Shown: positions 1-64,000 of the stretch, one piece after another | Numbering within the stretch: the stretch's first letter is position 1 | Layout of the letters: the number at the start of each line of letters is the position of its first letter | DNA from: an uncultured Chloroflexia bacterium | GTDB taxonomy: Bacteria > Chloroflexota > Anaerolineae > CG2-30-64-16 | Assembly (NCBI GenBank): GCA_963774265.1 | Contig: CAVZDU010000007.1 | Span: forward strand, 160,001 to 224,000 | Reading direction: 5' to 3' | Length of the DNA stretch: 64,000 bases | The notes under the pieces: generated by a model | Told to the model about the DNA's origin: nothing | What the model saw: only the letters and a program-made list of their open reading frames with translations | Database searches by the model: none | Position numbers and translations under genes: made by a program

Positions 1-1271
1 CAGACGTCGAACACGTCTGTCTGGAGGCGCGTCTGCACCTCCAGCGGACGATAGGTCAGCCGGAGGCCGCCGATCTCACCCCCGCGCACACCGAGACTCG
101 TCCCGCCGGAACCAGTCAATTCGCAGATGCGAATGGCGGTCTCCGGTTCGGGGACGGATAGTGCCCGCACGGTTGACACAGCCTCCGCTGATTGTCGCAG
201 CAGCGATTCGAACTGGCCTTCTGCTTCCTTGTCTGGCATGTAGCCGTTCAATTTCTTACCGATGATGTTCAGCACATCGAATAGCCGCAGACCTTCCTGG
301 ATTTCCTCGCGGACAGCCCATCGCAGCGCGAAGCGGTTGGGGCGCTGCCGGCTCAGGGCAGCAAAAAAAGCCTGGTTGAACTCCGCGGCCTGCCGGCGCA
401 GCTCGTTATCCGCGACCTCCTTGGCAATCGCGTGATTGACCAGCGATGGCAGGGTCTCGTATTCCAACGACTGCGACAGTGCGCCGATGGCGTAGCCCTG
501 GAATTCGTGCGCTTCGTCAATCACCAGCAGCGGGCGCACGGGCAGCGCCGTGTTGTCCTGGTGCAATGCATTGAAACAGAACACCGCGTGATTGGTGATG
601 ACCAGGTCAGCCTGTTGCGCTGCCGAACGAGCGCGCTCGAAGAAGCACGAGCGGTATTCCGGGCACTTGAATCCCTCGCACGCGTGATGATCGACAGTCA
701 GACCTGCAGCCAGGCCGGGCGGCAGGCCCATTTCCTCCACATCTCCCGATGGCGCCCGCGCCAGTCCCTCCTGTACGCGCTCGTAATCGCCGCCGAAACC
801 GTAGAGCTTGCGTTGTCGTGGAGTGAGACCGCGCATCCGCAGCGCGCAGAGGTAATTGGAGCGGCCCTTGAGTAACGCGACAGAGAAGGATCGTGGTGCG
901 ATTTCGCGAAGGGCTGGCACGTCCTTGTGCCACAGCTGGGCCATCAGCGCCTTGTTTGATGTGCTGACGACCGTGGGCGTCCCGGACCAGATCGCAGGAA
1001 TGAGGTAGGCGAAGGACTTGCCGATGCCGGTGCCCGCTTCGATCAACGCGTGGCCCGGCTGCCGCAACAGGTGGGCGATATGCTCCGCCATTTGAACCTG
1101 GCCGGGACGAGGGCGATACCGGTCGCCCAGGACGCGGTGCACGGCGCCGCTGGTGGCGAAAATTGGCGCCATATCGGGACAGTCGACGGGCTGCGCAACG
1201 GCATCCTCTTCCGCCAGCTCGTCGGCGATTTCGACTTCTTCGTCGATGAAGGGATCATTGATCGGTTCCAT
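1..1271 (-). CDS. dinG: ATP-dependent DNA helicase, DinG/YoaA family with Fe-S cluster (runs off window edge, C-terminus missing)
   Basis: Hand translation of the minus strand from ATG 1271 gives RPRPGQ (Q motif), ALIEAGTGIGKSFAYLIP (Walker A), KGRSNYLC...CEGFKCPEYRSCFF (4 Cys), ITNHA and VIDEAH. Absent from the ORF track because it has no stop in the window. Confidence 0.9.
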   Translation of the reverse strand, partial: MEPINDPFIDEEVEIADELAEEDAVAQPVDCPDMAPIFATSGAVHRVLGDRYRPRPGQVQMAEHIAHLLRQPGHALIEAGTGIGKSFAYLIPAIWSGTPTVVSTSNKALMAQLWHKDVPALREIAPRSFSVALLKGRSNYLCALRMRGLTPRQRKLYGFGGDYERVQEGLARAPSGDVEEMGLPPGLAAGLTVDHHACEGFKCPEYRSCFFERARSAAQQADLVITNHAVFCFNALHQDNTALPVRPLLVIDEAHEFQGYAIGALSQSLEYETLPSLVNHAIAKEVADNELRRQAAEFNQAFFAALSRQRPNRFALRWAVREEIQEGLRLFDVLNIIGKKLNGYMPDKEAEGQFESLLRQSAEAVSTVRALSVPEPETAIRICELTGSGGTSLGVRGGEIGGLRLTYRPLEVQTRLQTDVFDV

Positions 1272-1279
1272 TCAGCTGC

Positions 1280-2521
1280 TCATAGGGCCTCAGCGAAGAG
1301 GCATTTCAGATAGGCTCCCTCGCGAAAGCGTATGGGATGGTCGATTGCATGCCCCGTGCGTTCGATTTCCCGCAGAGGCCTTCGGATGCCCGTCGCGGCG
1401 CGATTCACGGTGGCGAAGAACAGATCCGCTGTCACCCGGCTCGAGCAGGATGCAAGCACCACCCTGCTGCCTGGATCAGTAACCCTCAGCGCCAATTCGG
1501 TCAGCCGGGTATAGGCTTGCAGCGCATTGCTGACCTCGCTTTCGCGTTTGGCGAACGCGGGGGGGTCAACGATGACGAGGTCGAATTTTTCCCCCCGACG
1601 ACGGAGATCGGTAAGCGTTTCGAATGCATCGGCGACGATGAGCGTATGCCTGCACGCGGCCACTGCCGGATGATCTCTATTCAGAGCGAAGTTGCGGCTC
1701 GCATCGGCCAGCGCTGGCGCACTCACATCGATGCTCGTGACCGCAGGCGCCCCACCTCGCGCCGCATAGAGCGAGAAGCCGCCCGTGTAGGCGAAGATGT
1801 TGAGCGTGCGCCGGCCTCGAGCGAGCGTTTCGACGCGGCCACGATTGTCGCGCTGATCCAGGAAGAAGCCGGTTTTCTGGCCGCGCACTACATCTGCGGC
1901 GAACAGCAAGCCGTTCTCCAAGAACTCTATTGGACTTTCGGGCGCTTCGCCCACCAGGGCGAACCCGTCCTCCAAACCGAACAGATCGCCCGGATGAGCC
2001 AGTACATCGCGACTGAGACGCAGGATGATGCGCTGGGCTGGGATGACCTCGCCCAGCGCAGCGATCAGATGTCTGAGCCAGGGGATCCACGCGACGGTGT
2101 ACAGCTTGAGGACGAGCGTCCCAGAATAGCGATCAATGACCACGCCCGGCAGCCCATCGTTCTCGCCGTGAACCAGGCGGTATCCATTTGTGTTGGTCCC
2201 GGTGAGGGGCGCACGGAGGGCGGCCGCGTCGGACAGGCGGGCAATCAGCCACGCGACATCGATGGCCTCAGGTGCACCGTGCTGCAGGATGCGCACCCGC
2301 AAAGGCGAGCCGGGATCGTACAGCCCAATTGCCAGAAAGCGGCGGTGATCATCGAAGATGACAGCCAAATCGCCCGGGCGGCCGTCGCCACTGATCGCTG
2401 TGACTGCCTGGTCGAACACCCAGGGATGGCCCTGGCGCAACGCGCGCTCGGCCGCGAGCGTCACGCGGACTGCGAGCCGTTTCTCCTGGGGGATCGGCAA
2501 TTGCGAAAGGTCAACCGGCAT
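1280..2521 (-). CDS. rlmI: RlmI/RlmK-like class I SAM-dependent rRNA methyltransferase with PUA-like N-terminus
   Basis: GHPWVF, YRLVHGENDGLPGVVIDRY, GQKTGFFLDQRDNR, FAYTGGFS, VDPPAF, SCS, YLKC motifs. Confidence 0.85.
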   Translation of the reverse strand: MPVDLSQLPIPQEKRLAVRVTLAAERALRQGHPWVFDQAVTAISGDGRPGDLAVIFDDHRRFLAIGLYDPGSPLRVRILQHGAPEAIDVAWLIARLSDAAALRAPLTGTNTNGYRLVHGENDGLPGVVIDRYSGTLVLKLYTVAWIPWLRHLIAALGEVIPAQRIILRLSRDVLAHPGDLFGLEDGFALVGEAPESPIEFLENGLLFAADVVRGQKTGFFLDQRDNRGRVETLARGRRTLNIFAYTGGFSLYAARGGAPAVTSIDVSAPALADASRNFALNRDHPAVAACRHTLIVADAFETLTDLRRRGEKFDLVIVDPPAFAKRESEVSNALQAYTRLTELALRVTDPGSRVVLASCSSRVTADLFFATVNRAATGIRRPLREIERTGHAIDHPIRFREGAYLKCLFAEAL

Positions 2522-2635
2522 TTCGAAACCGATTCATATGCCACAGTAGTATAACATCATCGCCGGGCTAGCGTATTTTCGTGTGCAATTAGACTCGGTT
2601 CCAGATTGTGTTGGTCGGTGTAGCGACAGGGGCTA

Positions 2636-2664
2636 TTGACAAAAATGGGCCAAACGGCCATTGT
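2636..2664 (+). promoter_or_regulatory. Candidate sigma70 promoter of the outer transposase
   Basis: TTGACA (2636-2641), 17 bp, CATTGT (2659-2664), 36 bp upstream of ATG 2701. Confidence 0.45.
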
Positions 2665-2744
2665 GTAGTTGTGACACCGCACAAGAAAGCCGCACGGCCC
2701 ATGAACATTATAGAGCGAGGCAGGGCACACCTGCAATCCTTAGT

Positions 2745-4530
2745 TGTAATGGGATCATACGTTTGTCCTCTACATAGGGCAGAGAGGTTTGTCCGGTTGG
2801 CGCGGTGGCTTCCACGGGCAAGTCGTGATCCAGGCCTGCTGGGGGGTGTAGACCTCCAGACCGATGTCGGTGGGGACCACGGCGAGCGTTTGGCCCTTGT
2901 GGCCGATGCCGACGAAGTAGAGGCGGTTGTGAAAGGAAATCTGGCCGTTCTGGTTGACGCGGCGACTTGGCAGAGTGCAGTTCGTTGTTGGTGACGTAGG
3001 AGGGGTCTTGGGCTGCGCGGGAGTGGCTTTGGTGGGCGGTTGCGGATACAGATGCTTACAGGGTAAGGTCTTCTGCGTGCCATCAGGTAGGCTGACCGTC
3101 CAGGTATCCTGGCTGCGTTGGATGGTCAGGGTCTGACCGGTCCAGGCGATCCCGACATAGTAACGGTAGCACTGAAGCGTCAGACAGCCTGCGCGATCTA
3201 TCTTGCGGCGCACGGGCTGCGGCAGGGCTGGTGGCGGCGGTGGTACGGCTGGTTGCACGGCTTGTGCGTGGAGGTCCCAGGTACGTTGCCAGCCATCCGC
3301 CACTTGACCGACGGCCGACCAGCCAGTGACCGTCACGGTGATGGCCTGGTGCGCATAGCGCCGGCTGAACGGCAAGCTGCGGCCGGCCAGGCGGATGTGT
3401 CCGTTGGCATCTACTTGCCGGGATAGCACCAGGGACTCTTGGGTGAAGGGCACTTGCGCAGGATCGAAACCGGCCGGTACGCGGCGTGCACTCGATTGAT
3501 AGACCGTCACCGGGGGCTGATCCTGACAGCGGCTGTGACAGCGCTGCTCGTTGTAGAAGTGGCGGGCTGTTTCGACGGCCTGCGGCAGCTGCGGGTCATC
3601 GCCCGGCGGCAAGACGACTTCCTGGCGACACGTGCGCACATAGCGTTCGACGACGCCGTTCCACCAAGGCTGTTTGGGGCCCACTAACAGGTGATAGACG
3701 CCCAAGGCGCTGAGCACGCGCGTCAGGGGACTCGGTAGGCCGCTCACCCCGTCGTACCACAGCTTGTCATGATCGGTCTTGACGATTCGGGGCAGACCAT
3801 ACTGCTGGGCGACATTCAGAAAGCTGTGCACGACCAACGCCTCGCTCAAGCGTTGCGCCGTCAGCTGGCCCAACTCAAAACGGCTATGCAGATCCAGCCA
3901 ATGCAGGGTGTACCAGATACTCCCGTCCGGGAGGTGCGTTTCGTGGATGTCCGCCGCCCAGATCAGGTTGCAGGTCAGGTAGTCGATGTGCCGCGGCGGG
4001 GGGCGCTCCGACGCTGGGGCGGGCGGATCCAGTTCCGGATGGCGAGCCAGGACCCGCCGCACGCGGCCGACACTAACCCAGCGTTGGCGTTCGGGCTCGT
4101 TACGCCACTGCCAGCGCAGTTGCTTGGCAATCTGGCGTCGCCCCCAAGCCCCGTGGGCTTGTTTCAACGCACACATCGCCACCTCGATCTCGGGCGGTGT
4201 CTGTTGCGGCGAGCGCTGCGGCCGGGACGAATGATCGCACAGGCTGGTCATCCCGACCGCCGCATCATAGCGGCCCACCGTGCGGCGCACCCAACGCACC
4301 GGACGCTGCAACCTGGCCGCAATCTCACACTGACGCAGCCCACGCTGTTGCAGTTCGATGGCCAAACAGCGATCAGCGTAATCTCGAGCCGGACATCGTG
4401 GCATGGCAGCACCCCCTCGCTCCACAAAGGAAGTACTGCCAGCTTAGGCGATTTATCTGTCGTCGATCAAGGGCAAGAGGACAAACGTCTGTGCCCACTC
4501 TGTAGAGGACAAACCTCTCTGCCCACTACA
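2745..4530 (-). mobile_element. IS481-family-like insertion sequence (1786 bp)
   Basis: TGT...ACA termini, about 30-bp imperfect IRs (TGTAATGGGATCATACGTTTGTCCTCTACA vs TGTAGTGGGCAGAGAGGTTTGTCCTCTACA), and a 7-bp target duplication CCTTAGT at 2738-2744 and 4531-4537. Confidence 0.9.
2770..4404 (-). CDS. IS481-like transposase: HTH, rve integrase core, three C-terminal beta-domain repeats (alternative start GTG 4425)
   Basis: SRPQRSP, WGRRQI, DDE motifs IWAADIH / VKTDHD / NGVVERYVRT, YNEQRCHS. GAGGGGG RBS-like sequence upstream of ATG 4404. Confidence 0.88.
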   Translation of the reverse strand: MPRCPARDYADRCLAIELQQRGLRQCEIAARLQRPVRWVRRTVGRYDAAVGMTSLCDHSSRPQRSPQQTPPEIEVAMCALKQAHGAWGRRQIAKQLRWQWRNEPERQRWVSVGRVRRVLARHPELDPPAPASERPPPRHIDYLTCNLIWAADIHETHLPDGSIWYTLHWLDLHSRFELGQLTAQRLSEALVVHSFLNVAQQYGLPRIVKTDHDKLWYDGVSGLPSPLTRVLSALGVYHLLVGPKQPWWNGVVERYVRTCRQEVVLPPGDDPQLPQAVETARHFYNEQRCHSRCQDQPPVTVYQSSARRVPAGFDPAQVPFTQESLVLSRQVDANGHIRLAGRSLPFSRRYAHQAITVTVTGWSAVGQVADGWQRTWDLHAQAVQPAVPPPPPALPQPVRRKIDRAGCLTLQCYRYYVGIAWTGQTLTIQRSQDTWTVSLPDGTQKTLPCKHLYPQPPTKATPAQPKTPPTSPTTNCTLPSRRVNQNGQISFHNRLYFVGIGHKGQTLAVVPTDIGLEVYTPQQAWITTCPWKPPRQPDKPLCPM

Positions 4531-5790
4531 CCTTAGTGGCGCTGGCCAAGCGCAGCGTTTGGGACTGGAAGCGCTGTCCGACCTGTGGCGGGACGTGGAC
4601 GAGTTGCTGGGGCACGTATCCCCGTCACCCCTGGTTCCTGGATCGGGGCCGGCAGGAGGTGCGCATCCAGCGCCACAAGTGCTACGCCTGCAACAAGACG
4701 TATTCGGAGCGGTCGGCCCTGCTGGTGCGCGGTAGTTGGTATGCCCGGGACGTTCACCGTTGTGCGGTCGACCACTGGCAACACGGCGGCACCTCATTAC
4801 GGCGGACGGCGGAGTTGCTGCGCTCCTGGTTGGGGCACCAGGAACGTTGGTTGCTCTGGCGACCGCTGGATCCCGAGAGCGGCGAGCGGTGTTATTTGGC
4901 GGCCAGCACCGTGCAGCGCTGGCTGGACGGGGCCGGCAAAACGGCTCAAGCCAGCGTGGACGGGCAACTAGCGGGCATTGCCCACACGCACGCGGTGGGC
5001 ACGGACGGCTTATGGGCCAAGCTGAAAGGCAAGGCGCAGCGGGTCGTGCTGCTCATCGTGGACAGCGTTACCGGCCTGGTCTATCCGCCAGTCGTGGCCA
5101 AAGGCGAAGGGTCGGTAGGACCGTGGCAGCGGCTGTTTGAACGGGCTAAGCGGGCCGGACTGGACGTGGATGCCCTGCGCGGCGCAACGTCCGATGGCGC
5201 ACAGGGGCTGCTGGCTTACTTGCGCCGGAGCCTCGCCTGGGTCCAGCATCAGCGCTGCGTCTGGCATTTGTGGCGCAACCTGGGAGGCGAGCTCGCCAAA
5301 GCCGCCAGCGAAGCGGCGGGCGACCTGACCGGCGAAGCTGCCGAGCACATCCGCAAGCAAACCCGAGATGAGTTGGGCGGGCTGATTCACAAGATCATGG
5401 ACGCCCAGAGTTACACTGAGGCGGAAGCAGCGTTAGCCACGCTGCTGGGGCATCCGCTAGGCGCAACCCTCGGCAAGCTGCTCAATGAGCAACTCGATCG
5501 GGTACTCGTGCACCTGCTGGCTTACTACCAAGGCTTGCAGCGGGTGACACCCGAGTGGTACTGGCGAGATTTTCGCTTACGACTCAGCCGCGGCCGCAAC
5601 CACCGCTCGGATCAGCGCCTGGAGCGGGCGACCCTGGTCTGGGCGATCTACCATAACTTCGAGCCCGCTCAAGGGAGGTCTGAGCGTAAACGTCATTACC
5701 GGCATCCCGGCCAAAGTGCCCTCCAAGTCGCCGGCGTGCCACCCGGAAAAGTGAGCTACCTGGACGCTTTGGGCGTGTAAACGCCCACGG

Positions 5791-5831
5791 TCCCGTCGCT
5801 TGTCGCCCCTTACCGGCGGCGAGCGACGGGA
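5791..5831 (+). terminator. Strong GC-rich hairpin in the 3' non-coding end of the outer IS
   Basis: TCCCGTCGCTTGTCGCC pairs with GGCGGCGAGCGACGGGA (two G-U pairs). No U-tract. Confidence 0.45.
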
Positions 5832-5976
5832 GGCAAAGTCTGCGCAGCCGTCTGCCGATTATCACCTACCAACAGGCCGACTCGGTCCGCCAACATAGGA
5901 CGGAACCGAGTCTGCAATTATGCGTTGCTATCATCGTCTGCTATCGTTGTCTGAACAACATTGGAAAGGTAGGCGC

Positions 5977-7533
5977 ATGCATGCACCGCTTTACTGGCTG
6001 GCGTTAGCCGTTCTCTTCTTCCTTCCGCAGCCCAGACCTGCGGGTGACGTTGAAACCATACGGGATATCGGGCTCGTGTCGGAAGGCGTCGGGTGGCTTC
6101 AGGCGGGCAACCGATTGGTCTGGACGGCTAACGAGGGCCAGGATTGGCGCGAGCTCGGTACGGTCGAGGGAGAACTCCTGACAGCCGACTTCGTCTCGCC
6201 GCTGCTGGGGTGGGTTATCGCAATCGCACCGGGGATGACCGGAGATGACGCTCTCACGATGGCCCGCACGCGGGATGGCGGCGTGACCTGGCAGAGGGCA
6301 GCCTTATCGCTTTCTGCCTCAGATTATCCTGACCTGATCGCCTCCGGATTTGAGCTTAACTTCGCCGATGCCGACCAGGGGATTCTGCGAATCGACCACC
6401 CATCGAGCAGTAACTTCGAGCGGTGGTCGGAGTGGCGGACGATCGACGGAGGAACAACCTGGGAGCATCTGGATTCTGGCGGCCGTCACGACTTACTGGC
6501 GCATCCGCTAACGGATGATCGGACTGCAGCGGCCGAAACCCTTGCCGGCGGATATGCGTGGCGACGCTACGACGAAGGTCGGTGCGAGGATTCAGGAACT
6601 GGGCGACGCTGCCGGTCCGTGAACGGCGTCCGTGTGACCCATGATGACGGTCGCACCTGGATAGAGTTGCCTCTGCCGAAGGGCGTGGGTGGCGAGCGGC
6701 AATGGACGGTGGACCAGGCCGCTGCCGGGGCCGCCGCGACGGAGCCGAATCGAACGGCCATCGCCAGCGGCCAGGGATTCGACAAGTGTGAGATCGCGAC
6801 GTTGGAGCAGTTGCTCGATTGGCGGGCGAACAGCCCATACAGTGCGGTGAACCTGTACATCGGCGGGGTGATGGCCGTGTGCAGCAATCGGGGCTTGAAT
6901 GCGGACTACTTGCGGACGCTGAAGTCGATGGGTTGGACCTTCATTCCTACCTGGGTTGGACCGCAGTCACCCTGTTTCCCGGATGGCCGATTGATCAGTA
7001 CCAATCCTGCAGTTGCCCAGGGCCAGGGTGTGGTCGAGGCAAACGCAGCGGCCGACACCCTGGCGCGCCTGGGCCTGGCCGAGGAAGATGGCACGGGCAG
7101 CATCGTCTACTACGATATGGAGTACTACCCGTCCAGCGAATCGTGCAACGCGTCCGTGCAGGCATTCATGACCGGCTGGACGCAACAACTGCAGAGCCGT
7201 GGACACCTGTCGGGAGTCTACGGCGTCGGCTCTATGTTGCGGCTGTTGGCGAATCTCGCCCCGCCACCCAATGCAATCTGGGCCGCAAACTGGGTCTACA
7301 GCAGTTATGAGCCGAGCGCATCGGTGTGGGATGTCTACAATCTGCCCGATGGCCTGTGGGTGTATCACCAGCGACTGCGACAGTACACCGGCGGGCACAA
7401 CGAAACGTGGGGCACAACGACGCTCAACATCGACTCGAACGCACTCGACGGGCCTGTCGCTGTAATTGGACCCGCGCCACGAACGGCAACGCCGGCCGCG
7501 CGGGTCTACCTGCCGCTGATCCTGACGGATTAG
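5977..7533 (+). CDS. Secreted BNR-repeat + DUF1906 (Rv2525c-like glycoside hydrolase, putative peptidoglycan hydrolase) protein
   Basis: Hydrophobic N-terminus. BNR boxes [29 protein letters not shown]...[49 protein letters not shown]-terminal RVYLPLI. Confidence 0.8.
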
Positions 7534-7580
7534 TCCGTCACAGAAACCTACCAGGCCCCGAGGACCTCACAGGTCTCCTG

Positions 7581-8612
7581 TTAGGGAAGCTCCATGACCC
7601 ACAGGTTACGGTCGCGACTTTCCACATAGGCGACGTAGCGGCCATCCGGTGACACACGCCAGTCGCCATTGGCGATCTTGAACGGCGTTTGGTCCGCGCT
7701 TGTGAGCGGGGCCATCTCCAGCGTTTCGGGGTCGAGCTGCCAGAGCTCGTGAAATCTGGCTTGGGGGCGAAACGGGACGATTAACAGGCGATCCTCGCCG
7801 CCGAGCGGCCGCCACTGATACGCCCCGAACGCATCGCGGGGCAGCGCCTTCGGCTTGCCGCCCCTCGTGCTCGCCAGCCAGAGGCTATTTCCGCCGTCAG
7901 CGTTGAAGGTAGTGTAGTACACCACCCAGCGGCCTGAGGCTGATAGGACCGCGCTGCGAAGCCTTTCGGCGCGCGCCAGTTCCGTGAGCCGCCCGTTAGC
8001 CAGGGCCAGCGACCACAACACCTGCTCTTTGGTCGATTTGGGATCCTGTCCGGTGACCAGGAGCGCGTCGCCCGAGATCCAGCCGTTCAGACTGCCGCGG
8101 CGCACCGATGCCACCCGTTTCGCACCGGAGCCGTCGACTGCTGCCACCCAGATCGCGGCCACCTGTCGCTCGGGCGAGAGGCTGTCGTCAGAGATGCTCC
8201 ATGCGATGCGTTTGAAGTCAGGAGAAAAGAGCACGTTTCGCCCCTGGGCCGGCACGCGCCACTTCTTGCCGTCTGACAGACGCACGAGGCTGGTCGTCGT
8301 GCCGCTGGTTTCGACCCGGTAGCCACCCACGATCCGGCTATCTTCGATGCGCTCGGAAACGAGACGGGGACCTTGCTTCGCGTCACCCACATCCACGCCA
8401 TAAATGCCGAGCTTGCCCCCGGCAGGCCGGTCGATGTAGCGCACCTGCTCCCCGTCCGGAGACCAGAAGGGCTGCGTGCAACAACCGCCGGACGTCAAGC
8501 GCACTGCAACCGGGGGCACTGCGGCCATCGGCGCGGCCGCCTTGCCGGTGGAGGCCAATCCGAAAGGCGAAAGCAGCAGAATAGAAGAGAGCAAGACTGC
8601 GAAGTGTCTCAT
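7581..8612 (-). CDS. Secreted TolB/PD40-like beta-propeller protein
   Basis: Signal peptide and repeated WSPDG / FSPDF / LSASGRW / VSPDGRYVAY blades. Confidence 0.75.
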   Translation of the reverse strand: MRHFAVLLSSILLLSPFGLASTGKAAAPMAAVPPVAVRLTSGGCCTQPFWSPDGEQVRYIDRPAGGKLGIYGVDVGDAKQGPRLVSERIEDSRIVGGYRVETSGTTTSLVRLSDGKKWRVPAQGRNVLFSPDFKRIAWSISDDSLSPERQVAAIWVAAVDGSGAKRVASVRRGSLNGWISGDALLVTGQDPKSTKEQVLWSLALANGRLTELARAERLRSAVLSASGRWVVYYTTFNADGGNSLWLASTRGGKPKALPRDAFGAYQWRPLGGEDRLLIVPFRPQARFHELWQLDPETLEMAPLTSADQTPFKIANGDWRVSPDGRYVAYVESRDRNLWVMELP

Positions 8613-8615
8613 GGT

Positions 8616-9347
8616 TTACCTCGTCCTCGGCCACGGATTGCGGAAGTCATTGAGCAATCTCCCGCCGGTCACCGCGGGCGGCTGGTCGTCCAACTGCTGC
8701 CATTTGCGGGGGTCGTCCAGGTCGCGTTCGAAGCCGCGACCGAAGCTGCCGACGAGCGCCAGGTTGTCCCAGTCCGCACGCATCAGCGGGATGGGATTGT
8801 ATTTCCATGAGCGGCCGGGATAATCGCGCACCTCCAGGTGCAGATGCGGCCTGCCGGAGCAGGTCTCATCCGGGTCGCCGCTAAGTGCGATCACTTCACC
8901 CTGCTTGACTCGCTGACCGGGCGCCAGCTTCGGACGCTCCAGCAAGTGGCCATAGAGCGTCGAGTATTTGAGTTCCGGGTGGTCGATGATCAGGTTATGC
9001 GGCGCGGAACCGTAAGCGCGCGCATCGACCAGGCCGACGACGCCGTCCGCCACGGCGACGATGGGCGTGCCGCAGGGAGCAGAGAGATCGATGCCGAAGT
9101 GAATTCCCTGGCTGTACCGGTAGGTCGTGGCGCGGTTGAAATATGCGCCCACCGTGTTGCCATACGTTTGGCCGAGCAGCCACGTGTCAGGGCCGGGCGG
9201 GTCGCGGAATGGCAAGATGAAGGGGCGGTCGGGCGGCTGCGAAGACTGCGCCTGTAGCGGCACAGGCGCAGCCAGGAGCAGAGAAACGAATAACCAGCCA
9301 AGAACAATGCGCCCGGGCCGGAAAAGTCGGATGTCGTATCGTGCCAT
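8616..9347 (-). CDS. M23 family metallopeptidase (secreted)
   Basis: HFGIDL...GTPIVAVADG, YGHL, VKQGEVIALSG, PHLHLEVR motifs. Confidence 0.88.
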   Translation of the reverse strand: MARYDIRLFRPGRIVLGWLFVSLLLAAPVPLQAQSSQPPDRPFILPFRDPPGPDTWLLGQTYGNTVGAYFNRATTYRYSQGIHFGIDLSAPCGTPIVAVADGVVGLVDARAYGSAPHNLIIDHPELKYSTLYGHLLERPKLAPGQRVKQGEVIALSGDPDETCSGRPHLHLEVRDYPGRSWKYNPIPLMRADWDNLALVGSFGRGFERDLDDPRKWQQLDDQPPAVTGGRLLNDFRNPWPRTR

Positions 9348-9527
9348 GTCGATGCATCTCCCAATAGGACTTTGCGCAGAATTGGCTTGATTATAGCGGA
9401 CGGTCCGTCTTTGAACTGTAGCACACAGCACGAATGCCTGCGAAAGCGACAGGATATTGAGCGGAGCTTGTGGTAGAATAGCACGTTCGAGATGGCCGAC
9501 AAGGGGATACTCGATTGGAGCTAATCA

Positions 9528-9781
9528 ATGCAGAACACGACCTGGCCGCATGATTTTGTCATTCGACCCCCTCGCCCCGACGAGGTTGAGTCAGTCACCG
9601 CGCTTATCTGTGCGTGTGATGTGGCCGATACCGGCGAGCCCGACTGGACTGTGGGCGAGACGCGCGCGGACTGGGCGTGGACGCGAACAACCCCTCGGCC
9701 ACGAAGCTCTACTGTGGCGTGGGGATGCGCTCGCTGCAGGAGTACGTGCAGTATCAGCGGCCGGCGGCGTCGACGGGTTGA
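9528..9781 (+). pseudogene. GNAT acetyltransferase remnant with large internal deletion
   Basis: N-terminus IRPPRPDEVESVTALICACDVADTGEPDWTVGETRADW joins out of frame at GGACTGG (9668-9674) to a GNAT C-terminus GLGVDANNPSATKLYCGVGMRSLQEYVQYQR, stop TGA 9779-9781. Confidence 0.7.
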
Positions 9782-11004
9782 TTTGGCTCCCTGGACTTCG
9801 CCGGCAGCCAACGCACCACCGGGACGGATAGGAGCGAAACAACGGCCGCCGCAGCAAAGGCGGTGCGCAGATCGAACAGGTCCCCTATCCGGCCCACAAT
9901 GATCACGATGATCGAGCGGATCAGGAAACTGAGCGCCATATAGAACCCGTTGGCCAAAGCCCGGTTGTGGGGGAAGTTCTCCTGGATGAGCGCCATGATC
10001 ACCGGCGTAACGGAGAGGGAGGTGAGTCCGAGCAAGATCAGCAGGGGGAAGCGGGCCCAACCGGACGCGGCCAGGAAGAGGAACATCAAAATCGCTGTGG
10101 GCAGGATCGATAGAAAGATCATCAGCCGGCGGCCGAGCCTGTCGCTGAGCGTGCCGCCGAAGAACGCGCCGGCCACCCCCGCTGCTTGCAGCACCGACAG
10201 CGAGACGCTGGCAAGCCAGAAACTCTCGCCCTCGTCGTGCAGAAGCACGGGCAAGTAGGTGACCAATGTGACGCTCTGGATGATCTGGACCACCAGGATC
10301 GCCAGCAGAGGCGCCAGGAGCCGGCCTTTTCCCTTCAGTTCTTGTCGCAGCGAGGTAGCTTTGTTCTGCAGACCGCGCACGCTCCGCCGGTCTGCGGGCA
10401 GTGCGAATAGCAAGAGAGCCGAGGTCACCAGGCCGCCGATCATCAACCAGGGCATACGTTGTTGGCCCATCAGTGGGATGAATGCGCCGATGACCAGGGG
10501 ACCGATGAACCGGCCGGCCTCGCCGCCGACCATCCAAATGCTCATGCCCAGCCCTAGTTTGCTGCCGGAGACGTTGCCGGTCATCACCGGCCCAACCGCA
10601 TGCATACACGCCGAGCTCAAGCCCGCGATTGTCAGCAGGATTGCCAAGGCAAGATAGCTCGGTGCGACCCCCAACAGGCTCATGGCAATGGCTGTGACCA
10701 TAGGCGCCAGGATGACGAAATAGCGCGCATTGAAGCGATCTGCCACCCCGCCAATCACGGGCTGCAGGAGAGAAGCCTCCTGCATGAAGACCGACAGCAG
10801 CCCGGCCTCTGTGTTCGAAAGGCCCAGGGTCTGTTTGAAGATGATCAGCATCGGCGCCAGGAAAGCCGTGTAGCTGTCGTGAACCCAGTGGCTGGCAGCA
10901 ATGGTGGCCACGCGGCCGCTTTCGAAACCGGTTCGCTCGGCGGCCATGTCAATCGGTACGGCGGATGTGATTGTGGTTTCTGTTTGATTGCCTGCAGTGG
11001 ACAC
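9754..11004 (-). CDS. MFS transporter (Fsr/fosmidomycin-resistance-like)
   Basis: SHWVHDSY, LLQPVIGGVADRF, GGTLSDRLGRR, about 12 hydrophobic segments. GTG 11004 preceded by AGGAG. Confidence 0.85.
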   Translation of the reverse strand: MSTAGNQTETTITSAVPIDMAAERTGFESGRVATIAASHWVHDSYTAFLAPMLIIFKQTLGLSNTEAGLLSVFMQEASLLQPVIGGVADRFNARYFVILAPMVTAIAMSLLGVAPSYLALAILLTIAGLSSACMHAVGPVMTGNVSGSKLGLGMSIWMVGGEAGRFIGPLVIGAFIPLMGQQRMPWLMIGGLVTSALLLFALPADRRSVRGLQNKATSLRQELKGKGRLLAPLLAILVVQIIQSVTLVTYLPVLLHDEGESFWLASVSLSVLQAAGVAGAFFGGTLSDRLGRRLMIFLSILPTAILMFLFLAASGWARFPLLILLGLTSLSVTPVIMALIQENFPHNRALANGFYMALSFLIRSIIVIIVGRIGDLFDLRTAFAAAAVVSLLSVPVVRWLPAKSREPNQPVDAAGR

Positions 11005-11074
11005 TAGCTTCTCCTGGTGTGGGTTCGATGGGGTGTGGTAGGACCGGTCACAGATACGGGGCCCCGTGGATCCG

Positions 11075-11457
11075 TCAAGGTGCATTCCCTTCCTGGATTT
11101 CAATGTGCGTCATTCCAAAACTAACGCCGCTGCTGACCCGCAGTTGTTTGCTGCCACACGTGCAGCCTTGCGCGATTGCACGGGCCATGATGATGTGCGG
11201 ACGTTCCAGCTCCCATGCGCTCAGATCGGCTTGCTGGCCGCACACGGCGCACTTCATTTCCAGGGGCATCACTACGAAATGGAGCCGGGCCCCTTCCGCC
11301 ACGGTGCCACGGCTCAGATGATCGAAAAAAACCTCGACCGACGATGCCACGATCGCAGATATACGACCGACCTGCAGATAGATGTCCGTGACGCGGATCC
11401 GCCGGCATGCTCGAGAGCCATGTTGAGGATTGCCTGGGTCACGGGCATCTCATGCAT
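11075..11457 (-). CDS. hypA: Nickel metallochaperone HypA (single-base frameshift near 11394)
   Basis: MHEMPVTQAIL start. Adding one C continues as RVTDIYLQVGRISAIVASSVEVFFDHLSRGTVAEGARL...CAVC...CTCGS. Confidence 0.82.
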
Positions 11458-12133
11458 GACGGTCACTTTGGATAGCGTACTTGTTCGCCCGCATCTGGCG
11501 TATCCAATCGAGCCAGGCATCCAGGCCTTGCCCGGTCAGGCCGGACACCTCGAAGACGACCAGGTCCGGATTGACCGAAAGGGCATTTTTGCGCAACTGC
11601 GCGGTGCTGGCCGGAATGTAGGGTTCCAGGTCGATTTTGTTGATCACCAGAGCCTGGGCCGCGAGGAATGACATCGGGTACTTCAAGGGCTTGTCGTCGC
11701 CCTCGGGCAGGCTGGCTACGATGACTTTGAAGTCCTCACCAAGATCCCAGCCCGTCGGACAAAGCAGGTTGCCGACATTCTCGATAATCACGACGTCTGA
11801 TTCGTCGATGTTGATCTCATTGAGAGCCGCCCGGATCATGTTCGCTTCAAGATGGCAGCCGCCCCCGGTGTTGATCTGCACCGCTGGCACGCCTGCGGCA
11901 GCAATTCGTTCGGCGTCGAGACTGGTTGTCGGATCGCCCTCAATGACGCAGATCCGCAATTCATTGCGTAGTTTCTCGATGGTGCGTTCGAGCAAGGTCG
12001 TCTTTCCGGCGCCGGGCGAGGCCACGACGTCGAGGACGAGCACGGCCTTGCGTTCGAACTCCGAGCGCAGACTGGCTGCCAGCACGCTGTTGACCTCGGT
12101 GATCTCCCTGAGAACCGGAATCACCTTAACCAT
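11450..12133 (-). CDS. hypB: Nickel-insertion GTPase HypB
   Basis: ASPGAGKTTLLE, VIEGD, QINTGGGCHL, ENVGNLLCP, EGDDKPLKYP, NKIDL. Stop overlaps the hypA start. Confidence 0.92.
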   Translation of the reverse strand: MVKVIPVLREITEVNSVLAASLRSEFERKAVLVLDVVASPGAGKTTLLERTIEKLRNELRICVIEGDPTTSLDAERIAAAGVPAVQINTGGGCHLEANMIRAALNEINIDESDVVIIENVGNLLCPTGWDLGEDFKVIVASLPEGDDKPLKYPMSFLAAQALVINKIDLEPYIPASTAQLRKNALSVNPDLVVFEVSGLTGQGLDAWLDWIRQMRANKYAIQSDRHA

Positions 12134-13283
12134 GGAAGTCACCCCCCAGGTTGACGCATGGCGGCGCGGAGGCCGGGCGCCGGTCCACCCCGTGGAAATC
12201 ATCCGGATGATCGCGCGCCGCACACGGATCCGCTGCCAGCATGACCCGCCCTGGCTCGCGGGTGCCCAACGGGCGCATGGTGATCGCGGTGTCGGGGCAC
12301 GTCATGGCGCACAAACCACACCCCCAACACTTTTCGGGGTCGAACAACACAGTCTTGCGGCGCTTGCCATTGACCTCGATCTTGGTGCCGTCATGGTGAA
12401 ACGCATCGAAATGGCAGCGCTTGACGCACAGGCCGCACTGTTCGCACTTGCTCATGTCGCGTTCCGCAACGTGGTGGGCGCGGGGCCACTGCCGGTGCAG
12501 GCCCAGCAATGCGCTGGCACGGAACGGGTAGCAGTCGCACCCACAGCAATTACAGAAGCCAAAGAGCCCCTCATGCTCGCGCCAATATCGGTCACCCGTG
12601 TGCATCAGACCGCTGCGATTGCTATTGATCACGATGTTTTTCATTTCTTCTTTCGTGACCTGGCGGCCATGCCCGCGTTCGAGCGTAGCGCGCGCGCCTT
12701 CGTCCAGCCGGATACAGGTTTCGGATGGGCGTTTACAGGCCATGACGACCGCGCGACAGTCACACGGCACGACAACATGCTCCGATGCAGCCTCAACCAT
12801 CTCCAACGCCTCATCCAACAGCAGCACATCTCGATTCGGTATGCGCACGTATTTGTCCGGGTCCTGGCGAATCTCGTCAACGATGGGCAGCCAGACGGCC
12901 ATAAACTCTTCCAGCTGCCACTTGATCACTGCATCGCGCGCATCCGCCGGAACGTCACCCCAGTTCTCGTACATCGAAAGTGGATCGAGGCGAAGATAGA
13001 ATGTGGCGGGCGTGTAGGTTGTCACATCATCGACGGTCTTTCGGTTGATCACGTGCCGCCTGAAAGAGGAGTCCAGTAACGCAGCTGTCTCATCAGGGGA
13101 AATGGCGAGACGCTCGGCAATTTGAGCCGCGGTCAGCGGGCCATCACCGAGAGCGACGACGAGCTCCATCTCTCTGCCCTGAACGACGAAATCAATATGC
13201 GGCGTCATGGCGGGCGGCAACTGGAATATGAGGGCGAACTCATCGAGGAGTGCCAATGCCAGGTCTCCCTTTTCGTATGTCAT
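12126..13283 (-). CDS. 4Fe-4S dicluster ferredoxin-domain protein with N-terminal winged-helix-like region
   Basis: CDCR...C...C, FCNCCGCDC, CEQCGLCVKRCHF, CWGCGLCAMTCP motifs. Confidence 0.8.
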   Translation of the reverse strand: MTYEKGDLALALLDEFALIFQLPPAMTPHIDFVVQGREMELVVALGDGPLTAAQIAERLAISPDETAALLDSSFRRHVINRKTVDDVTTYTPATFYLRLDPLSMYENWGDVPADARDAVIKWQLEEFMAVWLPIVDEIRQDPDKYVRIPNRDVLLLDEALEMVEAASEHVVVPCDCRAVVMACKRPSETCIRLDEGARATLERGHGRQVTKEEMKNIVINSNRSGLMHTGDRYWREHEGLFGFCNCCGCDCYPFRASALLGLHRQWPRAHHVAERDMSKCEQCGLCVKRCHFDAFHHDGTKIEVNGKRRKTVLFDPEKCWGCGLCAMTCPDTAITMRPLGTREPGRVMLAADPCAARDHPDDFHGVDRRPASAPPCVNLGGDFHG

Positions 13284-13294
13284 AGAAGGCGCGT

Positions 13295-14732
13295 CTACCT
13301 TGCGTCAGCGACGATCTTGTCAAGTGCCTGCTGTACATCCGGCGGCAGCGGCTCGGGCTTGTGCGTTGCCAGGATCTTCAACGCCTTCTCCTGTGCGCGC
13401 TGCCGCAGTGTCTTGCCGCCGGACCGGCTCCAGTCCTCGTATGGCTTGCGGTCAAACAGCTTCGGATACCAGTCCTTTCTGTAGTGTAAGCGCGTGTGGT
13501 CCGCGCCCATGAAGTCGCCGTGAGGGCCAATCTCGTCGATCAGGTCTCAGCGCGAGGGTCTCCTCGTTGATCTCTAGCCCCTTCATGAACTGCTTGGTGT
13601 ATGCAATCAGTTCATCGCAGATGACGATCTGCTCGATCGAATTGCACATGCCCCCTTCCAGGTAGCCAACGTCATGGACCATCTCTGCACCCGCAAGGGT
13701 TTCCAGGATGATGGAGAATGCGGCCTCAGCCGCGGCCTGTTCATCCGGTATCTTCGAGTCGCTGCAACCGGCCAACCCGAAAATGGGCAGCCCGTAGCGG
13801 TGCGCCAATTCAACCAGCATGACGCGGTTGTTGGGATCCGAGTACGCGTCGACCATCGTGCGCATATCGAGCATGTCATTGACGCCCCCGGTCAGGATGA
13901 CCGGTGCACCCTCGCGCTTGATCTGGCTGATGACAAGACCTGCCAGCTCGCCCGCGTTGGCCAGTGCGATCGCGCCGGCCGCGGTGACCGGTCCGCTGAC
14001 GCCGCGCAGGACGACCGGCGTGTAGGTGGTGGGTAGGCCCTTCTCCGCCATGAAGAGTAGTTTCTGCAACGCCTCGCCGTTGTGTCGCAGTGGATGGGTG
14101 ACGTTGATATAAAGCGCACAGATCGGGTTGCGCCGCAACGCCTCTTCTCCACCGGCCACTGCCTCAGCCATGCGGACCACGTCCACACAGCCAGGAAATT
14201 CGGTTGTGACGAAGAGGATGGGCTTCGTGCTGTTTATCAGCATCGCGCGCATCTGGTGACGATCGGACACCGCCTGATCCACGTCAGATGCGATGCAGAA
14301 GGACATGAGGAAGTCGATATTGGGTAATGCGTCGCATACCAGTGTTGCCTCCTCGATATCGTGCAGTGTCCCGACGCGGCGCTCGCCCGTTCGCACGTCA
14401 ATCACGTTCAGGCAGTCTGAGCCGGGACCATAGAAGACATTGTTGCGCTCCAGGGGCATCACGCGGCGACCATTGCGGTCGCAGATGACCGCACGCTTGG
14501 GCGCGATGCTCAAGGCCCACTCGACCAGGCCCGGGGGAATGCGCACGCGGTTGCCATTTTCGATCTTCAGCCCCTTGCGCCGGAGCAATTCAACCGCCTC
14601 TGGCTCGTAGAGGACAACGCCGGTGCGATCCAGGATTTCCAGGCTAGCATGGTGAAGCCGCTCGGTCTGGTCGTCCGAAACCTTGCGAAAGCGCGGCGTG
14701 TCGTAGGAGGTATAATTGCTTTGAACTGTCAC
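13295..14732 (-). CDS. Non-pyrrolysine MttB-superfamily (trimethylamine/quaternary amine:corrinoid) methyltransferase, +1 frameshift near 13547
   Basis: LHHASLEILDRTGV, SGPVTAAGAIALANAGELAGLVISQ, GLAGCSDSKIPDEQAAAE, HDVGYLEGG. Removing one A gives EETLALDLIDEIGPHGDFMGADHT joined to ORF 13295-13510. GTG 14732 with GAAGGAG RBS. Confidence 0.88.
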
Positions 14733-14734
14733 GA

Positions 14735-15664
14735 TCAATGCTCCTTCGGTTTGGGATTGAAGGCTGTTGCGCGCCGTGCAGCTATGTCCAACGCTTCTTC
14801 GACCAGGACGGGCAGCACGGCCAGGCGGTATTCGCGCGACGCGCGCAGGACGTTGCTGCGTGGGTCCGCGTCGGACAGGGCGAGCTGTGCGGCCTCCGAG
14901 AACGTCTCTTGCGTGGGCCGGCGACCGACCAGAAACGCCTCCGCATCGGAAGCGCGGATTGGACACGGGCCAACCGGTCCCATGGCAATGGCGGCAGACT
15001 CGATCAGATCGCCATCGAGCACGATTCTGGTCGCGCAGCTGAGTGTTGGCAGCACCAGGGAGGGCCGCCTTCCCGCCCGCTGCCACCCCGTGCCCCAGGG
15101 ATGCCTCGGAATGGGGAAGCGGATGTGTGTCACGAGTTGCCGCGTGGAATCGATGCGTGAATGGCCCGGGCCGGCAAAAAGTGAGGCCACGGACCGCCAT
15201 TCCGAAGCGCCCCCGTGGGATTGGGAACGGTCCTGCAGGAACGTTGCGCCGCTCAGCGCTTTGACCTGAACTTCCGCATCGAGCGCGATGGCGATGATCG
15301 CACCATCGGCCGCGGGCATGGCCTGAACCAGGTTGCCCACCCATGTTGCCGCGGTTTGGATGGCTAACGCACCCACGGACCCAGCAGCGTCGGACAGCGC
15401 ATGGACGTGATTGGCGAGATACGGGTGCTCGCGCAGCGCGACAAATGGCACGGCCGCGCCCACGGTGATCCAATCCTCGCCCACGTCGATTCGCCCCAAA
15501 TCCGGAATGCGCGTGATATCGACGAGGCACGCAACGTGGAGCTTGCCCTTTTCGATGTCAGGAAGGACATCGGTGCCGCCCGCGATGATGCGCGCCTGCC
15601 CATCGTAGGCCGCCAGCAGTCCGAGCGCCTCCTCGTCCGTCGAGGGGAACAAATACTCGGTCAT
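14735..15664 (-). CDS. Molybdenum hydroxylase FAD-binding subunit (CoxM/CutM/XdhB-like)
   Basis: IIAGGTDV, ATWVGNLVQAMPAADG, RASREYR motifs. Confidence 0.88.
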   Translation of the reverse strand: MTEYLFPSTDEEALGLLAAYDGQARIIAGGTDVLPDIEKGKLHVACLVDITRIPDLGRIDVGEDWITVGAAVPFVALREHPYLANHVHALSDAAGSVGALAIQTAATWVGNLVQAMPAADGAIIAIALDAEVQVKALSGATFLQDRSQSHGGASEWRSVASLFAGPGHSRIDSTRQLVTHIRFPIPRHPWGTGWQRAGRRPSLVLPTLSCATRIVLDGDLIESAAIAMGPVGPCPIRASDAEAFLVGRRPTQETFSEAAQLALSDADPRSNVLRASREYRLAVLPVLVEEALDIAARRATAFNPKPKEH

Positions 15665-18600
15665 GGCGCAACATCTCGGTGGGATCCACGGTGACGCGCT
15701 TCTGATTCTGGGTGTTCGGGGTCCTCCGCGGCAGAGTCGATCTCCATCTCTCCACGTATCGCGGCCAGGACGCGCTCAGGTGTGGCCGGGATCGTGCGCA
15801 GCCGATGGCCGATGGCGCGGGATACGGCGTTGATGATCGCAGGCGTCGCGGGCAGCATAGCCGCTTCGCCCAAACCCTTTACGCCGAACGGACCGAACAG
15901 GCTCGGCGCCTCGACAAGGATGACTTCGATCTGGGGCATGGACTTGATCGTCGGCATATAGTAGTCTGCAAAGCCGCGCGTATGGCCGGGAAGGACCTCC
16001 TCCATCAGAGCCGCGCCCAGACCCATGATAAGCGCACCCTCAATCTGCCCCTCGGCATCCACGCGATTCACTGCGCGGCCCACGTCGTGACAGGCGACCA
16101 TCTTGAGGACCTGCACCTGCCCTGTGCGCGGGTCAACCTCGACTTCCGCCAGGTGCGCGCCGGTGACAAACAGCGGAGCGTACTCCGGCCTGGATTCTGC
16201 AGGGAAGTGAGCGTTCAGGTCAAACACGCCCCTGATCCGCCGTCCCTTCCCGAGCCTGTCGAACTCGGCAGCCGCTTCTGCCAGTGACACCCAGGAGCCG
16301 TCCCTGGCGCAGACGCGATCCCGATCGATGGCGAGCTCATCCGGCGAGCGGTCAAACAACTCGGCGGCAACCCCGAGCACTTCGTCGCGCAGGTTGGACG
16401 CGGCGGCCACGACTGCGCCGCCGACGAAATAGGTAGCGCGCGACGCGCCCTGGATACCGCTGTCCGGCGTGCGTCCGGTGTCTGAGTTGACCACGGTGAT
16501 CTGATCCCGAGAGACGCCGAGCGCCTCGGCCGCCATCTGAGACATCGTCGTGTTTGTGCCCTGACCGTAATCCGCGGCAGTGCAGTAGATGATGAAGCGG
16601 CCGCGCCCGTCCGGGGCGGTCGCCAATTCCGCGTGCGCTTCGACCCGCAGCGAGCCGGATTTGCCGAAACGATACCACATGCCTGCGAGCCCGACGCCGC
16701 GACGGGTTGCAGAGTGAGAATTGGAGGTTGAAGATTGGCGGGCGCCCGAGTTCCAGGCTTCGGCATCGGTCAGAAATGCTTCGTAGTGCGGTCGCAGGGC
16801 GTTCAACACCTCTTTGAAGCCCAATGACTCGGCCACCGGGTAGCCCAGGAACGATGGCTCCCCGGTGCGCAGCCGATTCTGCATTCTGAATTCAAGCGGG
16901 TCGACCCCAAGCACCTGCGCGAGTTCGTCGAGCGCACACTCGGTGGCAAAGCAGGACTGTGCGGTGCCGAAACCCCGATACTGCCCCGCCTTGGGTCCGT
17001 TGGTGTAAACCGTCTGTGCCTGGGCGTCCACCGCCTGCCACCGGTAGGGTCCGCCACTCGCCGTTACGGCATAATTGGGGACATACTGCCCATGTGCATC
17101 GTAGGCTCCCGTGTTGGCGTCGATACGCAGGCGGATTCCGGTCAACCGGCCGTCACGCGTTGCACCGATTTTGTTGCGCACGGTGTAAGGGTGTCGCTTG
17201 GGGCTGGCAGCGAACGACTCTTGCCGGGAGTAGACCAGCATGACCGGCCGCCGCGCGTGGTAGGTCATCAGGGCCGTGGCCACGAACGGCCAGGGATCCT
17301 GTTTCCCGCCAAACGAACCGCCGGTCGGAGGCAGGATGACGCGCACTCGTTCTCGTGGGACTGCCAGCGAGGACGAGATGTATCCTTGCTGGTAGAAAGG
17401 TTCGTGTGTGCCCCCGGTGACTGTCAGACGTCCTTCATCATCGAAGTACCCGAGCAGCGCCTCACGCTCCAGAGCGCCGTGCTCCAGGAAGGCCATACGG
17501 TATTCGCTCTCGAGAACGATGTCGGCTTCGGCAAAGGCCGCTTCCAGGTCTCCGTGGCGCACCTCGAACCGAGTGAGGATGTTGTCTTTGCCCGCGATCG
17601 GCGCCGCACCGGGTGCAAGCGAGTCCTCAACCGCGAAGGTGTGTGGCAGAACCTCGAACTGCACATCGATTGCAGCTAACCCGGCTTGGGCAGCTTCTGT
17701 TGACTCGGCCACAAGGAGCGCCACGGGCGCACCCACCATTCGCACGGTCGAGCCAATCGGAGGCAGCAAAGGCTCTTCCTGGCTGTAATCGCCCAGGCCA
17801 TTCTCGCCGGGGATGTCTGCAGCGGTGAGCACGCACACGACTCCTGGCATTTGCAGCGCGCGATTCGTATCGATGGACAGTAACCGGGCGTGATGATGAG
17901 GCGAGCGCAGAACGCGGCCTTGTGCGGTCTTCAGGCCAGTACCGGGCAGGCTCATGTCCTCGACATAACGCGCCAAGCCGGTCACCTTTCCCACCGAATC
18001 CGCGCGCAACATGCTCCCGCCAATGACGCCCGCCTGGCCTCTGCGTCCTTTCTGGGCCGTCCCTCCAATCACCCACTCCTTCGTGATCTTCGTCCCCTTT
18101 GTGTTCTTTGTGGTTGAGTGATCCTCGGCCGCAGCGCGCATTCGCTCCGCTGCCACTTCGACCGCGGCCACGATCTTCGCGTATCCGGTGCACCGGCAAA
18201 GGTTGCCTTCCAAGGCATCTACGATCTGCTCGCGTGTCGGCTGCGCAGTGCGATCGAGCAGGGCCTTGCCTGCCATCAGCATTCCGGGTGTGCAGTAGCC
18301 GCATTGCACTGCGCCGGCCTCAATGAAGGCTATCTGGAGCGGGTGCAGCCCCTCCGGCCGGCTGAGCCCCTCGACGGTGTCCACACGCCGGCCCGCGGCC
18401 TTTCCGATGGGCGTCAGGCAGGAGCGCACGGGTTGCCCGTCGAGGAGCACCGTGCATGCTCCGCACTCGCCCTCGTGATCGCAGCCTTGTTTCGTGCCGG
18501 TAAGTCCCAATTCCCCGCGCAGGACATCGAGCAGGGGGCGCGCAGGATCGACCTCGATGGTGACCTGGCTTCGATTAATCGTGAAAGAAATCTGTGTCAT
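15661..18600 (-). CDS. Xanthine dehydrogenase / aldehyde oxidoreductase family, fused 2x[2Fe-2S] and molybdopterin-binding subunit
   Basis: GTKQGCDHEGECGACTV, QCGYCTPGM, GNLCRCTGY, GGSFGGKQ, YRGFG, GQGTNT, GVKGLGE. Confidence 0.92.
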   Translation of the reverse strand: MTQISFTINRSQVTIEVDPARPLLDVLRGELGLTGTKQGCDHEGECGACTVLLDGQPVRSCLTPIGKAAGRRVDTVEGLSRPEGLHPLQIAFIEAGAVQCGYCTPGMLMAGKALLDRTAQPTREQIVDALEGNLCRCTGYAKIVAAVEVAAERMRAAAEDHSTTKNTKGTKITKEWVIGGTAQKGRRGQAGVIGGSMLRADSVGKVTGLARYVEDMSLPGTGLKTAQGRVLRSPHHHARLLSIDTNRALQMPGVVCVLTAADIPGENGLGDYSQEEPLLPPIGSTVRMVGAPVALLVAESTEAAQAGLAAIDVQFEVLPHTFAVEDSLAPGAAPIAGKDNILTRFEVRHGDLEAAFAEADIVLESEYRMAFLEHGALEREALLGYFDDEGRLTVTGGTHEPFYQQGYISSSLAVPRERVRVILPPTGGSFGGKQDPWPFVATALMTYHARRPVMLVYSRQESFAASPKRHPYTVRNKIGATRDGRLTGIRLRIDANTGAYDAHGQYVPNYAVTASGGPYRWQAVDAQAQTVYTNGPKAGQYRGFGTAQSCFATECALDELAQVLGVDPLEFRMQNRLRTGEPSFLGYPVAESLGFKEVLNALRPHYEAFLTDAEAWNSGARQSSTSNSHSATRRGVGLAGMWYRFGKSGSLRVEAHAELATAPDGRGRFIIYCTAADYGQGTNTTMSQMAAEALGVSRDQITVVNSDTGRTPDSGIQGASRATYFVGGAVVAAASNLRDEVLGVAAELFDRSPDELAIDRDRVCARDGSWVSLAEAAAEFDRLGKGRRIRGVFDLNAHFPAESRPEYAPLFVTGAHLAEVEVDPRTGQVQVLKMVACHDVGRAVNRVDAEGQIEGALIMGLGAALMEEVLPGHTRGFADYYMPTIKSMPQIEVILVEAPSLFGPFGVKGLGEAAMLPATPAIINAVSRAIGHRLRTIPATPERVLAAIRGEMEIDSAAEDPEHPESEARHRGSHRDVAP

Positions 18601-18655
18601 CTTCCAGGGTCTTTAGCTCAACGAGACAATATTCTAGCACGAGACCACGCGACTG

Positions 18656-19756
18656 TCATCGTAAGCTCGCCGCCGAGACATCTCGAGGTGGTTGTGCAGC
18701 AGACAGGATCGCTGCAACCAGGTGGCTCGGCTCCAGGCCCGGTGACGCCACCCCGCGTTCCCGGTACACCGCCTCAACCCGTAGCGTGAGGGATGCGGGG
18801 TCAACCTTCTCGCCGCGCAGCGATTGCTCAATTTCGCCAAGCGCCGTGGCTGGCAGGAGCGTGAAGTCTCCGGACAAAACGAGATCATCGATCCTGTTGC
18901 CAACCAGACGCACCGTCGCGCGCACCAATCCGCCCGGCGCCTTGAGTGTTGACTCGCCCACCCGCACATCGGCGTGAATCTTGATCCCGGTTGGGCGCAG
19001 GTCGCCCTTCCGATTGAGCCACTCCTCGGTGACGAATTCCGCGTCGAGGTTCCTGGCCGCGACCTCCTCTGCCGGCGTCAATCTGCCAATAGCGATCTCC
19101 GTGCGCAGCGCCGCGGCCGCTTGATGCAGATACAGCGCCTTGACTCCCTCGCGGTCAGGCGGCGGCTGCACCTGCTCGCTCAGGGTCGTCATGTATTGTT
19201 CCAGGCTTTCAAACACCTTATCGCGCATCTTCTCCGAAGTCACCTTCAGCACGCGCGCCATCGTCGCCTTGTCAAAGTCGAACATGATGCTGCCTACGAG
19301 CACTTCGGCCAGGCCGATCTGCGCCGCACCCGTGCCGCCGATCTTCTTCCCATCGACATGAATATCGTTGACCGGCCGATGGTAGGCATTGACGCCCAGG
19401 GCCTGGTATGTCTCGACGAGCGGCCGGACAAATAGGGCGTACCGGGCATCGAGTGCAGAAGGCAAGTCATAGCGTTGAAAAACCCACTGGACGAAGACCT
19501 GGCCCGAGTCCAGGTAGACCGCACCGCCGCCTACCTCGCGCCGATACACGGGCAGATCGTGATCGCGGCAGTAATCCAGGTCAACCTCTTTGTTGAGGTC
19601 CTGGTGATAACCGATGCACACATACGGGTGCGTTGGACTCACGAGGATGATCGTGCTCGGGCTGGCTGGTGTCAGCGCGTTGGCGACAGCATGGTACACT
19701 GTCTGCGATCGCAGTGGCGAAATATCGCCCAAGTCGAGCAAGCGCACATGCTGCAT
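18656..19756 (-). CDS. Lipoate-protein ligase A family protein with C-terminal domain
   Basis: PYVCIGYHQD, RREVGGGAVYLD, NDIHVDGKKIGGTG, C-terminal KAPGGLVR...LSGDF. Start placed at ATG 19756. Confidence 0.85.
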   Translation of the reverse strand: MQHVRLLDLGDISPLRSQTVYHAVANALTPASPSTIILVSPTHPYVCIGYHQDLNKEVDLDYCRDHDLPVYRREVGGGAVYLDSGQVFVQWVFQRYDLPSALDARYALFVRPLVETYQALGVNAYHRPVNDIHVDGKKIGGTGAAQIGLAEVLVGSIMFDFDKATMARVLKVTSEKMRDKVFESLEQYMTTLSEQVQPPPDREGVKALYLHQAAAALRTEIAIGRLTPAEEVAARNLDAEFVTEEWLNRKGDLRPTGIKIHADVRVGESTLKAPGGLVRATVRLVGNRIDDLVLSGDFTLLPATALGEIEQSLRGEKVDPASLTLRVEAVYRERGVASPGLEPSHLVAAILSAAQPPRDVSAASLR

Positions 19757-19941
19757 GGCGTTGATCCTCAGCGTGTCATGGATTTGGCTCGTTCGTGTCA
19801 GCAAGTATTCAGACCGACCGGCCGCTTTTGGTATATCATAGGGATGCAGCGCAAGCAACCTTGGGCGCGTGCCAACCGTATAATAGTTAGTTGCCGGCGG
19901 AAATTCCGCGTCAGGCAGGGTGGATATGGAGGCAGGAAGAA

Positions 19942-21465
19942 ATGAAAGGTAAATGCAACTCGCAGAGTCCGCTGTTGGTGGCTCTGCTATTGGTGATGTT
20001 AGTGGGTTCGGCTTGTGCGCCGGTGGCGGCGCCGGCGGCGACACCGGCTGCGTCCACAACTGAGGCTCCCCGGGCGTCGTCGCCCGCTGCTCCTACGACA
20101 GAGGCGCCACCGGCGGCGACCACCGCCGCCGAGGCTTCGGGGCAAACAGGGGTCGTCCCTTCCCTGGATGGGCGCTGGGAGGGCGCAATCGAAGTTGCGG
20201 GCCAGAAGATACCGATACGGCTGGAAATCAGTGGTCAGGAAGGCACCGCCGTCTTCCCAAGCCAGAGCGCAGCGGGCCTCCCCCTCGAGAATTTTTCGGC
20301 GCAAGGCAGTGCCATGCACTTCGAAGTCCTGCCGAAACCCCGAACCGCGGTCTTCAGCGGCGAGGTTGAGGGCGACAAGGTAAGCGGCTCCTTCGAACAG
20401 GCCGGCTACAAAGGAACGTTCAGTGTGACACGCGCCAAGGTGGAGCCGAAGGAATACCTGGAGGAAGAAGTCACTTTCAAGAACGGCGCCATCACGTTGG
20501 CAGGAACCCTGACGCTGCCGAAAGACGCCGGCCCTCACCCGGCTGTCGTGCTGATCAGCGGCAGCGGCGGCCAGAATCGTGACGAAGAGCTGTTCGGGTT
20601 CAAACCATTCGCCGTCCTGGCCGACCACCTGACAAAACAGGGCATTGCCGTGTTGCGCTACGACGACCGCGGCATCGGCGGATCGACCCCGGGTACGGCC
20701 GATGACACGTCAGAAACATTTGCGGCGGATGTGCGGGCGGCTGTCGACTATCTAAAAGGCCGCAGCGAGATCAGCGGCTCGCAGGTCGGCCTGTTGGGTC
20801 ACAGCGAGGGCGGCATCATCGCCCCAATGGTGGCTGCTGAGGGCCAGGACATCGCCTTTCTGGTTCTGCTGGCGGGTACGGCTGTGCCGGGCAAAGATGT
20901 GCTGCCCGCGCAAGCCGGCGCCATCACGCTGGCCGGCGGCGCGACGGAGGACGAAGCTAAGGCCAACGTTGCGCTGGAGGAGCGCGTGATCGCTGCGGTG
21001 CTGACGGGCGAAGGCATGGCTGACGTGAAGGCCGAATTGGTCAAGAAATACAAAGCCGCGGCCGAGGCATCGCCAGAGGAGCAGCGCAAGGCGTTGGGCG
21101 ACCTCGATCAGTGGGCCTCACAGGCTGTCGAGAGCCAGTTCGCGCAATTGAGTGGACCCTGGATGAAGTTCTTCCTAACCCACGACCCTGCGGCGGTGCT
21201 CGAGAAGGTGGATGCGCCGGTGCTGGCATTGTTTGGCGGTAAGGACGCCCAGGTGCCTGCAGAGATGAACGAGACGGCCCTTAAGGCCGCGTTGGCTAAG
21301 GGCGGCAACACCGATGTCACGACGAAGGTGTTCCCCGAAGCCAACCACCTCTTCCAGGCCGCGGTGACGGGCAGCCCGAATGAGTACGCGGAACTGAAGC
21401 CCGAGTTCACCCCCGGGTTCCTTGACACGATCAGCGGGTGGATCCTGGCGCACGTGGAGCAATAG
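19942..21465 (+). CDS. Alpha/beta hydrolase lipoprotein (S9/S15-like)
   Basis: Lipobox GSAC, Pro/Ala/Thr linker, VLISGSGGQNRDE, RYDDRG, GHSEGG nucleophile elbow, GGKDAQV, ANHLFQ. Confidence 0.88.
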   Translation: MKGKCNSQSPLLVALLLVMLVGSACAPVAAPAATPAASTTEAPRASSPAAPTTEAPPAATTAAEASGQTGVVPSLDGRWEGAIEVAGQKIPIRLEISGQEGTAVFPSQSAAGLPLENFSAQGSAMHFEVLPKPRTAVFSGEVEGDKVSGSFEQAGYKGTFSVTRAKVEPKEYLEEEVTFKNGAITLAGTLTLPKDAGPHPAVVLISGSGGQNRDEELFGFKPFAVLADHLTKQGIAVLRYDDRGIGGSTPGTADDTSETFAADVRAAVDYLKGRSEISGSQVGLLGHSEGGIIAPMVAAEGQDIAFLVLLAGTAVPGKDVLPAQAGAITLAGGATEDEAKANVALEERVIAAVLTGEGMADVKAELVKKYKAAAEASPEEQRKALGDLDQWASQAVESQFAQLSGPWMKFFLTHDPAAVLEKVDAPVLALFGGKDAQVPAEMNETALKAALAKGGNTDVTTKVFPEANHLFQAAVTGSPNEYAELKPEFTPGFLDTISGWILAHVEQ

Positions 21466-21470
21466 TGATG

Positions 21471-21510
21471 CCAGGTGGCCGGCACACCTTCAAAGGTGCC
21501 GGCCACCTGG
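21471..21510. repeat. Perfect 15-bp inverted repeat between convergent genes (REP-like or bidirectional terminator)
   Basis: CCAGGTGGCCGGCAC ... GTGCCGGCCACCTGG. Confidence 0.65.
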
Positions 21511-21526
21511 GACACCCATCTCCAAA

Positions 21527-22420
21527 CTACTTGCCCTCAGCCATGAGCGACGCTCGCGCTTCCGCCATCTTCGGCCGGTCGGCTTCAGCCGGCGTGGGGA
21601 ACTTGGGGTCCATTGCTTTCAACTTCTCGCCGATCACGGCGGATATTGCCAGGCGTGTGAACCACCTGCAATCCGCGGGGATGATATACCACGGCGCCCA
21701 GGGCGTGCTGGTCTGCTCGAAGATGTCATCATAGGCTTGCATGTACTGGTCCCAGTACTTGCGCTCTTCGATGTCGGCCGCGTTGAACTTCCAGTTTTTG
21801 TCTGGCGTGTCGATGCGCTCCAACTGCTGCTGCCGCTGTTCCTCTTTGGAGACGTTGAGGTAGATCTTCACGATCTCCGTCCCCTGCTGCACCAGGTACT
21901 TTTCGAAGTTATTGATTTCCTCAAACCGCTGCTTCCACAGGCCGTCGCCGAGCGTGTGGCTGGGCAGGCGCTGCGGGCCCAGGTAGCTCGGATGCACGCG
22001 CACGACGAGCACTTCCTCGTAGTGGGAGCGGTTGAATACGCCGATGCGCCCGCGCTCCGGGAGCGCCCTCACGCAACGCCACAAGTAGTCGTGGTCCAGT
22101 TCCTCTGTCGAAGGCGACTTGAAGCTGCTCACCTGAAAACCGGCCGGATTAACTCCGCTCAAGACATGGGCGATCGCGCTGTCTTTGCCGGCCGCGTCGA
22201 GCGCCTGGATGACAACCAGCAGCGACTGGCGGTTCTCCGCAAATAGTTTTTCCTGGTACTTCGCGATCTGCTCGATGCCTTCTTGCAGGAGTTTCTCGGC
22301 ATCAAGATCGTCCTTCTGGTAGCCCGCAGTGAATCCGGGATCGTAGTCCTTGGCAAGGTTGATCTTACCCGTCGCCGGTACACGCAACTGGCTCACGAGT
22401 TTCTCAAGATTCATGTTCAT
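21527..22420 (-). CDS. ppk2: Polyphosphate kinase 2 family (class III-like)
   Basis: QALDAAGKD, SFKSPSTEELDHDYLWR, FNRSHYEEVLVVRVH, APWYIIPAD. Confidence 0.92.
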   Translation of the reverse strand: MNMNLEKLVSQLRVPATGKINLAKDYDPGFTAGYQKDDLDAEKLLQEGIEQIAKYQEKLFAENRQSLLVVIQALDAAGKDSAIAHVLSGVNPAGFQVSSFKSPSTEELDHDYLWRCVRALPERGRIGVFNRSHYEEVLVVRVHPSYLGPQRLPSHTLGDGLWKQRFEEINNFEKYLVQQGTEIVKIYLNVSKEEQRQQQLERIDTPDKNWKFNAADIEERKYWDQYMQAYDDIFEQTSTPWAPWYIIPADCRWFTRLAISAVIGEKLKAMDPKFPTPAEADRPKMAEARASLMAEGK

Positions 22421-22474
22421 CTCCTGTGGGTAAAGGTGATAGGTATTCCTTAATGCTTTGAAGATCACTTTCGA

Positions 22475-22709
22475 TTGAGGAGCCCCTGGCAAAGATGTTG
22501 ATTGCGCGCCGCGCCGTCATCGGGCTGACTTCGTACAGCTCACAGATCTGAATCTCGAATGGCACGCGGCCGCCCGGCCGGAGGTGTCCCGCCGCGCTCT
22601 GCTGGCGGAGGATGCCCGCGAGCTGAAAGCAGGGCGACTCAAACGAGTCCCGGTCGATGCGCGGTTCTGCAGAATGCTGCGTGCGTGCGGGTTGCGGCGC
22701 CTCGTTCAC
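22475..22709 (-). pseudogene. Degenerate truncated GntR-type wHTH regulator remnant
   Basis: IDRDSFESPCFQLAGILRQQSAAGHLRPGGRVPFEIQICELYEVSPMTARRAINI resembles a decayed GntR HTH. No effector domain follows. Confidence 0.6.
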
Positions 22710-22895
22710 AATCTCTTACACCCCACCCTTAAAATATCGACCGCCAGAATCATAGCGTGCATCATCCTACCTGACAAGTTGCCTGCGGGACTCATGGCGC
22801 TGGTGGGCCTGGTTGCCACCTGGTTTTTTTACTTTCCGGTTCACATGCATCATACTATTAATTCATCGCTCAAATACGAAAGGGAGGTCATCAGA

Positions 22896-23966
22896 ATGTC
22901 GCTCCATGACTTGGTACCCGCTGGTGTCGTCGTCGGAGATGATGTGCAGAAGGTGTTCGCGTACGCGAAGGCGCATCAGTTTGCGTTGCCCGCTGCGAAT
23001 TGCACCGGGACCAACACGGTCAATGCTTGTCTGGAGACCGCCCGTGATCTGGATGCACCCATGGTCATCCAGTTCTCCAATGGCGGCGCGGCGTTCTACG
23101 CCGGCAAAGCGCTCAGCAATACCGGGCAGCGGGCAGCCATTGCGGGCGCCATCGCCGGGGCCATGCATATCCATCAGCTCGCCGAAGCATACGGCGCACG
23201 GGTGCTGGTGCACACCGACCACTGCGCCAAGAAGTTGCTGCCCTGGGTCGACGGACTGTTGGACGCGGGTGAGGCCTACTACAAGACGCACGGCAAGCCC
23301 CTCTTCAGCTCGCACATGCTGGATCTGTCGGAAGAGCCGCTGCCAGAGCTCGTCGAAACGTGCAAACGCTATCTGGATCGCATGAGCAAAATGGACATGA
23401 CCCTCGAGCTGGAATTGGGCATCACCGGCGGTGAGGAAGATGGTGTGGACAATACCGGTGTAAGCAGCGCTCGTCTCTACACCCAGCCGGAAGAGGTTGC
23501 TTATGCCTATGAGGAGTTGATGAAGGTCAGTCCTCGCTTCACCATCGCGGCTGCCTTCGGCAACGTGCACGGCGTCTACAAGCCGGGTAATGTGAAGTTG
23601 CGCCCGGTGATCCTGCACAATTGCCAGGTCTACATTCAAGGAAAATTCGGCACGCCGGAAAAGCCGCTCAACCTGGTCTTCCACGGCGGCTCAGGTTCGA
23701 CCTTGCAGGAGATTCGCGAGGCGGTCTCTTACGGCGTCGTCAAGATGAACATCGACACCGACTTGCAGTGGGCGCTCTGGGAAGGCATCAAAAACTACTA
23801 CGTCAAGAACGAGGGCTACCTGCAGGGGCAAATCGGCAACCCCGAGGGCCCGGATGAGCCGAACAAGAAGTTCTACGACCCGCGCGCGTGGCTGCGGAAG
23901 GGTGAGGAAAGCTTCAAGGCGCGACTTCAACACGCCTTCGAGGAGCTAGGCTACGTCAAGCAGTAG
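22896..23966 (+). CDS. fbaA: Class II fructose-bisphosphate aldolase (FbaA type)
   Basis: IQFSNGGA, HTDHCAKKLLPW, SSHMLDLSEE, GITGGEEDG, FGNVHGVYKPGN, FHGGSG, KMNIDTD. GGGAGG RBS. Confidence 0.95.
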   Translation: MSLHDLVPAGVVVGDDVQKVFAYAKAHQFALPAANCTGTNTVNACLETARDLDAPMVIQFSNGGAAFYAGKALSNTGQRAAIAGAIAGAMHIHQLAEAYGARVLVHTDHCAKKLLPWVDGLLDAGEAYYKTHGKPLFSSHMLDLSEEPLPELVETCKRYLDRMSKMDMTLELELGITGGEEDGVDNTGVSSARLYTQPEEVAYAYEELMKVSPRFTIAAAFGNVHGVYKPGNVKLRPVILHNCQVYIQGKFGTPEKPLNLVFHGGSGSTLQEIREAVSYGVVKMNIDTDLQWALWEGIKNYYVKNEGYLQGQIGNPEGPDEPNKKFYDPRAWLRKGEESFKARLQHAFEELGYVKQ

Positions 23967-24002
23967 GCGCTAGCAATATCTGCACGCAAGAGATCAGAAT
24001 AC

Positions 24003-24038
24003 AGAGCCCCTGCGAGCATAAGGCGCGGGGGCTCTTTC
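24003..24038 (+). terminator. Probable intrinsic terminator after fbaA
   Basis: AGAGCCCCTGCG...CGCGGGGGCTCT followed by TTCT, located between convergent genes. Confidence 0.6.
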
Positions 24039-24068
24039 TATTGTGACCGGCCCACTGCTGGAAAGGGG

Positions 24069-24614
24069 TCAAGCCCGAACCCTTGCGCGTTGTCCCAGGG
24101 CCTTTCGGGCATACTCGCGAAAGAGCTGGATGTCTTCGGGCGACTTGTAGCAGCGTTTGGGCAGGAAGATTCCGACAGAGCCGGGGAGGAATAACATGAA
24201 GTCACCCTCGGTCTCGACGACCCGCGTGAAGGCCGTCCACTCGCCCCCTCCCTCGTGGGTCTTCTCATCCGCGGTGATGCGGATCTCAAACCCGTTTTCA
24301 GTGAAGCTATAGTGAGTGCGTTCGTGAACCTTCTGCTGCTGTGCAACCATCTGCTTGCCCTGCCACAAGAGGGTGCCGTAAATCGCAAGAGGCAGGATGC
24401 CGAACATCAGGATCGGCGCCTGTTCAAGTGCAGCTCGCGAGAGGCCGGCGGTAGGCGTATTTCGAGCCACCATGAAGAGGGCAAAGACGACCGCCAGGGC
24501 GGTGAGCAGTAAGAGCAATTGAAACGGCCGGCGCATCATCAGCATTTGCAACGCGGCGCGGCGGTAATCCGTCAGGTCGGGTACAATGTCAATTTCCACA
24601 GGGGTCTGGGTCAT
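24069..24614 (-). CDS. YcxB-like membrane protein
   Basis: Two TM segments followed by YSFTENG...WTAFTRVVET...FLPKRCY. Confidence 0.7.
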   Translation of the reverse strand: MTQTPVEIDIVPDLTDYRRAALQMLMMRRPFQLLLLLTALAVVFALFMVARNTPTAGLSRAALEQAPILMFGILPLAIYGTLLWQGKQMVAQQQKVHERTHYSFTENGFEIRITADEKTHEGGGEWTAFTRVVETEGDFMLFLPGSVGIFLPKRCYKSPEDIQLFREYARKALGQRARVRA

Positions 24615-24698
24615 GTCGTGACTCGTTCATTGCGGTGAGTGCCTCCCGGCCGCGCAGCGCCTTCGCCCAAACGCGGCGCGGGAAGGCGGAACGTATGG

Positions 24699-25857
24699 TC
24701 AGGCTAGAAACTCCACAGCGGACTCGGCAAACGCACGCGCAGCTTCCACCATGGGGGCGATTTCGACAAATTCGTTTGGCTGATGTGCCAGCGTAGGATC
24801 ACCCGGGCCAAAAATAATCGTCGGCACGTTGAGCGCAGGCACGAAGATGGCCGCCTCGGTCGCGAAGCGCACGACTACATGCTGGGGCTCCCAGCCCATA
24901 CCCCGCGCCCGCGGCCGCGATGAAGCGCTGTACCGCGGGGGCGTCTGGCTTCGTTTCGACGGCCGGAATATCGAAGTTGACGGTGAGGGATGCGCGGAAT
25001 CCGGGCCGCCGGCGCTCGTGATCGGCCAGCACCGCCTCGATCTGCCGCCGGATCGCGGCATGATCCTGACCTGGCACGGTGCGCATGTCAATCGTCAAAG
25101 CACACCGGTCAGGCACAACGTTGGTCTTAACCCCACCGTTGATGGTGTTGATGCTCCGCGTGAACGGACCCAGCACCGGATGCGGTGTGAAGGGGATTTC
25201 CATCCGCTCGAACTCTTCGAGCAGGGGCACCATCATCATGATGGCATTCAGCCCCAGGTGAGGCGTTGAGCCGTGCGCGGTTTTGCCATAGGTGGTGATC
25301 TCTGGCCAGAATACGCCGCGCTCCGCGGTTCCCACACCGTTGGACGTAGGCTCCGAAATCAGGATCGCCTGGACGTCACCCAGGATGTCTTTCTCACAGA
25401 CCACCTTTGCGCCGATCATGGACATTTCTTCGCCTGCGGTGCCCGCGATGATCAGGTCCCCGCGCAGGTCAGCGCCAGATTGGACCAGGGCTTTCGCAGC
25501 GACCAGCATGGCCGCCAGGCCGCCCTTCATATCTCCGGAGCCTCGTCCCCACACTTTGCCATCCGCGACCTCGCCGGCGAAGGGCGGATGTGTCCACTCC
25601 TGACCGCCGACGGGGACCACGTCCAGGTGGCCGTTGAACACCAGCCCTGGCTGTCCACCGGAACCTTTGCGCCGGGCGACCACGGTCTTGCGGTTCTCGC
25701 CGTGGGATAGATACTGGGATGTGAAGCCGAGGGGCGCCAGGTAGTCAGCCACATACTCGGCTGCGATCTGTTCGTTGCCGGGCGGATTGGACGTGTTGAA
25801 CCGGATCAGATCACTGCAAACTCGCACCAACTCCGTTTCATCGATGTGATAGGTCAC
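24699..25857 (-). CDS. M20 family amidohydrolase (ArgE/DapE-like), +1 frameshift near 24909
   Basis: NPPGNE, FNGHLDVVP, GRGSGDMKGG, GEE, SEPT, AHGS. C-terminus ATEA...FGPGDPTLAHQPNE is in the shifted frame. GTG 25857 with GAGGAGG RBS. Confidence 0.88.
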
Positions 25858-25946
25858 TTCGTGGATCCTCCTCGCTTTCTCACCTGCCGAACGGATTCCT
25901 TTAAGGGGCGGCCCTGCACGCGCCACCCCTTAAGGTCTGATGACGA

Positions 25947-26666
25947 CTACGCCTCTATCTTGAACAAACGCAGCATCAGAGCGCCAACAAGCATCGTGCC
26001 CAGGACGGTGATGACGATCGCCCATGCCCCTGGCACCTTCAGCAGGATCGCCCCCAGGCACAAAATGATAGACACGGGGGCGTACTTCCAGCCGCGCAGG
26101 ATGAATTGTCCCCACACCGCGCCGAACACGGCCGGCAGGAGGTACTTGTTGAACGCGTCGAGCAACCAGGGCGGGAAGACCTGCTGGATTGCACCGATCG
26201 CGATCGCGCCGACCAGGATCGCGGGAATGCTGATGAGCACCGAGGTCGCAATGCCCACGGCGGCTACCAGCTCACCCTCCATCGTACCTTCCTTGACGCC
26301 TGCCACTTCCTGGGCCACAGCAGCGCAGGGCACGCGCAGGTTCGAGCCATTGCCCGTTGTGGACACCATGTACCAACCGGCGTTGCCTACAACGGGATAG
26401 TAGGAAATTGGCTCACTGAAATAGAAGGGCACCGCATAGGTCATTGCCAGGGCAAAGCCAGTGGCGATCGTCGACCACGGCGGGAACTGGCCGTAGATGA
26501 CGTAGAGCAGGATTGCCGGCAGGAATAGCGCCAGGAAGACCGCTAAGGCGGTGATTGTGCCTACCCGGTGGACCGGTTTGAGATAGTCTCGTGCGAACAC
26601 TGCGGGGTCGATCCCGCGGTCTGCCTTGGAGCTGGCATGAACGGGCTGTGAGGTAATGGTTGCCAT
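25947..26666 (-). CDS. Integral membrane protein, partner of DUF5058 protein
   Basis: 6-7 TM segments, EPISYYPVVG..G.Y, GNGSNLRVPCA, LLPAVFGA. Confidence 0.7.
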   Translation of the reverse strand: MATITSQPVHASSKADRGIDPAVFARDYLKPVHRVGTITALAVFLALFLPAILLYVIYGQFPPWSTIATGFALAMTYAVPFYFSEPISYYPVVGNAGWYMVSTTGNGSNLRVPCAAVAQEVAGVKEGTMEGELVAAVGIATSVLISIPAILVGAIAIGAIQQVFPPWLLDAFNKYLLPAVFGAVWGQFILRGWKYAPVSIILCLGAILLKVPGAWAIVITVLGTMLVGALMLRLFKIEA

Positions 26667-26678
26667 GATGACTCCTCC

Positions 26679-27380
26679 TTATCCTGCCACGATCTTGCCG
26701 GCCAACATGCCGACGAACATCGCGATCCCCAGCGCCCATTCCTTCAGCCCGGGCCGCTTTATCCAGTCGGACACTTTGAACAGCAGCATCGAAGACACCA
26801 CTGCGACCAGGACCGCTACCAGGTAGCCGCCGCCCTTCCTCGCATTGGTCAAAGAGTAGTAGGTGAAGACCGCGATCATGCCGCACGCGCCGATGACCGC
26901 CAGCAACTTCGGGTCGCCGCCGGTCAGTTTCTCGCGCGCTCTGCCGAGGTAGCGGGTGAAGATGCCTTCCACCGACCAACCCCAGCCCGCGATGTTCATG
27001 ATGAAGACCGCTGCGACAAAGCCGGCCATGGTGAAGTTTGGCGAGCCAAACTGCTCGCCGGCCGCAATGGCTGCGTTCGAGACCTGGGCCAACTCCGTGA
27101 AGACGGAGCCAACGCCCACCGCCTCACGCTGGAACGCCAGGCCGGGGCTGATAGCGACGGCCAGCGCGATCATGACAAAGATGTTCGCGATCACAGGACC
27201 CACGGCGGTAATGGCTGCGCCGCGGATCATGTGGCTCGTTTCCTTAGTCGTGAACCCGTTGGCGTGCATGAAAGATCGGGCCTTGCTCAGGAAGAACCAT
27301 GCCTGATACAGGCCGATCACCGAGGTGATTGCGCCCGCGATCCAGATCCACGGGGCGTTTGCAACCTCTTTCCACTCCAT
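26679..27380 (-). CDS. DUF5058 family integral membrane protein
   Basis: Multi-TM protein with GSVFTEL and C-terminal LKEWALGIAMFVGM. GAGGAG RBS. Confidence 0.72.
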   Translation of the reverse strand: MEWKEVANAPWIWIAGAITSVIGLYQAWFFLSKARSFMHANGFTTKETSHMIRGAAITAVGPVIANIFVMIALAVAISPGLAFQREAVGVGSVFTELAQVSNAAIAAGEQFGSPNFTMAGFVAAVFIMNIAGWGWSVEGIFTRYLGRAREKLTGGDPKLLAVIGACGMIAVFTYYSLTNARKGGGYLVAVLVAVVSSMLLFKVSDWIKRPGLKEWALGIAMFVGMLAGKIVAG

Positions 27381-27714
27381 GATCTTACTCCTCAGGTGGG
27401 GAATCCTGTCTCGCAGTGGTAAGCTGGGCCACAGCTGGCAGTGGCGATAGGACGACGTTCCACTGATGGTGCGCGGATCGCGAGCTTGGCGAAGGTCCTC
27501 CCTTCGAATGGGGTGGGTGGGTGCAGGGCAGCAGGAAGGACGCGAGGTGATTCCATCAGGCAGCAGCCCGATGATGCCTGATGGCGACGATCAAAAAGAA
27601 TCGTATAACTGAATCACTGCGGTGTGTCTCAGCCTGCAGAGCACTATGCGGTAGTCTAAGCAAGTAGTAGTTATTTGGCAAATGCCGCATATCCAATGTG
27701 AAGTCGATTACTTT

Positions 27715-28476
27715 TCAGAACCCGATACTGGCGCCGCCATCGACGGGCAGGACGACCCCAGTGACGAAACGGGCGGCCTGCGAGCTGAGATACACCGCAG
27801 CATAGCCCACATCCATCACTTCACCCAGGCGGCCCGCCGGCGTACGACCCAAAACCTTAAGGAGCCGGGCCTCATCGGTCTGCAGCGCTTGCCGGCTCAT
27901 GGCGGTGTCGATGAAGCCGGGAGCGATGGCGTTGACGCGCACGCCGCGCGGTGAGAGCTCCGTGGCGAGCGCTCGTGTGAGGCCGACGAGCCCCGCCTTT
28001 GCCGCGCTGTATGCTGATACGAGCGGGATGCCGAACAGGGCGGCCATCGAAACGATCATGATGATCGAGCCCTGACCGCGCGCCACCATGCGCGTTGCGC
28101 ACTCCCGGGTCAGGGCATAGGCGCCCGATAGGTGCGTCCCCAGGATCTGCGCCAGCTCCTCATCCGAGGTGCGGATGGCTTGCTTCTTGAGATGCTGGCC
28201 CGCATTATTGACCAGGATACTCAGGGGCCCGGCCTCACGCTCGATCTGCTCCACCAGCGGCGGGATGGATGCCAACTCGGCCAGGTCGTGGCGGATGCCA
28301 CGAGCGGCGGAGCCCAGCTGCGTCTCCGCCACCTGAAGGGTTTGCTCGTTGCGCCCTGTGATGATGACTCGCGCACCGGCTTCGATCAGCGCCTGGCTGA
28401 TCGCCAAACCGATGCCGGATGATCCACCGGTGACGAGTGCGAGTTCGCCATCGAGCCGAAACGCGTCGAGTGCCAT
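27715..28476 (-). CDS. SDR oxidoreductase (gluconate 5-dehydrogenase/KduD-like)
   Basis: TGGSSGIG, VNNAG, YSAAK, RVNAIAPG, VDGG. Start overlaps the uxuA stop (TGATG). Confidence 0.9.
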   Translation of the reverse strand: MALDAFRLDGELALVTGGSSGIGLAISQALIEAGARVIITGRNEQTLQVAETQLGSAARGIRHDLAELASIPPLVEQIEREAGPLSILVNNAGQHLKKQAIRTSDEELAQILGTHLSGAYALTRECATRMVARGQGSIIMIVSMAALFGIPLVSAYSAAKAGLVGLTRALATELSPRGVRVNAIAPGFIDTAMSRQALQTDEARLLKVLGRTPAGRLGEVMDVGYAAVYLSSQAARFVTGVVLPVDGGASIGF

Positions 28477-29549
28477 CAGCCCTCCTCGATGATCGTCAGC
28501 GCAGCCCGCAGATAGCCGATGACAAACGCCATACCTGCATGCCACGGCGCGGCGCACGCCACTTGAGGCGTGTGGTCGGGGACGATCACGCCATCATAGC
28601 CGTTTTTGTGGAGGATGCGGAGCAGGCGTATCATGTCGACATCCCCCTCGTCTACGAACACTTCATAGTAATGGGGCGCCTTTCCCCGTACGTTACGGAA
28701 GTGGAAGTAGGCAATCCTCCCCTGGCTGCTGTAGCGGTCGACCGCGTCGTAGACGTCCATCAGGTCGTCCGACATTTCCGCGACCGAGCCCGCACAGAAC
28801 TCCAGGGAATTGCTCCGGCTGTCTGCCAGATCGATGACCCGTTGGTAGAGCTCGGGGCGGTAGACCAGCCGCGGTGTCCCGCGTAGCGTCGGCATGGGCG
28901 GATCATCGGGATGGAGCGCGAGCCGCACCCCTGCCTCCTCGGCGACCGGGAGCACCGCCTGGAGGAAATCGTTCAGCCGCTGCCACAACTGGTCACTGGT
29001 GATCGCGGCAATGGTCCCGGGCGTGGCCGCGGGGTCGTAGACCATATTCCACACCATCCCGTTCGGGATCGGCGTCTCCTCCGGTCCATCGGGGCCGAGG
29101 AAGGCGACCGATTCGGCTCCGCCCCGCGCCCAGGGACCCACCACGTGCCCCCACACGCCCGCGATACTGAAGTTGTACCCCATGATCGGGATGCCGGCCT
29201 GCCCGACGATGCGGATCGTCTCCTTCAGCCGTTCGAGTTGAGCCTTCTTGTGCGGGCCCTCGAGCAATACATCATGCCAATGGGAGGGATCGAAGTTCTC
29301 GATTGCCTCGAGCTCCAGCCCTTCCTCATTGACCGCCCTACGGAGGGCCGTCAACTCATCGAGCGTCCAGGGCCGCTCGCGGTTGTCCATGATCCCCCAG
29401 CCCTGGCCCGTGCTGCTTGCGCCGGGCAGTCGCGCCTCTTTGAAATAGTCGGTCCAGTGCGCCACGATGTGCGTGCAGCCCAATTGCCGCGCGAAGCGGA
29501 AGTTGTCCGGCGTCAGCATGTGCCGGTAATATCCCAAACCCAGTTTCAT
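28476..29549 (-). CDS. uxuA: Mannonate dehydratase
   Basis: AIEN, MGYNF, RLALHPDDPP, HFRNVRG, EVFVDEGDVDM, PDHTP, AFVIGY. Confidence 0.85.
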   Translation of the reverse strand: MKLGLGYYRHMLTPDNFRFARQLGCTHIVAHWTDYFKEARLPGASSTGQGWGIMDNRERPWTLDELTALRRAVNEEGLELEAIENFDPSHWHDVLLEGPHKKAQLERLKETIRIVGQAGIPIMGYNFSIAGVWGHVVGPWARGGAESVAFLGPDGPEETPIPNGMVWNMVYDPAATPGTIAAITSDQLWQRLNDFLQAVLPVAEEAGVRLALHPDDPPMPTLRGTPRLVYRPELYQRVIDLADSRSNSLEFCAGSVAEMSDDLMDVYDAVDRYSSQGRIAYFHFRNVRGKAPHYYEVFVDEGDVDMIRLLRILHKNGYDGVIVPDHTPQVACAAPWHAGMAFVIGYLRAALTIIEEG

Positions 29550-29586
29550 CGCTAATCCTCCACCTGGATGGGCAGGCGCCCCGATT

Positions 29587-30630
29587 CTAGCGCGAGGCGT
29601 CCCAACTTCCCATGCGCCTCAGGATTCGCGGCGCAAGCAGGGTCAGCCAGCGCGAGGGGACCTTCTTCTGGCCGAACTCCCATCCGCTCCACGCCTGCCA
29701 GACCGACTCCGGTGTGAATCGGCCCCGTTCGTCGGCCTTCGCCGCCAGGATGGCGGCCATCTCTCGCAGCCGCGGGTCATCCCGCAGGAAGGGGAATTGG
29801 CTCAGCACGTCCAGCATATGCAGGAGGTCGTACCAGATGAAAGGCGCTTTCAGCTTTCGGAAATCGTCGCCCATGTAGAACATGTACGGGTGGCGTTCGC
29901 GACTGGCAGCCCACAGAGCCAACAGGCTGCCGGCGCCGAGGCGGGCCGCGACACCCTCGCGGCTTCGGGGATCCTGAGCTAACGCCTTCAGCATGGCCAG
30001 GTTGGCAAAGGGGCACGGATCATCCTTGCGGCCCGGACCGCGCCAGTTTCCAAGCTCGGGTGAGACCGCGCACGGCCAGCCGACCTCGCGCACCAGCCCC
30101 AGCAGGTGCTCGCCGGCCGCGACCACGCGTTTGTCGTCACCCAGGCCGAACTTGAGCAAGGCGTACAGGATGAGCGGCGCGTCGCACAGCGCCCAAGCCA
30201 ATTGCTCCTGGCCGCTGCCCCCGTGCGATGTCGCTATGTTCATGGGCAGGGCAAACGGTCCCTGCGCTGACTGGTGGGATAAAATCCGTTCGATGATGGC
30301 ATCTATGCCTGGATCACCCGCCCGCAGTCCCAGGTCGGCGATGAAAGTCAGCTTGTGAAACGGCTGCCCGGCTGATTTATGGCTGCTGATGACCGTTCCG
30401 GGCCAGCCGGCCAGTTCGGCGATCAGGGCTTGCACCAGAGGGTCGGCCAGCATGGACCGGCGCGCGGCGGCTACCTGCGGATCGTCCTCGGGTTGATCCA
30501 GCAGATCACGTCGCGTCCGATATTCGACGTAGGCCGCTCCTTCGAGCAGCCAGGTTGTTGTCTCATTTGTTTGTTCCATCGTCGGTGCGGCCTCCGGTGT
30601 GGGAATCGCGCGACCTGGATTGACTGACAT
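29587..30630 (-). CDS. Conserved hypothetical protein, probable alpha/alpha-barrel (prenyltransferase/cyclase-like fold)
   Basis: GWPC, PCPFANL, FRKLKAPFIWYDLLH, PSRWLT motifs and good coding pattern. Function not assignable. Confidence 0.55.
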   Translation of the reverse strand: MSVNPGRAIPTPEAAPTMEQTNETTTWLLEGAAYVEYRTRRDLLDQPEDDPQVAAARRSMLADPLVQALIAELAGWPGTVISSHKSAGQPFHKLTFIADLGLRAGDPGIDAIIERILSHQSAQGPFALPMNIATSHGGSGQEQLAWALCDAPLILYALLKFGLGDDKRVVAAGEHLLGLVREVGWPCAVSPELGNWRGPGRKDDPCPFANLAMLKALAQDPRSREGVAARLGAGSLLALWAASRERHPYMFYMGDDFRKLKAPFIWYDLLHMLDVLSQFPFLRDDPRLREMAAILAAKADERGRFTPESVWQAWSGWEFGQKKVPSRWLTLLAPRILRRMGSWDASR

Positions 30631-30640
30631 TCTGTCTTTG

Positions 30641-31846
30641 TTACAGGATATTCCGCAGGAGCGGCAGCTTCCGCAGGGTGTAAACGATGATGTGGCAGAG
30701 AGCGACTGCGATCGGCGTCACCCAGAGAAACTTCAGACCGAGGTTCATGGTGATGCCGCTCAGCGCGATGGGCAGCGGCACGATGATGGCTGGGTGGAGG
30801 ACGTAGACGCCGAAGGCCGCGGGCGACATCGCACGCGCGAGCCGCCCCTGACCGGTGAACCGCCGCCGGAACCAGGTCAGCATCATGATGCTCACCACGA
30901 CGCATGTGAACGCCTCCCACGTCGAGTAGGCCAGCGACAACCAGTTCAGCCCTCCGGCTGCGCGCTCATCGAGTGACCCGCTGAATGCGCCTGCAGCTCC
31001 TGCCACACCCACCAACGACAGGACGATCAGCGGGCTTAACCAACGCCAGAGGCGGCCTTGAGCGTCTGGGAACGCCGCCAGCCACTCGTTCCGGTAGGCC
31101 AGTATTCCCACCACAAACATGGCGATGTACTGGGGGTAATGGGCCAGCTCCTGGTGCCACGGTTCGCTCTGAAGACCGACCGGCATCCAAATCCGCACGA
31201 CGAAGGTGACCAGGCCCAGGCTCAGCGCGAATAGAGCGATCGTACTGTTGCCGGGCACCGCTGCCCTGCCCGGATGGGCGGCAGCCGGTAGGGCAGCACC
31301 GGATCGACTGGCCGCGCTCAGAAGCCTCCACAACAAGTAGGCGATTGAGAAGATCAACAGCATCAGCAGGTACCAAACAGGCCCGTCAGCAATAGAGTCC
31401 AGCGGAAAGAAGATGTCGCGAAGGAAACTCCAGAACGAGCCCTGATAGGAACCTTGGTCCACGTCTCTGATGTAAGTGATGAACGGTCTGATGAGCAGCT
31501 CATAGATGAGCAGGGGGATGCCCAGGCGTTTGATCCGGTCGAGCAGGAACAGCCCCGGGCCTTTGCGGTCGTAGGCCCGTGGGGTGAAGTAGCCGGCGAT
31601 CAGGGAGAAGAGCCCCAGAAGCGATGCTGCCGCGATGGCTCCGAACGGGAGCATGAGGATGATGAAGATGTCGCTGACTTCGCCCGCTTCCTTGTAATAC
31701 CAATCGCCTTGGCCGGTGTAGGTAATGGCTAGGTGGCCGATGACGACCAGGGTGATGAGGGTCAGCCGGATGTTATCGATGTAGAGCAGGCGGGAGCCGC
31801 CTGTCGCGCCGTGAGCTTTTGCCCACACCACTTCAGAGCCCGCCAT
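30641..31846 (-). CDS. Acyltransferase family 3 (OpgC/MdoC-like) membrane protein
   Basis: RLLYIDNIR...H, FSLIAGYF, RIKRLGIP, GPVWYL, AFGVYVLHP. Confidence 0.88.
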   Translation of the reverse strand: MAGSEVVWAKAHGATGGSRLLYIDNIRLTLITLVVIGHLAITYTGQGDWYYKEAGEVSDIFIILMLPFGAIAAASLLGLFSLIAGYFTPRAYDRKGPGLFLLDRIKRLGIPLLIYELLIRPFITYIRDVDQGSYQGSFWSFLRDIFFPLDSIADGPVWYLLMLLIFSIAYLLWRLLSAASRSGAALPAAAHPGRAAVPGNSTIALFALSLGLVTFVVRIWMPVGLQSEPWHQELAHYPQYIAMFVVGILAYRNEWLAAFPDAQGRLWRWLSPLIVLSLVGVAGAAGAFSGSLDERAAGGLNWLSLAYSTWEAFTCVVVSIMMLTWFRRRFTGQGRLARAMSPAAFGVYVLHPAIIVPLPIALSGITMNLGLKFLWVTPIAVALCHIIVYTLRKLPLLRNIL

Positions 31847-31864
31847 GATGCACCTCCCCAAAAA

Positions 31865-33418
31865 TCAGATGGCCGGTTGCCGGTCCCCGAGCGCCACCGC
31901 TGACAGGTCGGTCGGCGCGTAGACGCGAATCGCGGCGTCGCCGGCCAAGGGACAGCGGTTCTCGCAGATACCGCAGCCGGTGCAGCGATCGTGCAGGACA
32001 TAAGGACGGCGAACGAGCACCTCCTGCCCATCTGCAGCCCTTGCTGCCACCTCCTCCAACTGAATCGCCTTCTCCGGCAGAGGGCACATTTCCTCACAGA
32101 CCAGGCAGATGCGATTATCAACCCACGGGATGCAGCGGTTGCGATCGATATAGGCATGGCCGATCACCTGCTGGCGCTTGACGTCCAGCGGAAGCACAGG
32201 GATCGCCCCGGTCGGGCAGACCTGGCCGCACGAATTGCAGCTATAGTCGCAGTGTCCTTGGCGGGGGGTCAGCACCGGGGTCCACATGCCACCCAGTCCT
32301 GCGATGCTCAAGCTGGGCTCCAGCCCACCGGTCGGGCAAGCGCGGATGCAGAGGCCGCACCGGATGCACCGCGTTAAGAACTCAGGATCCTGGCTGCCGG
32401 GCGGCCTTACGAGGTTCGGAGAAGGACGCGCTGTAGCCGGCTCAATCGCCAGGAGTCCAACGGCTATGATGGCGCCGCCGGCCGACGCCAGGAACTGGCG
32501 CCTCGAAGGGTCCTGCACCTGCCAACGCGCGGGGCGCAGGTGGCCGGTGAAACGCTGCCCGTCTCGTGGGCAGGCCGACGCGCAGTCCAGGCACAGGGTG
32601 CATTCGGCCGGATTGCTTCTGAAGCCGTCAGCCGGGTCAATTGTCCCCATCGGGCACTCGCGGGAGCAGCGCCGGCACGCCGTGCAGTCCGAGTTAGCCT
32701 CACGTCGCAGCCAGGCGGCTTTCCCGACCAACCCCAACAGTGCACCCAGCGGGCACAAATAGCGGCACCAGAACCGGGGGCGCACGGAATTGAGCGCCAG
32801 CGCGCCTCCAAAGACCAACGCGGCGAACAGGCCAGCTGCGTACACCAGTTGTGTGGCAGGCAAGACCGTCCCCCGACCGACCGCCTCGAGCGTATCCACT
32901 GGCCCGCGGAGGAAGGGCACGGCATACGCGGCCTGCTCCAGGCCCCATAGGATGGCGTTGAATGCCGGCCACGCAACCACCGCGATGGTCCGGGTGGTTA
33001 AGGTGATCGGATCGAGGAAGATCAGGCTCAGGTTGCCGAGCACGGCCAGCAGCAGGATCAGTATCAGCAAGAAGTATTTGACGCGGCGCCAGCGGTCAGG
33101 TAAGTCGACCTCGTTCGGCCGCGATCTGCGCCCCGGCCCCCGAGCCCAATCCAGCACCGTCCCCATGGGGCAGAGCCACCCGCACCAGGCGCGGCCGAGG
33201 ACGAGCGCGAACACCAGGGCGGCGAGGCTGCCGAACAGCAGCGTCCCGGTGATCTGACGCGCCGCGATCATGCCAGAGGCTCCAGCGAGGGCATCCAGCC
33301 AAAAGAACAGGCCAGCCGCGGTGGGCACAGCTGCCGCGCGGATCGTCAGATACACGAACACCAGGAAGACCGCCAATTGTACCCAGCGGCGTGCCTTGTG
33401 CATGGCGTTCGCTCGCAT
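31865..33418 (-). CDS. Membrane polyferredoxin (NapH/MauN-like + NapG/MauM-like fusion)
   Basis: GRAWCGWLCPMG, RFWCRYLCPLG, several CxxCxxCxxxCP motifs, internal SRRQFL, RPPG...CIRCGLC. Confidence 0.88.
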   Translation of the reverse strand: MRANAMHKARRWVQLAVFLVFVYLTIRAAAVPTAAGLFFWLDALAGASGMIAARQITGTLLFGSLAALVFALVLGRAWCGWLCPMGTVLDWARGPGRRSRPNEVDLPDRWRRVKYFLLILILLLAVLGNLSLIFLDPITLTTRTIAVVAWPAFNAILWGLEQAAYAVPFLRGPVDTLEAVGRGTVLPATQLVYAAGLFAALVFGGALALNSVRPRFWCRYLCPLGALLGLVGKAAWLRREANSDCTACRRCSRECPMGTIDPADGFRSNPAECTLCLDCASACPRDGQRFTGHLRPARWQVQDPSRRQFLASAGGAIIAVGLLAIEPATARPSPNLVRPPGSQDPEFLTRCIRCGLCIRACPTGGLEPSLSIAGLGGMWTPVLTPRQGHCDYSCNSCGQVCPTGAIPVLPLDVKRQQVIGHAYIDRNRCIPWVDNRICLVCEEMCPLPEKAIQLEEVAARAADGQEVLVRRPYVLHDRCTGCGICENRCPLAGDAAIRVYAPTDLSAVALGDRQPAI

Positions 33419-33451
33419 ACGCGTCCCCTCTCCCTACGGGATGGTTCCCAA

Positions 33452-34561
33452 TCAGACCGCGACCTCAACCACGTTGACTGCGTTCAAGTCCATCTGCCCG
33501 AGCCCCATCTCAGCGCCCAGGCGGATGTAGCCAATGTCTTTGCCAGTCATCCCGAACAGCGTGGTCGCATACGCGTCGGCCGCAACGATGTCGGCGCTGG
33601 CAATCACGGTGTCAGTGACCTTGACATCGTCCAGGTTGCCGCCGGTGGGCCCGTTCTCCATCAAAATCCGCACGGCATCCACCACGGTTAGTTGCGGTTT
33701 GAGGCTGCTGCTCAGGTCGGCGATGCATTGATCGAGCCCCCGCGAGTGAAAGCCGCCCCGATCCTGGATCAATCCCATCAGGTTCTTCATGCCCAGGGTG
33801 AGCCGCGTGGACCCGTGGTCCTTGGCAATGGGCAGGTTGATCAGCACATCGGCATCGAGCGCGTCGCCATAGACTTGCCATTGTTGGATTTTGCGGCCGT
33901 TGGGGATGTCGAGTGGGCGATAGCGCATCCGGCTCATCACCTCCATCTCGCCGCCGGCAGCCTGCACGGCGTCGGCAATCCCGCTTTTGACATAAGCATT
34001 CTGCCCGGTTCCGCCGAAAGGCGCGTCCATGACACGCACGCGCTTCGCACCTGCGCCCAGGCAGAGGGCAACCACGGCAGCCACCACCTGTGGATTCGTC
34101 GTGCTGGCGTATTCCGGGCCATTGTAGGCGGTGCAGATGTTCGGCTTGAGGATCACGTTTGCGCCGGGCTTGACGAAGCGTTCAATGCCGCCCAGCGCGG
34201 CGATCGCGCGCCGGGTGAGCTCAGCAGGATCGGCGCCCGTTCCGCGCGCGACTGCCAGATAAGCGGTGGTCGCGGGCGTCGTTGGCGCCGCGCCGCTGTC
34301 GAGCGGTGCGGTGGGCTGTGGCGCGGACTGCGCAGGGGGCTTTGCTGGCGGGGCGGCCGAGGGCGACCGGGCGAGCGTCGGGGCAGGGGAAGGTTTCGTG
34401 GCGACGACGCCGGGCGTGGCCGCGGCCGGCTGGCTTTGCGCTGGGACGGTTGGACTGAATGCAGTTGGTTTCGATGTACGACATGCGCTGGCGCCGACCC
34501 CGGTCAGCGTGAGCGCCAGCACTTGCTTGAGGAACTGGCGCCGGTCTCTGATGCCTGGCAT
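33452..34561 (-). CDS. Tat-exported DUF362 domain (lipo)protein
   Basis: RRQFLK twin-arginine signal and ASAC lipobox. LGGIERFVKPG..VILKPN, TTNP, NLPIAKDH, TLGMKNLMG, NGPTGG. Confidence 0.85.
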   Translation of the reverse strand: MPGIRDRRQFLKQVLALTLTGVGASACRTSKPTAFSPTVPAQSQPAAATPGVVATKPSPAPTLARSPSAAPPAKPPAQSAPQPTAPLDSGAAPTTPATTAYLAVARGTGADPAELTRRAIAALGGIERFVKPGANVILKPNICTAYNGPEYASTTNPQVVAAVVALCLGAGAKRVRVMDAPFGGTGQNAYVKSGIADAVQAAGGEMEVMSRMRYRPLDIPNGRKIQQWQVYGDALDADVLINLPIAKDHGSTRLTLGMKNLMGLIQDRGGFHSRGLDQCIADLSSSLKPQLTVVDAVRILMENGPTGGNLDDVKVTDTVIASADIVAADAYATTLFGMTGKDIGYIRLGAEMGLGQMDLNAVNVVEVAV

Positions 34562-34720
34562 GGCTGTGTCTCCAGTGTGGGAATCGCGCTATCTCAGTGA
34601 CCAATGATACCTTAGTAAGCCCAAATACGCGAACCGTCTCGCTGGCGAGGCAGCCTGTCAGAGATGCGCAGAGCGACATCATGACATCCCCAGCGTCGAG
34701 AATGAGCGCGTTTTCAACAT

Positions 34721-35221
34721 CTAGTCTCCTCGTGTGGCAAACGCCCGAATCTCCGCGGCGTGCTTCTGTTCGTCGCGGGCTTCGACGCCGAGCAGCATGG
34801 CGATCGTCACCCGGCGGTTTCTGGACGAACGCACACCATAGTCCCGGTGGAGGTCCCCGGCTGGGAGAGCGACCAGATGATCGATCAAGGCCTGATGCGA
34901 TGCCTCGACCGCGGCCAGCGTCTCGGCCAGCGTGGCCCGCTTGTACCGGGCCACAATCCCGGCGTTGAAGGTGCGCCAATCAGGATCATATGCCGCGTAA
35001 AAAGCCGGCAGTTGTCCGGTTCGGATCGCCTCGATTGCCTCCAGGTTTGCATAATCCCAACCGGTCAAGTGCGCCGCAATGTCATGGGCCGACCATGTGC
35101 CGAGGAAAGGTGTGTCATGCAGATCGCTGTGCAGGTCCGCGGTTGCGCCCAGAACTTCCCGTCGGGCTTCGGTTAGATCGGCGATCAGTTGTGCCTTCTT
35201 GGTTTCCGGATCGGCTCTCAT
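34721..35221 (-). CDS. DinB/YfiT (ClbS/DfsB-like) four-helix bundle protein
   Basis: WSAHDIAAHLTGWD...FNA...EQKHA. Confidence 0.78.
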   Translation of the reverse strand: MRADPETKKAQLIADLTEARREVLGATADLHSDLHDTPFLGTWSAHDIAAHLTGWDYANLEAIEAIRTGQLPAFYAAYDPDWRTFNAGIVARYKRATLAETLAAVEASHQALIDHLVALPAGDLHRDYGVRSSRNRRVTIAMLLGVEARDEQKHAAEIRAFATRGD

Positions 35222-35273
35222 GGCGCTGAATGAACCTCAAGACGATTGCCAACTTGCATGAACGATCTCTCAT

Positions 35274-35302
35274 ATAATACGCGCGCCATACGTCTTTGTC
35301 AA
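35274..35302 (-). promoter_or_regulatory. Candidate sigma70 promoter for the DinB-family gene
   Basis: Minus strand TTGACA, 17 bp, TATTAT. Confidence 0.6.
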
Positions 35303-35444
35303 GCGGGGTTCCGCTAGACCGGAGTGCCAGGCGTTGTTCCGTAGCGTGGCTGACCTGACGTCGTGCCCACTTGTGGCACCGGACATCATCTTATAGTAGA
35401 CTGGGCGCAAGAGCCGGAATTCTTATGGATGTGCGAGGAGTTCT

Positions 35445-36320
35445 ATGCCCAACGTAGCCATCGTGACCGACAGCGTAGCCAGCATCCCGCAGGCCCTGAT
35501 TGATGCGCTCGGCATCCGCTGGGCTCCCTATTACATCCACCAGGGGAAGGTGGTGTTAAGAGACCTGGTCACTGCTCCCGGGGCCATCTTCTACGAGTGG
35601 CTGACCACCGCGACCGAGCTGCCCAAGACCGCCAACCCCAGCGCAGGCGACTACCTGGAGATCTATCGGGCGTTGGCCGGCGAGGGCGTGCGTGAGATCG
35701 CCAGCATTCACATCACCTCCAAGGGCAGTGGGGCTTACCAGGCGGCGCTCATCGCCCGGCAGATGCTCGTTGATGCCATGCCTGACTTGCATATCGAGGT
35801 GATCGACACCCTCAATGTCTCGATGTGCCAGGGTTGGATGGCGATTGAAGCGGCCCGTGCCGCGCTGGCGGGCAAGTCGCTGTCCGACATCGTGGCGCTC
35901 GTGAAGAGCATGATGCCGGTCACCCGCATGATCCAGACTGCCGACACGCTTAGGTACCTTTACATGGGTGGTCGCATCGGGAAAGCCACACATCTTGTTG
36001 GGTCCCTCTTGAACATCAAGCCCTTGATCGGGATGGAAGATGGCGTGATTGTGCCGCTGGGCCAGGCGCGCAGCCGCCGCGCGGCCTATGGGAAGATGGT
36101 CGACATGGTCGAGGCGGCCGTCGGCAAGATGGGCAAGATCAAGGTGGCCTTCGTACACGCTGCGGCCGTCGAAGAAGCTGAGAAACTCAGGGCGTTGTTC
36201 GAAGCGCGGCTGACCTGCGTCGAATCGGTGATCGCCGAGCTCTCCCCGGCACTGGGCGTCCATTCCGGCCCCGGCACGGCCGGCGTCTGTTATTTCCCCG
36301 TGCGCGAGACCGCGGAGTGA
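35445..36320 (+). CDS. DegV family fatty-acid-binding protein
   Basis: AIVTDS, PKTANPS, GGRIG, LNIKPLI, LGVHSGPG. Confidence 0.92.
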   Translation: MPNVAIVTDSVASIPQALIDALGIRWAPYYIHQGKVVLRDLVTAPGAIFYEWLTTATELPKTANPSAGDYLEIYRALAGEGVREIASIHITSKGSGAYQAALIARQMLVDAMPDLHIEVIDTLNVSMCQGWMAIEAARAALAGKSLSDIVALVKSMMPVTRMIQTADTLRYLYMGGRIGKATHLVGSLLNIKPLIGMEDGVIVPLGQARSRRAAYGKMVDMVEAAVGKMGKIKVAFVHAAAVEEAEKLRALFEARLTCVESVIAELSPALGVHSGPGTAGVCYFPVRETAE

Positions 36321-36363
36321 GGCCTCACCCCACTCGCGCGGCCCGGGATTCCCACGATTCAAG

Positions 36364-37833
36364 CTACTTCACTTCGATGACGGGCGGTGTCGCGGTGCCA
36401 CCGCGGTAGAAGCGCGTGGGCTGAGGCAGTCCACCATCGCGCTGTATCTCGGTTGGCATCCACTGCGCCAGGGTGTCCTGGTAGCGCTTCATCATATCCG
36501 CGTCCTTCACCATCTGATCCTCACCGGTCAGCCCAGCGACGTCCCGCAACGCCCCTTCCAGGTCGTGCGCCAGGCTCCACGCCTCGACATAGCGTCTCTC
36601 AGTGGCCAGCCGGCTGATCTCCTTCAAGCCCTCCGCCGAGCGTTGGATGGTGACGTTGCGCAGCACCTCCACATCAAAGAGCGGGTCATACGCTACGCCA
36701 TCGGCTCGGAGCACCCGCGCGTTCGAGGTTATGGTTTCGTGTTTGTTAGCCTTCAGATCATCATAGCTGAGCTCAACGGATATGAGCGGCCTCTGGCCTG
36801 GGACATCGGGAGCGAGGCGCAGGTGCACGAGCAGCACCTGGCTGTCACCCGGCGCCAGATCGCGCAGGCTCACCTGCACCGGCCCTGCGGGCAGGCTGCC
36901 TTCATAACCGGTCACCTGGCTGAGTTGCACCCCGGGCTCGGGACGTATGGTCACTGCCACGTTCGCCGCGACCTTGGCCATCAGCCCCAGTGCATCCTTG
37001 CGGAAAACCTTATCCATCTCCTCCGCGGAGTCGATGAAGTGGTAAGGTCCCTTGCCCTGGATTGCGAGCTCGGATAGCAGCGCGTCGTTGACGTCGTGAC
37101 CGAGGCCGATGGTCGCCAGGTAAACGCCGCGGTCATTGTAGGCCTTGGCATCCGCGGCGATGGCGGGGGGATCGGTCACCCCGACATTCGCAATTCCGTC
37201 TGTCAGCAAGAGGACCCGGTTGTTCCGTGCCGGGTCGTAGCGCCGATCGACCTCGCGCAGCCCGAGCATCAGCCCGGCATGCAGATTGGTGGACGCGGTG
37301 GGCTCGAGCCTTTCGATCGCGGCAGCGATCCAGGCGCCATCACCAACGGTCCGCATGGGTTCGAGCGGCCACGCGGTGTCGCTGTAGCCGATGATGGTCA
37401 CCTGGTCGTTGGCAGCCAGGCTGTTGAGGAAAACGCGGAGCGACTGCTTGACCCAGGCCATCTTGCCCGCATCGCCCATCGAGCCGCTGCAGTCGATGAC
37501 CAGCGCCAGGGTGAGCGGCGCAATCTCCTCCGGTCGTGCGGACTTCGCCTGCACGCCGACCTGGAGCCATGCATCGCCGCCCGCGGTGGACACCGTCCCA
37601 TTGCCCAGTCGCACATCAAGCCCCAGCGTCGTGTTGAGGGGCTCGGGGAAGCGCTGTTCGTAGTAGTTGAGGTACTCAGCAACGCGGACTTGCTCCGCGT
37701 CGACGATGCCGCCGCTCTGGATAACGGAGCGGCTCAGCGATTTCGAAGCGTCCATCGAGGCAGCACACCCGGCTGAGAACAAGATCAGGGCCAGGCCGAT
37801 CACCAATGGGATGAGATGACGTCGGGTTTTCAT
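36364..37833 (-). CDS. vWA-domain lipoprotein (YfbK-like)
   Basis: Lipobox SAGC, MIDAS DCSGSM, TNLHAGL, LLTDGIANVG. GGAGG RBS before ATG 37833. Confidence 0.85.
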   Translation of the reverse strand: MKTRRHLIPLVIGLALILFSAGCAASMDASKSLSRSVIQSGGIVDAEQVRVAEYLNYYEQRFPEPLNTTLGLDVRLGNGTVSTAGGDAWLQVGVQAKSARPEEIAPLTLALVIDCSGSMGDAGKMAWVKQSLRVFLNSLAANDQVTIIGYSDTAWPLEPMRTVGDGAWIAAAIERLEPTASTNLHAGLMLGLREVDRRYDPARNNRVLLLTDGIANVGVTDPPAIAADAKAYNDRGVYLATIGLGHDVNDALLSELAIQGKGPYHFIDSAEEMDKVFRKDALGLMAKVAANVAVTIRPEPGVQLSQVTGYEGSLPAGPVQVSLRDLAPGDSQVLLVHLRLAPDVPGQRPLISVELSYDDLKANKHETITSNARVLRADGVAYDPLFDVEVLRNVTIQRSAEGLKEISRLATERRYVEAWSLAHDLEGALRDVAGLTGEDQMVKDADMMKRYQDTLAQWMPTEIQRDGGLPQPTRFYRGGTATPPVIEVK

Positions 37834-37969
37834 TTTGTCCTCCTGATGCTCTTGGGCTAGACTGGAATCGTCACTGATGCTTCCTTCATACCGCAACGCC
37901 GGGACACTTCAAGCACCAGAAGTGTTACATTGGATGCAACAGGGGAAATCACACGCCTTCGAGGCGAAC

Positions 37970-39622
37970 ATGCGCTCTTTTGCCGAGCTCCTACGAGAGT
38001 ACTCCGGACGCACGGGTGTCAGCGACGCCGAATTGGCGCGCGCGGTCGGGGTCCAGCGGCAGACGATCTTCCGCTGGAAGGAGGGTGCGGTCGGCCGGCC
38101 GCGCTTGGCAGAAGATGTGCTGCGGCTGGCGAGCAAGTTGCGGCTTAGCGATGCGGAGCGAGATGAGCTGTTGTTGGCAGCCGGCTTCCCGCCAGTCCTC
38201 GTCGCCCCCACCCGGCTGAAAGCTCCGGCTGTGGTCGATATCCCCGCAGACGAGGACGCGGGTCTCACTGATCGTGTGATCTCTTCTGCTCCGGAACGAC
38301 CTCAGTTGTCGCGACGACCGCGCCTTTTCATTGTCATCGGACTTTTGGTCCTCGGCGCCGTCGCCGCCTGGCTGCTCCTCCGTCCTCGCGTGGTGTACCC
38401 GATCAGCCAGCCCGATGAGACGTTGATCGTCGTCGGTCAGTTCGCCAACTATACGGGCGGGGACCGGGGCTATAACGTTCCCGGCCGCATCCGGCAGGCG
38501 CTGGAGCGTGAAATCAGTGGTGCGCGTCTGACAAGCGTCCGCGTGGCGGAGTGGCCCGACCCGATTCGGACGCATGAAGTGGCGGATGAGGTTGCCGAGC
38601 GCTCCAAGGCAGCGCTTATCATTTGGGGCGAGTACGACAGCGGCCGCATCCTTGCGCGCTTCACCGTGTCAGGTGGTGGAGGAGTGCGCGAAGCCGCCTC
38701 CCTCGAGAAGCTTATCTCGTCGACGGACGACCTGTCCGCGGCCATCAACTCAGACTTGCCGGAGGAGACGCGTTTCCTGGCCCTCATCAACCTGGCACAG
38801 GTCCTGCTCGACCGCGGCCAACCGGAGATTGCGGCCGCCTTGTTGGCACAAGCGGCGACCCGCCCGCCCCAAGATGCTGCCGGACTGGCCACCCTACACT
38901 TCCTGACCGGCCTGGCAGCCCAGCAGAGGCAGCCGCCCGACCTTGACATGGCTATTACAGCGTATGGGGATGCCCTGGCGCTGCGCCCGGACCTCTCCGC
39001 CGCATACAATAATCGGGCGGTTGCCTGCCTGAAACGGCAGGCGCCGGGAGACGCGGACCTTGCGCTCGCGGACCTGACACGCTATCTCGCGGATCATCCC
39101 GACGCAGCAGAGGCGCTCACCAACCGCGGCGCGGCCCATCTCCTGCTGGGCGGGAACGACCATGCACGGTTGGCTCTCGTCGACTTGAACCGGGTGCTGG
39201 AGCTGACGCCCGATTCGGTGGAGGCTCTTCTGAATCGCGGGCTTGCCCGACTGCGGACGAAAGAAGCGGGCTGGGAGGCCGATTTCGAGCGGGTGCTGGC
39301 GCTACGGGCCGATCACCCCGGGGCGTTGGAGTCACTGTGTTGGGCTTATGCCGTGCAGGGACAGGCCGAAGTCGCACTGTCCTGGTGCGATCGAGCACTG
39401 TCAGTCGCGAACAGCGGGCCCGCGCGTCACGGTCGCGCGATTGCCTATGCTCTCTCGGGACAATATGCCTTGGCCGCGAAGGATCTGGAGACGTACCTCT
39501 CCGCCCTCAAGCCGCCTCTGTTGGCAAGAGAAGAGGACCGGGTGCGTGAGTGGCTCGTCGAGCTGGCTGCGGGCCGCAACCCCTTTGACGCCGCGGCCCT
39601 CAACCTGCTCCGGCAGGAGTAA
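37970..39622 (+). CDS. XRE-type HTH - transmembrane - TPR repeat protein
   Basis: SDAELARAVGVQRQTIFRWKEG, ERDELLLAAG, one TM (LFIVIGLLVLGAVAAWLLL), IIWGEY, TPR repeats AYNNRA / ALTNRG / ALLNRG. Confidence 0.8.
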   Translation: MRSFAELLREYSGRTGVSDAELARAVGVQRQTIFRWKEGAVGRPRLAEDVLRLASKLRLSDAERDELLLAAGFPPVLVAPTRLKAPAVVDIPADEDAGLTDRVISSAPERPQLSRRPRLFIVIGLLVLGAVAAWLLLRPRVVYPISQPDETLIVVGQFANYTGGDRGYNVPGRIRQALEREISGARLTSVRVAEWPDPIRTHEVADEVAERSKAALIIWGEYDSGRILARFTVSGGGGVREAASLEKLISSTDDLSAAINSDLPEETRFLALINLAQVLLDRGQPEIAAALLAQAATRPPQDAAGLATLHFLTGLAAQQRQPPDLDMAITAYGDALALRPDLSAAYNNRAVACLKRQAPGDADLALADLTRYLADHPDAAEALTNRGAAHLLLGGNDHARLALVDLNRVLELTPDSVEALLNRGLARLRTKEAGWEADFERVLALRADHPGALESLCWAYAVQGQAEVALSWCDRALSVANSGPARHGRAIAYALSGQYALAAKDLETYLSALKPPLLAREEDRVREWLVELAAGRNPFDAAALNLLRQE

Positions 39623-41480
39623 TCCGCAGCCAATGCTCGCGGCGCTCCATCCCGTGGCGGTAGACGACTGTCTGCCGCGGCCGGTCGATCTCGGCCGTCC
39701 CATCACTCACCTCGACCCGGCAGCCGTGCGGATACTGGAACTCGGGCACGAAGACTTCGGTCGCCGCAGTCACGCTGGGGTCGTGGCGGAATTCGAATTC
39801 GAAGACGCGGCGGCGGAGGTCGAACGACAGCCGCAGCGGTTGGCCCGCAACTGCTCGCGGGTACGGGCGCGCGACTGCCCGTAGGGCGCGTCCCCCGGAG
39901 TTGATGTCTCGGGGATCATCCTGCTGGTCCCGGCTGAAGATCGAGAAATCCTCCCCGTTCCACCCGTCGCCGCGGGCGTTGGTGTTGTCTGCCGTGTAGT
40001 TCCAGAGCGTGCCGCTCAACAGATTGTCCTCCACCGCGCGGAGGGAGCGATCCAGCGCACTGACCTGCGCCCCGAAATCTCCCGCACGATACGCGCGGCC
40101 ATCCGCCAGGTCGGACGGGATGCCGAACTCGCCCAGCAACACCGGCATGCCCGCGCTCTCTCCGCCCCGCTTGAGGTTGCGCAGTTGCCCCGCGAACGAC
40201 CTGCGGATCGGGCCGGGCAGGAAGACCGGTTTCCGGGTGTGGGAATTGGCTGCCAGAAGAGGGCTGAATTGCTTTGACATCAGCACATGGCCATCATACC
40301 AGTGCGGCGCAAAGGCGACATCCCCGGCATCCTTCGTGTTCCACGGCGGCCGGAGGCTGCCCGGTTCCGGTTCGACAAAGATCAGTGCCCGTGGATCGAT
40401 CGCGTGGATCGCCGTGGCGAAGCGGAGCGCAAACGGCTGCAGATAGTCCCTTCCAAAGTCAACCGGTCGCCCATGGGCCTCGGAGAAGTGATCCGGGCGC
40501 AGGAGTTGGGGCATCCCCCCGGCATCGAAGTCCCAAATACCGTTCTGCCGCCACACGCAGTCCCGGCCTTCCTGCCAGGCGCGCCGCCGCCCATCATTCA
40601 ATTGCTGCGTGCCGGCCCGGCGAAAACTGACCGTCCCCAGCCTCCACACATCCACTTCCTGGGGCACACCCGAACCTAGCAGCATTGCCTGGAACGGAGT
40701 GGGGCAGGGCCCGAGGGCAAGTGCGCCTTTTCCCACGTTCAGGTTCCGCCGGCCGATATAGCCGGGGAGCGGCTCGTTCAGCATATCGTACCCGATCAAA
40801 TTGGGTAGATCCCTGAGGCGTAAGGCCACCTGTTGGAAGGCCGCGATATAGTGGCGCTGGAGGAACTCCTGAACCGGCTCGCCAGAGATGAGCGTCTGCG
40901 GTGCAAAGTCGTTCCCGCCGAAGAAGAGGCTGAACATGGTGGCTGCGGCCAACTTACTTCCATTGGTCGGCCAGATCATCTTTGGGAAGGATTCGCCGTG
41001 GGTGGCGTGCACGATGGCCGCGCCGGTCTCCGCGAACCCCGTCAGATCAAATCCGACCGCCTCCAATGTCCAACCTGGTGCGCCGTCCCCGCCGGAGAAA
41101 CGGCTCCAGACGTCCTGGTGCGGGTCAATGAAGAGGCTGAGGCCGTGCTCACCCGCTTTTTGCGCAATTGAGTGGACATAATCAAGATAGGCTTCATCAT
41201 AGATGCCGGGTCCCGCGTGTTCGATCGCCTCCCAAGGCACCAGGAGGCGCAGGAGGGTGAGCCCCCACGCGTTCAGCCGGCTGAAGTGCTCGTCCGCTTC
41301 TTGCAGTGGGAACGGACGCCCGACAAACGAGACGTCACGATGTTCAAAGAAGCCCGCGTCGAGGTGCGTGGCGCCGTCCGGCCGCCGTGGCGTCTTGCTG
41401 CTGCCGCCCAGGTTGATCCCGCGCAGCATGAGCGTGCGATTGTGCTCATCCTTGAAGTTGGGACCATCGATGCGGATCAC
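39600..41480 (-). CDS. Glycoside hydrolase family 5, endoglycoceramidase/steryl-glucosidase-like
   Basis: WEAIEHAGPG.YD, DPHQDVWSRFSGGDGAPGW, NEP (acid/base), PHWYD, GEFG (nucleophile), WNGEDFS, RPYP. Confidence 0.88.
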   Translation of the reverse strand: MIRIDGPNFKDEHNRTLMLRGINLGGSSKTPRRPDGATHLDAGFFEHRDVSFVGRPFPLQEADEHFSRLNAWGLTLLRLLVPWEAIEHAGPGIYDEAYLDYVHSIAQKAGEHGLSLFIDPHQDVWSRFSGGDGAPGWTLEAVGFDLTGFAETGAAIVHATHGESFPKMIWPTNGSKLAAATMFSLFFGGNDFAPQTLISGEPVQEFLQRHYIAAFQQVALRLRDLPNLIGYDMLNEPLPGYIGRRNLNVGKGALALGPCPTPFQAMLLGSGVPQEVDVWRLGTVSFRRAGTQQLNDGRRRAWQEGRDCVWRQNGIWDFDAGGMPQLLRPDHFSEAHGRPVDFGRDYLQPFALRFATAIHAIDPRALIFVEPEPGSLRPPWNTKDAGDVAFAPHWYDGHVLMSKQFSPLLAANSHTRKPVFLPGPIRRSFAGQLRNLKRGGESAGMPVLLGEFGIPSDLADGRAYRAGDFGAQVSALDRSLRAVEDNLLSGTLWNYTADNTNARGDGWNGEDFSIFSRDQQDDPRDINSGGRALRAVARPYPRAVAGQPLRLSFDLRRRVFEFEFRHDPSVTAATEVFVPEFQYPHGCRVEVSDGTAEIDRPRQTVVYRHGMERREHWLRITPAGAG

Positions 41481-41615
41481 GTGTCACTCCAGCCAGGCCG
41501 CCACGGGGCGAGCGGACCAAGGCTCATGCTATCACCGATCCGGTTCCTCGAATAAACGCGAGGGACGTAGAGGTTCTCCCGGAAACCTTAGGGCCCCTTC
41601 CAGTGTCATGCCGCT

Positions 41616-41644
41616 TTGACGTGTCTCTGCGCTGATGCGATAAT
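41616..41644 (+). promoter_or_regulatory. Candidate sigma70 promoter with extended -10
   Basis: TTGACG, 17 bp, GATAAT preceded by TGC. Confidence 0.45.
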
Positions 41645-41682
41645 TGGCGCACACCGTTTGCGATCACACAAAGAGGCAGATC

Positions 41683-42321
41683 ATGGCCACCATCACCATT
41701 TCCCGGCAGTTCGGGAGCCACGGCGATACCGTCGCGCAACTACTCTGTGACCGGCTAGGCTATCGTTACTTCGACAAGAACCTGATGATGGGTCTCGCCG
41801 CGCAGTCGGGACTGGCGCCCGAGACGGTGGTCGACCTGCCCGATGACCAGCGCCGGGCTCGGACTCTCGTGGAGCGGCTCTTCGGCAACTATGCTGCGCC
41901 TTACGGTGATCCTGACACCTGGGCCGCCGCGGCCGCGGCCGAACGGCAAGAGCAGTTGACAGTGGAGCGAATCAAGTACCTGATCCGGGCTGCGTACGAA
42001 GAGGGCAACGTGGTCATCATCGGACGCGGCGGGCAAGCCGTGCTCGCCGGACTGCCCAACGTGTTGCACGTGCGGCTGGTAGCTCCGATGGAGCTGCGGG
42101 TGCAGCGCCACGCGGAGCGGGCGGGGCTAACGGTCGAGGCCGCGCGCGAGTTAGTGATGAAACGCGATGCGGCCTCCCACGACTTCGTCAGTCGGTACTT
42201 CGGTATCGATCGGCGCGATCCGACGCACTATGACCTGGGCATCAATACGGCCAAGCTGACGCCCGCGGCAGCGGTCGAGCTGATTGTCACCGCCCTGGCC
42301 GGTTTGCCGGCTGCGGACTAA
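41683..42321 (+). CDS. Cytidylate kinase-like family protein
   Basis: ITISRQFGSHG, VIIGRGG, LHVRLVAP, YDLGINT. Confidence 0.85.
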   Translation: MATITISRQFGSHGDTVAQLLCDRLGYRYFDKNLMMGLAAQSGLAPETVVDLPDDQRRARTLVERLFGNYAAPYGDPDTWAAAAAAERQEQLTVERIKYLIRAAYEEGNVVIIGRGGQAVLAGLPNVLHVRLVAPMELRVQRHAERAGLTVEAARELVMKRDAASHDFVSRYFGIDRRDPTHYDLGINTAKLTPAAAVELIVTALAGLPAAD

Positions 42322-42354
42322 CCGCGCCGTCCGCGAAAAGAATTGAACGCTTGA

Positions 42355-43701
42355 ATGGACCGCATCGTGCAACGATCTCAACTCTTCAATATTTTCCTCG
42401 TCGTTTTCATCGTCATGCTCGGCTTTGGCCTCATCATGCCGCTGATGCCGTTTTTCGCGGCGCAATACGGCGCCAGCTCCTTTGTGGTCGGCCTGCTGGT
42501 GGCAGCGTACGCCGCCGCACAGTTTTTCGGCGCGCCGCTCCTGGGCCGCCTGTCCGATCGTAAAGGCCGCCGGCCCCTCCTGGTTGTCAGCATGACCGGC
42601 ACCTCGTTCGGATTCATCCTGCTGGGTCTGGCCGATCCCTTAGGCAGGGCGCTGGCTTCCTTGTTCGCTGCCGATCCGTCGCCTGCGCTGCAGAACGCCG
42701 TGATCCTGGGTGTGATGTTTCTTTCGCGCATCGTCTGCGGGCTTTTTGGCGGCATGATCACCGTTGCCCAGGCCTACATCGCCGACATCACCGACGAGCG
42801 CACCCGCACCCAGGGGATGGGCATGATCGGCGCTGCGTTTGGTTTAGGTTTTATCGTGGGGCCGGTGATGGGGGGCGTGCTCAGCCAGTGGGGCTTTGCC
42901 GTGCCATCGTTTGCTGCGGCCGGGATGGCGTTGCTCAACCTGGGCACCATTTTGGTCCTGCTGCCGGAATCGCTGACCGAAGCACGCAAGGACGAGCTGG
43001 CCCGGCAAAAGGGGCAAGGGAAGCAATCGCTGATCAACCTGCCGGCCATGATGGGCAAGCTTGGGAGGCCGCGCCTCGGGCCGCTGCTGACCGTTCGCCT
43101 GATCGTCTCGCTGGCCGGGTCGTTGTTCATGGCCCTCTTCACGCTGTGGGCCAAGGATCGCCTGGGGCTGAGCGCGCAGGTCACCTCCTATGTGATGGCC
43201 TACAACGGCCTGTTGTCGATCCTCGCGCAAGTTGGGCTGATTGGCCCGCTGACCAAGCGGTTCCCTGATGCAAATCTCATCTTTTCGTCGATCGTGATCC
43301 TGGCGACGGCCATGTTGGGGTGGGCGCTGACCGCGAACGTGCCAACGCTGTTGGTGGTGATGATCCCAATGGCCCTCTCCACTGGCGTGCTGAACACGGT
43401 CATCGGCAGCGCCACAAGCTGGTCGGTGCCGCCGCAAGAGATGGGCGACGCGCTGGGCACATCCAGCGCGTTCGAGAGCCTCTCGCGCGTGATCGCACCC
43501 TCAGTGGGCGGCTGGCTTCTGGGGGCAGTGGGTACGTGGGTGCCTGGAACTTTGGGTGCGGTCCTGCTGGCCGGCCTCGCGGTCTTCGCCTGGCGCCGGC
43601 TGATCGTCAACCCCGACCCGCCACTGCCCATGCCGGTCATGTTGGGGCAAGCGGCGCCCATGGATGTTCCGGTCTCGCCTCTCGTCGTTGAGCCCGCATA
43701 G
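42355..43701 (+). CDS. MFS transporter, TetA/DHA1-like
   Basis: LGRLSDRKGRRP, AQAYIADIT, GAAFGLGFIVGP. Confidence 0.88.
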   Translation: MDRIVQRSQLFNIFLVVFIVMLGFGLIMPLMPFFAAQYGASSFVVGLLVAAYAAAQFFGAPLLGRLSDRKGRRPLLVVSMTGTSFGFILLGLADPLGRALASLFAADPSPALQNAVILGVMFLSRIVCGLFGGMITVAQAYIADITDERTRTQGMGMIGAAFGLGFIVGPVMGGVLSQWGFAVPSFAAAGMALLNLGTILVLLPESLTEARKDELARQKGQGKQSLINLPAMMGKLGRPRLGPLLTVRLIVSLAGSLFMALFTLWAKDRLGLSAQVTSYVMAYNGLLSILAQVGLIGPLTKRFPDANLIFSSIVILATAMLGWALTANVPTLLVVMIPMALSTGVLNTVIGSATSWSVPPQEMGDALGTSSAFESLSRVIAPSVGGWLLGAVGTWVPGTLGAVLLAGLAVFAWRRLIVNPDPPLPMPVMLGQAAPMDVPVSPLVVEPA

Positions 43702-43768
43702 AGCCGAGCGGCCACCGAACTGCATTCGACGAGCGGTCATGGAAGCCTCCCACACATCATGCGAAGGA

Positions 43769-44443
43769 TCAGAAACGATCCGCTGTGGGGTCCCAGAAGT
43801 CACCCCCCAGCCTCAGGCCGGCGAAGATCTGGCGCATCTCATTCGGCCTTGGGCGCCGGGAGTCCGCCTGCAGGCGCGTGGCGTACCACGTCGTCGCCAA
43901 CCCCCACAGCTGATCCATTGTAACCACTGGCCGCGCCGGGGTGTTGTGGGCTGCGCACCAGGCCTGGACCTGTTCTTCCGACCGGAAGAATAGCATGTTG
44001 GCTCAAGTGAAGACGATATCATCCCACCACCTGGCGGCGGGGACGAGGCAGTGAAAGAGCCACTCTGAGGGCCCGGGACCGCTCAGGTCCACCGCCAGAT
44101 GCAGCGGCTCGCCGGATTCCGCGCAGTGGGAGTGGACGATGCCGGGCTTGTGGAGCGCGGCCAGCACCCCGAGCGCATCCCACGCGCAGACACCGAAGTA
44201 CTCGAGTCCACCGGCCTCCACGTGGTGCTGAGTCGGAACGCCTGAGAATGGCGGCGCCATGCGGATCGAGACCCCGTCCGTCTCGAGCACCAGCACCCGC
44301 TGCTCGCGCAGCCGCGCGTACGCGTCGGCCACACTTTCCACGTTCGAATCGACGCGTCGGGCGACCTCCTCCGGAGAAGGTCCCCTCCCGGTCGCCGCGA
44401 AATGGCGGTAGATTTCCAGTTTGACGTGGGTGTCGAAGTCCAT
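43769..44443 (-). CDS. MerB-like organometal lyase, probable selenoprotein (in-frame TGA at 44003-44005 = Sec147, 224 aa)
   Basis: ORFs 44003-44443 and 43769-43996 are in the same frame, separated by TGA GCC AAC. Motifs MAPPFS, CAWDALG, SHCAESG, WWDDIVFT-U-ANMLFFRSEE. SECIS-like hairpin follows the TGA. Confidence 0.8.
43973..43990 (-). promoter_or_regulatory. Candidate bacterial SECIS hairpin
   Basis: 12 nt after the TGA the mRNA reads UUCUUCC-GGUC-GGAAGAA, a perfect 7-bp stem with a G-first apical loop. Confidence 0.62.
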
Positions 44444-44467
44444 GTGGCGTCTCTCCTATTCTCTCGC

Positions 44468-45682
44468 TCATAGTTTACCTTCCGGCCGCCGACCTGCGCG
44501 GATGACCGCCACCTGCTCAGCATCAAACGGCGGATCGAACAGCGCGGGCGTCAGGTGGTAGGTGCGGAAGAGATCCGTGATGAAGCGCATACGCTCGGCC
44601 AGATTGCCCCAGTCAGCGACGCGGGCGCTGCGATCCGCGCCTGCCATGACCTGCGCCAGGAATGCAGCCAGTTCGGGACGGTCAATCATTGTCTGGCTGT
44701 CTGGGCTCCTATCAGGGAGGTCCTGGCCGAGCTGCAATACCTCGCCCGTGGGCAGTTTCAGCGTCATCAGGGTCGCAGTGATGACCAGACGTCCGGCCTG
44801 CTGAACCTCCTCTGCCAACTGGTCGCGTGCCTGGAGCAGCGGACCCAGCCGTCGCGCCAGCCTGGCCAGCCAGAAGCGCAGCCGCGACGAGCGGTCGGGG
44901 AGAAGTTCATCAATGAGGTGTTGGCGTAACACGCGCGGATGGATCACCGGCGCATTCATGGCCTCGACGATTTCGCCCTGCAGCCGCGTCTGCTCGTGGA
45001 AGCCGATCTCCAGGTTGGCCAGCAGCAATAGTTGCGCTTTCTGCCTGAGATCATCGGTAGTGATGGCCTGACCATAGTGCTCGAAGGCCTGGGCCAGGTA
45101 TCGCTGGCCGTCCGGGGGATCGCCCGGTCGAAGGCCCTGGCTGAACGCGACCAGACCGTCACGCGTAACGGCCAGCCCGCCGTTCTCGAATAGCGCCAGG
45201 AAGCGCGCGAACTCAGCGCCGATCTCGGCGAATACCTTTACGTTGCCGCGCGCCACCGCGTCACTGGTCCTTTGAAAGGCCGCTACGGGATTCACCGCGT
45301 TCCACACGGCATCCACCGCACCGAAGAAGCTGCGGGGCTGCCGGCCGCGGAGCGCAGCGCTGGCCTCCAGCATGGTGCGGGCGTTCACCTGGGCTGCTGG
45401 CGTCTCGCGGAGCAGCCGTTCCAGCGCAGCAAGCAGATCCTCCCGGCGGATGCTCTGGCCCGCCTGCTTGGACGCCCATGTGGCCACCGTGCACCAGTTT
45501 GCGCCCGCGCCCGTCAACCGCGCCATCGCTGCGGAGAGGTCGTGGTAGGCCTGCGTGATCTGCAGGTTGCGCACGACAGGATCGTCCAATGCTGCGATCC
45601 GGCGGACATCGTCCACCGCCGGGGGCGCGCTCCGGGACCGTTCCATTGCCCCGAGCCGGTCAGTGGAAGGGCCTTCCATCAT
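44468..45682 (-). CDS. Conserved hypothetical protein
   Basis: 404-aa ORF with motif-like segments [58 protein letters not shown]. No function recognised. Confidence 0.7.
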
Positions 45683-45760
45683 CCAACCTTTCGTTTGCTT
45701 CGCACCACCCCGAGTACTCCTTTGACGTAGATGAGAGCCTAAGTTAGGCTTTGAGGCGCG

Positions 45761-46177
45761 CTACTCGATCACCACCACCCCATCTTGCCTGATCGTCGCC
45801 ATCCCACCCTCTGCCAGGCTGGCGAAATCCTGCGCCGCCAACGCGACCACGGGCACGGGTTTCCCGTACATCTCGTCCGCCACGATGGACGCGAGGCTGA
45901 GGAAGGCGTCCGGTGTGGCAGTGAGGACCGCTGCCGGCGCCGTGCCGCCGCGTACGGCCTCCAGGAAGACCGCGGTCGTGGTGCTCGAACCCTTGGTGAA
46001 CGGGATCGCCAGCACCCGCGCCGCCGCGATCTGTCCGGAGAGCGGGTGACGCCGATCGATAATCTCACCGGTGGCCGCATTGTAGCCGCCCCAGAAGCTC
46101 AGTGGCACGTCACTGTAGAGGAGTTGCCCCGTTGCCTCGCCCGCGACCAACGCCCGGCCCTGCATCACTCGCGCCAT
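45761..46177 (-). CDS. Aconitase X small (swiveling, DUF126) subunit
   Basis: PLSFWGG...TGEIIDRRHPLSGQ, KGSSTT, PVV. Start ATG 46177 overlaps the large-subunit end. Confidence 0.85.
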   Translation of the reverse strand: MARVMQGRALVAGEATGQLLYSDVPLSFWGGYNAATGEIIDRRHPLSGQIAAARVLAIPFTKGSSTTTAVFLEAVRGGTAPAAVLTATPDAFLSLASIVADEMYGKPVPVVALAAQDFASLAEGGMATIRQDGVVVIE

Positions 46178-47459
46178 AACCTCTCGTCCCTCACAACGCG
46201 ACCCGCGGCCGCTGAGCGTACGCAATCGGCCATGCTGCCGTAAACCACCTGCGTGTTCAGCATCCCCGGCGCGTAGTACGCGTACTTGGCTGAATTCGTC
46301 ATCAGCGTCCGGATCTCCGGCGGGAGCATAGGCGAGGCCAGGGGGCAGGTGTCCACGGTGATCTGCCCGCCAAAGCGCCGCAGCGGCTCCAACAGCCCGC
46401 TGCGTTCGGCCAACGCCGCGACAGCCCGGCTGGTGGTCACCAGGAAGCGGACACGCGGCCGCCGAACCTGCCCGACGAGGAGGGGCGCGAGCTGCCGGAA
46501 CTCGGCCAGCGAAAAGTGAGGACTGCCGAGGAGGACCAGGTCCAGCCCGTCGCCCACCGCAGTCGTCAGTTCGAGTCACGCGGCGCGCAGTTCCGGCATG
46601 CCCGCATGGACGGTCGCGAGGGGGCGCGGCCCTGGAACGCCGCTTCGAGCGTAGGCGCCTCGGGCGTCACCCCGACGAGATGGAAGAGTGCAACCGCGCC
46701 CGATGACGACGCGGCTGCGCCGAGCGCCTTGAGTTGATCCTCGGTGGGCTGGACGGTGATGCCGTCGATCACCGGGATGCGAGCATGCTCGGACTGCACG
46801 CCGCGCAGCCCGAGTATGCTCGCGGCCTTGCCGGTCAAGTGCCCCAGCACAGGGTAGAAACTGTCATCGGCCTGCAGAGCCTCGGGGATCGAGTCGAGCC
46901 GGATGAGGAGTTGGCCGGCCCGGTTCTCGGTCAGGTGTAGGCCGGCCGAAGGGACGCGGCCGGTGATGGCCGCGCAGATGTCGAGCAGATCAGGGTAACG
47001 CTCGGTGCGCGCACCGAGGACCGAGTTAGCGAACGCAATCGCATTGGACTCACCCCACGCAATCTGCTGGCCGAAGGCAGGACGGGGCTCGCTTTGATAG
47101 GGGGCGCAAGTGAAGCTGGGGATGCAGCCCATCCGCCGATAAGCGTCCATCTGGCGTCGCGCCTTCTCGGCCCAATCAGGCGGTACGGACCACTCCGTCC
47201 AGCCATGCTCGTCCACGCCGCTAACGTTGGAGGTGGAAGGCACGGCGACGGTCGCGCCCAGGTCGGCCAGCCGCTCCGCGTACTCGAGTGTGGCGTCGCC
47301 CATGAAGATGGTGCTGTCGATGTGTGCGGCGGTGATGTCGAGCAGTCGCTCCGCGCCGAAGACATCGGCCATGCGCACAATGATCCGCATCGCCATCTGT
47401 GCGCCCGGCCCGCGTTCCCCGGCGAGCAGGGTACGGTCGTAGTCGGTGAGGTGGAGCAT
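46165..47459 (-). pseudogene. Aconitase X large (DUF521) subunit disrupted by a frameshift (~46622) and in-frame TGA (46576-46578)
   Basis: AHIDS, FTCAPY, AWGESNA, NSVLGART, LFHLVGVTPEA. C-terminal part LGSPHFS, DTC, MTNSAKYAYY lies in another frame. Confidence 0.8.
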
Positions 47460-47723
47460 ACGCCTCTCCATCGCAAGCCGAATTCCCGAAATCGCCGTCA
47501 TTATAGCATGAACCGACCGTTCAAAGCTGAGGTCCCCCCCCATTTTGACTTTACGCATTTGTGATGGCATGTGCTATTCTATTCGCCGCTGGTGCTGGTC
47601 AAAGCAGATCGCCGCCGTTACGGATGTAGCGGCGGTTTCGCGCCCCAATGAGCCCCCGCGTCCCACCAACGACCGGTCAGACGCCGCCACACTCAACCCA
47701 CAACTTCAGAAGAGGAGAATCGT

Positions 47724-48977
47724 ATGTCTGCGCCCATCAACCCTTTTCAGACCGCCCAACGCCAGCTCGATGAGGCAGCCGAACTGCTGGGCATGGCGCC
47801 AACCCTCCACGCGTTCTTCCGCGAGCCGATGCAGGAGGTCGCTTTTTCGCTTCCGGTGCAGATGGATGATGGAAGCTATGAGGTCTTCAAAGGCTTCCGT
47901 ATCCAATACAACACCGCCCGCGGCCCCGCCAAGGGCGGTATTCGCTTCCATGCCGACGAGACTATTGACACGGTGCGCGCCCTGTCAGCCTGGATGACCT
48001 GGAAAACCGCGCTAGTAGATATCCCCCTCGGAGGCGGTAAGGGGGGTGTCGTCTGCAATCCGAGAAGCCTATCGCGAGCCGAGTTGGAGCGGCTGAGTCG
48101 CGGCTACATGCGCAAGATCGCGCACGTCATCGGGCCGGAGATCGATGTGCCGGCTCCGGACGTCTACACCAACCCACAGATCATGGCCTGGATGTTGGAC
48201 GAATATGAGGTTATCACCGGACGTCATCTGCCGGGCGTGATCACCGGTAAACCAGTCAGTCTATTCGGCTCGCAGGGCCGGGGCGATGCCACGGCGCGCG
48301 GAGGTATGTACACGGTCCGCGAGACCGCCAAGGTGCTGAATCTGGATTTCCAAGGTGCATCGGTGGCGATCCAGGGCTACGGCAATGCCGGGCAGTACGC
48401 CCACCGGCTCGGCGGCGAGCTGCTTGGGCTGAAGACTGTAGCCATCAGTGACTCGCGGGGCGGTATCTACAACCCGAACGGCATCGATTATGAAGCAGCA
48501 GTTGCCTGGAAGAAAGCGACCGGCAGTGTCGTGGGTTTCAAAGACGCCGACGCAGTCGATAACTGTGACCTGCTGGAGTTGCCGGTCACGATCCTCTTGC
48601 CGGCGGCCCTGGAATGCGTGATTACTGCCGAAAACGCACCGCGCATTCGGGCCAAGATCGTGGGCGAGCTGGCCAACGGACCCACGACCCCTGAGGCGGA
48701 TCAAATCCTCTACGAGAACGGAACGTATGTGATCCCCGACTTCCTCTGTAACGCCGGCGGCGTGACGGTGAGCTATTTCGAGCAGGTGCAGAACGCCTAC
48801 AACTTCTACTGGCCGATCGAGGAAGTACATGCTCGCCTGAACACCACCATGACGCGGGCATTCCATCAGGTCCACGAGATGGCCCAAAGCCGGCAGATTC
48901 ACAACCGGTTGGCGGCCTACCTCGTTGCCGTCAAGCGGGTGGCTGACGCGGTGATCCTGCGCGGGTGGCTGGGGTAA
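47724..48977 (+). CDS. gdhA: Glutamate dehydrogenase (Glu/Leu/Phe/Val dehydrogenase family)
   Basis: [54 protein letters not shown]. Confidence 0.93.
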
Positions 48978-49053
48978 GCAGGACGCACCTTTGTCCGCGC
49001 CGGTGGAGGTGACACGTGCGCAGCCCCTGCCGGCGCCGTCATAGCCCGGCGCA

Positions 49054-49554
49054 TCAGCCCGCCGGGTCGTCCGGGACCACGAATTCAAACGCGCGCAATT
49101 CCTCCTGAATGCCGTGGCCCAGCTCCATGAGGTGGACGGCGTGGGCTTGCAGCGCCCGATCCTCCTCCGTGGTGGGCTCCCACTTTGGCACGGGCGTCGG
49201 GCGCCCTTGGGCGTCGATAGCCACGAACACCATCAGGCAGCTCGTGGTCCGCTCATATTCGCCGTGCATGATGCCGCGGGAGCGGACCTGGACCGCGACG
49301 TGCATGCTCGTGCGCCCGGTATGAATCAGCCGGGCGCGCAGCTCGACAATGTCGCCCACCGACACGGGCTTGTGGAATGTGATGCCGCTGATCGAAATGG
49401 TGACGCAGGGCAGGCCACACCAACTGCCCGCGCACACCCCCCCGGCTTCATCCATCCATTTCATCATCGATCCGCCGTGGACGTTCCCCAGCACGTTCCT
49501 GTGCTCTGCGCCGGCGAGAAAGCGCATGGTGAACTCGCGATCTGTTCCTGGCAT
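49054..49554 (-). CDS. Acyl-CoA thioesterase (hotdog fold, YciA-like)
   Basis: NVLGNVHGGSMMKWMDE, TGRTSM, FVAIDAQGRP. Confidence 0.9.
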   Translation of the reverse strand: MPGTDREFTMRFLAGAEHRNVLGNVHGGSMMKWMDEAGGVCAGSWCGLPCVTISISGITFHKPVSVGDIVELRARLIHTGRTSMHVAVQVRSRGIMHGEYERTTSCLMVFVAIDAQGRPTPVPKWEPTTEEDRALQAHAVHLMELGHGIQEELRAFEFVVPDDPAG

Positions 49555-49626
49555 GGGGCCCTCCTTTGCACACAGCCTATTGTACTCTCTTTCCTCCGCA
49601 CCCGTCAGCGCCCCGCAGCCCTGGAA

Positions 49627-51066
49627 GTAACTGTTCAGCGTTACCCTTGACAGGGTGTGGCATGATTACGACATGACCGGGGATGAAGCGCAAGCCTTTG
49701 GGTATTTGCGAGCGGAGAATGCGGCGTTGCGGCAGCAGTTGGCGCTAGCTGTGGCGCGGATTATCGAGCTAGAGGCGCAACTGAACCAGCGCGGTGAGCC
49801 GCCGCCGTTCGTGAAGCCGAACCGGCCGCAGCCGACGGAGCCCAAGGGGCCGCGGAAAAAGCGGGCGGCGGCGCACAACACGTCCCGGAAGCGGTCGCAG
49901 CCGACGCGGATTGAGCGGCACGTGCTGGAGCATTGTCCGGACTGCGGCTATCGCTTGCGCGGCGAGAGCATCGCCTACACCCGGGAAGTGATCGAGTTAC
50001 CGCCGCCCCAGCCGGTGGACGTGATCGAGCATCAGGTGCTCAAGCGCTGGTGTCCACATTGCGCGACGTGGCACAGCCCGAAGTTGGCTCTGGGCGGTCA
50101 AGTGATTGGGCACGGGCGGATCGGGGTGCGGGTGGCGAGTTTGGTGAGCTATTTGCGCACGACGTTACGGCTGCCGTTTCGTTTGATTCAGAGCTATCTG
50201 GCGACGCTGCACCACTTGCAGTTGAGTGTCGGGGAGATCGTGGAACTGACCCATGCCGTGCGCCAGCAGTTGCAGCCGCAGGCCGATCAGCTCAAGGTGG
50301 CGCTGCAGACCAGCACGGTGACGCATGGGGATGAAACGGGTTGGCGGGAGGCCGGTCAGAACGGCTACGCCTGGGCCTTTGTGACCGCTGGGCCCGCCGC
50401 GGTGCGCTACTTCGAGTTTGCGCACAGCCGGGGTCATCTGATTGCCCAGCGCATTTTGGGCGCTGACTGGCGGGGTTGGTTGGTGACCGACTTCTATGCG
50501 GCTTACAATCTGATCCCCGGGCGCCATCAACGCTGCTGGGTGCATCTGCTGCGCGATCTCCACGACCTCAAACAGGCGCAGGCGGATAACCTGACAGTCG
50601 TACAATGGGCGACCGACGTGCGCCAGCTCTACGACGAGGCCCAGGCCTGGCTCGCAGCACACCCAGCACCGCCGCTGGCGGAACGGCGCACTGCGTACGC
50701 CGACCTTTTCACCCGGGCCTGTCGCTTGGGCGAGCAGTATGCCCTGACCTATGCGCATCCGTGTTGCACCCTGGCCAAACGTTTGCTGCGCCACCAGGAC
50801 GAGTTGTTCCAGTTCATCTTGGTGCCCGGGTTACCAGCCGACAATAATCTGGCCGAGCGCAGCATTCGGCCGTTGGTCATCATGCGCAAGATCAGCGGCG
50901 GCTCCCGCAGTGAGGAGGGCACGAAAACGCGCTTGACCTTGGCCAGCTTGCTCCATACTTGGGCCGCCCGCAACCTCAATCCGTTTCTGGAATGCTATGC
51001 GGCCCTCCGGCAACCGACCGCCACCGCACCTCCATAAACTTCCTTACCCGAACGGTGAACACTTAC
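49627..51066 (+). mobile_element. IS66 family element, single-ORF (ISBst12-group-like), 1440 bp
   Basis: IRs GTAACTGTTCAGCGTT / GTAAGTGTTCACCGTT (reverse complement of right end). 8-bp target duplication CCCTGGAA at 49619-49626 and 51067-51074. Confidence 0.93.
49655..51037 (+). CDS. tnpC: IS66 family transposase TnpC (start may be ATG 49673)
   Basis: Coiled coil, CPDC...CPHC, HGDETGW, VTDFYAAY, HQRCWVHLLR, DNNLAERSIR. Confidence 0.92.
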   Translation: MWHDYDMTGDEAQAFGYLRAENAALRQQLALAVARIIELEAQLNQRGEPPPFVKPNRPQPTEPKGPRKKRAAAHNTSRKRSQPTRIERHVLEHCPDCGYRLRGESIAYTREVIELPPPQPVDVIEHQVLKRWCPHCATWHSPKLALGGQVIGHGRIGVRVASLVSYLRTTLRLPFRLIQSYLATLHHLQLSVGEIVELTHAVRQQLQPQADQLKVALQTSTVTHGDETGWREAGQNGYAWAFVTAGPAAVRYFEFAHSRGHLIAQRILGADWRGWLVTDFYAAYNLIPGRHQRCWVHLLRDLHDLKQAQADNLTVVQWATDVRQLYDEAQAWLAAHPAPPLAERRTAYADLFTRACRLGEQYALTYAHPCCTLAKRLLRHQDELFQFILVPGLPADNNLAERSIRPLVIMRKISGGSRSEEGTKTRLTLASLLHTWAARNLNPFLECYAALRQPTATAPP

Positions 51067-51144
51067 CCCTGGAACTGACTTTGCTGCAAGGCCGTCACAC
51101 AAGTACAATACAGCAGGTGGCTGACCAGAGAAGGGAGGGCCCGC

Positions 51145-53502
51145 GTGAACCCTAGGCGTGTGTCGGTGTTGGTTGCCTTGACGCTAGCGATGGTGTTGGG
51201 CGCGTGCTCGGCGCAGGAGAGAGAAACCAGTTTGCCCCGCATCCTCGTGCCCACTGAGACGGCGGTCCCAGGGACACCGAGCCCCGCGAGCCGCACGAGT
51301 CCCGAGCCGGGTGTGCTGCCTGGGCCGTCCGATTCGCCCATACCGCAGCCTTCGCCGAATGCATCATCTGCGTTGCGGCTCACGCTGCTGGCGCCAACCG
51401 CATCCGCAACCGGCACAACGCCTGCCCTTTCATCTACGGCCTCACCGCCACAGGTCACACTCTCCCCGTTCGCATCTGTCACGATATCTGTCGCCGGGAA
51501 CGCCGCGGCGGTGCAGACCCAGGCAACCCTGAGTTTGCCGCTGCTGGTTGATAGCCAGCACGGGCGTCTTTATGCGCTGGCTCAGATCGGCCCTGACGGT
51601 CCACGACACATCGCGGTCTTTGCGGCGCGCGATGGCCGTTCCTTGGCGACATACGACAACGGTGGACCGTTTGCGCTGGATGCTGCGGCCGACCGGCTCT
51701 TTGTGGATCGCGGCGCGGCCGGGCTGACCGTGCTCCAGGCCTCGACCGGCGAAATCCTGCGCACCTTTGACGTCCATGGTCCCACAGCGCAGTATGGCGA
51801 CAACCCCGCGCCGCATTTCGATGTCGCCACGAACCAGGTGCTGGCATTCCGGGGCCAAACGCTTTACGCCATCGACAGTGAGACGGGCGAGGTGGCCCGC
51901 ACGGTCGACTTTGACTTGCGCCCCCAGGACAACTGCCGTGAGCCCCATGATGCCCGGCTTCCGGTCATGCGTTCATTCTACGACCCGATCCACCGACTCC
52001 TCTACCTGGATTTCGTGACCTATTCCTGCATCCCCTGGATTGGCCTCACCAATGTTTCGTATGACATGGCTCGAGGGGTCGAAATCGCGCGCCAGGGCAG
52101 CAGTTCTTATTCGGGCCTGGCCGCGGGCGGACGTTTCTACGCAATGAGTTGGTATCGGTTCGGCATCGGCACGATCTGGACGGAGCGAGATGGGCTTCCC
52201 GGGCAGGGCAGCACCGGTTGGAGCAGCGGCTCGGCATTCCAACTCGACGCCGGTCGGGGAAAACTGTATCAAAGCGCCGAAGGCAGCCTTCGCATCTTTG
52301 ATGCTGATAATATGACCCTTCGAGCCGTGGCGCCGCAGCCTGTCGCGGGCGAGCTGGCCGCCTACGATGAGACGACGGATCAGCTGTATTTTGTGCATGG
52401 CGGGGCCGTAAGGACCTGGCCGGCCAGTGACCTCCAATCGACGACGGCTACACCCATGCTTGCGGCAACTCCGCCAGGCGAACCTGTGCGCCTGTTGGTT
52501 CCATCGCCGGGATGGAGCCAGGACAACACCCTGTTCGCCGTCTGGGCGCCGGCATGGCCTGAGACAACGTGCTATGTCTTCAATCAGTCCGGCGGCGTGC
52601 TATTGCTGAGCAAGGACAGGGGCCTGCGCTGGCAAAGCAGCCAGACGGGGCTGCCCGGTGTGTGCGGGCAGACTTCCGCGCTGGCCCTCTCACCGGCTTA
52701 TGCGCAGGACCAGACGATCCTGGCGGCGGTCAAGGGCAACGGCGTTTTCAGATCGACTGACGGCGGCGAACACTGGCAGCCGGCAGGGGCAGGGCTTCCC
52801 CACATGGGGGTGCGCGACCTGGCTTTCTCGCCCGGCTTCGCGGCTGATCGCACGGCCTTTGCAATTGTGCCGGAGAACGGTCTGCAGCGGAGCACCGACG
52901 CAGGTGTTTCGTGGCGGACCTTGAATACGCCTTCAGCTTTGCTAATGGCACTCTCATCTGAGTTCGATCGTGATGGCACAGTGGCGATCTATGCCGCCAG
53001 GGACGCGGCCGGCATGGTGCAGTTCTCAGAGGATCGTGGCGACCACTGGCGCGACGCGACGGGTCCCGTTCCCGGGGAGGGGGGGCTGCGTTTGTTGAGC
53101 CTGGCGCCAGCCTTTGCCCGCTGGCGGGTGATGTTCGCACTGGATAGCGCCGGCGATCTTTATCGCAGCGCGGACAGCGGCGGTTCGTGGCAGCCGGTGC
53201 TCGAGACCGGCGGCGCCCAAGCCGAGCGGGCCATGATTGTCTACGGTCCGGACGAGGCGCAGCGCACTGTCTTCCTGCTTGTAACCGGCACACGGTACGA
53301 GGGAGAGAGTCGGCGTGCCTTGGGTGACCTGTTCCGCTCGACCGATGGCGGGCAAAGCTGGTCTGCGATCGATTTCGGTGCGGGTCTCATACCGGCGGCC
53401 CTCGCAATTTCGCCGTCTTTCGCGGAGGATGGTCTGATCTTGCTTGGTGCGGCCGATGGCCGCGTGTTGAACGTTCGAGGGTTGGATCTGCCGGCCCGAT
53501 GA
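51145..53502 (+). CDS. Large lipoprotein with YncE/YVTN-like propeller and BNR repeats
   Basis: Lipobox LGAC, Pro/Ser/Thr linker, repeats SKDRGLRW, STDGGEHW, STDAGVSW, SADSGGSW, SPAYAQDQT. Confidence 0.78.
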   Translation: MNPRRVSVLVALTLAMVLGACSAQERETSLPRILVPTETAVPGTPSPASRTSPEPGVLPGPSDSPIPQPSPNASSALRLTLLAPTASATGTTPALSSTASPPQVTLSPFASVTISVAGNAAAVQTQATLSLPLLVDSQHGRLYALAQIGPDGPRHIAVFAARDGRSLATYDNGGPFALDAAADRLFVDRGAAGLTVLQASTGEILRTFDVHGPTAQYGDNPAPHFDVATNQVLAFRGQTLYAIDSETGEVARTVDFDLRPQDNCREPHDARLPVMRSFYDPIHRLLYLDFVTYSCIPWIGLTNVSYDMARGVEIARQGSSSYSGLAAGGRFYAMSWYRFGIGTIWTERDGLPGQGSTGWSSGSAFQLDAGRGKLYQSAEGSLRIFDADNMTLRAVAPQPVAGELAAYDETTDQLYFVHGGAVRTWPASDLQSTTATPMLAATPPGEPVRLLVPSPGWSQDNTLFAVWAPAWPETTCYVFNQSGGVLLLSKDRGLRWQSSQTGLPGVCGQTSALALSPAYAQDQTILAAVKGNGVFRSTDGGEHWQPAGAGLPHMGVRDLAFSPGFAADRTAFAIVPENGLQRSTDAGVSWRTLNTPSALLMALSSEFDRDGTVAIYAARDAAGMVQFSEDRGDHWRDATGPVPGEGGLRLLSLAPAFARWRVMFALDSAGDLYRSADSGGSWQPVLETGGAQAERAMIVYGPDEAQRTVFLLVTGTRYEGESRRALGDLFRSTDGGQSWSAIDFGAGLIPAALAISPSFAEDGLILLGAADGRVLNVRGLDLPAR

Positions 53503-53618
53503 TGCTGTTGCTTCAAGGCAGCAGAACCACCAGGTCGCGTCGGCCCCCGTACCAAGAGCGCATCGCGAAAAAGCTAGCCGAGCGTGGGATTTTGGTGATT
53601 CGCTTGTTTGTGCCTTTG

Positions 53619-53648
53619 TTGACAGGCCAGGAAGTGTTTGTGTATAAT
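53619..53648 (+). promoter_or_regulatory. Consensus sigma70 promoter of the LacI operon
   Basis: TTGACA (53619-53624), 18 bp, TATAAT (53643-53648). Confidence 0.75.
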
Positions 53649-53651
53649 CAC

Positions 53652-53676
53652 TGTGAGCGGTGCCGTGAGCGATCAT
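53652..53676 (+). promoter_or_regulatory. Candidate LacI-family operator(s) at the transcription start
   Basis: TGTGAGCGG and near-palindrome GTGAGCGATCAT, lacO-like with central CG, directly after the -10 box. Confidence 0.55.
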
Positions 53677-53716
53677 GGCGCCCCCAGCACCCTCCTATCC
53701 GTCGCGAGGCACAAGG

Positions 53717-54715
53717 ATGTCGTTTCGCCCCACCATTGCTGATGTTGCGCGTGAAGCCGGGGTTTCCCGCCAAACGGTTTCTCGCGCGCTCAACAACAAG
53801 GGAGAAATCAGCAGCGACACCCTCCATCGCGTCCGCGAGGTCATTGAACGGCTTGATTATCGTCCCAGCAGCATTGCGCGCGGCCTGGCCACCCACCGCA
53901 CCCTGACCATCGGCCTGGTCGTCCCGGATATCGCCAATCCGTTCTTTGCTGATATAGGTCGTGGGGCGGATGATGCTGCCCACGCGGCCGGCTACAGCCT
54001 TCTGCTCTGCAATACTGTTGAAGACCCGGGCCGTGAAGCAGCTCTCTTGCGCTTGCTCGAGCAGCGCGACGTCGATGGCGTCGTGCTGTGCAGCTCGCGG
54101 CTGCCTGAAGACGAGCTTGCCGACCTGGTGAACCATCATGCCGCCGCCGTCTTGGTCAATCGCATCTTGCCCGGTCATAGCTCGGTCTGCGTCGATGATT
54201 CCTGGGGCGCGGGTGTCATGGTGCGCCATCTCCTGGCTGGCGGCCGCCGCACGATCGGCTGCCTGGCTGGCCCATCGATTTCCTATAGCGGCCGGGAGAG
54301 GGCGCGCGGATACGCTGAGGCGATGACTGCCGCAGGCCGCGATTCGGCCCCTGCGCTGACCGTCCGTTGCCCCAGTCTCGACCTGGAGGGCGGACGCCGC
54401 GCCGCACTGTCGTTGCTATTCGAGCGGCCCAATGTGGACGCGATTGTCTGTCATAACGACCTGGTCGCGTTGGGCGCACTTCGCGCTTGCGCCGAGCTGG
54501 GCCGTCGTGTGCCGCAGGATGTGGCGGTCGCGGGTGCGGACGATATCATGCTAGCCGCCCTCGTCACGCCATCGTTGACCACCTTGCGAATCGACCGATT
54601 GGCACTCGGCGCAATAGCATCACAAATGTTGCTCAATCAGCTTGGCGGGACTTTGGACGGCTGCATCAACCAACTTTTGCGGCCGGAGTTGGTTGTGCGC
54701 GAAAGCGCACCCTGA
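53717..54715 (+). CDS. LacI family transcriptional regulator
   Basis: TIADVAREAGVSRQTVSRALN, YRPSSIARGL, PDIANPFF, PSLTT, LVVRES. Confidence 0.95.
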   Translation: MSFRPTIADVAREAGVSRQTVSRALNNKGEISSDTLHRVREVIERLDYRPSSIARGLATHRTLTIGLVVPDIANPFFADIGRGADDAAHAAGYSLLLCNTVEDPGREAALLRLLEQRDVDGVVLCSSRLPEDELADLVNHHAAAVLVNRILPGHSSVCVDDSWGAGVMVRHLLAGGRRTIGCLAGPSISYSGRERARGYAEAMTAAGRDSAPALTVRCPSLDLEGGRRAALSLLFERPNVDAIVCHNDLVALGALRACAELGRRVPQDVAVAGADDIMLAALVTPSLTTLRIDRLALGAIASQMLLNQLGGTLDGCINQLLRPELVVRESAP

Positions 54716-54752
54716 CAACTGCCGGTTGAGCATTCGGTTATCGGAGCACCAC

Positions 54753-55583
54753 ATGAATTTACTGATCAAAGGCGCTGGGTTCCAGGAGGGATACTGCATG
54801 ATTGCAGGACCTGCGAACGGCTACCTGCGGATGCTGGAATTCGGTCGCCTTGGCGTAGTTCGGGGCAGTCTATACGAGGGCGACACCGGCGACCAGGAAG
54901 CGGTCTTCGACGTTATCTCCGGCGCATGTAAGGTCGAAATTGCAGGCGGTGAGACTTTCGACACGGTGGGTGGGCGACGCGATCCGTTCTCCACCGGTCC
55001 GACCCTGATCTGCCTGCCGCCCCGCACAACTTACCGCTTTACCCCGCTCACCGCCACTATTGACATGGCGGTCTCGTTGACGCCGGCCGACCCTGGATTG
55101 CCGGCGGCGATCCTCGGCCCCAACGACATACCCGAACAGCGGGCCGGCGCGGCCAACTGGTCGCGCACCATCCGACCCGGCACGAGTGTGGCGCCAACAA
55201 CACGGCGTTTGATGATGGCCGAGACCCTGGTGGGGGCCGGCAATTGGACATCGTATCCGCCACACAAGCATGATGCTGAGAATCCGCCGAACGAATCAAT
55301 CTATGAAGAGGTCTATTTCTACCTCTTCAAGCCGGCGGGCGGCTACGGCTTCCAGCGCGTCTACGAGCCGGGCGACGATCCGGGACGGCTCAACGAAGTG
55401 TATGTCGTGGAAGACGGCGATGCCGTGGCTATCCCGAGGGGTTATCATCCGCTCGTGGCCGCGGCCGGCTATCAGTTATGCTATATCTGGGCGCTGTGCG
55501 GCGTGAACCGCACCTATGGCGCCTGGAGTGATGATCCGGCCCACGTGTGGATTCGCGGCGCCGAGGCGATCATCAACAGATAA
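54753..55583 (+). CDS. iolB: 5-deoxy-glucuronate isomerase (IolB family)
   Basis: GNWTSYPPHKHD, EEVYFY, GYGFQRVY, IPRGYHP, DDPAHVW. Confidence 0.9.
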   Translation: MNLLIKGAGFQEGYCMIAGPANGYLRMLEFGRLGVVRGSLYEGDTGDQEAVFDVISGACKVEIAGGETFDTVGGRRDPFSTGPTLICLPPRTTYRFTPLTATIDMAVSLTPADPGLPAAILGPNDIPEQRAGAANWSRTIRPGTSVAPTTRRLMMAETLVGAGNWTSYPPHKHDAENPPNESIYEEVYFYLFKPAGGYGFQRVYEPGDDPGRLNEVYVVEDGDAVAIPRGYHPLVAAAGYQLCYIWALCGVNRTYGAWSDDPAHVWIRGAEAIINR

Positions 55584-55682
55584 CCAGCCAGACGGTGGAA
55601 CGTGGATCTGGTCGGACGATGAGTAGGTCGGCCAGGTTGCACGAAACTCATTTCGTGGATAACATCTCGGGAGGGAGTTCGG

Positions 55683-56576
55683 ATGAAGATCGTCTGCGCC
55701 TGGATGTACGCTATCGGGAAATACGGCTTTCCGCCAAAACCAGCGGATATGTTTCAGGCGATCTCCGAGATGGGGGCGCTCGGTTTCGAGTACGTGGAAC
55801 TGGAGGGCGTCGGCTTCGAGAATCTGGCCGCGATCGTTGATAACCGCGAGCAGTTCAGGGAAGCGTTGCGGCAGGCGGGCGTCAAACTCTCGAACTTCGC
55901 CATCATCCTGCCCGAAGTCGTTAGCGAAGCCCCCGCAATCTCCGGTCCGGCCCTTGCGGCGTTTGCCGAGGGCGTCCGTACCGCCGCGTACCTGGGATCG
56001 CCCAACGTCTGGGTGGACAGCTATTTCCCGCCGGTCGAAGTCGTTAGCGGCACGCTGATGACCGACGCGATCGTCTTCGGCCAGCAGACGCGCATCCGCA
56101 TTCCGCCGGGATTCAACTGGCCGCGGTTCTGGGAACATTACGTAGGGGTCATGAAGCAGTGCACGCGCATCGCCCGTGAGAACGGCGTGAAGCTCCTGGT
56201 GGAACCGCGCGTGGGCGAGCTGACCTCGAACAGTGAAGCGCTGATGCGCTTACTGGATGCGGTCGACGACGACAATCTCGGCGTGATCCTGGATACCGCA
56301 CACCAGCACGCGCAGAAGGAAATGCTTCCCCTCAGCGTCGAAAAGCTAGGGAAGCGCATCCGCTATGTGCATGTTGCGGACAACGACGGGCTCGTGAACC
56401 GTCACTTCCCGCCAGGCCAGGGCAACATCGACTGGGACGAGACCTTCCTTGCACTCAAGCGCCAGGGATTTGATGGTTTCTACGCCATCGATCTCGAGCG
56501 ACTTCCCGACCTCGAGCAGCGCTTCCTGGATGTCAAACGCTTCCTGGAAGAGCGGGCCAAGGAGTTGGGATTGTAG
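55683..56576 (+). CDS. Sugar phosphate isomerase/epimerase (xylose-isomerase-like TIM barrel)
   Basis: GFEYVEL, LLVEP, LDTAH, YVHVADNDG..NRH..PGQGNIDW. Confidence 0.85.
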   Translation: MKIVCAWMYAIGKYGFPPKPADMFQAISEMGALGFEYVELEGVGFENLAAIVDNREQFREALRQAGVKLSNFAIILPEVVSEAPAISGPALAAFAEGVRTAAYLGSPNVWVDSYFPPVEVVSGTLMTDAIVFGQQTRIRIPPGFNWPRFWEHYVGVMKQCTRIARENGVKLLVEPRVGELTSNSEALMRLLDAVDDDNLGVILDTAHQHAQKEMLPLSVEKLGKRIRYVHVADNDGLVNRHFPPGQGNIDWDETFLALKRQGFDGFYAIDLERLPDLEQRFLDVKRFLEERAKELGL

Positions 56577-56734
56577 GGAGGAGCTTACGCACCGAAACAG
56601 TGCGGTCAGCGCGCCGTCGAGGGAAAAAACCATGACGGCGACCGAAAGGAGGGGTTCTGCAACAACGAATAATCTGTCAACTGTTCACTGATGTTTTCGC
56701 TGCTCACCATAAATCACTTTCAGGGAGGAAAGGT

Positions 56735-58838
56735 ATGTCATCTCGTATTCGGCATAACAGCCTGCTTACAGTGCTGAGCATCCTGTTGATCCTGTCATTC
56801 GCACTCTCAGGGTGTTCCACTCCCGCGCCGGCCGCCCCCACCGCAGCCCCGGCACAGCCCACCGCGGTCCCGGCTGCACCCGAACCGACCAAGGCGCCCG
56901 AGCCCACCGCGGTCCCGGCTGCACCCGAACCGACCAAGGCTCCCGAACCGACCAAGGCTCCCGAACCCACTGCGGTCCCCGAGCCGACCAGCAAGTACAA
57001 AGAAGCGCCCATGCTGGCCGAATTGGTGAAGGCCGGCACGCTACCGCCCGTGGACGAGCGCCTGCCTGAGAATCCGTACGTCATCGAGGCCCCTGAAATC
57101 GGCCTGTATGGCGGCATCTGGCATCGCGGCTTCGTTGGCCCGTCCGACCGCAACGGACTGATCCGAATTGTCAACGACGGCCTGGTCCGGTTCTCAATTG
57201 ATGGGGCCAGCGTCGAGATGAAGTACGCGGAGAGCGTCACACCCGAACGACAAATTCACTGAATGGACCATCAAGCTGCGCAAGGGCAGCAGGTGGTCCG
57301 ACGGGGAGCCGTTCACCGCGGACGATATCATGTTCTGGTACAACGACGTGGTGCACAACAAGGAGCTGAAGCCGTCTATTCCGTCCTGGCTGCTGAATAA
57401 GGACGGCACCGAGGTCAAGGTCGAGAAGGTGGATGACCTGTCCGTGAGTTTTACTTTCGGTGCGCCGCAGACGCTGTTCCTGCAGGAAATCGCGCAGAAG
57501 GATGCCGGCGATAAGGAATACCCGATGTTCCTGCCCGCGCACTACCTGAAGCAGTTCCATGCGTCCTATGCGAGCAAGGCCGACCTGGATAAGGCGGTCG
57601 CGGATGCCGGTGTGAAGACCTGGGGCGAGCTGTTCTACCTGCGCCAGGACCAGTTCGATAACCCGGACCGCCCGGTGATGGCCGCGTGGGTGGCTACCAA
57701 TCGCTACAGCGAGCAGATCCTCATCATGAAGCGGAATCCCTACTACGTGGGAGTGGATACGGCGGGCAACCAGCTTCCGTACATGGACGAGATCCAGGTG
57801 AAGTTCTTCGCAGACAAAGCCGCTCTGAACCTGGCTGCCATCGCCGGCGAACTCGACGAGCAAGAGCGCCACATCGACCTGGCCAACTATCCGGTCCTCA
57901 AGGAAGAAGAGGCGAAGTCCGGCAAGTACAAGATCTACCTCTGGTCCAGCACAGGCGGCGAGGAAGCCGGCGTGGTCTTCAACCTGACCTACCAGGGGGA
58001 CAAGGAACTGACGGCCATGTGGACGCAGTTGGACTTCCGCAAGGCGGTCTCCTACGCCATCAACCGGCCAGAAATCCAGGAATCGATCTTCCTGGGCACG
58101 GGCGAGCCGCGCCAGGGCATCATCAAGAAGGGTAGTCCCTGGTATCCCGGCGACGAGTGGGCCTACAAGTACACCGAGTACAAGCCGGATGAGTCCAACA
58201 AACTGCTGGATGCGCTCGGCTACACTAAGCGAGACGCCGAAGGGTATCGCCTGCTGCCCAGCGGCAAGCGGGTCGGCTTCGAGCTCTCAGCGGTTCCCGC
58301 CCTGGGCGCTTATGTCCTCGTCGCCGAATTGGTGGTTGCGGACCTGAAGAAGGTCGGCATCTGGGTCGACCTCCAGGTCCGCGAGCGCGACCTGCACTTC
58401 CAGATGCGCCAGGCCAACGAGCTGCAGGCCGAGGTGTGGAACCAGGACTCGGCGGGCACCATGTTCAGCGGGTCGACCAAGTTCGACATCCGGCTGCCTC
58501 TCTACGGCAACCTGACCTACGGTCCGCTGTGGAAGAACTGGTACGACACGGGCGGCAAGGAAGGCGTGGAGCCGCCGGCGCCGTGGAAGCAGATCGTCGA
58601 GCTCCAGGACGAGGCCAAGACCGTTGGCGCGGACCGGCAGGCGGAGATCGCCCAGGAAATCTTCAAGATCTGGGTGGATAACCTGTACGACATCGGCACG
58701 GTCGGCCTGACGGCTATGGACCAGGGCGTCGCCGTGGTCAACGCCAAGCTACACAACGTACCCGAGAACCTGACCAAGGACTGGGCGCTGCGCACGCCTG
58801 GAAACGGCAAGCCCGAGGTCTGGTTCTTCGCTCAGTAA
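56735..58838 (+). CDS. ABC transporter substrate-binding lipoprotein, family 5 (+1 frameshift near 57243)
   Basis: Lipobox LSGC, EAPMLAELVKAGTLPPVDERLP. Removing one C joins to KFTEWTIKLRKGSRWSDGEPFTADDIMF and RNPYY...GNQLPYMD. Confidence 0.88.
56856..56990 (+). repeat. Coding tandem repeats (45-bp and 18-bp units) in the PTAVPAAPEPTKAPE tether
   Basis: 40 identical bp at 56856 and 56901, followed by shorter CCCGAACCGACCAAGGCT-type units. Confidence 0.8.
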
Positions 58839-58863
58839 GTATCACTCTACCTGAGTCGAGGCT

Positions 58864-58906
58864 CACCTGCACTGCGCCTGAATCAGCGGCAGGCGCAGTG
58901 CAGGTG
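58864..58906. repeat. Perfect 17-bp inverted repeat after the SBP gene (REP-like or mRNA-stabilising hairpin)
   Basis: CACCTGCACTGCGCCTG ... CAGGCGCAGTGCAGGTG. Confidence 0.65.
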
Positions 58907-59033
58907 CATGTGTTAGCCGGTCTCTCGCTAACCCCGGGCGCATCGGCCAAAGCCTCCAATGCAGCGACCATCCTACCCCTAGCCAAAGAAGTGCGGCGGC
59001 GGCTCGGGAGCCGCCTCTGCTCCAGGAGACCCT

Positions 59034-60029
59034 ATGCTCAGATACATCATCCAGCGCCTGCTCCTCCTGCCGTTCCTGGTGCTTCTTTTCTCGATCATCG
59101 TCTTCGGGCTCGTGCAGGCGCCGCCCGGCGACTTCCTCACCAGCTATATCGCGACGCTGGCCTCTTCAGGCTCATCCATGGACCAGGCCACAGGTCGACG
59201 CTCTCAAGGTGCAGTTTGGGGTCGACCAGCCATTCATGGTTCAATACGGCCGGTGGATAGGCGGTCTGTTACACGGCGATCTGGGTCGCTCACTGGAGTA
59301 CCAGCGCCAGAACTCGGAACTCATCGGTGACCGTTTGGTATTGACTATCGCTCTGGCGCTTTTCGCTTTCGTCATCACCTGGGCGATCGCCATCCCGGCG
59401 GGCATCTACTCGGCCACCCACCAGAATTCCTTCCTGGACTATGTGTTCACCGTCATCAACTATGTCGGCGTGGCTACGCCGAACTTCATGCTGGCGCTGG
59501 TGCTGATGTGGTTCGCATTCAGCAGCCTTGGCATCAGCATCACAGGGCTCTTCTCTCCCGCGTATGTCCAGGCGCCGTGGAGCTGGGCCCGCTTCGTCGA
59601 CCTGCTGAAACACATCTGGGTGCCCGCCATTGTGCTCGGCGTCGCGGGCACTGCCCGTCTGACCCGCGTGATGCCGCGCTAACCTGCTCGACGAGCTCAA
59701 CAAGCAATATGTCACCACCGCGCGCGCCAAGGGCCTCTCGGAATGGCGGCTCGTGATGAAGTATCCGGTGCGCCTGGCGTTCAACCCCCTGATCAGCACC
59801 GTCGGCTGGTACCTGCCCCAGCTCTTCTCGGGCAGCCTCATCGTCGCCACTGTTATGAACCTGCCTAATATCGGCCCGCTGCTGCTGCGGGCGCTTGCAG
59901 CAGCAGGATATGTACCTGGCCGGCAGCATCCTGCTGATTTACTGTCTGCTGACGATTATCGGCACGCTGATTTCGGATGTTCTCCTGGCGCTGGCCGATC
60001 CGCGCATCCGCATGGAGGGAGGCAACTGA
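59034..60029 (+). CDS. ABC permease OppB/DppB-like (three +1 frameshifts near 59191, 59674, 59894)
   Basis: MLRYIIQRLL, PPGDF, GDLGRS, RANLLDELNKQYVTTARAKGL, QDMYLAG, ADPRIR spread over successive frames. Confidence 0.85.
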
Positions 60030-60030
60030 C

Positions 60031-61177
60031 ATGACTGAAGCTCTCCCCAATGCATCCACTGTCGAGATTGGCACCGAAATCCAAGGCCGAGGATCGCGTT
60101 TCGGTTGCCTCCAACTGGAAACTCGTGTGGTGGCGGTTCCGCAAGAATCGCCTGGCGGTTGCCAGCGCCGTCGTTCTCATCATCTTTTACATGATCGTGC
60201 TGGTCCCGGACTTCTTCGCCACCCAGGACCCAGAGGCCACCGCTGCCCGGTTGGCCTTCATCCCGCCGCAGCGGCCTGCACTGATCACGGATGGCCGGCT
60301 GGGGCTGTCGGTGCCGTCCGTCGTCGGCGTCCGGAACAAGGTGACGCTGCGGATGGAGTGGACCACCGATCCCGAGCGCCGGATCTCCCTCGCGCTCTTC
60401 ACGCGGGGATATCAGTACGATGTGCTGGGCCTTTTCGAGGCGGACCTGCACCTGGTGGGTACGGCGGACCCCAACGCCACAGAGGGTGTGTACCTGCTGG
60501 GCACGGATCGTCTCGGGCGCGACCAATGGTCTCGCCTGATGTTCGGCACGCGCACATCGATGACGGTCGGCCTGATAGCGGTGATTCTCAGTGTCATCTT
60601 GGGCGTGCTGCTGGGCGGCATGTCGGGCTACTTCGGCGGCATCGCCGACCTGGTCATCCAGCGCGTCATCGAAATCCTGCAGTCGCTGCCGACCATCCCC
60701 ATCTGGCTCGCCATGACGGCCGCGCTGCCGCGCGATTGGCCGCCGACGCGCGTCTTCTTCGCCATCACCATCATCCTGGCGTTGATCGGCTGGACGACCC
60801 TGGCGCGCGAAGTACGCGGTCGCTTCCTGTCGTTGCGCGAGGAGGATTTCGTGCTGGCCGCCGAGCTTTCCGGCGCCAGCCGCTTCCGCATCATCACGCG
60901 CCACATGGTTCCGGCGTTCATGAGCCACATCATCGCCACCAGCACGCTCGCCATCCCCGTGATGATCATCAACGAGACGTCGCTGAGCTTCCTCGGGTTG
61001 GGCATTCGCCCGCCGGCCATCAGTTGGGGCGTGCTGCTGCAGGAGGCCCAGAACATCCAGACGGTGGCGCAGGCGCCGTGGCTGCTGATGCCCGGCGTGG
61101 CCGTCATCATTGCCGTGTTGGCGTTCAACCTTGTCGGCGACGGTCTGCGTGACGCCGCCGATCCCTATAGCCATTGA
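60031..61177 (+). CDS. ABC permease OppC/DppC-like (probable frameshift near 60081)
   Basis: WWRFRKNRLA, LGTDRLGRD, LSLREEDFVLAA, SLSFLGLG, GDGLRDAADP. ATG 60031 follows a GGAGG RBS. Confidence 0.88.
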
Positions 61178-61184
61178 GTTGCAT

Positions 61185-62239
61185 ATGAACCAACATACCG
61201 AACCGCTGCTGTCAATTCGAGATCTCAAAGTCCACTTCTTCATGGATGAAGGGGTGGTCAAGGCGGTGGATGGGATTTCGCTCGACGTCCACCCGGGGCA
61301 GGTGTTCGGCATCGTCGGCGAGAGCGGGTGCGGCAAGAGCGTGACCATGAAGGCCCTGCTGCGCATCGTCGAGCCGCCGGGACGCATCGTCGAGCGGCGA
61401 GATGCTGCTGCGCCGAACCGGCAAGGGCGGTGCAACCGAGGTGGTCGACCTGGCGAAGCTGGACGCCAAGGGGCGGAGATGCGGGAGGTCCGCGGCGGGC
61501 AGATCGCGCTGATCCCGCAGGAGCCGATGGCCGCGTTCAGCCCGGTTCACACGGTCGGCAACCAGATCATCGAAGCGATCCGGCTGCACCGCGATGTCAA
61601 CGAGCGCGAGGCGCGCAAGATCGCGCTCCAGCAGTTCAAAGACGTCGGCATTCCCGCACCGGAGCAGCGGCTGGATGCAATACTCATGGCAGACTGAGCG
61701 GCGGGTTGCGCCAGCGAGCGATGATCGCGATGGCGCTCTCGTGCAATCCGCTCATCCTCATCGCGGACGAGCCGACCACGGCCGTCGACGTGACGACCCA
61801 GGCGCAGGTGCTGCGCCTGTTGCGCCGGCTCCAGGAGGAGCGCAACTCGGCCATCATCTTCATCACCCACGACCTCGGCGTCATCGCGCAGATGGCCGAC
61901 TACGTCACGGTGATGTACCTGGGCCTGGTGATGGAACAGGGCCCGGTGGACCAGATTTTCCACAACCCCAAGCATCCCTACACGCAGGCGCTGTTGGAGT
62001 CGATTCCCAGCATCCACACCACGCCACGCGTGGACCTGCCCACGATCAGCGGCTCGATCCCGCATCCGTTCAACCGCCCGGCCGGGTGTCCCTTCCATCC
62101 GCGCTGTACGAAATTCATGCCCGGCATCTGCGATCAGCAGACCCCGGCGCTGCTGCCGGTCGGCGAGAAGCAGCTGGTGAGCTGCTTCCTGTATCACGGG
62201 CAACCTCAAGGGGTTGCCAGGGTGGAAGTGACGGCATGA
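61185..62239 (+). CDS. ABC ATP-binding protein OppD/DppD-like (frameshifted)
   Basis: [45 protein letters not shown], split between frames at about 61395-61470 and 61680. Confidence 0.85.
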
Positions 62240-63256
62240 CGAACGACCAACTCTCAGCCGCTGCTTGAAGTCAAGGACCTGCGCAAGTTCTTCCCGATCC
62301 GGAAAGGCTTCCTGCGCAAGACGGTCGGCTACGTGCGGGCCGTCGACGACATCAATTTCTTCATCAACGAAGGCGAGACGCTCGGGCTGGTGGGCGAGAG
62401 CGGCTGCGGCAAGACCACGGCCTCGCGCTGCATCCTGCGCGCGCTCGATCCCACGTCCGGGCAGATGCTCTTCCGCACCGGGAGCGGCGACGTCGTCGAC
62501 CTCGCCAGGCTCAACCGGGAGCAGTTGAAGCCGCTGCGCTCGCAGATGCAGATGATCTTCCAGGATCCCTACGGGTCGCTCAACCCCCGCATGACGCTGT
62601 TCGACATCGTCGGCGAGCCGCTGCTCATCGCCGGGATGCGCAACCGCAAGCAGCGTGAGGAACGGGTGGCGGAGCTGCTGCGCCTGGTCGGCCTGCGTCC
62701 CGAGTTCATGCAGCGCTTCCCGCACGCCTTCAGCGGCGGGCAACGCCAGCGCATCGGCATCGCCCGCGCCCTGGCCCTGAACCCGCGGCTGGTCGTCGCG
62801 GACGAGCCGGTCTCCGCGCTCGACGTCTCGGTCCAGGCGCAGACGCTGAACCTGCTGCTCGACCTGCAGAAGCGGCTGCATCTGACCTATCTGTTCGTTT
62901 CGCACAACCTGAGCGTGGTCAAGCACATCTGCGATCGCGTCACGGTGATGTATGTCGGCAAGATCGTCGAGACGGCTACGTCGCAGGAGCTGTTCGCCCG
63001 GCCACGGCACCCATACACGGCCGCGCTGCTGGCCGCGCTGCCCGTGGCCGACCCGCGCATCAAGACCGGCAACGTGGAGTTGCCCGGCGAGGTCGCCAGC
63101 CCCGCCCATCCGCCCTCGGGCTGCTACTTCCATCCGCGCTGCACCTACTGCATCGACCGCTGCAAGACCGAAGCGCCAGCCTATCGGGAAATCACGTCCG
63201 GCCACTACGCGGCCTGCCATCGCGCTGAGGAACTGAATCTGGCCGGCATGGCATGA
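62236..63256 (+). CDS. ABC ATP-binding protein OppF/DppF-like (frameshift near 62252)
   Basis: [56 protein letters not shown]. Confidence 0.88.
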
Positions 63257-64000
63257 GCATGATGACCTCGCGGGAACGCGTCCTGGCGGCGCTGCGCCAC
63301 CAGGAAGCCGACCGCGTGCCCATCGACCTGGGCGCGATGCGGTCGTCGGGCATCCAGGCCATCGCCTACAACCGGCTGAAGGCGCACCTCGGCATCGAAG
63401 GCGGCCAGACCATGCTGTACGACATCATGCAGCAACTGGCCCAGCCGGAGATGACCATCGTCGACCGCTTCCACCTCGACGCGCTGCCGCTGCCGCGTGC
63501 GGTGATCGGCCTCGACCCGGCCCGGCCGCGTTGGAAGCCGTGGCGCCTGCCCGACGGTTCGCCGGCGATCATCCCGGACGGCCTGGCGCAGACTGCCCCG
63601 GGACGACGGCGGGCTCGAGATACGCGATGAGGCCGGCCACATCCTCTATCGTATGCCGGCCGGAGGCTTGTATTACGAGCCGGTCTACGAGCCGCTGGCC
63701 CACGCCACCACATCGCTGAAATCGAGGCATGGCAGCCGCCGTCGATCTCCGATGCCGAGTTGGATTGGCTGGCCACCGAGGCTAAGCGCCTGCGTGCCAC
63801 GACTGACAAGGCCATCCTGGGCCTGACAGGGCTGAAGATCTACGAAGGGGCCCAGGGGGCGAGAGGCTGGCAGCGTTTCATGGAAGATCTGGCCGGGCAA
63901 CCTGCGCTGGCCGAGGCGCTGTTGCAGCGACTTGCCGATAGCGCTTGCGCCGATCTGGCGCGCTACCTCGATGCAGTGGGTGAATACATCGACATCGTGC
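63253..64000 (+). CDS. Uroporphyrinogen decarboxylase / MtaA-CmuA methyltransferase superfamily protein (partial, frameshifted)
   Basis: [25 protein letters not shown]-terminal signature. Continues through frameshifts (~63600, ~63715) to [12 protein letters not shown] at the window edge. Confidence 0.78.

Follow-up and report, generated by a model that had tools for sequence, protein, structure and literature searches.

The window (the whole 64-kb stretch of DNA analyzed here) carries on its minus strand one frame of 224 codons whose sole internal break is a TGA (Table 1). Under translation table 11, this frame falls into a 146-aa and a 75-aa open reading frame (ORF) with TGA-GCC-AAC between them, and with U in place of the TGA it yields 224 residues (...WWDDIVFT-U-ANMLFFRSEE... 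around the break). A preliminary description of this DNA had read the two ORFs as a single gene with a stem-loop starting 12 nt after the UGA. Inspection of the frame agrees with the former point and RNAfold with the latter, placing the hairpin in the minimum-energy structure. This hairpin, UUCUUCC-GGUC-GGAAGAA, comprises a 7-bp stem and a GGUC loop and lies inside the coding sequence, whose own terminator is also a TGA.

Table 1. Features of the putative selenoprotein gene and other annotated ORFs of the window.
Feature	Coordinates	Strand	Details
Read-through CDS, predicted MerB-like selenoprotein	43769..44443	-	224 codons plus terminal TGA 43771..43769; ATG 44443..44441
146-aa ORF	44443..44003	-	N-terminal part of the frame
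75-aa ORF	43996..43769	-	C-terminal part of the frame; ATG at 43996
Shine-Dalgarno-like AGGAG	44453..44457	-	9 nt upstream of ATG; motif match only
Cys86 codon (MerB Cys96 equivalent, motif C-A-W-D)	44186..44188	-	HMMER alignment
Asp89 codon (MerB Asp99 equivalent, putative proton donor)	44177..44179	-	HMMER alignment
In-frame TGA, predicted selenocysteine 147 (MerB Cys159 equivalent)	44003..44005	-	Alignment and conservation in relatives
SECIS-like hairpin	43973..43990	-	5' arm 43990..43984, GGUC loop 43983..43980, 3' arm 43979..43973
404-aa ORF	44471..45682	-	No Pfam family
Aconitase X pair	45761..47570	-	AcnX swivel 45761..46579, AcnX catalytic 46566..47570
Transposase-like ORF	2773..4425	-	rve/Mu-type
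Transposase-like ORF	4536..5777	+	Mutator-type
Transposase-like ORF	49655..51037	+	IS66-type
MttB ORF (trimethylamine methyltransferase family)	13455..15530	-	692 aa; MttB domain at residues 271-661

Upstream of the gene, a 404-aa ORF ends 24 nt before the start codon. It matches 3,794 database proteins (E ≤ 0.001), of which the few with names are hypothetical proteins of Anaerolineae, Caldilineales and Promineifilum, hinting at a Chloroflexota origin of the window; it was not found beside the selenoprotein gene in other genomes (86 related loci). Immediately upstream of this ORF, on the same strand, is an aconitase X pair. The window also contains three transposase-like ORFs, the IS66-type copy being ~5 kb from the selenoprotein gene, and an MttB ORF in which the ~270 residues preceding the domain match nothing, so that its true start may be later.

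A Pfam scan of those window ORFs that reach 110 aa (53 in all) found no mer-operon families, in line with the preliminary description, which had noted the lack of mer genes here; shorter genes such as merP fall below this size limit. None of nine window neighbors was found by tblastn in the 86 related loci, and once shadow ORFs overlapping the selenoprotein gene were set aside, the largest cluster of neighbors comprised 6 of these 86 loci. With no conserved neighbor, gene context therefore gives no hint of function. The MerB-like gene is the only PF03243 gene in its assembly. MerA was not found above its cut-off in the source genome (84% complete) or in any of five other carrier genomes. Two MerA-like pyridine-nucleotide disulfide oxidoreductase matches fell below that cut-off (G000:C3:80356-81336, L110, and G000:C1:694218-695273, L111); each contains one TGA, which could be a frame break, a gene boundary or the mark of a further selenoprotein.

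Decoding of the in-frame TGA

The source assembly (10 contigs, 5.5 Mb) encodes the selenocysteine (Sec) machinery: selA (506 bits), selB (293 bits), selD (382 bits) and a tRNA-Sec(UCA) (73 bits, anticodon TCA) were all four found above their curated cut-offs. All five of the other tested genomes with a Sec-form of the protein also contained selA. The selD gene (G000:C1:464620-465552, L019) is likewise interrupted by an in-frame TGA, located where Sec or Cys usually stands (...LSACAG-TGA-ASKLPP...), so SelD itself would be a selenoprotein in this genome.

The preliminary description had named the sel genes, alternation of TGA with Cys among homologs, and conservation or covariation of the hairpin as the observations by which a Sec reading could be judged, and each of them turned out in its favor. 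A scan of one genome per species returned at least 504 stretches encoding a relative, and the best 80 of these, at 61-73% identity, were analyzed. At the aligned codon, every one of them has TGA. They span about ten phyla (Acidobacteriota, Chloroflexota, Verrucomicrobiota, Gemmatimonadota, Ca. Eisenbacteria, Planctomycetota, Anaeromyxobacteraceae, Ignavibacteria, Calditrichaeota and single others), and the carriers among these best 80 of at least 504 loci are mostly soil metagenome-assembled genomes of Acidobacteriota, Verrucomicrobiota, Gemmatimonadota, Chloroflexota and others. Within the class of the window, 7 of 201 sampled genomes had a match, including the window's own; the other six comprise five with a single TGA at the site (28-53% identity) and one (L027) with TGC. 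A metagenome scan with the Cys-form P0133 as query returned six loci, all of them Sec-forms with TGA (6/6). The closest homologs among the matches listed (73% identity) belong to other phyla, and hits from the same class reach 21-53%. Because closer homologs occur in other phyla than in the same class, we infer that the subfamily has spread horizontally.

Protein databases contain thousands of matching predicted proteins, and of the 120 best hits, 113 have a length of exactly 146 aa. When matches were clustered at 50% identity, 63 of the 150 representatives terminate precisely at residue 146 and 42 continue through the site with Cys; the remainder have Trp (5) or a gap (13) at the column, end earlier (12), start after it (4) or carry other letters there (11), mostly in visibly frameshifted or fragmentary rows. 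The split between proteins that stop at residue 146 and proteins with Cys has the form of the classical Sec/Cys pattern. A FastTree phylogeny of the N-terminal 146 residues (112 of 151 rows used, with fragments dropped) needs at least 12 Sec/Cys changes, of which its well-supported branches (13 of 109) force only three to four. Repeated switching between Sec and Cys is therefore likely.

One alternative hypothesis is that the TGA is a true stop and that the locus is a broken or split merB-like gene, with a 146-aa fragment as its product and perhaps a second product of 75 aa initiated at the ATG three codons past the TGA. Public gene calls treat the locus in this way, as the many 146-aa hits attest, and separate C-terminal ORFs starting at residue 150 are annotated among the cluster representatives (P0232, P0234, P0248, P0271). 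The downstream ATG is also kept in 78 of the 80 loci. However, the divergent members L023, L118, L120 and L122 have ATC or ATT in place of this ATG and nevertheless keep the frame, so separate initiation fails to explain the second half. After the TGA, Trp at +15 (80/80), Cys at +16 (78/80) and Pro at +25 (79/80) are conserved with free synonymous change, which points to purifying selection at the protein level on the frame 3' of the TGA. Such selection, together with an invariant TGA across many phyla, is unlike decay. Furthermore, Cys stands at this codon in more than a quarter of the representatives (42/150), a hairpin that appears constrained at the RNA level follows it, and the Pfam domain and predicted fold need both halves of the frame (see below). 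We consider a true stop very unlikely.

A second alternative is that read-through of the TGA inserts another amino acid in place of Sec, for instance Trp, Cys or Gly, through a variant code or near-cognate suppression. Trp occurs at the column in 5 of the 150 representatives and also in P0003 (rows with Trp include P0003, P0135, P0148, P0153 and P0241). Short contigs translated by gene callers under code 4 or 25 may explain these rows, or the codon may genuinely be TGG. Against a variant code, the selenoprotein gene and many neighboring ORFs end in TGA, which is thus a stop in the source genome, and the Sec machinery is complete. Reading of the TGA as another amino acid therefore seems hardly credible. 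A soil metagenome from a different sample, available as contigs, shares 0.05 of the sequence words and contains short contigs of relatives (80% likeness) rather than of the source organism. Over 43967..44029, three of these contigs differ at 43997 and 43998 and not at 44003..44005, which is weak evidence on the codon itself. Taken together, the locus is almost certainly a genuine Sec-decoding gene. We infer that Sec is in fact inserted at this UGA, which would be decoded by SelA, SelB, SelD and tRNA-Sec.

The hairpin downstream of the TGA

Bacterial SECIS elements are hairpins lying a short way downstream of the UGA, with a G in the apical loop. Like these, the hairpin at this locus begins shortly 3' of the UGA and has G in its GGUC loop. 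No SECIS family of Rfam matched it, the sole match being a chance hit to a miRNA model (E = 6.9). Its folding energy is ordinary (z = -1.66), with 13 of 200 shuffled sequences folding equally well, and the hairpin alone could be due to chance; its significance lies in conservation across relatives and not in energy.

Among the best 80 of at least 504 loci, the codons that form the hairpin are nearly frozen: TTC in 80/80, TTC in 79/80, CGG in 79/79, TCG in 79/80 and GAA in 76/80. This synonymous freezing is confined to the hairpin codons in those 80 loci. Elsewhere, residues that are equally conserved vary synonymously, with five codons for Arg at +13, TTC (43) or TTT (33) for Phe at -17, and four codons for Val at -13. 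This pattern indicates that the hairpin is constrained at the RNA level.

Changes within the stem tend in the same direction. Pairing survives four changes of U-A to U-G and one of C-G to U-G, and both-sided replacements occur at the closing pair (C-G to A-U in L098), at stem pair 4 (U-A to C-G in L119 and L121) and at stem pair 3 (C-G to G-C in L122 and L123). Alignment A3 has 58 rows, chosen by hand with variant rows deliberately kept: besides the window, it contains 46 of the 80 genome loci, 6 from metagenomes and 5 from the class. Of its cells, 97% pair, and three of the seven stem pairs have compensatory changes. Only 1 of 500 shuffles reaches three compensatory pairs, and controls slid along the sequence pair at 46-71%. 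This covariation rests on four sequences and at most three events. Alignment A1 (85 rows) has nine pairs, two of them additional lower pairs; there, covariation did not exceed that of shuffles, and the two lower pairs were unpaired in 31 and 25 of 83 rows; these two pairs were therefore dropped from the stem model. The covariation comes from few events; the stronger argument for the hairpin is the freezing at synonymous sites.

The peptide encoded across the hairpin is also conserved, in part perhaps at the protein level, as FRSEE is present in some Cys-forms too. In Sec-forms, its residues are found in 21-22 of 22 sequences; in Cys-forms they are less conserved (R 10/35, S 16/35, E 15/35 and E 9/35). 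We considered whether FFRSEE might be exclusive to Sec-forms and rejected this, since some Cys-forms carry FRSEE-like peptides and the motif is merely more conserved in Sec-forms. We propose that UUCUUCC-GGUC-GGAAGAA would direct decoding of the UGA as a SelB-type recoding signal. Near-invariant across phyla, this putative SECIS would also be a handy search key for the whole subfamily.

Predicted fold and putative activity

The Pfam family PF03243 (MerB) matches the read-through protein across the TGA, over residues 66-187 (E = 8.2e-27; 94.1 bits against a cut-off of 27), and a conserved C-terminal tail extends beyond this domain (residues 188-224). The AlphaFold2 model, built from a 57-row alignment, has a pLDDT of 96.5 and a pTM of 0.92. 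A Foldseek search of the PDB with this model returned MerB or MerB2 structures as all of its top 11 matches (TM 0.61-0.74; 21-26% identity), the best being 5c17 (E = 5.8e-12; TM 0.69/0.74). Weak winged-helix matches (DtxR and LexA folds) to the N-terminal 60 residues rank after MerB, and this part also has weak helix-turn-helix Pfam hits. By these predictions, the read-through protein is a MerB-fold protein, and both domain and fold require the two halves of the frame.

In HMMER alignments to the PDB chains 5c17 (MerB2; 3.8e-8) and 3f2g (MerB), U147 falls on the equivalent of Cys159, as the preliminary description had argued from the spacing of the UGA, and C86-A-W-D89 falls on Cys96-x-x-Asp99 of MerB. 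Cys107 aligns with the residue that we take to be MerB Cys117. In alignment A2, Cys occupies the Cys86 position in every one of the 22 Sec-forms and in 33 of the 35 Cys-forms; at the Asp89 position, 21 of the 22 Sec-forms have Asp and the other has Glu. The protein thus retains the catalytic residues of the MerB family as Cys86, Asp89 and, in place of Cys159, the predicted Sec147. Among Cys-forms, by comparison, 14 of 35 (e.g., P0149, P0177, P0220 and P0246) have Cys at the Asp89 position, which makes the motif C-x-x-C, and an additional Cys is present at position 154 in 9 of 35. The C-x-x-C variants suggest a metal-binding protein rather than a lyase, and with it functional diversity in the family.

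In MerB, Cys96 and Cys159 bind mercury, and Asp99 protonates the leaving carbon. All three residues are essential, as stated in the accessible text of Christakis et al. (2021). Drawing on this established biochemistry, we propose that Sec147 replaces the second catalytic cysteine and that Cys86 and Asp89 would function as Cys96 and Asp99 do. In an organometal compound, the metal would be bound by the thiolate together with the selenolate, after which protonation of the carbon by Asp89 would release the hydrocarbon, with the metal ion staying bound to S and Se. We put the probability that the locus encodes one 224-residue MerB-fold selenoprotein, with Sec147 for Cys159, acting as a Sec-dependent organometal lyase without a mer operon, at roughly 0.8. 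The Sec-for-Cys MerB-like protein put forward in the preliminary description is supported by the Sec/Cys alternation, the hairpin and the Sec machinery, and its activity and substrate are extrapolated from MerB. The carbon-metal lyase function, taken by itself, is what we would expect with reasonable confidence, and an organomercurial substrate would be our default guess.

Two considerations weigh on the lyase reading. Hg-Se bonds are very strong, so turnover could be slow. In addition, with no MerA found and no conserved neighbor, handling of the released metal ion is left unexplained. Given the lack of a MerA partner and the strength of the Hg-Se bond, the substrate may contain a different metal, or the protein may bind rather than catalyze. 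The protein could thus be a genuine MerB-fold selenoprotein that is not a lyase and instead serves as a high-affinity binder of a soft metal or metalloid (Hg(II), Cu(I), Se or Te, for example), as its chaperone or sensor, or as a single-turnover trap. Such a role would agree with the apparent lack of MerA, a mer operon or a conserved neighbor to take the product, with the resemblance of the N-terminal 60 residues to a winged helix, and with the C-x-x-C of 14 of 35 Cys-forms, which suggests metal binding over protonolysis in part of the family. However, Sec-forms keep the proton-donor Asp (21/22) together with the whole MerB catalytic core, and selenocysteine is typically used at catalytic sites. 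There is a precedent in MerB, which binds other metals and becomes a copper binder on change of one residue, according to the accessible text of Haft and Gwadz. On balance we regard a binding role as improbable and favor a Sec-dependent lyase.

Comparison with known MerB-like proteins

The nearest precedent is SaoL (NCBIfam NF040728), and the caution in the preliminary description that Sec-containing MerB-like proteins of this type were already known is well founded. In the accessible text of Haft and Gwadz (bioRxiv 10.1101/2022.07.06.499078; J Bacteriol 2023), SaoL carries a CU dipeptide ~50 residues before its C-terminal end, belongs to a nine-gene SAO locus and is confined to strict anaerobes. 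Its Sec aligns with MerB Cys159 (bioRxiv 10.1101/2022.07.06.499078), so Sec at this position of a MerB-like protein is, on that account, already known. As far as that text describes SaoL, the window protein shares with it the MerB fold, Sec at the Cys159 position and truncation at the UGA in databases, as well as having no tie to the classical mer resistance operon and an uncertain substrate. The dipeptide and its location differ, CU ~50 residues from the end in SaoL as described there against T-U, 77 residues from the end, here. Thr precedes Sec in 80 of 80 sequences (best 80 of at least 504 loci). Against NF040728, the window protein scores 42.4 bits (cut-off 140), with a match that spans residues 26-118 only. 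No SAO-locus genes were found in the window, and a search of the source genome (84% complete), run without a positive control, found neither SaoC nor SaoB. We therefore rejected an identification as SaoL, given a score below the cut-off, TU in place of CU and no SAO locus.

Identification as a MerB proper of a mer operon was rejected as well. The NCBIfam MerB cut-offs (NF033555 and NF009710) were not reached (50 against 193 bits and 42.1 against 200 bits), the window has no mer families among the ORFs scanned, and no MerA above its cut-off was found in the genome (84% complete).

A full-text literature search combining MerB, organomercurial lyase or alkylmercury lyase with selenoprotein or selenocysteine returned no relevant case besides SaoL. 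In the accessible part of a 2026 review of the prokaryotic selenoproteome, SaoL (CU) is the sole entry under MerB-like proteins. A 2022 review lists, in its accessible part, an "alkylmercury lyase MerB-like protein" whose example accession is the one given under SaoL in the 2026 review. None of the terms MerB, mercury lyase and SaoL occurs in the main text of GOS 2008, Peng 2016, deep-Sep or BSepDB, whose supplementary tables may list the subfamily. It seems somewhat more probable that the subfamily has yet to appear in print than that it has.

If the protein is what we propose, surveys of merB that require full length and Cys159 would miss the family, as public gene calls cut it at the UGA and leave a 146-aa "organomercurial lyase" or hypothetical protein. 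Correcting this misannotation would add a family to the prokaryotic selenoproteome and alter the counts of merB-like genes in environmental studies of mercury. The family could explain part of the mer-independent demethylation of methylmercury in soils and sediments or, equally, could have as its target a different carbon-metal or carbon-metalloid bond that no known enzyme acts on. Sec at the metal-binding site of a MerB-like enzyme had been described, in the sources accessible to us, only for SaoL of strict anaerobes, and the present protein would be a concrete candidate for testing whether Sec enhances cleavage of carbon-metal bonds. We speculate, tentatively and with clear doubt, that these genes represent a second, undescribed family of Sec-dependent organometal lyases that has reached soil bacteria in many phyla by horizontal transfer and operates with no mer operon.

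Like canonical MerB and MerB2 (PF03243; PDB 3f0o, 3f2f and 5c17), the window protein has the predicted fold, the Cys-x-x-Asp motif and the register of the third ligand. Unlike them, its third ligand would be Sec in place of Cys, it has the additional C-terminal tail of residues 188-224, and no merA, merR, merT or merP was found nearby (ORFs of at least 110 aa). Its closest counterparts in design are the Cys-forms of its own subfamily (the L027 protein, P0126, P0133 and P0150), which share its length, architecture and D-D-I-x-x-T-[C/U] motif and have Cys at position 147, where the window protein has the predicted Sec. Judged by sequence comparison, these proteins make up a distinct, much larger subfamily in which Sec and Cys alternate, separate from both canonical MerB and SaoL.
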